Origin: an uncultured Gemmatimonadales bacterium
GTDB lineage: Bacteria > Gemmatimonadota > Gemmatimonadetes > Gemmatimonadales > GWC2-71-9
DNA: 64,000 bases
Reading direction: 5' to 3'
Assembly (NCBI GenBank): GCA_963771275.1
Contig: CAVYSW010000010.1
Location: forward strand, 480,001 to 544,000
In this document: piece after piece, positions 1 to 64,000 of the stretch
How positions within the stretch are numbered: position 1 is the first letter of the stretch
How the letters are laid out: every line of letters begins with the position of its first letter
Notes under the pieces: model-generated
What the model was told of the DNA's origin: nothing
The model's database searches: none
The model's input: only the letters and a program-made list of their open reading frames with translations
Translations under genes and position numbers: made by a program

Positions 1-272
1 CCACCGTACCCCCGGAGGAGGATCGCCGGCCGGACTCCGCGCCGCTGGTACCATCGGGCGATCCACGCGGCCATGGGCGTCTTGCCAGCGCCGCCCACCG
101 TGAGACCCCCGACGGCGACCGCGGGAAGCGCCAGCCGGTGGCGCGGTCGGAGGCCCGCCTGATAGGCTCGGCGGCGTGCGCGCATCGCACCGGTGTAGAG
201 CAGCGCCACCGGAACCAGCGCCGCCCGCGCGAGACGCGCGCCGAAGCCGCGCGACGTCCACAGAGCACTCAC
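1..272 (-). CDS. lpxK: Tetraacyldisaccharide 4'-kinase, N-terminal part (runs off window)
   Basis: Hand translation from GTG at 272 (GTGA overlap with upstream stop): MSALWTSRGFGARLARAALVPVALLY...VAVGGLTVGGAGKTP...ILLRGYG, the LpxK P-loop and RGY motifs; lipid A operon context. Confidence 0.9.
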   Translation of the reverse strand, partial: MSALWTSRGFGARLARAALVPVALLYTGAMRARRRAYQAGLRPRHRLALPAVAVGGLTVGGAGKTPMAAWIARWYQRRGVRPAILLRGYG

Positions 273-877
273 GGCAGCGCCGCGAGCGCGGCGACCGCGT
301 CGAGGCGCCTGGCCAGCTCGCCCGATGTCGCGTCCGCTCCATGGTCGAGGCCAGGGTCCATCGGCGGCCCATACGCGATGCGCACGCGGGCGAACGGATG
401 CGGGATCACGAGGCGGTCCCACGATCCCAGCTCCCAGGCGCTGCTCGCGCCCGCCGCCACCGGGAGGATCGGCGCGTGGACCCGCCGGGCGGCGTCCAGC
501 ACGCCGGACTTTACGACCCGGGCAGGCCCGCGTGGCCCATCGGGGGTCACCGCGACCGTCCCGCCGGCATCCAGCGTGCGGATCATCGCCCGAAGCGCCA
601 CCGCTCCACCGCGGGTGGTGGAGCCGCGCACCAGGCGATACCCCAGCCGCGTCGCGGAGTGGGCGAGCAGCTCGCCGTCGGCGTGTCGGCTCACCAGAAG
701 GGTGATGTCCTGCCGCCGGTGCCACCACAGCAGGGGGAGCAGCGTGCGATGCCACAGGGCGAACACGAAGCCGCCGCCCGCGCGGCGCGTCGACGCCAGG
801 TGCTCTCCGCCGACGACGTCGATCCGCCAGGTCGCCGCCAGGAGGCGCAGCAGGATGCGGAGCGCGAGCCGCCGCAT
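269..877 (-). CDS. DUF374 lysophospholipid acyltransferase family (LpxJ-like late lipid A acyltransferase)
   Basis: ALWH, LVSRHADGE, VRGST-RGG, TPDGPRGP and SWDR..IP.PF motifs; lies between lpxB and lpxK. Confidence 0.85.
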   Translation of the reverse strand: MRRLALRILLRLLAATWRIDVVGGEHLASTRRAGGGFVFALWHRTLLPLLWWHRRQDITLLVSRHADGELLAHSATRLGYRLVRGSTTRGGAVALRAMIRTLDAGGTVAVTPDGPRGPARVVKSGVLDAARRVHAPILPVAAGASSAWELGSWDRLVIPHPFARVRIAYGPPMDPGLDHGADATSGELARRLDAVAALAALP

Positions 878-1986
878 CAGGCGACGAGGTCCAATCCGAG
901 GCCCGCAACCCGCTGTGCCACACCTGGCGCACCGAGCCGCTCACGGGCCTCGGCGAAGGCGGCCCGCTGCGCGCGCGCCGGGGCCCCGTCGCGGTCCAGC
1001 AGGGGCCGCACCGCTTCGGCGAGGGCACGGGGACATGCCGCGCGCTGCAGCAGCTCGGGGACCACCTGCCGCCCGAGAATCAGGTTCACCAGGCCGACGT
1101 GCGCGACCCGCACGACGTGCGTCGCGATGGCGAACGTGAGTGGGTGCATCCGGTAGGCGACTACGTGGGGGACGTTTGCCAGGGCCGCTTCGAGCGTCGT
1201 CGAGCCGGACTTGCAGAGCGCGGCGTCCGCGGCGGCGACCACGGCGCCGGCGTCGCCGTGCACGAGCGCGAGGTCGTCGGCCAGCTCATGCTCTCCCCGA
1301 GGCCCGTCGGCGAGCAGGATGGTGAGGTCGCGGTGCTCCGCGCGCAGGCGGCGCGCCGCTTCACGAAACAGCGGCCAGAGCGCCCGGCGCTCGGCGGGCC
1401 GGCTCCCCGGGAACAGCGCCAGGGCCGGCGCGTCGGACTCGATCCCGAGGCAGGCGCGCGCGTCCCGGCGGGTGGGCGGCGCGCGGTCGAGCAGCGGATG
1501 ACCGACGAAGCGGGCGTCCAGGCCGCGGGATCGGAAGTACGCCTCCTCGAACGGGAGCGCGACCGCGAGGCGCCGCACCACGCGGCGCAACGTCGTCGCG
1601 CGCCATGCGCCCCAGGCCCACAGCTGGGGGGGCAGGTAATAGAGGACGGGAATGCCGGCCTCGTGGGCGGTGCGGGCGACGCGCAGGTGGAACCCCGGAT
1701 AATCGACGAGGACGGCGAGGTCGTAACGGCGGGCGCGCAGGTGGCGTCGGACGCGTCGCAGCGCCGCGACGTGCGCCAAGGCACTGCCGGCGGCCTCGGC
1801 GAGCCCCATGGCTCCCAGCCCGTCGGCCGATTCCAGGATCCGGACGCCCGCGGCGCGCATGGCCGGCCCGCCCATCCCCTCGAGGCGCGCATCCGGCGCC
1901 GCGGTGCGGAGTGCCGCCGCGAGGGAGCCGGCATAGCGGTCGCCCGATGGCTCTCCCGCTGAAAGGTAGATGGCCCGCGGCGTCAC
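877..1986 (-). CDS. lpxB: Lipid-A-disaccharide synthase
   Basis: AGEPSGD, VDYPGFHL, PQLWAW, FVGHPL, LFPGSR, KSGSTTLE motifs. Confidence 0.95.
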   Translation of the reverse strand: MTPRAIYLSAGEPSGDRYAGSLAAALRTAAPDARLEGMGGPAMRAAGVRILESADGLGAMGLAEAAGSALAHVAALRRVRRHLRARRYDLAVLVDYPGFHLRVARTAHEAGIPVLYYLPPQLWAWGAWRATTLRRVVRRLAVALPFEEAYFRSRGLDARFVGHPLLDRAPPTRRDARACLGIESDAPALALFPGSRPAERRALWPLFREAARRLRAEHRDLTILLADGPRGEHELADDLALVHGDAGAVVAAADAALCKSGSTTLEAALANVPHVVAYRMHPLTFAIATHVVRVAHVGLVNLILGRQVVPELLQRAACPRALAEAVRPLLDRDGAPARAQRAAFAEARERLGAPGVAQRVAGLGLDLVA

Positions 1987-2759
1987 CCGACGAGCACGCC
2001 CCTCTCCGACGTGACGACGAAATCCAGCAGCCGGTCGACCTCCGGCGGCCTGGTGGGATCGGCCCGCAGCTCAGCCACCGCGGCGGCGGTCGTACGGCTG
2101 GAGTTGAACAGCAGCCGGAAGGCGCGCTGCAGGGCCAGTCGGACGGGCGGCGGGAAGGCGGCGCGACGAAGCCCGACGGCGTTGATGCCGTAGAGGCGCA
2201 GGGGGATTCCCGCCACGCGGGCAAACGGCGGGACGTCCTGCGGCACGCGGGAGCCCCCGCCGAGGAACGCGTATTCGCCGATTCGGACGAACTGGTGAAC
2301 CGGGGTCTGGCCGCCGATCCACGCGTGATGGCCGATGGTCACGTGACCGGCGAGCTGTACGTCGTTCGCGATCACCACGTCGTCGCCGATCACGCAATCG
2401 TGGGCGACATGCACATAGGTCATGAGAAAGCAGCGCGATCCGATGCGCGTGACGCCCCCCGGGGTCGCGGCCCGATTGATCGTGCTGTACTCGCGGATCT
2501 TGGTCTCGTCGCCGATGTCGACCTGCGTCGGTCCACCGCCGTACTTCACGTCCTGCGGGGGGCTCCCGATCACCACGCCGTAACCGATGGTGCAGCCGCG
2601 TCCGACGCGCGTGTCACGCTCGATCACGGCGTGGGCCTGGATTTCCGTGCTCTCCCCCACCTCGACCCCGGGACCGACCACGGCATACGGACCGACGAGC
2701 ACGTCGGCGCCGAGCTCGGCGCGAGGATCGATCACGGCCGTCGGATGGACCTGGACCAT
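1983..2759 (-). CDS. lpxA: UDP-N-acetylglucosamine acyltransferase
   Basis: Start MVQVHPTAVID at 2759 overlapping upstream stop; hexapeptide repeats, PQDVKY, HVAHDC, HQFVRIG, GINAVGLRR. Confidence 0.95.
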   Translation of the reverse strand: MVQVHPTAVIDPRAELGADVLVGPYAVVGPGVEVGESTEIQAHAVIERDTRVGRGCTIGYGVVIGSPPQDVKYGGGPTQVDIGDETKIREYSTINRAATPGGVTRIGSRCFLMTYVHVAHDCVIGDDVVIANDVQLAGHVTIGHHAWIGGQTPVHQFVRIGEYAFLGGGSRVPQDVPPFARVAGIPLRLYGINAVGLRRAAFPPPVRLALQRAFRLLFNSSRTTAAAVAELRADPTRPPEVDRLLDFVVTSERGVLVG

Positions 2760-4042
2760 CAGCGGTCGATGAGACGGGCGGCCATTTCGGCCTCCGCCAC
2801 CGGCTGCCCGTCCACGTAGGCGACGCCGCGAATCCGGCAGTTGCGGCCGCGGAACTGCAGGACGTCGAGCTCGAAGCGCAGCTGATCGCCGGGGATTACG
2901 GGACGGCGGAACTTCACATTGTCGAGCGTCATGAAGTAGACGACTTTCGTCTCGGGGTCGTCTACCGAGCCCATCAGCAACACCCCGCCGGCCTGGGCCA
3001 GGGCTTCGATGATCAGGACGCCGGGCATGACGGGATGGCCGGGGAAGTGACCCTGGAAGAACGGCTCGTTGAACGTGACGTTCTTGATGCCGACGATCCG
3101 ATCTCGACCCTGGATCTCGATGATCCGGTCGACGAGCAGCATCGGATAGCGGTGCGGCAGGGTCCCGAGGATCTGGTCGATGCCCATCACGGGGGGGCCC
3201 GTCATGCTCGCCACGCGGCGCAGCGCCCGCGCCACGGCCACGTTGCCGGCATGACTGGGTCGGAACGCCATGATCGCCGCCTCGACCCGCCCCCCGGCCA
3301 GCGCGAGGTCGCCCAGCAGATCGACCGCCTTGTGGCGCGCGAACTCGTCGGGCCAGCGGAGCGCCGAGCCGGCGGCGAGCCCGGATGCGGTGAGCAGGAT
3401 CGTGTTCTCGGCCGACGCGCCGAGCGCGAGCCCCCGGGCCTGGAGGCTCTCCCGCTCCGCGACGAAGCCGAACGTGCGCGCCCGAGCCAGCGCGTCCGCG
3501 AACGCGTCGGCCGCTGCGTCGTAGCAGCCGCTCTGGCGGCCGATCAGCGGGTGCGGCCATTCGACCGTCACGGTGATCCGCAGCGTCGACGCCGGGGCGA
3601 GCACGTATTCCGCGTCGCCTTCGCGGACGGTGAGCGGGGCGGCGACGCGCCAGACCACCGGCTGCCCGGCGTGCTCCACGGTCCCGGCGCCGCGCAGGGC
3701 GTCGAACAGCGCGCCGGCGCTGCCGTCGCCGGCCGGGATCTCGGGGCCGTCCACCTCGACGCGCAGGTCGTCGAGGCCGAGTGCGGTGGCGGCGGCGAGC
3801 AGGTGCTCCACCGTCTGCACGGCGTGATCGCCCGTGCCCAGCACGACCCCGCGGTCGGTCGCGCTGACGCGCTCCGGGAGCGCTGGCACGGGGATGGGCT
3901 CCGGGGTGTCGGTCCGCAGGAAGACGATGCCGGAGCCGGATGCCGCCGGGAGCAGCCGGATGGCGCAGGGCCGTCCGGTGTGGAGTCCGGTCCCCCGGAC
4001 GGATGCGGAGGCGGCCAGGGTGCGTCTAGTCGCTGCGCTCAT
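2759..4042 (-). CDS. lpxC-fabZ: Bifunctional LpxC deacetylase / FabZ dehydratase
   Basis: GTGLHTG, TVEHLL, DGSA, ARTFGF, RHKAVDLLGD followed in frame by LPHRYPMLLVDRI and FFQGHFPGHPVMPGVL. Confidence 0.95.
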   Translation of the reverse strand: MSAATRRTLAASASVRGTGLHTGRPCAIRLLPAASGSGIVFLRTDTPEPIPVPALPERVSATDRGVVLGTGDHAVQTVEHLLAAATALGLDDLRVEVDGPEIPAGDGSAGALFDALRGAGTVEHAGQPVVWRVAAPLTVREGDAEYVLAPASTLRITVTVEWPHPLIGRQSGCYDAAADAFADALARARTFGFVAERESLQARGLALGASAENTILLTASGLAAGSALRWPDEFARHKAVDLLGDLALAGGRVEAAIMAFRPSHAGNVAVARALRRVASMTGPPVMGIDQILGTLPHRYPMLLVDRIIEIQGRDRIVGIKNVTFNEPFFQGHFPGHPVMPGVLIIEALAQAGGVLLMGSVDDPETKVVYFMTLDNVKFRRPVIPGDQLRFELDVLQFRGRNCRIRGVAYVDGQPVAEAEMAARLIDR

Positions 4043-5060
4043 GGGAATGGAGCAGTCGCTCGAGAGAGGTGACCAGAGGAGTGAGACGGGTAAGCGCGGC
4101 ATGCTGCCGCAGCACGCGTCGGTGATCCCGGGCCGGGTATCCCGAGACGGTCGCACCGGCGGCGATGTCGCCGATCACGCCGCTCTGCGCCGCGATGCGG
4201 GCGCCGTCGCCCACCCGCAGCTGGCCGGCGAGGCCTGCCTGCCCGGCGAGGATCACATCGTCGCCGATGGTCGTGGTCCCGGCAATGCCAACCTGTGCCA
4301 TGATCACGCAGCGGGCTCCGATCCGCACGTTGTGCCCGACCTGAACGAGGTTGTCGATCTTCGTGCCGGGTCCGATGCAGGTAGTGCCCACCGATCCGCG
4401 GTCCACGGTGCTGTTGGCCCCGAGCTCGACGTCGTCGCCCAGTTGGCAGCGGCCGACATGTGGCAGCCGTTCGCGACCCGCGCCGACCGCCGTGTACCCG
4501 AATCCTTCGGTGCCGATCCGCGCGCCGGCCTTGGCGACCACGCGGTGTCCCAGCTCGGCGCCGGCGGCGATCAGCACATGCTCGTCGATGCGGCACGTGT
4601 CGCCCAGCACGGCGCCCTCGCCGATCTGCGCGTAGGCGCCGACGCGGCAGTCCGCGCCGAGCCGCACGCCCGGACCGAGGACCGCGTAAGGACCCACGGC
4701 GATCCGCCCCACCCAGCGACAGCCCCGCCCTACCGATGCGGTCGCGGCGATCCCCCACGCCGGTGGGGGCGCCGGGAACAGCGCGCGCAGCACGGTGCCG
4801 AGTGCCGCCCGCGGGTCGGACACCACGATGCGCGTCGCGGGCCCGGCCGCCACGTCCCGGTACTGCGGCGCGACGAGCACGACGCCCGCGTTCGAGCGCC
4901 GAAAATACGGGAGGTGGGCTCCCGAGGCAAGAAACGCGAGATCGCCGGGGCCGGCCTCGTCCAGCGAGGCGGCGCCGGCGATTGCCGCGTCCGGCCGACC
5001 GATCACTTCGCCGCCGACCAGCTCCGCGATCTCGCGCGCGGTGAGATGCCGCGCCGACAT
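4026..5060 (-). CDS. lpxD: UDP-3-O-acylglucosamine N-acyltransferase
   Basis: Hexapeptide repeats, GTEGFGY, GANSTVDRG, KIDNLVQVGHNV, GYPA. Confidence 0.95.
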   Translation of the reverse strand: MSARHLTAREIAELVGGEVIGRPDAAIAGAASLDEAGPGDLAFLASGAHLPYFRRSNAGVVLVAPQYRDVAAGPATRIVVSDPRAALGTVLRALFPAPPPAWGIAATASVGRGCRWVGRIAVGPYAVLGPGVRLGADCRVGAYAQIGEGAVLGDTCRIDEHVLIAAGAELGHRVVAKAGARIGTEGFGYTAVGAGRERLPHVGRCQLGDDVELGANSTVDRGSVGTTCIGPGTKIDNLVQVGHNVRIGARCVIMAQVGIAGTTTIGDDVILAGQAGLAGQLRVGDGARIAAQSGVIGDIAAGATVSGYPARDHRRVLRQHAALTRLTPLVTSLERLLHSHERSD

Positions 5061-5065
5061 GGACG

Positions 5066-5650
5066 CTACTGCGTCGTCTGCAGTCGCTGCACGACCACGG
5101 TCGTGAGGTCGAGCGTCCGGTCTGCGGCGACGACGTTGTTGCCGGGTGCCCCCACGTCGAAGATGAACAGGAGGTTGCGCTCGGCGCGAAGGCCCTCGAT
5201 CACCCCTTTGACGCGCTCTTCGAGCGGCGCGACCAGCTCGCGCTCGCGACTGGCGGCCTTGTCCTGCAGTTCGTTGTACCGCTGCTGGAGCCGCTGCTGC
5301 ATGTCGCGGATTTCCTGCTGCTTGGTCTGCCGGGTCGACGGCGAGAGCGCGATCTGCTGGCGGTCGTAGTCCCGGACCATCGAGTCGAGCTGGGTTTGCA
5401 TGCGCTCGACCTCGGCGCGGTATCCCGAGACCTCCACGTTCAGCGTCGACTCGGCCTGGGCGTATCCCGGGACCTGGCGGAGGATCAGTTGTGAGTTGAC
5501 CCAGCCGAAGCGCGCGCCGCTCTGGGGGGTCTGCGCCGCCGCGGCCGGGGGCTGGTTCTGGGCGGCGGTGGGGCCGGCCGACAGCACCAGCAGCAGTGCA
5601 GCAGTGGGTGCCAGGAGACGGACCGGGTCGAGAAGACGAGAGTGTGTCAT
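5066..5650 (-). CDS. skp: OmpH/Skp periplasmic chaperone
   Basis: Signal peptide, coiled coil, C-terminal DLTTVV; between bamA and lpxD. Confidence 0.9.
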   Translation of the reverse strand: MTHSRLLDPVRLLAPTAALLLVLSAGPTAAQNQPPAAAAQTPQSGARFGWVNSQLILRQVPGYAQAESTLNVEVSGYRAEVERMQTQLDSMVRDYDRQQIALSPSTRQTKQQEIRDMQQRLQQRYNELQDKAASRERELVAPLEERVKGVIEGLRAERNLLFIFDVGAPGNNVVAADRTLDLTTVVVQRLQTTQ

Positions 5651-5671
5651 GATCGCGTGCCCATCAAGAGG

Positions 5672-8068
5672 TTAGAAGACGTTGCCAAGCTTGAAGTGCA
5701 GCTTCCAGCCCGGTGCCGGATTGCCGTTGATGTCTGTCCGGTCGAAGCCGTACGCATAGTCGAGCCCGATCGGCCCCAGCGGCGAGAGCACCGCCACGCC
5801 AAGGCCCGCGCCGCGGAACAGGCGTGTGGGGTTGAACTGACCGGGGGTGGCCCACACGTTCCCGGCGTCGAAGAAGGTGCTGAGGTAGAGGGCCTGACTG
5901 ATCCGCATCCCGATCTCGGCGGACGAGACGAAGTACGAGGCCCCGAAGGCATCCACCGTGCTGGCGCTCGTGCCGCTCGCGCGCGGGTCGAAGCCGGCCG
6001 GCGTGACCGAAAACTCGTCGTAGCCACGCAACGGGATGCCGTACTGCGTGCCGCCGAGCGCGAACAGCTGACGGAAATGCGGGCCGGCGTCTCCCCAGAC
6101 GAAGCCGGACTCCGCCCGCAGGCCGAGCACGAACTTGATCTGGCTGCCGCCCGGCTTGCTGCCGCCGAGCTGCCCGAGCGGCGCGTACCACCGTCCCGCG
6201 ATTGTGGCTCGGCGGAAGTTCCCGTCGCCGCCCAGGATGCCGCCGTTGAACGAGAGGCGCGTCTCGTACATGCTGCCGCCCGTGGGGAACGGCAGCTCGA
6301 TGCGAGTATCCCGAACGAGGCCGAATCCGACCGCGGAGAGCAGGCAGTTCGAGCATGTGAAGCGCGGCTGCAGCGTGGGGGAATCGTAGCTCGACTCGTC
6401 CAGCGTGTACGAGGTGAGGACCCGAGTGTAGCGCGACCCGAAGAACGGGAAGCCGAGTTGGATGCTCCCCCCGCGTGTGCGAATCCGGCCCAGGTCCGCG
6501 ATCGTGTACCGCAGTCGGCTGCTGTGCAGGCTCAATGCGCCGGAAATGAGCCCGCCGCGGATGGCCGGATCGCTGTAGGTGACGTTGAAGTCCGAGATGT
6601 TCTGCCCGAACTGCCACTGGAACTGCACCCGTTTGCCGCGACCGAGGACGTTGGGCTCGTCGAGGCCGATGAACCCGCCCACCCCCGTCCCCTGCCCCAC
6701 CGACGCGCCGAAATTGATGTTGCCGGTACGCCGCTCCTCGACGCGGAACACCACGTCCACGTCCACGCGGTTCTCGGTCGGCTGGATCTGGGGAATCTCG
6801 AGCGGCTGCTGGAAGAAGCCCAGGTTCGTCACGTTGCGGTAGGCCTGGATCAGCGCGTCCTGGCGGAACACGTCACCGGGCACCAGCGGAAACGTGGCCC
6901 GTCGCACCACGCTCTCGTGCGTGACCGTGTTGCCCACGATCGTCACGCGGTGGATGGTGGCGGGCTCACCTTCCGCGACCTGCCAGCGCAGGTCCACGAG
7001 GTGCCGGCCGTCCGGCGCCGTCCGCCTGGAGATGACGGACCGGACGTCCGCGTATAGGTAGCCGTTGTTCCCGTAGAGCGTCTGGACGGCCTGCGTGGCC
7101 TTGTTCCATTCCGCCTCGTCGAACGTCGCCGGTCCGGATCGGCTCCCCAGGCCGAGGAAGCCGGAGGCGGACACCGATCCGAAGGGGTAGTACTGCTCGA
7201 GCTGCTCGGCCGAGAACCGGCGGTTCCCCACGACCTCGAACGCCCCGACGTCGTAGCGGTTACCCTCATCGACCGTGACGACCAGGGTTCCCTTGCCCGT
7301 CTCCTCGTTCACGACCAGCGTGTCGCGCAGCACGTGGAAATCGATGAACCCCTGGGAAGCGTAGAACGCCGGGAGCCGCTCCCGGAGGTCGCGCTCGAGC
7401 TGCGTGTCGTCGTACTCGCCGCGCTGGAACCACCAGAAGCCCTCTGGCCCGGTCTTCATCTTGCCGGCGACGACGGCGTCCGGGAACGCGGTGTTGCCGT
7501 CCACGACGACCTGGGAGATCGCGACCCGGCGGCCCTCGTCGACGTCGAACACGACCCGCAGGGTTCCGTCGGTCTGCGGGAGCTCGCGCAGCGTCGCATG
7601 CGCCAGGTAGTACCCTTCGCGGCGGTACAGCGAGTCGATCGCGGCCAGCGACCGTTGTGCCGCCGCAGGGTCGTAGGGCCGGCCCTCCGGCAGCTTCACC
7701 TTACCGCGCACGCTGCGCTCCGACATGCGCGCGACGCCGCGCATGCTCCAGCCGGCCAGCAGCGGGCGCTCCACGACCTCGATGCGCAGAATCTGCCGCC
7801 CCCCCACCTCGCCTTGGGACATGCGGACGTCGTCGAACTGCCCCGTGCCGTAGAGCGCCGTGATCGCGCGCTGCACGTCGCGGTACGACACCTCCTGATG
7901 CAGCGGAATGCCCGCCACGCCCAGGATCTGCGGTATGGGCACCCGGCGGGCGCCCAGCACGGCGATGCTGTCGAGCACCGTCGTGAGCGGCGCACGCTCC
8001 TGCGCGGGGAGCGGGTGCGGTGCGACGAGCCCGACCGCGGCGCCGGCGATCAGGAGGAGGTGCCGCAC
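5672..8068 (-). CDS. bamA: Outer membrane protein assembly factor BamA
   Basis: Signal peptide, POTRA-like repeats, LRGY loop motif, SPLGPIGLDYAYG, C-terminal Phe. Confidence 0.93.
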   Translation of the reverse strand: MRHLLLIAGAAVGLVAPHPLPAQERAPLTTVLDSIAVLGARRVPIPQILGVAGIPLHQEVSYRDVQRAITALYGTGQFDDVRMSQGEVGGRQILRIEVVERPLLAGWSMRGVARMSERSVRGKVKLPEGRPYDPAAAQRSLAAIDSLYRREGYYLAHATLRELPQTDGTLRVVFDVDEGRRVAISQVVVDGNTAFPDAVVAGKMKTGPEGFWWFQRGEYDDTQLERDLRERLPAFYASQGFIDFHVLRDTLVVNEETGKGTLVVTVDEGNRYDVGAFEVVGNRRFSAEQLEQYYPFGSVSASGFLGLGSRSGPATFDEAEWNKATQAVQTLYGNNGYLYADVRSVISRRTAPDGRHLVDLRWQVAEGEPATIHRVTIVGNTVTHESVVRRATFPLVPGDVFRQDALIQAYRNVTNLGFFQQPLEIPQIQPTENRVDVDVVFRVEERRTGNINFGASVGQGTGVGGFIGLDEPNVLGRGKRVQFQWQFGQNISDFNVTYSDPAIRGGLISGALSLHSSRLRYTIADLGRIRTRGGSIQLGFPFFGSRYTRVLTSYTLDESSYDSPTLQPRFTCSNCLLSAVGFGLVRDTRIELPFPTGGSMYETRLSFNGGILGGDGNFRRATIAGRWYAPLGQLGGSKPGGSQIKFVLGLRAESGFVWGDAGPHFRQLFALGGTQYGIPLRGYDEFSVTPAGFDPRASGTSASTVDAFGASYFVSSAEIGMRISQALYLSTFFDAGNVWATPGQFNPTRLFRGAGLGVAVLSPLGPIGLDYAYGFDRTDINGNPAPGWKLHFKLGNVF

Positions 8069-10549
<2,481 letters not shown>

Positions 10550-10559
10550 GGTGGCTCGC

Positions 10560-11672
10560 TCAAGACTCGGTGGTTGGCGGCCCGTTCCGCTGGCGTCGCG
10601 CGGCGTCTTCCTCCAGCAGGGTGCGCACGTAGCCCGCGCGAACCGCCGGCAGGTCGGGATCGGTGAGGGTCCGCTCGGTACGCTGCGCGAGGTGCGCAGG
10701 CTGCGTGAAGACGAGCAGCTTGTTCAAGGTGTATACACTCAGGTCCGTGATCAGGTTCAGCCCAACGCCCAGCCGCACGCCGCTCAGCAGATTCATCGCC
10801 TCTTCGAGCGACAGACTCCGCGCGTACCGCAGCAGCCCGTAGGCCCGCCAGACCTTGTCGGCGATGACGGTCGGGGCGTCGCGCTGCAGCACCTCCCGCG
10901 CCTGCTCCTCGTACTGGATCACCTGCCGGACGATCTTCGCCAGATGGTCGAGCAGCTCCTCCGCAGACTTCCCCAGCGTGGTCTGGTTCGAAAGCTGGAA
11001 GAAGTTGCCGACGACCTCGCTGCCCTCGCCGTAGAGGCCGCGAAAGGTCAGCCCGACTTGGCTGAGGCCCTGCAGCACCTTGGCGATTTCTTTCGTGAGC
11101 ACGAGGCCCGGGAGGTGGATCAGCACCGACGCACGGAGCCCCGTACCCGCGTTCGTCGGACACGAGGTAAGGTAACCAAACTCCGGATGGAAGGCGAAGG
11201 GCATGCTCGCCCCGAGCGCGCGATCCACGCGCCCGGTGTCGGCGAACGCGGGCTCCGGCGCAAAGCCGGACTTGAGCACCTGGAGCCGAAGGTGGTCTTC
11301 CTCGTTGATCATCACGCCGACGTCCCCGTTGGTCAGCAGCGCGGCACCGTGGCGCACGCCGTCACGACTCCCCAGCCCCGCGAGCTCCTTGGAGACGAGA
11401 TGGCGCTCGTGCAGCAACTGGCGCTCGAGGCGCGACAACCGGTCCACCCGGTAGACCGCGGCCCCGGCCAGCTCGGGCGCGTCGCGCGCCGCCGCCAGCA
11501 CACCCTCGAGCAGGTGCTCGCGCTCCGCGTCGTCGGCCCGGTGGGTGAACGGCACCCCGCGCAGGTTGCGGGCGAGGCGGATCCGCGTGGAGAGGACGAT
11601 GTGGGGGGCCGGGCCGCTCGCATCGAGCCACGATACCCCGCCGTCGGGCAGCAGGGCGAAGTCGAGCGTCAT
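10560..11672 (-). CDS. mcsB: Protein-arginine kinase McsB
   Basis: STRIRLARN, MINEEDHLR, GYLTSCPTNAGTGLRASV, FQLSNQTTLG. Confidence 0.95.
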   Translation of the reverse strand: MTLDFALLPDGGVSWLDASGPAPHIVLSTRIRLARNLRGVPFTHRADDAEREHLLEGVLAAARDAPELAGAAVYRVDRLSRLERQLLHERHLVSKELAGLGSRDGVRHGAALLTNGDVGVMINEEDHLRLQVLKSGFAPEPAFADTGRVDRALGASMPFAFHPEFGYLTSCPTNAGTGLRASVLIHLPGLVLTKEIAKVLQGLSQVGLTFRGLYGEGSEVVGNFFQLSNQTTLGKSAEELLDHLAKIVRQVIQYEEQAREVLQRDAPTVIADKVWRAYGLLRYARSLSLEEAMNLLSGVRLGVGLNLITDLSVYTLNKLLVFTQPAHLAQRTERTLTDPDLPAVRAGYVRTLLEEDAARRQRNGPPTTES

Positions 11673-12166
11673 TCGAGCGCCCGAATCTGGTCACGCAGTC
11701 GCGCGGCGAGCTCGAAGTTCTCCGTGGCCACGGCACGTTGCAGCTGCTCCCGCAGCTCGGTGAGATCCGGTGCCGGGGCCTCCGGCTCCCGCAGCGCCGA
11801 CGGACCGGGGTACGGCACCCCCACATGCTGGCTGGAGCCGTGGACCCGCCGCAGGAGGGTGCGCAGGTGCGCCGCGAACGTCGTGTAGCATTCGGGGCAT
11901 CCCAATCGCCCCGAGTCCTGGAAGTCCTGCAGCGTGGCTCCGCAGGCGCTGCACGCCTCCGCCCCGGACGCCGGCGTGGCTGGCGCCGTCCCCTCGCCCA
12001 TCGAGGCGAGGAAGTCCGACAGCGGGAACTTGGCCACGCTGGCCTCGGTGTGCACGCCCTTCTCGGCGGCACACACCTCGCACAGGTGCTGCTGCGTGAC
12101 GGTGTTGTTCACGATCTGGGTGAGGTGGATTGCCGCCGGGCGCTCACCGCACTGCTCGCACAGCAT
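11669..12166 (-). CDS. mcsA: McsB activator McsA
   Basis: Four CxxC motifs (CEQC, CEVC, CSAC, CPEC), GRLGC, C-terminal UVR domain. Confidence 0.93.
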   Translation of the reverse strand: MLCEQCGERPAAIHLTQIVNNTVTQQHLCEVCAAEKGVHTEASVAKFPLSDFLASMGEGTAPATPASGAEACSACGATLQDFQDSGRLGCPECYTTFAAHLRTLLRRVHGSSQHVGVPYPGPSALREPEAPAPDLTELREQLQRAVATENFELAARLRDQIRALE

Positions 12167-12867
12167 CAGGACATCGCCTCGGCCGCGGTGGCCGGACGCA
12201 GGATCCCGCTCTCCAGCAGCAGGATCCGGTCGGCCCGCTCGGCGAGATCGCGGTTGTGCGTCGCCACCACCAGCGCGGTCTCGAGCGTGCGGGCCAGCCC
12301 CGCCAGGAGGTCGTGGAGCTGCGCGCTGTGCGCGTGATCGAGATTGCCGCTTGGCTCGTCGGCCAGCACCACGCCCGGGTCGTGCACGATCGCGCGCGCG
12401 ACCGCGCAGCGCTGCTGCTCGCCGCCTGACAGCTCGGCGGGGCGATGCGACGCGCGCTCGGCCAGCCCGACCTGCGCCAGCACGTCCGCCGCGCGCTGCT
12501 GGGCGATGGCCGGGGCGAGTCCCGCGATCAGCAGCGGCATCATCACGTTCTCGAGCGCCGTAAACTCCCGCAACAGGTGGTGGAACTGGAAGACGAAGCC
12601 GACCTCCCGATTCCGCAGATGATCGCGCTCCGCGTCCGACAGGCCGGCATACGGCACCCCGCGCAGCCGGATCTCGCCCGCCGTGGGCCCGTCGAGCGCG
12701 CCCAGCAAGTGCAGCAGCGTGGTCTTCCCCGCTCCGCTGGCGCCGACGATCGCCACCATCTCGCCGCGGCGCACGTCGAGATCCACGGAGGTCAGCACCA
12801 CGAGTGGCCTGCCGTCGCCGCCGCGGTACACCTTGCGGATCGCCCGCGCCTCGAGGATCGCGCTCAT
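12166..12867 (-). CDS. lolD: Lipoprotein-releasing ABC transporter ATPase
   Basis: GASGAGKT, GFVFQFHHLL, LSGGEQQR, DEPSGNLD; adjacent to lolC/E. Confidence 0.92.
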   Translation of the reverse strand: MSAILEARAIRKVYRGGDGRPLVVLTSVDLDVRRGEMVAIVGASGAGKTTLLHLLGALDGPTAGEIRLRGVPYAGLSDAERDHLRNREVGFVFQFHHLLREFTALENVMMPLLIAGLAPAIAQQRAADVLAQVGLAERASHRPAELSGGEQQRCAVARAIVHDPGVVLADEPSGNLDHAHSAQLHDLLAGLARTLETALVVATHNRDLAERADRILLLESGILRPATAAEAMS

Positions 12868-14114
12868 TCGTGCCGGATCGCTTCCACGGGGTCGAGCGCG
12901 GCCGCGCGGCCCGCCGGGTGAAGCGTCGCGACCAGCGCCACCGCGAGGCTCGCCGCCACGACCACCGCGAGGTCCAGCGGGTTCACGCGCACCGGCAGGT
13001 GGTCGATGAAGTAGACCGTGGGATCAAGTCGAATGACCCCGCTGCGGTCCACGAGGCGCGCGACGGCGAGCCCCAGAGCCGTTCCCAGCACCGTGCCGAC
13101 GACGCCAATCACCGCCCCCTGCAGCACGAAGATCCGGCGGATGCCGGCCGTCGGCAGGCCCATTGCGCGGAGGATGCCGATCTCGCGCGTCTTGTCCGCG
13201 ACCACCATCGTGAGCATGCTCACGATGTTGAACGCGGCCACGATCACGATCAGCAGCACGATGAATCCCATCGCGAGCTTCTCGAGCTGGAGCGCCGAGA
13301 ACAGCGAGCCGTTCTGCGTCTGCCAGTCGAGCGCCCGGTAGGGGTAGCCAAGCCGCTCCTCGAGTCGCGCTCCCACCACGCGCGCCCGGTCCGGATCCCG
13401 CAGGCGGACCTCGAGGCCCGTCACCGCGTCGCCCAGTCCGGCCACCTGCTGCGCCAGCGCCCGCGACGTCAGGACGTACGCGTTGTCGTACTCGTACATG
13501 CCGGTCTCGAAATACCCCGTCGCTTCGAGCCGCCAGTACTTGGGGACGAACCCGCCGACCGCCGCGTTGAACCGCGTCCCGCCGAACGACACGACGGTGA
13601 GGATCGAGCCGGGAAAGGCAGACATCCGCTCCGCGAACCGGCGGCCCACCACGACCCCCCCCTCCACCTCCGGCTGCGTCGTGGTAAACGACAGATCGCC
13701 GCGCTGGAACGTGCGGGCGAGCCCGGTGACCGCCATGGTCCCTGTGTCGGGCTCGATCCCCAGCAGGTACGCGCCCTCGGTATAGTCGTGCCCGGCATTG
13801 AACAGCGCCTGCGTCAGCACGAACGGCGCCGCCGCCACCACCTCGGGGTCCTCGCGCACCCGAGCGAGGGCCTCGCGCCACGCGTCCATCCGCAGGCCTT
13901 CGCCGAACGTCAGTACGCGCAGGTGCGGACTGCCGATCAGGATCTTGTCGCGGAGCTCGTGCTGCAGCCCGTTCATGACACCGAGCACCACGATCAGCGC
14001 CATCACGCCCACCGTGACGCCCCCGGTCGCGATGAACGTGTTGAGCGACACCGGCCGCGACGACCGGCGGCTCCGCAGGTAGCGACCCGCGATCGCGGTC
14101 TCGAGGCGCGTCAT
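12864..14114 (-). CDS. lolE: Lipoprotein-releasing ABC transporter permease LolC/LolE family
   Basis: Start [14 protein letters not shown] at 14114 (ATGA overlap with lysS); VMNG, AAFNI, REIGILRAMG, DPVEAIRHE. Confidence 0.9.
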   Translation of the reverse strand: MTRLETAIAGRYLRSRRSSRPVSLNTFIATGGVTVGVMALIVVLGVMNGLQHELRDKILIGSPHLRVLTFGEGLRMDAWREALARVREDPEVVAAAPFVLTQALFNAGHDYTEGAYLLGIEPDTGTMAVTGLARTFQRGDLSFTTTQPEVEGGVVVGRRFAERMSAFPGSILTVVSFGGTRFNAAVGGFVPKYWRLEATGYFETGMYEYDNAYVLTSRALAQQVAGLGDAVTGLEVRLRDPDRARVVGARLEERLGYPYRALDWQTQNGSLFSALQLEKLAMGFIVLLIVIVAAFNIVSMLTMVVADKTREIGILRAMGLPTAGIRRIFVLQGAVIGVVGTVLGTALGLAVARLVDRSGVIRLDPTVYFIDHLPVRVNPLDLAVVVAASLAVALVATLHPAGRAAALDPVEAIRHE

Positions 14115-15595
14115 TCCTCCGCCCGCAGCATCGGAAACAGAATCACGTCGCGAATCGAGTGCTGCTCGGCGAGGATCATCACGAGGCGGTCGATGCCGAG
14201 CCCGATGCCCCCCGTGGGGGGGAGCCCGTACTCGAGGGCCCGCACGTAGTCCTCGTCCATCGCCTGGGCTTCCTGATCCCCGGCAGCCCGCGCGGCGCCC
14301 TGCGCGTCGAGGCGGCGTCGCTGGTCGTCCGGATCGTTCAGCTCGCTGAACGCGTTGGCCAGCTCGCGCCCGAGCACGAAGAACTCGAAGCGCTCCGCCA
14401 GCGTGGGGTCGCCCCGCTTGGGCTTGGCCAGCGGCGACAGCTCGATCGGGAAGTCGACCACGAACGTCGGGGCCTGGAGCGTCGGTTCCACGTACGCCTT
14501 GAACACCTCGTCCGTGAGCTTGGCACGGCTCATCCCGTCGGGATCCGCGCCCCGCGCCGCGACTGCGCGGCGCAGGTCCGCGTCGCCGGCCGTCCGGAGA
14601 TCGACGCCGGCGCGCTCCGCCACGAGCTCGCGGTACCCGAGGCGGGGCCACGGGCGCGTGAAATCGAGCGCCCTGCCGAACCGCTCGATCCGGGCGTCGT
14701 CGCACACGTCGCGGACGACCCCCTCCACCATCGCCTCGGTAAGCGCCATCATGTCCCCATAGTCCGCGTACGCCTGGTAGAGCTCCAGCATCGTGAACTC
14801 GGGGTTGTGCAGGCGGTCGATGCCCTCGTTGCGGAAGTCCTTCCCGATCTCGTACACCCGCTCGAGCCCGCCGACCACGCACCGCTTGAGGTAGAGCTCG
14901 GTGGCGATCCGCAGGTAGAGCTGTCGGTCCAGCGCGTTGTGACGCGTCACGAACGGGCGCGCCATGGCGCCTCCGTAGATCGGCTGCAGGATCGGCGTCT
15001 CAACTTCGAGGAAGCCGCGCGCGTCGAGGAACGCCCGCAGGAACGCCACCGCGCGCGCCCGGGTGCGGAAGACGTGACGCACCTGCGGATGCACCGCCAG
15101 GTCGGTGTATCGCTGGCGGTAGCGAGTCTCGGGATCGATCAGGTCGCCGTGCTGGGCCCCCGCCGCGTCCGACTTCCCGAGCGGCAGCGGACGCAGCGCC
15201 TTGGCAAGCAGCGTGAGGGCCGTGCACCGCACGGTGACCTCGCCCGTGCGGGTACGGAACACGGCTCCGGCCACGCCGACTACGTCGCCCAGATCGAGCA
15301 ATTTGACGAGCGCGTACCCGTCGTCCGCCAGCCCGTCGGCCCGGAAGTACACCTGGATCCGCCCCGAGGGATCCTCGAGGTGCCCGAACGTCGTCTTGCC
15401 GTGGCCCCGCAGCGCGGCAACCCGTCCCGCGAGCGTGACCGGCACCTCGCGGTCCGGGTCGAACGCCGCGACGGCCTCCGCCGCAAGATGGGTGCGCTCG
15501 AACCGATAGGCGTACGGCTCGACGCCCCGTGCCCGGAGCGCCGCCAGCGCCTCGCGACGGGCGGCCTCCACCGGAGTGCGCGCCGCTTCGGTCAC
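14111..15595 (-). CDS. lysS: Lysine-tRNA ligase (class II)
   Basis: OB fold, [39 protein letters not shown]. Confidence 0.97.
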
Positions 15596-16702
15596 GCCGC
15601 CTTGCCCCCGAACTTCTTGAGATACGCTTCGATGAACTCGTCGATCTTTCCGTCCATCACCGACTGGACATCCCCCACCTTGCGCTCGGTGCGGTGGTCG
15701 TTCACCATCGTGTAGGGCTGGAAGACATACGAGCGGATCTGGTTGCCCCAGCTGATGTCGGTCTTCGTCGCCTCCACCTCGGCCTTCTTCTTCTCGCGCT
15801 CCTCGATGGCCCGCTGGTAGAGCGCGGCCTTGAGCATCTTCATGGCCACGGCCTTGTTCTTGTGCTGGCTCCGCTCCTGCTGGCAGGCGACGACGATGCC
15901 CGTCGGCAGGTGCCGCAGGCGCACCGCCGAGGAAGTCTTGTTGACGTGCTGGCCGCCGGCGCCGGACGCGCGGTAGACGTCCATCTCGATGTCGTCGTCC
16001 CGGATGTCGATCTGAATCGTGTCGTCCACGACCGGGTAGACGAACACCGACGCGAACGAGGTGTGCCGCCGGGACTGGCCATCGAACGGAGAGATGCGCA
16101 CCAGGCGGTGCACCCCCTTCTCCGCCTTGAGGTAACCGTAGGCGTAGTCCCCGGTGATCTCGAGCACGACGGACTTGATTCCGGCTTCCTCTCCCGGCAG
16201 CAGATCGAGGATCCGTACGGTGTACCGGTGCCGCTCCCCCCAGCGCGTGTACATGCGCATGAGCATCTCGGCCCAGTCCTGCGACTCCGTTCCGCCCGCC
16301 CCGGGATGCACGGTGAGCAGGGCCGAGCGCAGATCGTCCGGGCCCTGCAACATGGTGCGCAGCTCGAGCGCCCGCAGGTCCGCGGTCAGCAGCTCGACTT
16401 CCTGCGCCAGGCCCTGCGCTAGTTCCGGGTCGGGATCATCCGCGATGAGGGCGGAGAGTTCGCGGGCGTCCTGCGTGCGCCGTTGGAGGTCGGCATAGGG
16501 CTCGGTCCAGCGCTTCAGCCGCCGGACTTCCTCCACGACCTCCCGGGCCCGCTCGGGTTGATCCCAGAATCCGGGCGCCGCCATGGCCTGCTCCAGGACC
16601 GTGACGCGCTGGTGCTTGGCGTCGAAGTCAAAGATAACCCCGGAGTTCGTGCAGCCCCTGCTCCAGCTCTCCAAGGCTCTCGCGGACATTGGTCTCGATC
16701 AC
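15592..16702 (-). CDS. prfB: Peptide chain release factor 2, expressed via programmed +1 frameshift
   Basis: SPF and GGQ motifs; true start GTG 16702 ([24 protein letters not shown]) ends at CTT TGA C and continues in the +1 frame as DFDAKHQRV. Confidence 0.96.
16627..16642 (-). promoter_or_regulatory. RF2 autoregulatory +1 frameshift cassette
   Basis: CGGGGT-TAT-CTT-TGA-C: internal SD-like sequence plus canonical slippery site at codon 24. Confidence 0.93.
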
Positions 16703-16744
16703 GGCTGTTCCTGCTTCCCTTTCCGGGCGGCGTCCATTATGCAC

Positions 16745-16780
16745 CGAGCCGTCGCCTCCGGGAGTCGGGGGGACGGCTCG
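16745..16780 (-). terminator. GC-rich hairpin downstream of Zn-ribbon gene
   Basis: CGAGCCGTC ... GACGGCTCG inverted repeat; no U-tract. Confidence 0.4.
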
Positions 16781-16822
16781 CCATGCTGCTAAATATAGGT
16801 CTGGCCACAGCTTGTGACCAGC

Positions 16823-17623
16823 CTAGAAGATCGACTGCCCTCCGGCAAGAATCTGGTTCAGGGCCTCCCGCCAATACGGTGTCGACTCCGCCATTTGCCC
16901 GCCGACCTGCTCCACGTATTCCTCCCAGCTCTTCTGGATCTCTTCCTCGAACGCTTCCTTGAGGTTCCCCGCGGAGAGCGCCCGCTGCCGCTTCTCCGGC
17001 TGGTAGACGATCATGTCCGAAACGAGCGCGCGGGCGAGCCGGCGGGCCTTCTGCTGCGGGTCCTGCTGCAGGAAGGGGTTGACCGGGCGCCTGCGGGCCT
17101 CGCCGCCGGCTGCCAGGCCCGCGGCCGCGGCCGGGGTCGCCGCGCGGGGCGGTGGAGCCGGTGGGCCCGGCGCGGGCCGTGGGGGCGGCACTGGGGCGGC
17201 CGTGATGGGCTGCCCCGGGGTCGGCCGGAACACCGGGGCGGACGGACGAGCCGGCGCCGCCGGCGGCGGTGTCACCGGGGGCTGCGGCGCCCGAGGCTGA
17301 TAGAACGGCTGGCTCAGGCGGGCACTGCCGGGCGCGACCGGTCGGGGCGGCGGGCTTGCAACGGCCGGGGTCTCGACCGTTGGTGCCGCTGGTCGGTGCT
17401 GGATGGGCGGCGTTGCCGGCGGTGCGAGGGTCACCGGTGCCGGGGTGGTCGCCGGGCGCACCGCCTCCGGCCGCGTCGGAGCCGGACGCGGGACGGACGC
17501 CCCGTCGCGCCGTACGTCCATCGTAGCGGCGCACACCGTGCAGCGCGCGCGGATACCGCGCTCCGGGACCTTGAGCGGATCAACACGAAACACCGTCCGA
17601 CAGGATGGGCAGCGGACGTTCAT
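16823..17623 (-). CDS. MJ0042-type Zn-ribbon protein with Pro-rich linker and conserved helical C-terminal domain
   Basis: CPSC..FRVD....CTVC N-terminus; Pro/Ala-rich linker; ARRLARALVSD...ILAGG C-terminal domain. Confidence 0.8.
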   Translation of the reverse strand: MNVRCPSCRTVFRVDPLKVPERGIRARCTVCAATMDVRRDGASVPRPAPTRPEAVRPATTPAPVTLAPPATPPIQHRPAAPTVETPAVASPPPRPVAPGSARLSQPFYQPRAPQPPVTPPPAAPARPSAPVFRPTPGQPITAAPVPPPRPAPGPPAPPPRAATPAAAAGLAAGGEARRRPVNPFLQQDPQQKARRLARALVSDMIVYQPEKRQRALSAGNLKEAFEEEIQKSWEEYVEQVGGQMAESTPYWREALNQILAGGQSIF

Positions 17624-17638
17624 GAGCGTGGGTCCTCC

Positions 17639-18589
17639 CTACCCCTCTTCCGGCTCGTCGTGGCGACGGTCGACCACGAACACCGATCCCGGCAGGGTCT
17701 TCGCATAGCTCTTCATCTCGGTCGCGAGCCCGCTGACCTGCGCGGGGTGCGTGAAATGACGCCGCTCGTTGGTCACGATGCCGATCGAGAGCGTCATCAG
17801 GGGCACGCGGTAGAGCTGGCCGCGACGGTCCTTCCCGAAGAAGTACCCGGCGCGGCGATCCTGATCGGAGTACTGGAACGGTACCAGGGCGTCAAACACC
17901 CCGATCACCTCCGCACAGATCTCGTTCACCCGATCGGTGGGCACGACGAAGATGAAGTCGTCGCCCCCGATGTGCCCCACGAAGCTCTCCTCCGGGCAGA
18001 GGCCCTTGACGACGTCGCGCAGCATGCGCGACAGGAGGTAGATGACGCGATCGCCGTCGTAGTAGCTGTAGCGATCGTTGAACTCCTTGAAATGATCGAG
18101 GTCGGCATAGCACACGGCGAACCGCTCGCCGGCCTCGAGCCGGCGGCGGATCTCCTGCTCGATATCCGTCGTGCCCGGAAGGCGGGTGGAAGGGTGGACG
18201 GCCACCGAGGTCGTCGCCCGGGCGATCAGCGCGTCCAGCCGCGCCCGCTGCTCGGCGGGCTCGAACAGCGGCGTGATCACCTCGTCGACGCCGGCGGCGA
18301 ACCACGCGCGAATGTGGTCCGACGTGTGGCCATCCGCCAGCACGGCGATCGGGATGATCCCCGTGTAGGGGTCCGCCGTGAGGCGCCGGCTCAGCGCCCG
18401 GCCCTCGTCGCCAAACTCCTCGGCGATCACGACGAGCGCCGGCAGGCCGCGCACCGCCGCCATCTCGACGTCCGCGCGCTCTCTGAGCGGCACGACCGGA
18501 AAGGACCGCGTGTCCGCCCAGGTCGCCAGGAGGTCGGGGACCGGCCGCCCGGCCGGCGCGAAGTAAAGGACCGCCTGACGCTTCGGCAC
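17639..18589 (-). CDS. Diguanylate cyclase with degenerate N-terminal receiver-like domain
   Basis: GTG 18589 behind AGAGGAG; DLDHFKEFND...GD and GHIGGDDF. Confidence 0.85.
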   Translation of the reverse strand: MPKRQAVLYFAPAGRPVPDLLATWADTRSFPVVPLRERADVEMAAVRGLPALVVIAEEFGDEGRALSRRLTADPYTGIIPIAVLADGHTSDHIRAWFAAGVDEVITPLFEPAEQRARLDALIARATTSVAVHPSTRLPGTTDIEQEIRRRLEAGERFAVCYADLDHFKEFNDRYSYYDGDRVIYLLSRMLRDVVKGLCPEESFVGHIGGDDFIFVVPTDRVNEICAEVIGVFDALVPFQYSDQDRRAGYFFGKDRRGQLYRVPLMTLSIGIVTNERRHFTHPAQVSGLATEMKSYAKTLPGSVFVVDRRHDEPEEG

Positions 18590-18623
18590 CTCGCTCCTCT
18601 CGCGTAATCCTAAGGCCGGAAAA

Positions 18624-18652
18624 AACTTAGGACTGCCTGCAGGGGAAGTCAA
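18624..18652 (-). promoter_or_regulatory. Sigma70-type promoter for the GGDEF gene
   Basis: TTGACT-N17-TAAGTT in an AT-enriched intergenic patch. Confidence 0.65.
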
Positions 18653-18668
18653 ATGAGCGCTTTGGCGC

Positions 18669-19517
18669 TCAGAATGCCACGCGTACCTGCGCCGTGAATG
18701 CGAGGGATCGCGCCCGCAACCGATCAGGGCCAAAACCGGACGTGAGGCTGACGTGATGGGCGCTGCCCGACAGCCGCTCGGAAACGAAGGCGTCGACCGC
18801 GCTCAGCACGTGGTTTGCCAACAGGAGACCGAGATTCTGCGTCGCCGCGCGAAACGCGTTGTCACTCTGTCGGATCGTCTGACGATACAGGTCCTGCTCG
18901 AGGCCGGCGTTGCGCCACGACCACTGGAACCCCGGGCCGATGGCGCGCGCCGTATAGAACGCCAACGCGCGCTGATACTCCGGCGAGTCCGGCGCCGGCG
19001 GGTGGTCGGCGTCCGGAAAGAAGGTTCGGCGCGCAAGCGCCCAGATCTGGCCGTTGTAGGTCTGTTCGTCCGTCGGCGGCTCGAATCCGGGCCCGGGGTC
19101 GGCGTCGAACGGGCCGCTCTCCACGTACCGCCCCATCTGCTCGAAGTACTCGAACACCGTGTCCTGCGCCGTTGGCTGGTACACCCCTCGCGCGACGAGC
19201 CACGCGAGCTGCCGGTAGCGGTCGCGCTCCCGCCGGCCCTCCGCGTTGAGTCCGAGGAACCGGGTGAGCAGGAACGCCTCCGCCACGAGATACAGCGCGC
19301 CGCGCTCGCGCCGCGCCACGAGCTGCCCCATCCCGGGAACGAGCGCGGAAGCCAACGGACGGGCCCATCGCGCGTGCGCGGGGTCGTTCAGGATGTGCCA
19401 GACTCCGCCGCGCGTCGGCAGGTCACCGCGCGCCGAATCCCCCGGCGGATCCTGCGCGGCCAGCGGTCGTCCGGCCAGGACCGCCGTCATCACGAGCGCG
19501 ATGGGCAGGCGGCTCAG
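18669..19517 (-). CDS. Exported membrane protein, DUF5683-like (start uncertain: 19517 CTG, 19493 GTG or 19490 ATG)
   Basis: Signal-like N-terminus, SALVPGMGQL motif, NHVLSAVDAFV helix, C-terminal VRVAF. Confidence 0.65.
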   Translation of the reverse strand: MSRLPIALVMTAVLAGRPLAAQDPPGDSARGDLPTRGGVWHILNDPAHARWARPLASALVPGMGQLVARRERGALYLVAEAFLLTRFLGLNAEGRRERDRYRQLAWLVARGVYQPTAQDTVFEYFEQMGRYVESGPFDADPGPGFEPPTDEQTYNGQIWALARRTFFPDADHPPAPDSPEYQRALAFYTARAIGPGFQWSWRNAGLEQDLYRQTIRQSDNAFRAATQNLGLLLANHVLSAVDAFVSERLSGSAHHVSLTSGFGPDRLRARSLAFTAQVRVAF

Positions 19518-20500
19518 AGCATCACCCGGAAGCTGAGATACACGGGCTCGTCGAACCCGCCCCGGTCGTAGAACACGCGCGCGAAATCGATGGCGATCCG
19601 CTCGAGGTTCAGCCCGAAGCCGAGCGACGCGCCGCGGCTCTCCGACTTGAGGAACGCGTACCCTGCGCGCAGCCGCGCGATCCGCCCGTAGCCGAACTCG
19701 AGGCCGAGGCGCGCATCCGGGCTGGAGTACTCTCCCCAGTCGTCCTGGAAGTCCATCAGCACTCGGGCCCCGAACGGCGTCCCGTCGCGCAGCGGCGGCA
19801 GCGGAATGCGGTAGGCGATGCCGACGGCGACCTGCGTGGGCAATGGGTCCGCCTGATCGCGGTTCTCGAGCTGGAGCTTGAATCCTGCGTGCCGCACGGC
19901 GAACCCGATGCGCAACGCGTCGGGACCGCCGATCGCGACCTGGGCGCCGACATCGACGGCCTGGGTGGTGCCGGTCACGGGCCGCAGGGTGCCGCAGTCG
20001 CCCTGACAATCCTGGCGGAACTGGATCAGCTTGTAGCTCACCCCGAGCGCGAGCGTGTGGCCGATGTCCGTGGCGTACGAGGCGAGCAGCTCGACGTTCT
20101 TCGGCGCGATCCGCCCGGCGGGAATGCCGCCGCCGGGCGGTACGACGTCCTGCGCACCATAGTCCACGAGGTAGGCCGCGATGCCCACCGTCCCGAGCCG
20201 CTGCCCGACGACGGAGAAGGTGATCGCCGTGTTGTCGGACGCAAAGGTCGACGCGTAGTGAATGGCGAACTCCGAGCGCGGCAGCAGCGCGAGCCCGGCG
20301 GGATTCCAGAACACCGCTTCGCTGCTTCCGCCGTCGGCGATCGCAGCCTGCCCCAGGGCCGTCGACCGGGCACCGACCGGCAACAGCAAGAAGGCCGCAC
20401 CGGTCGAGCGGGGCGGACCATCCTGGGCGCCCGCCGGGCGCGGGCCGGCGGCCAGGAGCGCGACGGCGAGCCCGGCGAGGCTAGAGGGGCGTGGCCTCAT
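19514..20500 (-). CDS. PorV/PorQ (FadL-like) outer membrane barrel
   Basis: Signal peptide; [17 protein letters not shown]...FWNPAGLA signature; amphipathic strands. Confidence 0.8.
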
Positions 20501-20651
20501 CGATCAGCATGATCGGGATGTCATCCTCGACGGCGTAGAGCAGCCGGCACGCATGACACACCAGCGCCTCCTCGGGACTGGTACGGTGCTCGAGCTCCCC
20601 CTTGCACTTGGGGCACACGAGGATGGCGAGCAGGTCTGGCGGAACGCTCAT
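20481..20651 (-). CDS. Trm112 (YcaR/UPF0434) family protein
   Basis: [14 protein letters not shown]...[28 protein letters not shown] overlap with era. Confidence 0.9.
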
Positions 20652-21541
20652 GGCGACCTCGTTCGTGGAACACGGAACCCCAGGCGACGGAGCGCCGCCG
20701 CTCGGGAGCGCCACTTCGGCAGTGTCTTGACCCGTAGTTCGAGATACACCTGCGTGCCGAGAAAGGCCTCGATCCGCCGCCGCGCATCCGTCCCGATGCG
20801 CTTGAGCATGGCGCCGCCGCGGCCGATCACCATGCCCTTCTGAGATTCGCGCTCGGTATGGAGGACCGCCCGAATATACAGCGGGGATGAACCCTCCCGG
20901 AACTCGTCGACCTCGGCCGCGATCGCGTACGGCAGCTCGGCCCCGAGGTGCGCAAACGCCGCTTCGCGCACGAATTCCGCCACGAAAAAGCGCACCGGCT
21001 GAGCGCTGAGGTCGTCCGGGTCGTAGCGGAACGGTCCGGGCGGCAGGTGCGTGGCGCACCAGTGCAGGATCTCGGCCACGCCCTCGCGGGATATCGCGGA
21101 GGCCAGCACCTGATCGGGCGTGGCGGCGTTCGGGCCCCCCCCTGGGGCGCACTGGTCGGCCTTCGTGAGGACGGTGAGCGTCGGCACGCCGGGTGCCGTC
21201 CCGCCGGGGAGTAGCGTCGCGAGGGGCGGCACCGGCCGCTGCGCGGCGGGATGCAGGTAGAGGATCAAGTCGGCCCGCCGGACGACTTCGAGCGCCTCGG
21301 CGCGCATCGCCTCCTGCAGCAGGGAGCGCGGGTCCAGCAGTCCGGCCGGATCGACGAAGATCATCTGCGCCGCGCCCTCCGTGCGCAGGCCGATCACCGG
21401 CAGCCGCGTGGATTGCGGCTTGGCGCTCACGATGGCGAGCGGCTCGCCCACCAGCGCGTTGAGCAGCGTCGACTTCCCGGCGTTGGGCTGCCCGGCGAGG
21501 ACGATGGTCCCGCAGCGCGTGGAGGCAGGAGGCGGTGACAC
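20648..21541 (-). CDS. era: GTPase Era
   Basis: [24 protein letters not shown]-domain VIGRGG.LKRIG. Confidence 0.93.
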
Positions 21542-21567
21542 GTGAGTGGTCGCTGGCAGGACCCGCC

Positions 21568-22632
21568 TCAGCAGATGCGCGGCAGCTGGTCGCCGGGGAG
21601 CATGTCAACGATGCGGGAACCGCCGACCCGGGTCTTCAGGGTCACGAGGCCGCGGTGCTCGGCGACGACCGTCCCGATTCTGGCGGCGCCCGTCCCGAGT
21701 GGGTGCGAGCGGAGCGCCGCCAGCGCCGGGTCGCTCGCCTCGGGACTGACGAGCGCGAGCAGGACGCCCTCGTTGGCGACGTAGAGCGGATCCAGCCCCA
21801 GGACCGCGCACGCCGCGGCGACAGGCTCCGGAACCGGGAGGGCGCGGTCCTCGAGTTCGACGCCCACACCGGCGGCGTGCGCGAGCTCGTTGAGCGCGCT
21901 GGCGACCCCGCCGCGCGTGGGGTCACGGAGCGCGTGCACCGCGCGGCCAACCCGGTCCCGTAGCAACTCGACGAGCGGCCCCAGGGCCGCCGTGTCGCTC
22001 GTGATGGTGGATTGGAACCGGAGGCCCTCGCGCGCGGCCATCACCGCCATGCCGTGGCGCCCGATCGGACCGCTCACCAGCACCGCGTCGCCCGGGCGTC
22101 CGCCGCGCGGGCCGGGACGGAAGTCGTCGCGCAGGACGCCGAGACCCGTGGTATTGACGAACATCCCATCGGCCTTGCCCCGCTCCACCACCTTGGTATC
22201 GCCGGTCACGACCGGGACACCGGCCGCCCGCGCCGCCGCACCCATGGCCTCGAGGACGCGGTCGAGCACGTCGAACGGCAGCCCTTCCTCCAGCACGAAG
22301 CCGGCGGTGAGGCAGCGCGGGACGGCCCCCATCATGGCGAGATCGTTCAGGGTGCCATGGACGGCGAGCGTCCCGATATTGCCGCCTGGGAACTCGAGCG
22401 GCGAAACCACGAACGTGTCCGTCGAGACCACGATCCGACCGCCGGGCAGCTCGAGCACCGCGCCGTCACCCAGCTCGGCGAGCGCGGGATTGTCGAACCG
22501 CGGCAGGAACCGCTCGCGCAGCAGCGCGGCGCTCAGCTTGCCGCCCGAGCCGTGTCCCAGCTGCACGTGCGCATACGCCGACTGTGGCACCGGGCAGGCC
22601 GGTCCGTCGGCCGGAAACGCGGTGCCGCTCAC
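21568..22632 (-). CDS. hypE: Hydrogenase maturation carbamoyl dehydratase HypE
   Basis: GHGSGG, GDTKVV, RDPTRGG, ANEG, C-terminal PRIC. Confidence 0.96.
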
Positions 22633-23738
22633 GGGCCCCTGCGTGCCGGGGCGCGCGCGCGCCCGTAGTTGTGGTACGCCGCGCAGGCACCCTCCGACGA
22701 CACCATCGGCGCGCCGAGCGGGCGTTCGGGCGTGCATTCCCGGCCGAACGCCGGGCACTCGAACGGCTTGAGCTTGCCGCGCAGCACGTCGCCGGCGTGA
22801 CACAGCGCCGGCTCGGTCGCCCGGATGTCGCCGAGGGCGAACTTGCGCTCGGCGTCGAACGCGGCGAACTCGTCCCGCAGGCCGAGTCCGCTGCCCGGGA
22901 TCGCGCCGATGCCGCGCCACTGCCGATCCACCAGGCGGAACACCCGGAGGACGAGCTCCTGCGCCGGCCGGTTGCCGTCGTGCCGGACCGCGCGCACGTA
23001 CTGGTTCTCCACCACGTGACGGCCCTGCTCGAGTTGGCGCACCGCCAGGAGGATGCCCTCGAGGATGTCCAGCGGCTCGAAGCCGGTGACCACGATGGGA
23101 ACCCGGTAGCGGGCCGCGAGCGGCTCGTACTCCCACCAGCCCATCACCGTGCACACGTGGCCGGCTGCGAGGAACGCCTGCACCCGGTTGTCCGCGGACT
23201 CGAGGATCGCGGTCATCGCGGGCGGCACGGTCACGTGTGAGACGAGCAGCGAGAAGTTCGTCAGCCCGAGCTGGCGCGCCCGCCACACCGCCATGGCGTT
23301 GGCGGGGGCCGTGGTCTCGAATCCCACGGCGAAGAAGACTACCTCGCGGGTCGGGAATCGTCGCGCGAGCTCGACGGCGTCGAGCGGGGAATACACCACG
23401 CGCACGTCGCCCCCCTGTGCGCGCACCTGCTGCAGGTCGGTGATGGAGCCCGGGACGCGCAGCATGTCGCCGAAGGACGTGAAGATCACGTCCGGGCGGG
23501 CGGCCAGGTGCAGCGCCCGGTCGATCTGCTCCAGCGGCGTGACGCACACGGGACAGCCCGGGCCGTGGATCATCTCGACGGCGCCGTCGATCAGCTCGTC
23601 GATGCCCTGCCGGACGATCGTGTGGGTCTGGCCGCCGCACACCTCCATCAGCACCCAGCGGCGGGTGGCCGTCGCCCGGATGCGCTGCACGAGGCCGCGC
23701 GCGACGTCGCCGTCCTGGTACTCGGAGAGGTATTTCAC
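22629..23738 (-). CDS. hypD: Hydrogenase formation protein HypD
   Basis: GTG 23738; [32 protein letters not shown]. Confidence 0.96.
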
Positions 23739-24031
23739 GAGGCCGTCGGCGGCGCGTCGCCGAGACTGCGCTCCGCCACCTCCCGCATCCAGTCCAAGTC
23801 CGCGAGCTGGCTCATCTCGCGGAGCAAGGCGAACGTGCGGTGCGCCTCCTCCTCGTCCACCTTGGAGAGTGCGAAGCCGACATGCACGATCACGTAGTCG
23901 CCCGGCCGGACCTCGTCGGCCACATAGGCCATGCAGACGTCGCGGCGCACCCCGCCGAAGTCCACGGTGCCCATCGCCAGGCCGCCATCGTCCCTGAGAT
24001 CCACGACCTTCCCCGGAATGCCCAGACACAT
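23735..24031 (-). CDS. hypC: Hydrogenase chaperone HypC
   Basis: MCLGIPG N-terminus, [11 protein letters not shown]. Confidence 0.96.
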
Positions 24032-24033
24032 GG

Positions 24034-38173: not shown

Positions 38174-38856
38174 TGCGTGGTGCCCGGGGTGACCTCGCCG
38201 TGCGGCGGGCGGTGATCGCCGCGGCCCGGCGGATGAACGCGCTGGGGATCAATTGCGGGACATCAGGCAATGTGAGCGCCCGCGTGGACCAGGGGTTCCT
38301 GATTACGCCGTCCGCCCGCCCGTACGACGCGATGCGGCCGCAAGACGTGGTCGCGCTCGCGCCCGACGGGACGCAGCGCGCCGCGCCGCGCCGCCGCCCG
38401 TCCACCGAGTGGCGGCTTCACGCGGCCGTGTACGCCGGCCGGCCCGACGTTGGGGCGATCGTGCATGCGCACCCAACCTACGCCACCGCGCTCGCCTGTC
38501 TGCGGCGCGGCATTCCCCCATTTCACTACATGGTAGCTGTCGCGGGCGGGCCCGATATCCGCTGCAGCGGGTATGCTACGTTCGGGACGCAGGCGCTTGC
38601 CGAGGCCGCAGTCGTCGCGTTGCGGGACCGGCGGGCCTGCCTACTCGCGAACCACGGCCTCGTGGCGTGCGGCGTCACGCCGGAGGACGCGCTGGCGCTG
38701 GCGGTCGAAGTGGAAGCGCTGGCGGCGCAGTACTCGCACGCGCTGCAGATTGGCGAGCCCGTGCTGCTCGATGACGACGAGATGCGGCGGGTAGAGGAGC
38801 GGTTTCGCGACTACTATGCCGGGCGACGCAACCCCGGGAGGCATGCGGATGACTGA
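38173..38856 (+). CDS. Class II aldolase (FucA/Ald2-like, DHAP-shunt type)
   Basis: GTSGNVS, ITPS, PSTEWRLH, HAHP, PPFHYMVA, NHG. Confidence 0.85.
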   Translation: MRGARGDLAVRRAVIAAARRMNALGINCGTSGNVSARVDQGFLITPSARPYDAMRPQDVVALAPDGTQRAAPRRRPSTEWRLHAAVYAGRPDVGAIVHAHPTYATALACLRRGIPPFHYMVAVAGGPDIRCSGYATFGTQALAEAAVVALRDRRACLLANHGLVACGVTPEDALALAVEVEALAAQYSHALQIGEPVLLDDDEMRRVEERFRDYYAGRRNPGRHADD

Positions 38857-39070
38857 GCAACGGTCTCTCTTGGTACTTCGCTGGGCGTGGTTTGTCCTGG
38901 CGTTCCTGTCCCTGCTCGTGCTGGCCCGAATGACCCGCTACGCGCCGGAAGGCGATGGGTATTTCTGGGATCGATGGAAGCACCGGGAATGCGAGGCGAT
39001 CGAGGGCGGCCTGGATTGCTCGGTCGTGGACGAGCGCGCGGTGCAGACGGCGAGGGTCGGGGGCGTCTAG
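38849..39070 (+). CDS. Small single-pass membrane protein (73 aa)
   Basis: GGAGG 7 nt before ATG, overlaps aldolase stop, hydrophobic helix then Cys pair. Confidence 0.55.
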   Translation: MTEQRSLLVLRWAWFVLAFLSLLVLARMTRYAPEGDGYFWDRWKHRECEAIEGGLDCSVVDERAVQTARVGGV

Positions 39071-39123
39071 CCTCACTGCCGCGGCCTGCGGGAACCCGGT
39101 CGGCCGGCGTCGGGCCGGTCGCG

Positions 39124-40500
39124 TCAGGGCGGCGTCGCGGGAATGGGGGCGGCGAGGTCGCGCGCCGAGAGAATCTGCGTCATCCAGTCGCGCCGCCCGA
39201 ACACCACGAAGCGCTCTTCCCGGTCGCCGTTCAGCACGACCGCCAGCCCATCGCCCACGATGCTGATGCCGCGCCGCGGCTCGACGGCGGTGATCTCCGC
39301 GAGCGGGTAGGACTCCTCGTGCACCTGGATGTTGAAGCGGTGGGACTTGAAAACGAGTCGCCGGTCCGTGAGGAACAGCTTGCCGCCAACGGCCTCCATG
39401 CCCTTGAAATGACTCGCCCCGCCCTGCTTGAGGACCGTCTCCGGAGCATGACTGGTTGACACCATCGCGTTCCTCGCCGAGCCGAGTGTCTCCCACAATG
39501 TACACCGCTGGTGAAGGGAAGCTGAAGCGGCGATGAAAAGCGTGCCGGGACGGACTGGAATCAGCACGCGGAGCGCGGCGGGCGCGATGCGGATGGCCAG
39601 CCGATGCCGGAGCCCGAGCCATTCTCCGTCTCCGAACGCTCCCACCAGCCGATCTGCGCGGAACGTGAGGTGGGTCAGGTGCGCGAGCCGGCGGGCGTGG
39701 CGACGGAGTGGCCGCCCCGCGCGAACGCGCAGCAGCGTATCGAGAATGGCGGGCCGTGTGGTGGCGGTCACCAGCAGGGCGGCGAACGTCCCCGACCGGA
39801 GCTGGGACGCGGGCACCAGCTCGAGACCGCCGCCGAAGCGATCCACCGTGCCGACCAAGAGGGCCGATACCCGGCTCGGCGCTGCGGGCTCGGTGCCCAG
39901 TCCGATGCGGCAGGTCGCCGGCTCGGGCCCATATTGCAGAATCCGATGTGCTGCGGCGAGCGTATAGATCGCCTTTCCGAGAGCCTGTGCCGGACGACCG
40001 ATCCATGGCCGCGCCTTCAATCGGTTGCATGTGCGGGCCACGTGCGCGGGAAAGCCGAGGCCGCCGACCGTGGCCACCCAGTCGTGTCCCATTCGCAGCA
40101 GGTCGATCGCGCTGGTCTCCGCCGTCTCGATTTCCGCCAGCGCGGGACCGAGCGCGGTCGACATGCCGAGTCGGCGCGCGAGATCGTTGGAGGTCCCGAG
40201 CGGCAGGACACCCAAGGCCGTTCCGGTGCCGGCGAGTGCCTGGATTGCCTGGTGCAGGGTGCCGTCACCGCCGGCCACGAGCAACAGCTGGACGCGGTCG
40301 TTCACCGCGCGAGCCGCCAGCTCCTGCGCCGACCCGTCCCGGCCGACTTCGAGGATCGCCGCGTCCTCGACGCCGAGCCGGTGGGCGATGTGCTCGACGG
40401 CCGGCCGCCGGACCCCACCGGCAAACGGGTTCACGATCAGGACCGCGTGTCGCGCGGGGGCGTCGAGGCTGAGGGGTCGGAGGATTGGTGAGCCGCTCAT
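39124..40500 (-). CDS. YegS/DAGK-family lipid kinase in frame with a C-terminal GRAM (PH-like) domain; internal start at 39465
   Basis: IVNPFAG, GGDGTL, PLGTSNDLAR, DGE; then GGKLFLTDRRLVFKSH. Confidence 0.8.
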   Translation of the reverse strand: MSGSPILRPLSLDAPARHAVLIVNPFAGGVRRPAVEHIAHRLGVEDAAILEVGRDGSAQELAARAVNDRVQLLLVAGGDGTLHQAIQALAGTGTALGVLPLGTSNDLARRLGMSTALGPALAEIETAETSAIDLLRMGHDWVATVGGLGFPAHVARTCNRLKARPWIGRPAQALGKAIYTLAAAHRILQYGPEPATCRIGLGTEPAAPSRVSALLVGTVDRFGGGLELVPASQLRSGTFAALLVTATTRPAILDTLLRVRAGRPLRRHARRLAHLTHLTFRADRLVGAFGDGEWLGLRHRLAIRIAPAALRVLIPVRPGTLFIAASASLHQRCTLWETLGSARNAMVSTSHAPETVLKQGGASHFKGMEAVGGKLFLTDRRLVFKSHRFNIQVHEESYPLAEITAVEPRRGISIVGDGLAVVLNGDREERFVVFGRRDWMTQILSARDLAAPIPATPP

Positions 40501-40647
40501 GCGAGGGATCCCCGTGGGTGTTGCGGAGAACCTCGGGGACGCCCGTCAAGCGGGTGTCAAGGCAGCGGACGAGATCTCACCTGGAAGTTGAAGCGGATCG
40601 TGAAACGCGTTGCTCGGAAATGACTTGGGACATCTGATGCAGTATTA

Positions 40648-40722
40648 TGCGCCCGGGAGGATTCGAACCTCCGACCCTCGGCTTAGAAGGCCGATGCTCT
40701 GTCCGGGCTGAGCTACGGGCGC
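40648..40722 (-). tRNA. tRNA-Arg(UCU)
   Basis: GCGCCCG acceptor stem, anticodon loop CTTCTAA, GGTTCGAATCC; CCA not encoded. Confidence 0.95.
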
Positions 40723-40846
40723 CCGGTCCGGAGTCGAATCTAACGATGTCAGCCAGGGCCCCCAAGACGCCCCGCACGGTCCGGCTCGCGACGGAGTTGG
40801 CGCACCGCTTGCAATCTTCGGGACGACGACGGAATGTTGGCGATAG

Positions 40847-43045
40847 ATGACTGACGTGCGTCTCTGCCCTGCCTGCGGCCACCGGATCGAGGCCAGCGAT
40901 CAGTTCTGCCCGGACTGTGGCGCGGTGCTGTCCCGCACGTCGGTCGAGGCGCATACCGTGCTCGGCGCCGAGCCCGGCCCGGCGGAGAGCCCCTGGGAGG
41001 CCGTCCTGACGCAGCTGCGGGAGGTGACGCGGGGGCGGTTCGAGATCGAGAAGGAGCTGGGTGAGGGCGGCATGGCGGCCGTGTACCTGGCGTATGAGCC
41101 CGCCCTCGATCGCCGCGTCGCGATCAAGGTCATGTCCCCCGCGCTGCTCATGGAGAAGGGCATGGTGGGCCGCTTCAAGCAGGAAGCGGTCACCATCGCC
41201 GCGCTCAAGCACCCCAATATCGTGACCGTGCACGGAGTCGAGCACCACGACCAGCTCCACTTTTTCGTGCTCGATTTCGTGGAGCGGGGCTCGCTCGACG
41301 CAGTGATGCGGCGCTTCGGCCCGCTGCCGGTTTCGGTCGTCGGGGCGTGGCTGGCGCAGATCGCGAGCGCCCTCGAATACGCGCACCGCCGCGGCGTGGT
41401 GCACCGGGACATCAAGCCGGCGAACGTGCTGCTCGACGCCGAGGGGAACGCGATCGTCACCGACTTCGGCATCGCCAAGGTGACGGAGCGGGTCGGCTTC
41501 ACGATGACGGGCGCCACGGTGGGCACGCCATCATACATGAGTCCCGAGCAGTGCCTCGCCCAGCCCGTGACCGGGGCCTCGGACCAGTACTCGCTGGGCA
41601 TCGTCGCCTACGCGATGCTCACCGGTGCGCCGCCGTTCCGCGGCTCGACGCTCGAGGTCATGCGGGCGCACACCGAGGTTGCCCCGGTGCCGGTCACGAC
41701 GGCGCGACCGGACTGCCCGCCCGCGCTCGCACAGGTCGTGATGCGGATGCTCGAGAAGGACGCCGCGCGCCGCTGGCCGAATCTCGCGGCGGCGGTGACG
41801 GCGTATCGCGGCGCGCCGCCGGGACTGCACGACCCGGTGCATGAGCAGATGGCGGCGTTGGCGCGGGGCGAACGCTTGAGCGGGATCGCGCCCACGGATA
41901 CGCCGACCACTCCCCTGCCCGACCTGAACGCCGTGCCGAAGCGGGCCCGCCCGCTCGTGCTCACGCTGGGACTCGGGATCGCGGGGGCCGTCGCCACGGT
42001 CGGTGTGCTGTTCGTGGTGTTGCGGGGACCAGCGCCGCAGCCGACCTCCGCCCCGCCCCCGACCTCAACTGCCGAGCCCGTCGCAGCCGCGCCCGCCCCC
42101 GCCGATACGGTGCGTCCCCCGGTCGTGGCTCCGGCGCCGCCGAGCGCCGTGCTCGCCGCGGTGCGGGTCTCCCCGGCGGCAGTCTCGCTGGGAGTCGGCG
42201 AGACGCGACAGCTGCGGGCGCTCCCGCTCGACGCGTCCGGGCGGTCCCTGAGTGTGCGTCGGGTAACGTGGTCGGCGCGGGATCCCGGCATTGCGTCGGT
42301 CGCGAGCGACGGGCAGGTCACCGGAGCGGCGGCCGGGACGACCGAGGTACTGGCCACCGTCGAGGGAAAGACCGGGAGCGCCACCGTGACCGTCGCGTCC
42401 GAGGCGGTCGCCTCTGTCGCGGTGACTCCGGCGGGCGTCGAGCTGCAGGCGGGTCAGACGGCGCAACTCGCCGCCCATGTGCTGGGTGCCCGAGGGGCGC
42501 GACTCGACCGACCCGTCGAGTGGCGCTCGGCCAATCCCGCCGTGGCCACCGTCTCGGCCGGCGGCGCGGTCACGGCGGCGGGAACGGGAGTCGCCGTCAT
42601 TTCCGCCACGGCCGAAGGTCGCCTCGGGCAAGCGACGGTCACGGTCACCGCCCCCACGGCGCCGGTCAGCGCGGCTCCGCTGAGCGAAGCCGAGGCGACG
42701 CGGCAGATCGACCGATGGATCCAGGGGTTCGTAACGGCGTTGGATGCGGCGCTTCAGCGCCGGGATCTGGCGGCGGTGCGCGCCGCGTATCAGGTCACGA
42801 TGCCGGAAGACGATCAGACCGAATGGCGGAACCGCCTCTCGGTGGACGCCCACTGGCGCGCGCGCCCCTCGCCGACCAACCTGCCGCCCAAGCGGGTCGG
42901 CGGCGTGTGGGTCAGCGAGTTCGAGGTCGAGTTCGAGGTCGAGGCGTCGGGGCGCACGCAGCGCCCGAAGAACAGCTTCTTCGCGGAGTTCGAGCCCGGC
43001 CCGGGTGGGTTGAAGCTCTCGTCGCTCAACCTGCGGTTGCGCTAG
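40847..43045 (+). CDS. Hanks-type Ser/Thr kinase: Zn ribbon, kinase, TM, two Big_2 Ig-like domains
   Basis: CPAC/CPDC, LGEGGMAAVY, VAIK, HRDIKPAN, DFG, GTPSYMSPE; TM helix; WS..DPGIASV and WRSANPAVATV repeats. Confidence 0.92.
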   Translation: MTDVRLCPACGHRIEASDQFCPDCGAVLSRTSVEAHTVLGAEPGPAESPWEAVLTQLREVTRGRFEIEKELGEGGMAAVYLAYEPALDRRVAIKVMSPALLMEKGMVGRFKQEAVTIAALKHPNIVTVHGVEHHDQLHFFVLDFVERGSLDAVMRRFGPLPVSVVGAWLAQIASALEYAHRRGVVHRDIKPANVLLDAEGNAIVTDFGIAKVTERVGFTMTGATVGTPSYMSPEQCLAQPVTGASDQYSLGIVAYAMLTGAPPFRGSTLEVMRAHTEVAPVPVTTARPDCPPALAQVVMRMLEKDAARRWPNLAAAVTAYRGAPPGLHDPVHEQMAALARGERLSGIAPTDTPTTPLPDLNAVPKRARPLVLTLGLGIAGAVATVGVLFVVLRGPAPQPTSAPPPTSTAEPVAAAPAPADTVRPPVVAPAPPSAVLAAVRVSPAAVSLGVGETRQLRALPLDASGRSLSVRRVTWSARDPGIASVASDGQVTGAAAGTTEVLATVEGKTGSATVTVASEAVASVAVTPAGVELQAGQTAQLAAHVLGARGARLDRPVEWRSANPAVATVSAGGAVTAAGTGVAVISATAEGRLGQATVTVTAPTAPVSAAPLSEAEATRQIDRWIQGFVTALDAALQRRDLAAVRAAYQVTMPEDDQTEWRNRLSVDAHWRARPSPTNLPPKRVGGVWVSEFEVEFEVEASGRTQRPKNSFFAEFEPGPGGLKLSSLNLRLR

Positions 43046-43057
43046 CCCCGAGATCCC

Positions 43058-46000
43058 TCACCGCAGCGTGACCGTGATCAATCGCGGTTGCGCTCCCTGT
43101 CCCGTGATTTCGAGTACCGCCACGCTGTTGGCCGGCTCGTCCGCCGCCTTGGCGGGATCGATGGCGACCGTCAGCGTCGCCGGCGCGATCCGGCTGTCGA
43201 ACAGCACGAAGAGCCAGTCCACCCCCGTGGTGTCCCGCACGCTCAGCTCCCGCAGCGTGCCACTGCCGCCGTTGGTGATCCTCACGGTCTGGGCCGGCGG
43301 GTTCGGCCGATCGAACGTCAGGGAATCGCGCGACAGCACGATCGCGGGTGACCGCCCGAGATCGACGTAGTACTTCACGGTGGCGATCAGCGTATCCGGG
43401 GCCAGGCTGCCGACGATCCGGATGGTCGCGAGGTAGGCCGTGTCGCGCGCGGGCGGGACGGCGATCGGCCACACGCGTATCGTCGCGGGCGCGGCGCCGA
43501 GGGCGGAGCTTCGACGTGGAGCCAGGCGGAGTCGTCCGGCGGGGCTCAGGCGTGAGGCTTCCTGTCGGGCGGCCGGCCGGATCGAACACGGTGAATGCCT
43601 GCGTGTCGGCCGGCACCGGATCGCCCGCGAGCACGTGGAACGCGAGCACGGCAGGCGAGCGCTGGATGCGCGGGGGAGGCACCACCTCGAAAGTGACCCG
43701 CACGGTGTCGGGCTGCGCGATCGATTGGGTCGAAAGGACCGCAACGGTCCCGGTCCGCGTGCCCGGCGCAAGGCCGATGGGGTTGGCTTCGATGACCACG
43801 CGCGGCGGGCTGGTGGCGCTGTCCACCCGCGCCTGCAGCCAGGACTGGCTCGTGACGGGCTGCTGCAGACTGCCGGGAGCGCCGTTCCCTGCGTTGAGCA
43901 CGACGATCGTATCCGCGTCCGCGGCGGCGGTCCCTGCCACAGCCGCGAGCTTCAGGCGATCAGGTGACGCGGCGATGACGGGACCGGGATCGATCACCGC
44001 GAACACGCGCACCGTGTCTTTGCCGACTCCGGCGATCTGCGACGACACGACGAGCATGGCCTGGTAACTCCCCGGAACGGCGAGGAGCTGGTGAGGTTGC
44101 AGGCTGAGCCCGGTGGGCGCCGTGGTTGCATCGAGTGTCGCATCGAGCCACGCCGGCACCGTGCCTTCGATCCGGAGCTGCTTGAGCGTGTCGGCGCCGC
44201 CGTTGGTGATCTGCAGCCGTTGGACCGCGGGCCAGGGCGACTGGCCCTGATACGCCCGAAACCGCACCGTATCGGAGGCGAGCACCGTCGTCGGGCCGGT
44301 GACGGTGAGCCGCACGTCCACCGTGTCGGCGCTGTTGCGTGGATCGTCCACCACGATTCTGCCGGTCAGGACGGTGCCGGGACGCGAGCCGGTGGGGATG
44401 CCATTCACCGCGATGGTCAGGGCCGAGTCGCCATCCACGCGGGTCGCCGTGATCCAGCTCGGATGCGTCACCACGGAGGGGCGTCCCGTCCCAGCATACG
44501 TGATGCCCAGGACCGCGCTCGGCAGCTCCGATCCATCGAGCGGTGCGACCAGCGCGACCCCGTCAGGCGAGAGCCAGATGCTGTCGCGCGGCAGCGTGTC
44601 GCTGAGCACGTACCGGATGGTGATAGTCTGCGGTGTGTTGCCGGCCGTCGCCGACGCGATGCGCAGTGTGGCCTCGTACGTTGAATCGCGCTTGAGCCCC
44701 GCGGTGGTGTTGGGTCGCAGGGTGACGCGGGCGGGTACGAGCGTGGTGTCGAGCGCCCAGAACAGCCACGGTGCGGGCGCTGCGAGTGCGCTGCCCCAGC
44801 CGCGCAGCTCGCCCGGCCCGGCGTTGGCGGCAAGCAGCTCGACGACGTGGGGCACGACGCCGGCGGAATCGGCCCGGAACGTCACGGAATCGGATGAGAG
44901 TGCGAGGCTCGGGCCCGCCAGCACCGCAAGCCGTACGCTCACGGTATCCCAGCGTGGGGAGTCACTGCGGACCACGAGGCTGCCGCTGTATTGGCCGACC
45001 GCGAGCCCGGTGGAGTCGACCTGGAGCGAGAGGGCCGCGGGGGCCGTGGGCGCACCGATGCCTGCCCGGAGCCAGGTGGGCAAGCCGGGCATGGTGTCGA
45101 GCCCCGTGAGTGTGCCCTGCCCGTCGTTGGTGAGGCTCACCACCTGCGGGGCGGGAACGGGACCCGCGCGGTACATCGTGAAGGCCACGGCGCCCGGTGA
45201 CGCGCGCACGGTCGGTCCCCGCCGCACGCGCAGCACCACCACCATCGTCTGGGAGCCGCCTCCGCCCGATGAGACCGTGACGCGTGCCGTGTCGGTCACG
45301 ACGCGCGCCGTGTCGGCGGTCGTGTACAGCGACGCCGGCGTGGCGGTGAGCGTGAGCGTGTCGGGGCTGCTCCCCGTCGAGAGCGATGCGGTGAGCCACG
45401 GGCGAGTCGGGGCGGATGCGGCCAGGCCCGCCAGCGGGCGGAGCTTCGCTTCACGGACCCGCACGCCGCGTGTGATCGGGCCATCCCCTTCGACGGCCTC
45501 CAGCACGACGGTGTCGGCGGCGAGTGCGAGCGTCGGCGGATCGGCAACCACGAACGTCACGAGGATCGTGTCGGCTTCCGGGTCCGCGATCCGCGACGAC
45601 ACCACCACCATCGCCTGATACGAGCCGGGCGCGCCCGGGAATGCGTCCGGCACGATGTCGACGTGGGCAGGCGCGGTGGGCGAGCCGAGGGTGGCGGACA
45701 GCCAGCCCGCCGACACGCTTGGGTCGCGCAGCTCGCTCAGGATGCCCGTTCCGCCGTTGGTCACCGTGATCGTCTGCCTGGGCGGGAGTGCCCCGCCGGC
45801 AATGGCGCCGAACGTGAGCGCCGTGTCCGATAGGGCAATCTGCTGGGTCTGTCCCACCTCGAAGGTGACCGTGATGGTCCGCGGGCTGCTGTCCGCCGCC
45901 GGCAGCACGACGCCGAGCGTCGCCGTGTAGGTGGTGTCGACCGTGAGATGCTCGGCGCTCGCGGCCAGGATGATCGTCGTGTCCTGGAGCGTCGCCGTCA

Positions 46001-46247
46001 GCCATCCCGTGGCGGCATCCTGATAGGCGGGCTGGGTGAGCGTGAGGCCGGCCAGCGTGCCCCGCCCGTTGTTCGACACGACGACCCGCGCGCTGTCGGG
46101 CGTGGTACTGCCCTTGGGGGCGAACATCGCGACCTCGCGCGCCGAGAGCGCCAGCACCGGCACGTCGGCGGGCGGCGTGATGCCCGTGTCGCAGGCCGCG
46201 GCGCCGGCAGCGACCAGCAGCACCCGGAAACGCGCCCCGGCCGTCAT
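43058..46247 (-). CDS. Large (about 1060 aa) lipoprotein of tandem BACON-like Ig repeats, frame-disrupted at about 43500-43555
   Basis: ATG 46247 overlapping upstream stop, lipobox AAAC; about 10 repeats of LS...L.F / NGG.GTL / WL.A / G.Y / DT..V; the last 1.5 repeats lie in another frame ending at 43058. Confidence 0.8.
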
Positions 46248-47593
46248 CAGAACTTGTACTGCAGGCCGGCCGACCAGATGATGCCGGGCCGCAGGCCGCC
46301 GCTGTTGAGGGGAATCACGGTGCTCGTGATGACCGTCATGCCGACACCCCGTTCCGCGCCCGTGGCGCAGAGGTGCGGCCACCGGTCCGTGCAGGGGACC
46401 GACCACTTCAAGCCGAACGTTGCGTCCACCCGGTTGTCGCGGATGTCCGGGATGGTGGTGGCGGGCACCGAGCGGGTGAACGGCTCGGTGTACTGGATGT
46501 CCGCCGGCACCCGAAGGGCGCTGCGGTCGATCTCCGTTTCCGCGAGGACGTCTACCGCGAGCGTGACGCCGTCGGTGATCACGTGGTCGAATCCCGCCGC
46601 CGCGACCAACGAGTGGTTCTGCAGTGAGTCGGCGCGGCCGCGGTACAGGTACCCGAGGTTGACGTGCGGCGTGAACCGGCCGAACTCGGCGGAGACGACG
46701 CCCAGGCCGCGCGCGGCGACCGTGCCGAGGCCGAGCAGGTTGTCCACGCTCCCCGTCGGCAATCGTAGGTCGCCCTGCAGCGCCAGCCCGAGCTTGTCGC
46801 CCTGATGGAGATTGAGCTTGAAGCGGACGCCGAGGTCGCCAATCCCGATGGCCGATCCCTCCTGGTAGCTCGTCTCGCTGACCTTGGGGTCTTCCGCCGG
46901 ACCGCCAAAGCTGTAGACGGAGGTCGCGCCGAACGGGATGATGCTGGCGTCGCTCCGGCCCGTGATGGCGGTGTACACCACCGGCAGCGCCACGCCGATG
47001 TCGAGGCGGTTGGTGACGCCGTACGTGGCGAAGAACGACGCGGCGAATGTGCGGATGGACAGCTGCGTGCGGACCTGGAGGATGTTGTTTTCCTGGATCG
47101 GGTTGCCGAAGCCGGGTGTGCCCGGGATGTCGACGTGCCGGAAGTTGAACAGCAGGTCGTTGATCGGGATCCCGCGGAGGTTCCGGAAGCCCATCTGGGT
47201 GAACAGCACGCCGAGCAGCAGCTTGTTCCGTCCCAGGGACGGCGCGCGCTCGGCATAGATCGGTCCGCCCGAGACGAGTCGGGTCTGGATCCGGCCGCCG
47301 GGGGTGAACTCGACGACGCTGCCGGCGCTCGTGGCGGGGGTCGGGATGTTGGCGACGCTCAGGCTGATGGCGTCACTCACGAATCCGATGAGGAGGCTAT
47401 TGCCCGATTCGAGCGCGTCGGAGAACGCGAGGGCCGCGTCCTGCCCACTGGTGTTCTGGAGGCAGAGGAGCACGTCGGCGCCGCAATCGCCGAAGCGGAA
47501 CAGTGCCAGCACTCGCTGGCGAAGGGTCTGCGCGCGCAGGGGCGCGGCCGGGAGGAGGAGCAGGATCAGGCAGAGCAGTGTTCGCGGGGCCAT
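46247..47593 (-). CDS. Outer membrane beta-barrel protein (MetA-pathway/transporter-like)
   Basis: Signal peptide, YGVTNRLDIG..LP, GIGDL..RFK, LRLPTG, PHVNLGY, C-terminal QYKF. Confidence 0.75.
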   Translation of the reverse strand: MAPRTLLCLILLLLPAAPLRAQTLRQRVLALFRFGDCGADVLLCLQNTSGQDAALAFSDALESGNSLLIGFVSDAISLSVANIPTPATSAGSVVEFTPGGRIQTRLVSGGPIYAERAPSLGRNKLLLGVLFTQMGFRNLRGIPINDLLFNFRHVDIPGTPGFGNPIQENNILQVRTQLSIRTFAASFFATYGVTNRLDIGVALPVVYTAITGRSDASIIPFGATSVYSFGGPAEDPKVSETSYQEGSAIGIGDLGVRFKLNLHQGDKLGLALQGDLRLPTGSVDNLLGLGTVAARGLGVVSAEFGRFTPHVNLGYLYRGRADSLQNHSLVAAAGFDHVITDGVTLAVDVLAETEIDRSALRVPADIQYTEPFTRSVPATTIPDIRDNRVDATFGLKWSVPCTDRWPHLCATGAERGVGMTVITSTVIPLNSGGLRPGIIWSAGLQYKF

Positions 47594-47618
47594 GACTCCC
47601 TTGCCTGCCGGGCGCCGC

Positions 47619-48497
47619 TCAGGGCGCGAGCACGATGCGGTTGCCGCCCTGGGCCTTGGCCTGCCGGAGTCCCTGCTCTGCGGCCTGCACCAGCAGCTCG
47701 TGCGACTCACCCCGCTGGGGCACGCGCGCCGCGACGCCGCCGCTCACGGTCACCCGCTGGAGGTCGCCGTGCTCCCCGGGGTAGTCAATGCCGAGGGCCG
47801 CGACAGCCTGCCGGAGCCGTTCGCAGTGCGCCCGCGCCGCGGCCGCATCGAGCCCGCCCGCGAACAGCACGCCGAACGTCCCGCGATCGTACCGCGCGAC
47901 GAGGTCGCCCTCCCGGCGAAGGTCCGTGGCAAGGGCCGTCGCGACGCGCCGCAGTCCCCGGTCTCCCTCGAGGTGCCCCACGCCGTGGTTGTATGCGCGA
48001 AACGCGTCGATGTCAAGCAGCCCGAGCGCGACCGGCACCCTGAGGCGGATGGAGCGCTTCCACTCTCCCAGCAGGGCCTCGTCCCAGACGGTGCGGTTGG
48101 GGATGCCGGTGATGCCGTCGAGCCGGCTCTGCCGCAGCCGCTCCTCGGTGACGTCGCGCGCGACCGCGTACAGCAGACCGCTCGCGGCATCGGGGTAGCA
48201 GGTCCAGGACAGGTGCCTGTAGCTCCCGTCCTTCGCGCGGTAGCGGTTCTCGAATGCCAGGCACAGCTGGCCGCTCGCCAGCTGCCGCGTCTGAGCCACG
48301 GTTTCGAGACGGTCCTCCGCGTGGACGAACTCGAGGAACGGCCGCGCCAGCAGCTCGTCGCTCGAATAGCCCAGCACGCGTTCGAACGAGTGGTTGACCC
48401 GGCGGAAATACCCGGTCACGTCCGCAATGCAGAGCATGTCGACGGCGTAATCGAAGAACCGATCCAGGTCCAACGACTGCGACGGGCGCTGAGGCAC
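47619..48497 (-). CDS. PAS + degenerate GGDEF protein (DRGTF active site, RxxD I-site intact)
   Basis: PAS with [50 protein letters not shown]. Confidence 0.85.
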
Positions 48498-48636
48498 GGG
48501 GCGCTCACCTCGGTGGCGGGGGACGATGCTGATGTATCGACAGTCGGCGAGACGCCGTCAAGGGCGCGCGGGCTGGCGTCGGTTGGTACGGGCGGCGATA
48601 CTGCCCTGCACACCACCTGCACCGTTCGGGGATCCC

Positions 48637-49881
48637 ATGCACGTCCTCGTGCTGAATTGCGGTTCGGCGACGCTCAAGTTCCAGATCATCGAGACCGACC
48701 AGCAGCTGATCGAGCGTGACGCCGATCGCCAGCTCGCGAGCGGCGTGCTCGAGCGGGTCGGCGGGCAGTCGCTCGTGACCCTGGAAGCGACGGGCCAACC
48801 CAAGGAGCGGCACGCGGAGCCGATCCGCGACCATCGCACGGCCATCGACTACGTCCTCAAGTGGATCGTCTCCAGCGATTCGCACATCGACTCGATCAAC
48901 TCGCTCGCCGATCTCCACGCCGTGGGCCATCGGGTGGTGCACGGGGGCGAGCGGTTCCGCAAATCGGTGCGGATCGACGCGGCGGTGATCGACGGGATCG
49001 CCGAGTGCATCGAGCTCGCGCCGCTCCACAACCCCGCGAATCTCAACGGCATCAAAGCGGCGGTCGCGCTGCTGGGCGAGGGGATGCCGCAGGTCGCCGT
49101 GTTCGACACCTCGTTTCACGCGACCATGCCGGAGGCCTCGTACCTCTACGGCCTGCCCTACCAGCTCTACCGGCGGCACAAGATCCGCCGCTACGGCTTC
49201 CACGGCACCTCGCACCGCTACATCGCGTACCGCTACCGCCGGATGCTCGGGCTCTCCCCGGAGCAGGTGAACATCGTCACGCTCCATCTGGGCAACGGGT
49301 CCTCGGCGTGCGCCATCAAAGGAGGCAAGTCGTTTGACACCTCCATGGGCTTCACGCCGCTCGAGGGCCTGATCATGGGGACGCGGGCGGGCGACGTCGA
49401 CGCGTCGCTGGTCGGCTACCTCGCGGCCAAGGAGGGCATGCGCCTGCATGAGATCGACGTGCTGCTCAACAAGCAGTCGGGTCTGTTGGGCATCTCCGGG
49501 CTGACCGGGGATATGCGGGAGCTGCTCGAGGAGGAGGCCGAGAACAAGGACCGCCGCGCCGGCCTCGCGATCGACATGTTCTGCGGCCGGGTGAAACGCT
49601 ACATCGGCGCGTACCTGGCCGAGATGGGCGGCGCCGACGCGATCGTGTTCAGCGGCGGGATCGGACAGAACTCGCCCCCCGTGCGCGAGCGGATCTGCGC
49701 GGGGCTCGAGCCGCTGGGCCTGGTGCTCGATCCGGCGCGCAACACCGGGCTTGCGAACGGCGAGGGGGAGATCTCGCGGACCGAGAGCCGACTCAAGGCC
49801 TACGTGATTCCCACCAACGAGGAGCTGCTGATCGCACGAGACACGTACCGGGTCGTGGCGGACCTGCCGAGGCGGTGGTAG
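48637..49881 (+). CDS. ackA: Acetate kinase
   Basis: [53 protein letters not shown]. Confidence 0.95.
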
Positions 49882-49906
49882 CGGAGCCAGCCGGGCTGAG
49901 GACTGG

Positions 49907-49937
49907 GAAAAGCGACGCCCCGCCGCATGGCGGGGCG
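49907..49937 (-). terminator. Intrinsic terminator after tRNA-Pro (may also serve convergent ackA)
   Basis: 9-bp stem CGCCCCGCC/GGCGGGGCG followed by TCGCTTTT on the minus strand. Confidence 0.65.
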
Positions 49938-49939
49938 AG

Positions 49940-50013
49940 TCGGGGCGGCCGGATTCGAACCGGCGACCCCCTGCTCCCAAAGCAGGTGCGCTACCGGACT
50001 GCGCTACGCCCCG
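49940..50013 (-). tRNA. tRNA-Pro(UGG)
   Basis: CGGGGCG acceptor stem, anticodon loop TTTGGGA, GGTTCGAATCC; CCA not encoded. Confidence 0.95.
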
Positions 50014-50099
50014 AGCTCAGGCAAACCTAACAGCACGCGAACGCCGACGCACCCGCTGCCCTCTTGCGCCGTCGCGCGGGGGCGTGGAGCATTGGAGCC

Positions 50100-51242
50100 A
50101 TGTCCCAGCCGCCGTTCTCACCTCCCGGGTCCCCTGATCCGGCGAGGCCGCTTGCCCCGCCCGACTTGCCTCCCCAGGACCTCGAGTGCGTCCCGGTCGA
50201 GCGCGCCGAGACGATCCCCGCCCGATGGTACCGCGACCCGGGGTTCCACGATCTCGAGCGTGACGCAGTGTTCGCGCGCAGCTGGCAGCACGTCGGGCAC
50301 ACGAGCCAGCTTCCCGAGGTCGGCGACCATCTCATCGCCATGGTGGCGCGCCGGCCGGTCCTCCTCGTGCGGGCGGCCGACGGCGCGATCCACGCGTTCT
50401 ACAACGTCTGCCGCCATCGCGGCGGGCCGCTCGCCCTGAAGGACGGGCACGCGCACATGCTGCAGTGCCGCTACCACGGCTGGACCTATCGGCTGGACGG
50501 CATGCTGCGCGGCGTCCCGCACTTCAACCGCACCGAGCTGTTCGACAAGGAGGACTACGGACTCGTCCCGGTCCGGCTCGCGGAGTGGCAGGGGCTCCTC
50601 TTCGTCCATCTCGAGCCCCACCCCGCGCCGCTCGACGGCTTCGTCGCCGGGATCGGCGAGCGGCTGGCGCCGGCGCGGCTCGACGCGCTGCGTTTCGCGA
50701 GACGGGTGGACTACGAGGCGCGCTGCAATTGGAAGGTGTACGTGGACAACTACCTGGAAGGCTATCACGTGCCGCACGTGCACCCGGAGCTCTGCGCGCT
50801 GTACGACTTCCAGGCCTACCGCACCGAGCTCTCCACGTGGTACTCCTTGCAGGTCGGCCCGCTGTCCGGCAAGGACACGCCCTACGGCGTGTCCTTGGGT
50901 GAGGCGCTGTACTACTGGGTGTTCCCCAATCTGATGCTGAACATCCTGCCCGGCCGCCTGCAGACCAACGTCGTGGTCCCGCTGGCGCCGGACCGGTGTG
51001 GGGTGATGTTCCGGTACTACTACGCCGACGTGGAGTCTGCGGCGGGCCGGAGCGTGATCGAGAGCGACCTCGCGTTCTCCGACGCGGTGCAGCGGGAAGA
51101 CATCGAGATCTGCGAGCGCGTGCAGGAAGGACTGGAGTCGGGAGTGTACGACCGCGGCCGGTTCTCGGCCGACATGGAGGCTGGCGTGCACCACTTCCAG
51201 TCACTCGTGAAACAGGCGTTTCGGCGGCACCTCGCCCGCTGA
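50100..51242 (+). CDS. Rieske non-heme iron oxygenase alpha subunit (choline monooxygenase-like)
   Basis: CRHRG...CRYHGW Rieske ligands; NWK..DNYLEGYHVPHVH mononuclear Fe site. Confidence 0.88.
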   Translation: MSQPPFSPPGSPDPARPLAPPDLPPQDLECVPVERAETIPARWYRDPGFHDLERDAVFARSWQHVGHTSQLPEVGDHLIAMVARRPVLLVRAADGAIHAFYNVCRHRGGPLALKDGHAHMLQCRYHGWTYRLDGMLRGVPHFNRTELFDKEDYGLVPVRLAEWQGLLFVHLEPHPAPLDGFVAGIGERLAPARLDALRFARRVDYEARCNWKVYVDNYLEGYHVPHVHPELCALYDFQAYRTELSTWYSLQVGPLSGKDTPYGVSLGEALYYWVFPNLMLNILPGRLQTNVVVPLAPDRCGVMFRYYYADVESAAGRSVIESDLAFSDAVQREDIEICERVQEGLESGVYDRGRFSADMEAGVHHFQSLVKQAFRRHLAR

Positions 51243-51294
51243 GCGCCGGGCCGCGGGGGGCCCCGGAGGCTCAGCGGGGATCGGCAGGGCTTCC

Positions 51295-51320
51295 GGAACT
51301 CTGCGACACCACCGGTGGTT
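51295..51320 (+). promoter_or_regulatory. Candidate ECF-sigma promoter for the leader-cysE-cysK unit
   Basis: GGAAC-N18-GTT ending about 10 nt before the leader SD. Confidence 0.35.
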
Positions 51321-51338
51321 ATTAGGGGGCGGGAGTTC

Positions 51339-51455
51339 ATGATGTGCCAGCGAGGTCACTTGCTCTGCATCCAACGGCTCGCCTGCGCGTGTGGCTGCGC
51401 GCGGGACGGGTCGAGGTGTCGCGACGGCTCGGCTGGCGTCGCTCCCGACGGCTGA
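51339..51455 (+). CDS. Cys-rich leader peptide (37-38 aa) upstream of cysE
   Basis: GGGAG SD then ATGATG; MMCQRGHLLCIQRLACACGCARDGSRCRDGSAGVAPDG-stop, 6 Cys; shorter than any ORF in the supplied track. Confidence 0.7.
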   Translation: MMCQRGHLLCIQRLACACGCARDGSRCRDGSAGVAPDG

Positions 51456-51484
51456 GCGCTGTCGGCAGCCGGCAGCGAGCATCT

Positions 51485-51520
51485 GGACCGCGGCGCCTGT
51501 TGGTCGCGGTCCCTTCGTTC
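51485..51520 (+). terminator. Attenuator-like hairpin between leader peptide and cysE
   Basis: GGACCGCGGC/GTCGCGGTCC 10-bp stem followed by CTTCGTTC (weak U-tract). Confidence 0.5.
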
Positions 51521-51542
51521 GAGGAGGGATCGAGGATCGGGC

Positions 51543-52244
51543 ATGCTGGAGAATTTGGGCGAGGACATTCGGGTGGTGAAAGAGCGTGACCCGGCCGCGC
51601 GGACCACGCTCGAGATCCTGCTGTGCTACCCGGGCCTCCACGCGGTGTGGTTCCACCGCGCGGCGCACGCGCTGTGGGGCGCCGGTCTCAAGACGGCCGG
51701 CCGGTGGCTGTCGCACGTGGGGCGGTTTCTCACGGGCATCGAGATCCACCCCGCGGCGGTGATCGGCCGGCGGTTCTTCATCGACCACGGCATGGGCGTC
51801 GTGATCGGTGAGACGACGGAGATCGGCCACGACGTGCTGCTGTATCAGGGGGTCACACTTGGCGGCGTCTCCCTGGAGCGTACCAAGCGCCACCCAACCC
51901 TCGGCAACAACATTGTGGTCGGTGCCGGGGCGAGGATCCTCGGGCCCGTGCGGATTGGCGACGGGGCGCGGGTCGGCGCCTCGTCGGTGGTCGTGACCGA
52001 CGTGCCGGCCGGGACCACCGTGGTGGGGATTCCCGCGCGCCCGGTGAAGCCGCGCGCGGGGGAGACGGAGCAGCAGATCACCCTGCACCACGAGCGCATC
52101 GCGGACCCGGTAGACCATGTGCTCGCGGCGATCGAGTCGCGGCTCGGCGCCGTGGAGCGTACGCTGCGGCGCCACGCCGAGCGCGAGCGCGGCGCAGACG
52201 AGGCCCTGTCGCGCGCGGTCGGCGCGCGGGATTACGAGATCTGA
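51543..52244 (+). CDS. cysE: Serine O-acetyltransferase
   Basis: [42 protein letters not shown]. Confidence 0.96.
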
Positions 52245-52290
52245 ATCACCTGTCCGCCCGCCTGGGCGGCGCCGGAGACGGGAGAACAGC

Positions 52291-53271
52291 ATGGCGCGCA
52301 TCTTCGAGGACATCACCGAGACCATCGGCAACACCCCGCTCGTCCGCCTACGGCGCCTGACCGACGGAGTCACCGCGGACGTGCTGGCCAAGCTCGAGTT
52401 CTTCAATCCGCTCTCGAGCGTGAAGGACCGCATCGGCGTGGCGATGATCCAGGCAGCCGAGCGGGCCGGGACGATCAAGCCCGGCGACACGCTGATCGAG
52501 CCGACGAGCGGGAACACCGGGATCGCGCTGGCGTTCGTGGCGGCGGCGCGCGGCTACCGCCTGATCCTCACGATGCCGGACACGATGAGCGTCGAGCGGC
52601 GGGCACTGCTGCGCGCGCTCGGGGCGGAGATCGTGCTCACGCCGGGGAGCAAGGGGATGAAAGGCGCGATCGCCATGGCCGGCGAATTGCTGCGTCGGCA
52701 TCCCGGCGCGTTCATGCCGCAGCAGTTCGAGAACCCCGCCAATCCGCAGATCCACCGCGAAACCACGGCGGAGGAGATCTGGCGGGACACCGATGGCGCG
52801 GCCGACATCCTGGTCGCCGGGGTCGGCACCGGCGGCACGCTCACCGGTGTCGCCTCCGTGCTCAAGCGACGCAAGCCGGCGTTCCGTGCCGTCGCCGTCG
52901 AGCCCACCGCGTCGGCGGTGCTCTCCGGCGGGCAGCCCGGCGCTCACAAGATCCAGGGGATCGGCGCCGGCTTCGTGCCCGACATCCTCGATGTCTCGTT
53001 GATCGACGAGGTGGTCGCGATCGACGACGACACGGCGTTCGCGACGGCGCGCCGGCTGGCGCGGGAGGAAGGCATCCTCGCCGGGATCTCGTCGGGTGCG
53101 GCCGTTGCGGCGGCGCTCCGGGTGGCCGCCCGCCCGGAGAGCACCGGCAAGACGATTGTCGTGATCCTGCCGTCGAGCGGCGAGCGCTACCTCACGACGG
53201 CCCTCTACCGGGACATCCTCGACGAGGTGGCGGCCATGCGGGCGGTGGAGGAGGCGCCGGCCACCGTCTAG
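52291..53271 (+). CDS. cysK: Cysteine synthase A
   Basis: IGNTPLV, SVKDRI (PLP lysine), [30 protein letters not shown]. Confidence 0.96.
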
Positions 53272-53305
53272 GACCGGCGGCGTCGGCCCGCGGTCGCGAC
53301 GGTGC

Positions 53306-53938
53306 CTAGCGGAGCCCGCCCGTCGCGAGCCAGGCCGCGAATGCGGCGATCGCGCGACCGCGATGGCTCACGCCCGCCTTCTCCTCCGGCGTGGCGTCGC
53401 CGAAGCTCTTTGCCAGATCGTCGGACAAGAACAGCGGGTCGTAGCCGAACCCGCCAGTCCCCTGCGGCGCCTCGAGGATGCGACCGGTACAGGTGCCCTC
53501 GAACGCCCGGGGAATCGCGTCGTGCCGGGCGAGGAACACGGCCACGCAGCGGTAGCGCGCGCGCCGCCGCTCGGGCGACGCGCCCGCGAGGCGCCGCAAC
53601 AGTTCCGCGTTGTTCGCGGCGTCCTGCTCGCGCGGGTCAGGCGTGGGAAGGGCGAAGCGGCGCGAGCGCACACCCGGCGCCCCGCCCAGCGCGAACACCT
53701 CGATGCCGGAGTCCTCGGCAAGCGTCGGCATGCGCGCGAGCTTGGCGAAGTACTCGGCCTTGCGCCGGGCGTTGCCCTCGAACGACCCGACATCCTCGAT
53801 CCCGGCCTCCTCGGGGCGCTCCCACAGGCCGCGATCGTCCGGGAAGACGGGCTCACAGGCGGCGTCCGCGAGCAGTTGACGGATCTCGCGCTGCTTGCCG
53901 GGGTTCCGCGTCGCCACCAGGAGCTTGGGATGACTCAT
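53306..53938 (-). CDS. rdgB: Non-canonical purine NTP pyrophosphatase (Ham1/RdgB)
   Basis: ATRNPGK, EDSG, GAPGVRS, GFGYDP, SHRGRA; coupled to rph. Confidence 0.93.
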   Translation of the reverse strand: MSHPKLLVATRNPGKQREIRQLLADAACEPVFPDDRGLWERPEEAGIEDVGSFEGNARRKAEYFAKLARMPTLAEDSGIEVFALGGAPGVRSRRFALPTPDPREQDAANNAELLRRLAGASPERRRARYRCVAVFLARHDAIPRAFEGTCTGRILEAPQGTGGFGYDPLFLSDDLAKSFGDATPEEKAGVSHRGRAIAAFAAWLATGGLR

Positions 53939-54657
53939 GCGAGCGCCTGCCGCTGCAACGCGAACAGCTGAGCGATCCCCCGGTCGGCCAGCGCCAGCAT
54001 GCGATCCAGATCCCCGCGCCCGAAATGGCCGCCCTCCCCGGTCGCCTGCACCTCCACGTAGCGATCCGGCTCCAGCACCACCACGTTGGCGTCCACCTCG
54101 GCGACGCGGTCTTCCGCATAGCAGAGGTCGAGCAGCGGCGTGCCCTCCACGATGCCGACGGACACGGCGGCGACGAGCCGCGTGAACGGGTTCGCGACGC
54201 CGCGGCGGTCCGCCAGCCACGCGCACGCATCCGCCACCGCCACGGCGGCCCCCGTGATGGCGGCCGTGCGGGTGCCGCCGTCCGCCTGGAGCACGTCGCA
54301 ATCGACCTGGATCGTCCGCTCGCCGAAGGCGAATGACGCCAGCGCGCCGCGCAGGCTCCGCCCGATGAGCCGCTGGATCTCCTGCGTCCGTCCGCCCGGG
54401 CCGGCGCGCTCGCGGGGTGTGCGCTCGGTCGTCGCGCGCGGCAGCATGGCGTACTCCGCCGTGAGCCAGCCGAGACCGCTGCCGCGGCGCCAGGCCGGCA
54501 CCGATTCGAGAACGGTCGCCGTGCAGAGCACGAGGCTCGCGCCGAACCGGACCAGGCACGAGCCCTCGGCGTAGGGGTTGGCGCCGCGCTCGAGCGTCAC
54601 AGGGCGCAGGGCGTCGGCTGCGCGATCGTCGGGTCGTGCCACGGATCGCTCCGGCAT
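53935..54657 (-). CDS. rph: Ribonuclease PH
   Basis: GWLTAEYAMLP, GRTQEIQRLIGRSLR, DCDVLQADGGTRTAAITG, EVQATGE. Confidence 0.96.
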   Translation of the reverse strand: MPERSVARPDDRAADALRPVTLERGANPYAEGSCLVRFGASLVLCTATVLESVPAWRRGSGLGWLTAEYAMLPRATTERTPRERAGPGGRTQEIQRLIGRSLRGALASFAFGERTIQVDCDVLQADGGTRTAAITGAAVAVADACAWLADRRGVANPFTRLVAAVSVGIVEGTPLLDLCYAEDRVAEVDANVVVLEPDRYVEVQATGEGGHFGRGDLDRMLALADRGIAQLFALQRQALA

Positions 54658-54707
54658 GCGAAGGTTGAATGCCCCGGGGCCGGCGGCCCCACGAGCGGCA
54701 CGTGGTG

Positions 54708-55088
54708 CTAGAGCTGCTGGCGGACCTGTGGCCTGAACGTCAGGGGCACGCGGGTCACCAGGAGGTCGAGCGTCACCTGCCACGCGGTCGCGATGACGAT
54801 CTCGCGGGGTCGGGTGCGCCGGCGGATCGTCACCCGTCGCGCTTCGGGAGGGAGCTGGAGCTCGTCGGCCTTGGCGCGGAGGCGTCGGCGGATGGACTCG
54901 TCATCGAGATTGTTCGCGAACTGAGCCTGCGTCCGCATCTCGTCTCTCATGGCCCAGTAGTTGATGTAGGAGCGCACGTTCGTGATGGTCAAATAGGTCG
55001 CGGCGCCGAGCAGCGCGAGCGTCAACAGGCAGCCGAGCTTGACCTTCCCCCGGCGATTCCCGATCCGGCGACGCAGCGTGCTCACCAT
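54708..55088 (-). CDS. Small membrane-anchored protein with prepilin-like N-terminus (DUF4845-like)
   Basis: RRG then KVKLGCLLTLALL hydrophobic helix; overlaps lptE stop. Confidence 0.6.
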   Translation of the reverse strand: MVSTLRRRIGNRRGKVKLGCLLTLALLGAATYLTITNVRSYINYWAMRDEMRTQAQFANNLDDESIRRRLRAKADELQLPPEARRVTIRRRTRPREIVIATAWQVTLDLLVTRVPLTFRPQVRQQL

Positions 55089-55606
55089 TGCGACTGGGCT
55101 CCGTCCACGATGTCGGTCACGAGCTTGGCCAGGGCTGTCTGGCGTCCCTGCCGTTCCTGCCCGGGCTGGTACTCCCCGTCCACCATCATGCTCTGGCGTT
55201 GCCACAGGGGTTTTCCTTCCCGCTGATCGATGATCTCCACCCGCAACGTGAGCTGAACCCGGCGCGCCGTGACCTCCACGCGCCCTCCTTCCCGCTGGCT
55301 GGGCTGGAATGACAGCGGGATATCCGCCTCGTAGCGCAGAATCGCGCCGCGCACGACGGCGTCGGCGTTCGCTTCGGAGGCCGAGCGCAGCCCCAGACGG
55401 TCCTGCATGGCCTCGCGCAGCGCGTCGGCCACCTCCTGCGTGAGCAACGGCTCGGCCGTCTGGTTGTCGAAGGGAAGAATGGCGACGGTGCGGATCTGCG
55501 GTGGCAGGCCCCCGCCGGCGAACCCGTAGCAGCCCGCGGACGCGAGCAGCAGGCTCAGCGCGACCGCGCTACGAGCGGTTCCACGTGTCCGGAGGGAATG
55601 CCGCAA
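55082..55606 (-). CDS. lptE: LPS assembly lipoprotein LptE family (start approximate)
   Basis: Lipobox SAGC followed by YGF.GG.LP..IRTVAI.PF.NQT; ADAVVRG.I..Y; C-terminal W. Confidence 0.78.
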   Translation of the reverse strand: MRHSLRTRGTARSAVALSLLLASAGCYGFAGGGLPPQIRTVAILPFDNQTAEPLLTQEVADALREAMQDRLGLRSASEANADAVVRGAILRYEADIPLSFQPSQREGGRVEVTARRVQLTLRVEIIDQREGKPLWQRQSMMVDGEYQPGQERQGRQTALAKLVTDIVDGAQSQW

Positions 55607-56291
55607 CGCTGTCGAGGGCCTGCACGGTGAACGTGAGCCTGGAGCCGCCGCCAGGGAACCGCATGACGGCCCGGGTCGGCCGCGGGGCATCCGGCGCGAG
55701 CTCCACCACCACCACGCCCGCGACCCGTTCGCTGTGCCGGACCTCCGCCTGCAGGCGCGGTGTCGATCCCCGCTGATAGATGAAGTCAATTGCCTCCTCG
55801 CCATTCACGTACCGCCAGGCGCGCCATCGCGCCTCTTGCCGCCCCGCGGTCGTGGCGCCCCCGCCCGGCGGGACCACGATGCCCAGCGCGGCCCAGAGAA
55901 TCGGCGCCACGGGCACGAGGCCCTGGAAGTCCCCCTCCGGGTCCGCCCAGAGCGGGTCGTTCGCCACGATCACCGCGCTGCCCGACTTCCCGAACGGCCC
56001 GCGATAGTCGAACCGCAGCGTGTCGGGCGGCGCGTAGCGCACGGCGGCCCGGCCGGCGGAGCTCCCCTGGTTGTTCTCGAACCGCCAGCGCAGCTCGTAC
56101 TGCAGCGGCACCCGCGGCTGGAATTCCGCGGCCCACATGCTGACCGTGTCCGCGGACGTGGGCAGCAAGTTGGCGGGTGCGATGCTCTTGAGGCCCCGTA
56201 CGCACCCCGCGCCCGCCGCCACCAGCCCGACCGCCACGAGGGCATGATAAGGTAGCCCGCCGAGCCGGTCAAGCAGAAGTGCTTGTCGCAT
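55569..56291 (-). CDS. Hypothetical lipoprotein, possible LolB/DUF4292-like fold
   Basis: Lipobox GAGC; PPDTLRFDYRGPFG motif; beta-rich. Confidence 0.6.
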   Translation of the reverse strand: MRQALLLDRLGGLPYHALVAVGLVAAGAGCVRGLKSIAPANLLPTSADTVSMWAAEFQPRVPLQYELRWRFENNQGSSAGRAAVRYAPPDTLRFDYRGPFGKSGSAVIVANDPLWADPEGDFQGLVPVAPILWAALGIVVPPGGGATTAGRQEARWRAWRYVNGEEAIDFIYQRGSTPRLQAEVRHSERVAGVVVVELAPDAPRPTRAVMRFPGGGSRLTFTVQALDSVAAFPPDTWNRS

Positions 56292-59119
56292 CAGTAGTTA
56301 AAGCCGAAGAAGAAGTCAACGAAGTTGCGGTTCCCTTGCAGCTGTGGCAGCGAGTAGGCGGCGTAGTTGCCCATGCTGAACCGCCATCCGATGTCGAGCC
56401 GCAGGACCAGCGCGTAGAACACCGGCATGCGGAGACCAAACCCCGCGCTCCCCAGCAGGCCGCGGGCCGTGGACTCCTTGGTCCACGCGCCACCCACATC
56501 CGTGAACAGCGCTCCCTGGACGCCGGGCAGCCGAATCTCGCCGAACGGAAAGCCGATCGCGAGGAAGTTCGACAGCGGGAACCGCAGCTCCTGATTCAGC
56601 ATCACGGCGCGCGTGCCGCCCACGTTGCCCAGGACGGGATAGCCGCGCAGCCCCCACGACCCGCCGATCGCGACCCGTCGGGGCCGACTGCCTTCCGAGA
56701 AGTAGCCGAACGCCCGCACCGCATATGCCGCCTGCGGGGCGATCCGGAGGTAGCGGCGCTCGTCGAGCATCACGAGCCAGGAATCGAACCGGCCGTTCGA
56801 CAGGTCGTTGGTGAGCCCCACGGTGACGTTGCGGCGCTCACCGTCGATTGGACCGGTGGGCAGCCACAGCGAGTTGTCCCGCACGAGACTCACGTACTGC
56901 GACGCGAGCCACCCGACGCGGCGGGGCTCCACGGGGTCGCCACCGACGAGATCGAACCGGTTCGAGTGCTCGAGCCGGAACTGGCCTTCCACCCTGGAGA
57001 AGCGCGAGAACGGCCAGCGCACCTCGGCGAAGCCCCCGCCCGCGGTCTCCTCGTAGACCGTTTCGAAGTCGCCCTCGTAGAACACGCCCCGGAACCGGAA
57101 CGCCCCCGCCCCCCAGTTGAGCCGCCGTTTCTGGTTCAGGTAGAAGGCGGTCCCGCTGAAGTTCTCGAGCAGGCTGCCGTACCCCGACTGCTGGAAGGAC
57201 GTGATGCTGAGAAACAGCAGGTGATCGTTGAGCAGGTCGGAGAACAGCAGCAGGGCTCCGGCGGCCGATCCCATGCCCGGCGCCAACGCGGCTTCGCCGC
57301 TTGCGAAATCGAGCGAGAACTTGCGCTCATACGGCGCGGGATCGGCGTGGGCGTAGCGATCCACGGCGAGCTCCGTCCAGCCCCATCCCGGGGGCAGCCG
57401 GTCGGGGGCGAGCGCAAACGTCGCGCCGTTCGGCACGCCCGGTTGGCGGGCGCGGAAGATGCCGAACGACAGCTCGTGGAAGCCCCCGTAGACCAGCGCA
57501 TGGTCGGACTCGATCCACTCCGGATCGAACGCACCGCTCAGGGTCTCCGTCTCCTGGCGCCCGACCCCGGTGGCATCCGCCGAGTAGATGTCGAACACGC
57601 CGCTGCGGTCGGACGAGAAGTAGATGCGGCCGTTCGACGCCCAGCGCGGCGTCTCGTCGCGCCAGCGCCCGTACGTCAGGTAGCTGATGCTGTCCGTCGC
57701 CACGTCGAGCAGGAAGAGGTTCAGCGCCCCGTCGGGGCCGAACGGTGTGCGATCGGACGCGAACACGAGCGTGCGGCCGTCGGGGCTGAACGACGGGTCG
57801 ACGTCCTGGAAGCGGTCTCGCGTGAGCGGCTCGAGTCGGCCGTCCGGCAGGCGCAACCGATAGAGGTCCGACACGCCGGACACGGTGAGGCCGCTGAACA
57901 CGATGCTCCGGCCGTCGGGGGCCCAGGTCGGCGACAGGATCGAGATCAAGTCGGGGAACTGGTAGCGACCCACGACGCGGCCACGGGGGAGGTCCCAGAT
58001 GAACAGCGCGTCGCGCTCGAGGTACTTGCTGGTGAACGCGGCCACCGTGTCGTGGACGTCGATGCGCGAGGCGAACGGGTGGAACGACTCGAACTGGGCG
58101 GAGCGCTCGCCTTTCACCACGGGATGGGCGGAGCCCGGGCGGTCGAGCGGCATGCCGTAAATCGCCATGTATCCGCTGCGCGGCGACAGGTACAGCAGCT
58201 GCGTCGCCGAGTCGCGCACCGTGCGATACGCCACCGGCTTGATGGCGAGCTCGGCGAGCTGCCACGCGGTCACCCCCATCGGCTCGCGCTCGCTCACCGC
58301 GGGGAAGTAGCGCTGGCGGAAGTAGTGCTGGTATCGCTCGTTCAGCTCGGCGATCGGCACGCCGTACACGCCCTCGAGGACTTCCGTGAAGCTCCCGTAT
58401 TTCCACAGCGTTCGGTAGAGCACCTGCACGCGCCAGTCGCCGAACTCGGTGGCCAGCCAGTGGTGGATGGCGCCGCCCAGGGGGTAGACGACGGAGCCGT
58501 AGATGAAGTTGAGCTGCTCCAGGGTCGGCAGGACCCCCGAGATGGTCAGCTCGCGGAGGATCATCTCGTCACGGGTATCCTCCCCACCCGACCACAGCTC
58601 CGCGAGCCCCTCGGTCCACCACAGCGGCAGGGCCGGGCGAAACCCACGCGGGTAGCGCTCGAACGCTTCGACCGCGACGCTCAGCTGGAAGGCGTGCACC
58701 ATCTCGTGTCGCAGGGTGTGCCGGAACTCGGCGTAATCGCCCTGGAACGGGATCATCACCCGCGAGCGCATGAACTCGGTGACGCCGAGGATGCCCTCCG
58801 GGGGCACGAACGGCAGCACGTTGGTCTGCTCGAAGTCCGTGTGGGACGCGTAGATGATCAGCGGGATGCGGCGCGGTGGTGTGTGGCCGAACTTCCGCTC
58901 GAGCACGTCGAAGCTCTCTTCGGCGTACGCGAGCCCGACGCGCGCGATCTGGTCCTCTTCGGGATAGAAATACAGATCGACGTGCTCGCCGCGGAGCACC
59001 TGCCAGGCGAAGTCCTTGAACTGGATCTTGTTCTGCCCGAAGTAGTTCAGCTGTGCGGGCGACGTTCGCGGAGCCAGGGCCGCGAGCGTCGCGAGCAGCA
59101 CCAGGGCGGCGTGGCGCAT
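56291..59119 (-). CDS. POTRA-less Omp85-family protein: gluzincin peptidase-like domain + PD40 propeller + barrel
   Basis: YFGQNKIQ, HEMVH...EGLAE, SPTWAPDG / DPSFSPDG repeats, LRGY, LRLDIGW, C-terminal FFFGFNY. Confidence 0.85.
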   Translation of the reverse strand: MRHAALVLLATLAALAPRTSPAQLNYFGQNKIQFKDFAWQVLRGEHVDLYFYPEEDQIARVGLAYAEESFDVLERKFGHTPPRRIPLIIYASHTDFEQTNVLPFVPPEGILGVTEFMRSRVMIPFQGDYAEFRHTLRHEMVHAFQLSVAVEAFERYPRGFRPALPLWWTEGLAELWSGGEDTRDEMILRELTISGVLPTLEQLNFIYGSVVYPLGGAIHHWLATEFGDWRVQVLYRTLWKYGSFTEVLEGVYGVPIAELNERYQHYFRQRYFPAVSEREPMGVTAWQLAELAIKPVAYRTVRDSATQLLYLSPRSGYMAIYGMPLDRPGSAHPVVKGERSAQFESFHPFASRIDVHDTVAAFTSKYLERDALFIWDLPRGRVVGRYQFPDLISILSPTWAPDGRSIVFSGLTVSGVSDLYRLRLPDGRLEPLTRDRFQDVDPSFSPDGRTLVFASDRTPFGPDGALNLFLLDVATDSISYLTYGRWRDETPRWASNGRIYFSSDRSGVFDIYSADATGVGRQETETLSGAFDPEWIESDHALVYGGFHELSFGIFRARQPGVPNGATFALAPDRLPPGWGWTELAVDRYAHADPAPYERKFSLDFASGEAALAPGMGSAAGALLLFSDLLNDHLLFLSITSFQQSGYGSLLENFSGTAFYLNQKRRLNWGAGAFRFRGVFYEGDFETVYEETAGGGFAEVRWPFSRFSRVEGQFRLEHSNRFDLVGGDPVEPRRVGWLASQYVSLVRDNSLWLPTGPIDGERRNVTVGLTNDLSNGRFDSWLVMLDERRYLRIAPQAAYAVRAFGYFSEGSRPRRVAIGGSWGLRGYPVLGNVGGTRAVMLNQELRFPLSNFLAIGFPFGEIRLPGVQGALFTDVGGAWTKESTARGLLGSAGFGLRMPVFYALVLRLDIGWRFSMGNYAAYSLPQLQGNRNFVDFFFGFNY

Positions 59120-59125
59120 GGTCCC

Positions 59126-61204
59126 TTAGGGCCGGCGGATGGTCCGGATCCGGTCGCCCTGCGTGATCAGGTCGACCACCTCCATGCCGGAGATTACCCG
59201 CCCAATGACCGTAAAGGTTCCGTCGAGGTGGGGCTGCGGGCTCAGCGTGACGAAGAACTGGCTCCCGCCGGTGTCCGGTCCGGACAGGGCGATGCCGACC
59301 GAGCCCTGCTGAAACCGGTTGCGATTGACCTCGTCGCGCAGGGTGAAGCCCGGCCCGCCCCAGCCGTCGCCGCGCGGGTCGCCGTCCTGAATCACGAAGT
59401 TCGGCACGACGCGGTGCCAGGTGCCCCCGTCGAACACCCGCTGATCCACCAGTTGGAGGAACGCGCTCACCGTGAGCGGCGCGTCGGCGGCGAACAGATC
59501 GATCGTCAGCCGTCCCCGGTCGGTGTCCACGATGATGCTCTGCGTGCCCCCGCCGGCGAGATAGCGCCGGGCAATGCCGCGGTAGTCCTCGAAGCCGCGT
59601 CCGGTTGCGATCGGCGTGGGAGGGCCCCAGCGTCGCGCGGCCGCGGGGAACCGCTCCTGCGCCGCGCGTTTCACCAGGTAGTCGGTGCTCGCCGGGACCC
59701 GCGTCAGGAACCGGTCCTCGACCGCGATGCGCTCGGCGAAGCCCTGCTCGGAGATGCGCCCCAGCGCCGCCACGATGGCGATGCGGGCGTCCGGGATCGA
59801 GTCGCGCAGCGCGAGGCGGTAGCCGGCCACCAGCCGGTCGATGTCGGCCGGGTTGGCCGCGGCACCGAGCCGCTCCGCCGCCAGGGCGCGGACCACGGCG
59901 TCCGCGCGCGTGATGAGCTGACGGGACCAGACGGTGGCGGAATCGGGGCCCACGGCCGTGAGGCTGGTGAGGGCCACGGCCGCGACGCGGGGATCCTGGT
60001 CCTGGGTGAGGTACGTGAGCCACGGGATGACCGTGTCGCGGGCGATGTAGCCCAGCGCTTCGGCGCCCGCGGCGCGCTCCCGCCATTCCGGGTTGCTCAG
60101 CCACTCGGCGATCACGTCGAGCGCCGCGACGCCGGCGGTGCGGGCCAGACCGATCAGGGCCGCCCGGCGCACGGCGTAGGGCCTGCCGCCCACCAGATCC
60201 CGCAGTGCCGCGATCGCTGCGCCCCCGCCCAGCTCGCCGAGCGCCGTGACGGCCTGCACCCGCACGTTGAGGTCCTCGTCGGCGAGCCGATCGCGAACGG
60301 CGGGGACCAGGCTGCTGTCCCGGTAGCTGCCGAGCGCGCGGAGCGCGTTGATCCTGACGTGCGCGTTGTCGTCGCCGACCAGGCGACGCACGCGGGCCGC
60401 GAGCGCGGTGCGCTCCAGTCCCGCCGTGTCGGCGTACGGAGCCGTCAGGGCGCGGACGGCGTAGCCGCGCGCGTCCTCGTCGGGGTCACCGGTCGCGCCA
60501 AGCAGGACGTCCGCCGCGCGCGGCGCGCGCAGCCGGGCGAGCGAGTAGATGGCGCCGATCTTCGCGTGTCGCACGGGAGAAACGGCGAAGTCGAGCATCT
60601 GTTCCACGGGCGCGTCGGCGCCAAGCCGCCAGGCCTCGTTCAGGGCGACGTCCACCGCCAGCGGGGGCGCGGCACTTGCGGCGCGCGCGGCCCACGGCCC
60701 GAGCAGCTCGCGGAACACGGCGGCTGCCTCCGCGCCGCCCAGCTTGGCGATCGCGGTCACCGCCTCGGCGTGCACGTCGTTTTGCCGTTCGGCTGCCGTA
60801 TTGACGACGAGCTCCCGCAGCGCCGGGAGCGCCCGCGGATCCCGCAGCAGGCCGAGCGCGAACGCGGCCTCCCGCTGCACCGTGCTGTCGGGATCCTGCA
60901 GCAGCTCGAGCAGCAGGTCGGTCCCCTGGAAGTCCCCGATGTGACCGACGGCCCGCGCCGTCACGCGGCGCACCAGCGGGTCGGGATGCCGGGCCGCACC
61001 GTCGAGGACCGCGGCATTGAACTGCCTCGCGTCTTCCGCTTGGAGGATCGACGCCAGCACCTCGACGATCGCCGGGTCTTGCGCGGCCGCGACGCGGGGC
61101 GGCAGCGCCAGCGCCACCAGCACGGCGATGCGCCTACAGCCGGACGGGATCCGCAACTTTCCTGAGTACCGACCGGATATCCGCAGGAATCGTGGTGATC
61201 GCAT
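59126..61204 (-). CDS. Exported HEAT-repeat protein fused to a cyclophilin-type PPIase (start uncertain)
   Basis: Repeated D.D..VR..A..ALG; HRVVPNFVIQDGDP, DTGGSQFF, PHLDG.FTV.GRV..GM. Confidence 0.88.
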   Translation of the reverse strand: MRSPRFLRISGRYSGKLRIPSGCRRIAVLVALALPPRVAAAQDPAIVEVLASILQAEDARQFNAAVLDGAARHPDPLVRRVTARAVGHIGDFQGTDLLLELLQDPDSTVQREAAFALGLLRDPRALPALRELVVNTAAERQNDVHAEAVTAIAKLGGAEAAAVFRELLGPWAARAASAAPPLAVDVALNEAWRLGADAPVEQMLDFAVSPVRHAKIGAIYSLARLRAPRAADVLLGATGDPDEDARGYAVRALTAPYADTAGLERTALAARVRRLVGDDNAHVRINALRALGSYRDSSLVPAVRDRLADEDLNVRVQAVTALGELGGGAAIAALRDLVGGRPYAVRRAALIGLARTAGVAALDVIAEWLSNPEWRERAAGAEALGYIARDTVIPWLTYLTQDQDPRVAAVALTSLTAVGPDSATVWSRQLITRADAVVRALAAERLGAAANPADIDRLVAGYRLALRDSIPDARIAIVAALGRISEQGFAERIAVEDRFLTRVPASTDYLVKRAAQERFPAAARRWGPPTPIATGRGFEDYRGIARRYLAGGGTQSIIVDTDRGRLTIDLFAADAPLTVSAFLQLVDQRVFDGGTWHRVVPNFVIQDGDPRGDGWGGPGFTLRDEVNRNRFQQGSVGIALSGPDTGGSQFFVTLSPQPHLDGTFTVIGRVISGMEVVDLITQGDRIRTIRRP

Positions 61205-61556
61205 GGTTCTCGTCCAAGGCGATGAGCGCGGTGCGTGCCGTCGCGACCGTGCGGGCCTCCTCCGGCCGCTCCATCAGGTACCCGAACTCCACACCGCGGC
61301 TCGAGACGTCGCGCACCCAGCAGCGAATGCGCACGCGGTCGTCGTACCGCGCGGGTGACCGGTAGCGGACCTGAGCCTCCACGACCACCAGGCGGAAGCC
61401 GCGTTCCTCGAGGCCCCGGTAGCTCACCGAGCGCTCGCGCAGGTACTCGGTGCGCGCGACGTCACACCAGACGAGGTAGTTGGCGTGGTACGCCACACCC
61501 ATCTGGTCGGTTTCCGCGTACCGGACCGTGATCTCGGAGGTGGAGAATGGGTTCAC
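61134..61556 (-). CDS. YbgC/FadM-family acyl-CoA thioesterase
   Basis: VRYAETDQMGVAYHANYL..C..AR, PARYDD. Confidence 0.9.
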   Translation of the reverse strand: MNPFSTSEITVRYAETDQMGVAYHANYLVWCDVARTEYLRERSVSYRGLEERGFRLVVVEAQVRYRSPARYDDRVRIRCWVRDVSSRGVEFGYLMERPEEARTVATARTALIALDENHAITTIPADIRSVLRKVADPVRL

Positions 61557-61585
61557 GGGGCGCGTGGCGTCGGTCGGGTCCTCAC

Positions 61586-61593
61586 AATATACT
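61586..61593. promoter_or_regulatory. Overlapping bidirectional -10 element
   Basis: AATATACT gives TATACT on plus and TATATT on minus in the 43-bp divergent gap. Confidence 0.5.
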
Positions 61594-61599
61594 GCGCCC

Positions 61600-62331
61600 G
61601 TGCCGCACGACACGGTGGTGGTCGTTTCCGACGCGCATTTGGGCCCCGACGCCGCGGCCGCGACGGCCGCGTTCCTGCGGTTTCTCGACGCGGTGCCCGA
61701 CCTGGGGCGTCATCTCGTGATCAACGGGGACCTGTTCGAGTTCTGGTTCGAATATGCGACGGTGATTCCGCGCCATGCCTTCCCGGTGCTCGCGGCGCTG
61801 GAGCGGGTCCGGCGCGCGGGGGTCGCGCTCACCCTGACCGGCGGGAATCACGATCGCTGGGGCGGCGCGTTCTGGGGCACGCAGCTCGGGGCCGCGTTCC
61901 ATCCCGCCGGGGCGTCGCTGACCCTCGCCGGCCGCCGGGCGCTCGTGATCCACGGCGACGGCGTTGCCGAGCAGCGCCGCGCCGCGCGCGCGTTACACGC
62001 CGTCACCCGATGGGCGCCGACGGCGACCCTGTTCCGGTGGCTGCATCCCGACCTCGGCATCCGGCTGGTCGGCGTGATGTCGGGCGTCCTGGCCGCGGAC
62101 ACCGGGGATCCCGCGACGATCGACCGCGCCGCGGGCGCGCAGGCCGCCTGGGCGCGGGACTATCTCGCCGCCCATCCCGACATCGAGCTGCTGGTGCTGG
62201 GGCACACGCACCGGCCCGCGCTCGAGGCGGCGGGACCCGGGCGCTGGTATCTCAATCCGGGCGCCTGGTTCGACGGCGGTCGCCATGCCGTGATCACCGC
62301 CGACGGGCCGGAGCTCCGCAGGTTCGGCTAG
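61600..62331 (+). CDS. lpxH: UDP-2,3-diacylglucosamine hydrolase (LpxH-like metallophosphoesterase)
   Basis: SDAHLG, GDLFEFW, GNHD, HGD, GHTH, NPG.W. Confidence 0.85.
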   Translation: MPHDTVVVVSDAHLGPDAAAATAAFLRFLDAVPDLGRHLVINGDLFEFWFEYATVIPRHAFPVLAALERVRRAGVALTLTGGNHDRWGGAFWGTQLGAAFHPAGASLTLAGRRALVIHGDGVAEQRRAARALHAVTRWAPTATLFRWLHPDLGIRLVGVMSGVLAADTGDPATIDRAAGAQAAWARDYLAAHPDIELLVLGHTHRPALEAAGPGRWYLNPGAWFDGGRHAVITADGPELRRFG

Positions 62332-62423
62332 GGCCGTTCCAACTCGTTGGAGCCGTTCCTCGAGAGGAACCAGGCCAGCAATCCGGCGGCCCGATCCACT
62401 GGGTGCGCGAGGTTGGAACGGTC

Positions 62424-62912
62424 CTAGGGCGGGATCCGGACCCGGAGCCCGATGCCGACTGCCCCAGACGGCAGCGGGCGGGTGTCGAGCTCCACCGGAA
62501 AATCCCACAGATACGCGGACACGTACGCTTCGGCGCCCGCGACCAGGTGGTTGAACGCGAGGAGCACGGCCCAGTCCTGGACCTCCTGCTTCTTGGCGCG
62601 GAGCCGCGCCGAGTCGCCGATGGCCTCGATGTAGTGGACCTGGTGGGCCGCTTTGAGGGTCATCGTCAGCGTGACGCCCTCCCACACCACGAAGAACGCG
62701 CCGGTCGCGCGCCGGCCCAGGACGGCCTGACCCCACCCCGGGAGAACCAACGAGCGCGCGAACGCACCGAGCGGCGAGATCGGCGGAGCGATGCGGAACG
62801 GGGGGATCTTGACGGTATCAGCGGCCCGTGTCGTATCCGACGGCCTGCGACTGATCGGGACGGGGACCTGGGCCTGCGCCGCGCCGGCCACGAGCACGAG
62901 GCTGGCGAGCAC
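62424..62912 (-). CDS. Exported membrane protein, DUF5683-like (frame is open back to 63068)
   Basis: AQA signal cleavage, SP..AF.RSLVLPGWGQ, NHLVAGAEAYVSA.LWDF. Confidence 0.7.
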   Translation of the reverse strand: MLASLVLVAGAAQAQVPVPISRRPSDTTRAADTVKIPPFRIAPPISPLGAFARSLVLPGWGQAVLGRRATGAFFVVWEGVTLTMTLKAAHQVHYIEAIGDSARLRAKKQEVQDWAVLLAFNHLVAGAEAYVSAYLWDFPVELDTRPLPSGAVGIGLRVRIPP

Positions 62913-62959
62913 CGCTGCTAATGGCGGGGCCGCGCCTGATCGCGGAGCGCGCCGGGGGG

Positions 62960-63056
62960 TGGCGGGAGCGTGTGGGAATCGAACCCACCGGAGCCGCCAA
63001 TGGCGCCTCCCAACGGTTTTGAAGACCGCGCGGGACACCAGCCCCAATCCACCCCC
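62960..63056 (-). tRNA. selC: tRNA-Sec(UCA)
   Basis: Anticodon loop CTTCAAA, 6-bp D-stem with TGGT loop, long variable arm, G73 and encoded CCA; 97 nt. Confidence 0.93.
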
Positions 63057-63064
63057 CCGAGGCG

Positions 63065-63457
63065 TCACACCAGCGCCACGAGATCGATTTCGACCCGCGC
63101 GTTCTTGGGCAGAGTCTTCACCGCCACCGTGGAACGGGCCGGCCGGTGCGCCCCGAACTCGCGCGCGTACACCTCGTTCATGGCGGGGAAATCCGCCATC
63201 TCCGCCAGATACACCGTGGCCTTCACGACGCGGTCCAGGCTCGAGCCGGCGGCGGTGAGAATCGCGCGCAGATTCCCGAACACGCGCGCGGTCTGCGCAC
63301 CGATGTCCCCGTCGACCAGCTCCATCGTCTTGGGGTCCAGGGCCACCTGTCCGGCGGTGTAGACGAATCCGCCGGCGATGATACCCTGGCTGTACGGCCC
63401 GATCGCGGACGGTGCGCCCGGGGTCGCGACGGTCTGCATGCTTGCGGCCTTCATCAT
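63065..63457 (-). CDS. ridA: RidA (YjgF) enamine/imine deaminase
   Basis: APSAIGPYSQG, AGQ, MNEVY, PARS, VEID. Confidence 0.93.
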   Translation of the reverse strand: MMKAASMQTVATPGAPSAIGPYSQGIIAGGFVYTAGQVALDPKTMELVDGDIGAQTARVFGNLRAILTAAGSSLDRVVKATVYLAEMADFPAMNEVYAREFGAHRPARSTVAVKTLPKNARVEIDLVALV

Positions 63458-64000
63458 CAGAAGAGTCCCTCGATGGTGCCGTCCCCGTGCAGCCGGATCC
63501 GCTCCGCGGCGGGCGACTTGCTGAGGCCCGGCATGGTCATGATGTCGCCGGCGAGCGCTACGACGAAGCCGGCCCCTGCCGACGGGTACATGTCGCGGAT
63601 CGTGATGCGGAATCCGCGCGGCGCCGCCAGCAGCGCAGGGTTGTCACTGAACGAATACTGGGTCTTGGCGATGCACACCGGTGTCTCCCCCAGCCCGAAG
63701 TCGGCCAGCTGCTTCATGGCGCGCTCCGCCGGCGGCATGAAATCGACGCCATCGGCGCGGTAGATCCGCTGCGCGACGATCTCGATCTTCTCCCGGATGG
63801 GGAGCTTCACGTCGTACAACGGGGTGAACTTCGCCCCGCCCCGCTTGAGGGTGGCGAGCAGCAGGTCCGCCAGCTCCACGCCCCCGGCCCCGCCCTTTTC
63901 CCAGACCTCCGTCAGGGCGACCGGCACCTTGAGTGCCGCGCAGCCGTGACGGACGACGTCGAGCTCCGCGTCGCCATCGGTTACGAACCGGTTGAGCGAC
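63457..64000 (-). CDS. fhs: Formate-tetrahydrofolate ligase, C-terminal part
   Basis: NRF.TD, WEKGGAGG, PVCIAKTQYSFSDNP, AGAGFVV, IMTMPGL, GLF end. Confidence 0.95.
   Translation of the reverse strand, partial: SLNRFVTDGDAELDVVRHGCAALKVPVALTEVWEKGGAGGVELADLLLATLKRGGAKFTPLYDVKLPIREKIEIVAQRIYRADGVDFMPPAERAMKQLADFGLGETPVCIAKTQYSFSDNPALLAAPRGFRITIRDMYPSAGAGFVVALAGDIMTMPGLSKSPAAERIRLHGDGTIEGLF

Follow-up and report, generated by a model that had tools for sequence, protein, structure and literature searches.

A candidate cysteine-sensing leader peptide upstream of cysE-cysK in an uncultured Gemmatimonadales bacterium

Introduction

The classical attenuators are the trp, his, leu, thr and pheA leaders of Proteobacteria. 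In these, an ORF preceded by a Shine-Dalgarno (SD) sequence and enriched in codons for the end product, usually in tandem, is followed by alternative hairpins, which comprise a U-tract terminator and an antiterminator tied to the ribosome, and then by the biosynthetic genes. For cysteine, ribosome-mediated sensing has to our knowledge been proved experimentally in mycobacteria only, and it has been proposed for a few other groups. The mycobacterial leaders are polycysteine leaderless small ORFs (sORFs), found at Ms5788A and at five other loci that form a “Cys ribulon,” and they work through access to the ribosome binding site (RBS) (Canestrari et al., bioRxiv 10.1101/834739). As reported there, they carry at least two consecutive Cys codons, need no intrinsic terminator, and have an RBS-sequestering structure whose relief by Cys-paused ribosomes is proposed, the stalled ribosome sitting on the inhibitory duplex itself. 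Cys leaders without terminators were described in Mycobacterium in 2005 (PMC1262725), with Cys runs near the stop codon. The uORFC-8-2 motif lies upstream of cysS in Rhodobacterales and is a proposed sensor of tRNA-Cys charging (Brewer et al., 2021, PMC8632094); that study describes 145 conserved examples with two tandem Cys codons inside the first leader stem and a clear U-run terminator. Control by Cys-codon leaders is already published, then, for Actinobacteria and for cysS of Rhodobacterales. Literature searches for Cys leader peptides found no description in Gemmatimonadota, and nothing there contradicts the first-pass annotation, which knew of none in this phylum; nor did they turn up any account of a class of Cys-leader attenuators peculiar to operons in which cysK and cysE are neighbours.

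Here we describe a leader on the forward strand of a 64,000-nt stretch of Gemmatimonadales DNA (the window). Like the mycobacterial sORFs, it belongs to a high-G+C genome and places a short Cys-codon ORF ahead of genes for cysteine metabolism, and it similarly combines the lack of a recognisable intrinsic terminator with a structure predicted to cover the RBS. Unlike them, its uORF is preceded by an SD, which argues for a led rather than a leaderless start, and has no adjacent Cys codons; its anti-SD strand is some 50 nt past the end of the uORF, and a single locus was found in the genome. With the Mycobacterium leaders of 2005 it shares Cys codons before cysteine genes and the absence of other attenuator parts, but it belongs to another phylum and its Cys cluster is 18 codons before the stop. 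It resembles uORFC-8-2 in having Cys codons inside a leader stem, and differs in codon arrangement, terminator and target gene; it is also a singleton. Compared with the classical attenuators, the order of elements is the same (an SD-led ORF enriched in end-product codons, alternative hairpins, biosynthetic genes), whereas neither a U-tract terminator nor a ribosome-tied antiterminator was found and the codons are dispersed.

The Candidate Leader Peptide and the Operon

The leader between a Rieske-type oxygenase gene (50064-51242) and cysE is 300 nt long, and its sole sense-strand ORF of at least 10 amino acids is the uORF (51339..51455, + strand). It opens with ATG ATG (51339/51342) and ends with TGA at 51453-55, which gives 38 codons, or 37 from the better-spaced ATG at 51342. 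The SD, read from the sequence, is GGGAG (51331..51335, + strand); GGAG starts at -10 from ATG 51342, the genome's SD peak being at -13 to -9, and SD-like motifs precede 42% of 1117 ATG-start genes as against 12.5% in a control window. In the encoded peptide, MMCQRGHLLCIQRLACACGCARDGSRCRDGSAGVAPDG, Cys occupies positions 3, 10, 16, 18, 20 and 27, encoded by four TGC and two TGT codons. Three of these residues form the cluster C-A-C-G-C (TGC GCG TGT GGC TGC; 51384..51398, + strand), the proposed sensing codons, with no CC anywhere. The SD, the ORF, its six cysteines and the cluster all lie where the first-pass annotation had placed them. A consensus promoter scan of the leader found none. An AT-rich patch, GGTTATTAG (51317-25), might serve as a -10 element; no -35 match is seen by eye, and the assignment is speculative. 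Such a -10 element would make the uORF nearly leaderless.

The uORF directly precedes two cysteine-synthesis genes, both of which score above the family cut-offs. The short-form serine O-acetyltransferase cysE (51543..52244, + strand; 233 aa) matches TIGR01172 with 238.2 bits (cut-off 210.65), and its alignments to homologues begin at residue 1. The cysteine synthase A gene cysK (52291..53271, + strand; 326 aa) matches TIGR01139 with 470 bits (cut-off 350.95) and has GGAG at -10 from its ATG.

The Cys richness of the uORF is rare by chance. Among 5000 dinucleotide-preserving shuffles of the 300-nt leader, at least six Cys in any ORF of at least 15 amino acids occurred in 0.24%, three Cys within five residues in 0.6%, and both together in 0.02%. 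The genome itself gives a similar picture: of its 8754 ATG ORFs of 20-60 amino acids in all six frames, 1.4% have three Cys within five residues and 33 (0.38%) satisfy both criteria.

Cys uORFs at Related Operons

A set of 234 cysE/cysK homologue loci was compared, with the antisense strand as control. uORFs containing CC or CxC were present on the sense strand at 7 of 12 adjacent cysK-cysE loci and on the antisense strand at 2 of 12 (G138 counted twice). At loci with cysE alone the two strands gave 17 and 17 of 153, hence no excess, and at loci with cysK alone 3 and 5 of 51. By these counts an excess of Cys uORFs appears to be confined to loci at which cysK and cysE are neighbours. The recurrence of Cys codons upstream, which the first-pass annotation suggested looking for in relatives, is seen at adjacent pairs and not at cysE alone.

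A Cys-cluster uORF followed by a canonical terminator was found at five loci in sense and at none in antisense (208 loci). The five are G416, G418 and G419 (leaders L236, L237 and L239), G460 (L246; cysE-cysK order) and G138 (L266). The last belongs to the same class as the window genome, and its cysE, at 56% identity, is the nearest in the phylum; its leader combines a CFCCSC uORF with a terminator. Four further leaders of a Chloroflexota type (L073, L164, L353 and L354) have non-tandem C-x-C codons, a conserved A-C-M/V-C-L core and an invariant TGCRTGTGTCTG..GCGGGGCT. When a profile of this type was run with nhmmer against the window, the genome and all loci, the window leader gave no match with E up to 10. 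All these comparators share with the window the gene pair and the short-form cysE type (50-66% identity). Their uORFs have 11-44 codons with 2-6 clustered Cys, the window uORF being likewise clustered with 38 codons and 6 Cys, and the G138 uORF is similar to it in length and placement, with 14 rather than 18 codons from cluster to stop. On the other hand, the comparators have sigma-70-like promoters, where these are readable, and hairpin-plus-U-tract terminators, whereas the window has neither; and the five terminator-bearing leaders have adjacent Cys codons, whereas the window uORF does not. What the window shares with the pattern is a sense-strand uORF with clustered Cys codons, no more than about 300 nt ahead of neighbouring cysK and cysE genes.

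Inside the phylum sample, G138 is the only one of 28 cysK-orthologue loci with a Cys-cluster uORF, and at 27 cysE loci no convincing example precedes cysE. No cysE was found in any of six same-genus genomes (71-89% complete), the closest cysE homologues from public genomes and metagenomes reach 57-70% identity, and neither source yielded an orthologous leader. Scanning the phylum for five TGY codons in a row matched 328 of 401 genomes, mostly out of frame, and was dropped as noise since none of 30 fetched loci adjoins cysK or cysE. One Cys-uORF case precedes, as a putative target, DUF4395-thioredoxin-cysK.

Structure of the Leader RNA

The leader RNA is structured beyond chance. Its 51339-51545 part has an MFE z-score of -3.6, with 0 of 200 shuffles equally stable, and the leader holds nine perfect stems of at least 8 bp as against a shuffle mean of 2.0 (P = 0.008). 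The 5' leader (51243-51338) is no more structured than shuffles (z -0.44), and the GC-rich hairpin on the + strand right after the stop of the oxygenase gene (51243..51280; local fold -20.7 kcal/mol) is without a U tail. The strongest local hairpin of the leader (51375..51413, + strand; -27.8 kcal/mol) is present in MFE folds and encloses the Cys cluster. Two of the three clustered Cys codons arise from an in-frame TGCGCG repeat that is also part of this hairpin; these codons could be a by-product of structure. An Rfam scan of 49500-53500 gave nothing credible in the leader (best whalefall-1, E 6.5), and the same scan of four comparator loci gave no relevant match.

Downstream, on the same strand, the helices of the first-pass annotation can all be drawn as it described them. 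Helix A (51445-52/51458-65; -12.9 kcal/mol, or -22.9 in its extended form) has the uORF stop codon in its loop and is mutually exclusive with helix B (51457-65/51469-77; -14.3 kcal/mol). Hairpin C (51485-94/51503-12; -20.3 kcal/mol) has 10 bp and an 8-nt loop, is followed by CTTCGTTCG, and is separated from the uORF stop by 29 nt and from cysE by 30 nt; leader bases 51420-25 are complementary to 51503-08 in its 3' arm. Since a 10-bp hairpin of this kind is found in 22% of 1000 shuffles, C alone is not beyond chance. Its competitor is helix D (51509-16/51523-30; -11.7 kcal/mol), which with its extension (51498-505/51535-43; -22.8 kcal/mol) spans 51498..51543 and takes in GGAGGG as well as the cysE start and part of GAGGA. 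The idea that D masks GGAGGG thus holds as far as coverage goes, but GGAGGG ends 14 nt before the ATG, and the likely cysE SD is instead GAGGA (51532..51536, + strand), 6 nt before it.

The switch built on these helices fares less well. A/B and C/D are separate alternative pairs, linked neither to each other nor to the Cys codons. In equilibrium folding with a ribosome footprint on each Cys codon, C has a probability of 0.82-0.98, which falls to 0.10 with the ribosome at the stop codon; C is formed at Cys stalls and lost only at the stop, the reverse of a classical attenuator. In the full-length leader extended D dominates in all scenarios (P 0.85-1.0), C stays at or below 0.15, a Cys27 stall raising it only slightly (0.10-0.14), and GAGGA keeps an unpaired probability of about 0.4 throughout. 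Equilibrium folding with footprints thus returned no Cys-dependent switch, and its outcome varies with the transcript cut point. The model is low-powered: the expected switch is clear in one of five canonical comparators (L239), partial in L236 and L237, and absent in L246 and L266. Since it fails on two of five canonical attenuators too, it is not decisive for the window. Of the earlier proposal of a Cys-tRNA sensor, the Cys-rich SD-led uORF is supported, as is the recurrence of Cys-codon uORFs at related operons, while the particular switch is not supported.

A Proposed Model for Cysteine Sensing

We propose, at just short of even confidence, that the uORF is translated into a leader peptide and in this way senses how much charged tRNA-Cys is available, adjusting cysE-cysK expression to it. 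Under cysteine shortage, ribosomes would pause on the Cys codons, chiefly C16/C18/C20, which lie within the -27.8 kcal/mol hairpin, with C27 as a possible further site, and the paused ribosome would alter the folding of the downstream leader. That would tie up the anti-SD strand (51507-16) in hairpin C, leaving the cysE RBS open and raising expression. With plentiful cysteine the ribosome would reach the stop codon and leave, and the leader would relax into the D fold, in which the site is masked. Such logic would be terminator-independent and translational, unlike a trp-type terminator switch and like the scheme reported for the mycobacterial poly-Cys sORFs. This particular C/D wiring is itself doubtful. 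Hairpin C may be either a weak or non-canonical terminator or a fold that holds the anti-SD strand, and a weak contribution to termination is possible. A real Cys-sensing uORF, whatever its wiring, is somewhat more likely than not; overall it is about an even call that this is a real Cys-tRNA-sensing leader, probably one closer to the terminator-free mycobacterial translational type.

Alternative Explanations

The explanation to be taken most seriously after this one, although on the unlikely side, is that the ORF is fortuitous and lies in a structured GC-rich 5' UTR or spacer. The hairpins would then have another role, for instance in RNA stability, at the end of the upstream gene, or in binding a protein or ligand; the Cys codons would come from TGCGCG-type sequence; and cysE-cysK would be regulated otherwise. 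The in-frame repeat that forms the -27.8 kcal/mol hairpin fits this, as do the failure to find an orthologous leader in same-genus or public genomes and the lack of tandem Cys codons, of promoter or terminator consensus, and of a ribosome-dependent folding switch. Genome-wide, 68 of 6529 intergenic small ORFs carry at least three Cys in six residues, and 27 of them have a same-strand downstream gene. A Pfam scan of the downstream proteins found unrelated genes in 26 of the 27 cases. Cys-cluster ORFs do arise by chance at 70% G+C, and on the antisense strand of the comparison set a Cys-cluster small ORF occurs in 6 of 208 loci. No Cys-rich uORF precedes cysS, the two other cysK paralogues or the NIR_SIR genes, and so there is no “Cys ribulon” in this genome, a point against the sensing model. 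Against a fortuitous ORF, the one remaining case, the only meeting in the genome of a Cys-cluster ORF with a cysteine or sulfur gene, is the cysE-cysK operon itself. Chance also has to account for six Cys and a cluster that are jointly rare in both shuffles and random ORFs, for an optimally spaced SD over a 12.5% background, and for sense-strand Cys uORFs at roughly half of the adjacent cysK/cysE operons of the window's cysE type.

It is improbable that the leader is a classical trp-type transcription attenuator, in which C would be an intrinsic terminator and a Cys-stalled ribosome would favour an antiterminator. The strong 10-bp stem of C between the uORF and cysE invites this reading, 51420-25 is able to pair with its 3' arm, and five related operons have exactly such a design with clear U-tracts. 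But CTTCGTTCG, the sequence after the stem, has T at 4 of 8 positions, and a terminator scan of 50800-52000 called none, so the terminator-like character once given to C is not upheld. In addition, the candidate antiterminator pairs with the 3' arm of C and not with the 5' arm, which is adjacent and should win kinetically, and the modelled behaviour of C, which is probable when the ribosome stalls on Cys codons and improbable when it has reached the stop, has the wrong sign for a biosynthetic operon. Canonical terminators occur in the window hardly more often than expected (7 against 4.7-4.8 per 20 kb), which makes a terminator-free design plausible here; the one clear window terminator, after tRNA-Pro, also has a modest tail (TCGCTTTTCC), a point in favour of C as a terminator.

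More improbable again is a relic, meaning that the operon was horizontally acquired together with a canonical Cys-leader attenuator, and that this later decayed to little or no function, its U-tract and tandem Cys codons having been lost in a 70% G+C genome. Acquisition would agree with the patchiness of cysE, which occurs in 65 of 401 sampled phylum genomes and in none of the six of the same genus. In the cysE tree the Cys-leader rows G138 and G460 lie near the window's gene, whose long branch is unresolved; with that branch, and with midpoint rooting used for drawing only, no donor can be named. Comparators at 65-68% G+C retain clear promoters and terminators, also as decay would have it. 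However, the ORF is intact, with six Cys, an SD and no frameshift, and the leader is still strongly structured. Strain contigs from four DNA sequencing runs point the same way. In two runs (X2 and X3) the contigs match the leader exactly over the parts that they span. X4 and X5, possibly one data set filed twice, each show one 342-nt contig with six differences, the five listed being at 51449, 51477 and 51553-55. Further runs (X6-X16) contain 6-20% of the sequence words of the window. Only two substitutions fall in the leader: 51449 (C>T) is synonymous and keeps its helix A pair as U-G, and 51477 (G>A) opens the end pair of helix B. Strains of about 98% identity thus retain an intact uORF with a single synonymous substitution within it (n = 1), differences too few to test selection.

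Lastly, that the uORF encodes a small Cys-rich protein with its own function is very improbable, since the intact SD-led ORF and its third-position G+C (0.64/0.66/0.82 by codon position) are set against the lack of a CxxC-type metal motif, the lack of homologues among 25-81-aa proteins in a 5.8-billion-cluster collection, and a single marginal match among 1.84 billion representatives (E 2.7e-4; four stretches in a 353-aa protein) that was judged spurious.

Implications

Taken more widely, our tentative view, held at somewhat under even confidence, is that in Gemmatimonadota an SD-led peptide with dispersed Cys codons in a hairpin senses tRNA-Cys charging in a terminator-free control of cysE-cysK. 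It would be one lineage-specific form of a wider class of Cys-leader attenuators at adjacent cysK/cysE operons that may have arisen or been remodelled time and again across at least five lineages, counted as the Gemmatimonadota-labelled clade, G138, G460, the Chloroflexota type and the window genome. If the leader works, ribosome-mediated control by cysteine would extend to cysE-cysK in Gemmatimonadota, and clustered, non-adjacent Cys codons could act as the sensor where canonical terminators are hardly used. The wider pattern, that of Cys uORFs at adjacent cysK/cysE genes with sequences that differ by lineage, may be the more useful outcome, as it supplies clean, testable examples along with a rule for finding others.

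The leader reading frame and its Cys content

In the genome that holds the window (G000:C10:480001-544000; 3.86 Mb, 70.3% G+C), the end of a gene for a Rieske-type oxygenase, at 51242, is followed by a 300-nt spacer, then by cysE (51543-52244; TIGR01172, 238 bits against a cut-off of 210.65) and cysK (52291-53271; TIGR01139, 470 bits against 350.95). The sole sense-strand ORF of at least 10 amino acids in this spacer is a Cys-rich upstream frame (uORF), which runs from a double ATG (51339/51342) to the stop codon at 51453-55 and carries six Cys, at positions 3, 10, 16, 18, 20 and 27. The frame lies exactly where the first-pass annotation had placed it, and its Cys content exceeds chance, whether judged by shuffling or against the ORFs of the genome. 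When the spacer was shuffled 5000 times with dinucleotides preserved, an ORF of 15 or more amino acids with at least six Cys arose in 0.24% of cases, three Cys within five residues in 0.6%, and at least six Cys jointly with such a cluster in 0.02%; the joint pattern occurs in 0.38% of 8754 ATG ORFs (20-60 amino acids, all frames, whole genome). The Shine-Dalgarno (SD) GGAG of the uORF starts at -10 from the second ATG, the range favoured by the genome being -13 to -9; of 1117 genes, 42% have an SD-like motif upstream, compared with 12.5% for a control window.

Small ORFs taken from outside a crude gene mask of the genome number 6529; 68 of them have at least three Cys in six residues, and 27 of the 68 are followed within about 450 nt by a gene on the same strand. 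Pfam found no cysteine or sulfur gene among the 26 other downstream proteins, and no Cys-rich uORF was found before cysS, two other cysK paralogues or the NIR_SIR pair. The meeting of a Cys-cluster uORF with a cysteine operon at cysE-cysK is thus specific, and there is no multi-locus Cys regulon in the genome. No member of the PAPS-reductase family (PF01507) was found in this genome, which is 96.7% complete; the cysE-cysK pair looks patchy and possibly acquired, apparently drawing on sulfide instead of sulfate assimilation. A tRNA-SeC gene lies at 62960-63056 on the minus strand of the window, so the organism probably uses selenocysteine.

Related operons and their leaders

Protein searches of six same-genus genomes (71-89% complete) found no cysE, and the search for the leader DNA was likewise empty. 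Within a phylum sample of 401 genomes, 65 have cysE at E ≤1e-25, mostly in a long form extended at the N-terminus by 100-200 codons; the closest belongs to G138, a genome of the same class (56% identity). Searches of 185,579 species genomes and of JGI metagenomes gave best matches of 57-70% identity, spread over many phyla, and the branch leading to the window in a cysE tree is long and unresolved. None of these searches turned up an orthologous leader. Genomes G020, G202 and G084, which are flagged as unpublished, enter tallies only, and no statement on a single locus depends on them. A same-family genome carries a cysE that is 62% identical (L002, G023:C1:6458-9973), with neighbours that, judged by eye from translations, resemble trmJ and iscR-iscS. 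A cysE between trmJ and iscR-iscS is an arrangement known from Proteobacteria. This contig may be foreign or misbinned.

Upstream regions of cysE/cysK homologue loci were scanned with the antisense strand as control. Across 208 loci, a uORF with at least three Cys in six residues is present on the sense strand of 15 and on the antisense strand of 6; requiring a canonical terminator after it leaves 5 and 0. The looser criterion of CC or CxC (234 loci) gives 7/12 sense against 2/12 antisense for the cysK-cysE order, a tally that counts G138 twice (L266 and L338), and 3/14 against 0/14 for cysE-cysK, where two cases (L287, L290) fall within the N-terminal regions of long-form cysE and are probably spurious. 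Upstream of cysE alone the strands are equal (17/153 each), and for cysK alone the counts are 3/51 and 5/51. By this looser criterion, the Cys-codon enrichment looked for upstream of relatives' cysE and cysK is limited to adjacent pairs, with no excess before either gene alone. In the phylum sample, the 28 cysK-orthologue loci yield a Cys-cluster uORF in G138 only, plus a weak 12-codon CC uORF (L334), and none of the 27 cysE loci has a convincing Cys uORF upstream. The L334 frame (MTCCEEVRKRIS, genome G047), with its two adjacent Cys, lies at -69 to -30 before a cysK 67% identical to the window's; none of this type was found in the 11 other cysK loci of family f10.

Five Cys-cluster leaders bear a terminator (G416, G418, G419, G460 and G138), in every case a hairpin plus U-tract. 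The first four each have a sigma-70-like promoter and an SD; G138 has no clear SD before its uORF. G416, labelled a Gemmatimonadetes bacterium, has six Cys in a row, and G418 and G419 are its relatives. Their leaders (L236, the same place as L108; L237; L239) lie about 120-300 nt upstream of cysK in the cysK-cysE order, with uORFs of 26 codons, 4-6 consecutive Cys and TGT codons predominating; they look like textbook poly-Cys attenuators, and no Rfam match was found for them. The G138 leader (L266, G138:C76:10405-14061, positions 245-470) combines a 44-codon uORF containing CFCCSC with a clean terminator of 13 bp, directly before cysK-cysE. That of G460 (L246), about 160-20 nt upstream of cysE, has the promoter TTGACA-17-TATGCT and a 23-codon uORF with CCCC; a GC hairpin and then eight T precede cysE-cysK, the gene order of the window. 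A family with non-tandem Cys (L073:1273-1532, from a Longilinea MAG; L164:803-1062; L353:1456-1715; L354:1311-1570 (minus strand)) shares a short uORF of 11-21 codons ending in the core A/T-C-M/V-C-L-R/E-R-G, an invariant stretch TGCRTGTGTCTG..GCGGGGCT, and sigma-70-like promoters and U-rich terminators. The nucleotides of the Cys region do not vary and appear to base-pair with AG(C/T)CCCGC further downstream. In L353 the genes after the leader are, in order, DUF4395, a thioredoxin-like gene and cysK. No sequence resemblance between any of these comparator leaders and the window's was found.

Leader folds and mechanism

Folding recovers all the helices first drawn by eye: A (51445-52/51458-65, -12.9 kcal/mol), B (51457-65/51469-77, -14.3 kcal/mol), C (51485-94/51503-12, -20.3 kcal/mol) and D (51509-16/51523-30, -11.7 kcal/mol). 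It adds two stronger structures, a hairpin around the C-A-C-G-C codons (51375-51413, -27.8 kcal/mol) and an extended helix D over the cysE ribosome-binding region (51498-51543, -22.8 kcal/mol). Helix D does mask GGAGGG, as proposed; by the spacing measure used for the uORF, however, the likely SD of cysE is GAGGA (51532-36) instead. Structural evidence beyond chance is mixed: a 10-bp hairpin of the C type turns up in 22% of shuffles, perfect stems of 8 bp or more number 9 in the spacer where 2.0 are expected (P=0.008), and fold z-scores are -3.6 for 51339-51545 (0 of 200 shuffles equally stable) and -2.7 for the whole spacer. Rfam has no family for the leader.

Near-identical sequence was found in four DNA runs. 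The X2 and X3 contigs show no differences across the leader portion covered; X4 and X5, possibly one data set filed twice, each give one contig of 342 nt that differs at 51449 (C>T), at 51477 (G>A) and at three places in cysE codons 4-5. With the first change, a synonymous one (GAC to GAT), a C-G pair of helix A becomes U-G; the second opens the end pair of helix B. These strain variants are compatible with a functional leader and far too few to test one.

Pair probabilities were computed with a footprint of 30 nt, standing for the ribosome, set at every Cys codon, the stop codon and the start. When the transcript is cut just past hairpin C, P(C) is 0.82-0.98 at all Cys stalls and 0.89 when free, and falls to 0.10 with the ribosome at the uORF stop codon, a modelled pattern of the wrong sign for a terminator. 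In the full-length leader, extended helix D prevails (P 0.85-1.0) and GAGGA is ~40% unpaired in all scenarios; Cys27 is the only stall site at which C rises in each of the three transcript variants (0.10-0.14), and local folds shift with the cut point. Run on the five canonical comparators, the model gives the expected switch clearly in L239 and partially in L237 and L236, with none in L266 or L246. Because it fails on two of the five, its failure on the window's leader is weak evidence. The first-pass annotation had called hairpin C terminator-like: the stem exists, but no U-tract was found after it and its modelled ribosome dependence runs the wrong way. In two 20-kb stretches of the window, terminators of consensus form hardly exceed what shuffling predicts (7 found against 4.7-4.8). 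The one convincing canonical terminator nearby, at 49916-49937 on the minus strand, just downstream of tRNA-Pro (49939-50013), has a 9-bp all-GC stem and the tail TCGCTTTTCC.

The Cys leaders of Mycobacterium lack terminators (PMC1262725) and were shown to free a sequestered ribosome-binding site (10.1101/834739). Given this likeness, a hairpin C with no U-tract and the scant enrichment of terminators, we favour a translational model in which competition between C and D would control cysE translation.

Weighing the interpretations

We judge it somewhat more likely than not that the uORF is a genuine Cys-sensing element. Taken as a prior, a Cys uORF is present in about half of the sampled adjacent short-form cysK/cysE operons (by lineage, roughly four with and five without), and under the null the window's uORF is less frequent than a plain Cys-cluster ORF by a factor of 10-100. 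On the other side, tandem Cys codons, promoter, terminator and conservation are all missing, and the TGCGCG repeat may produce Cys codons incidentally as it builds the hairpin; that the frame arose by chance is the less likely reading in our estimation. The full statement, a Cys-sensing uORF together with its mechanism, is held tentatively, at close to an even chance.

Full-text searches of a literature in which most subscription journals are missing gave no report of cysE/cysK Cys leaders outside Actinobacteria and none of a Cys-sensing leader ORF in Gemmatimonadota, which does not contradict the first-pass annotation, to which no description in this phylum was known. Published cases of Cys-sensing leader ORFs come from Actinobacteria (PMC1262725; 10.1101/834739), and such leaders have been proposed for cysS of Rhodobacterales (PMC8632094). 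The window's leader is thus probably a further case of these already published Cys-sensing leaders, atypical in its design.
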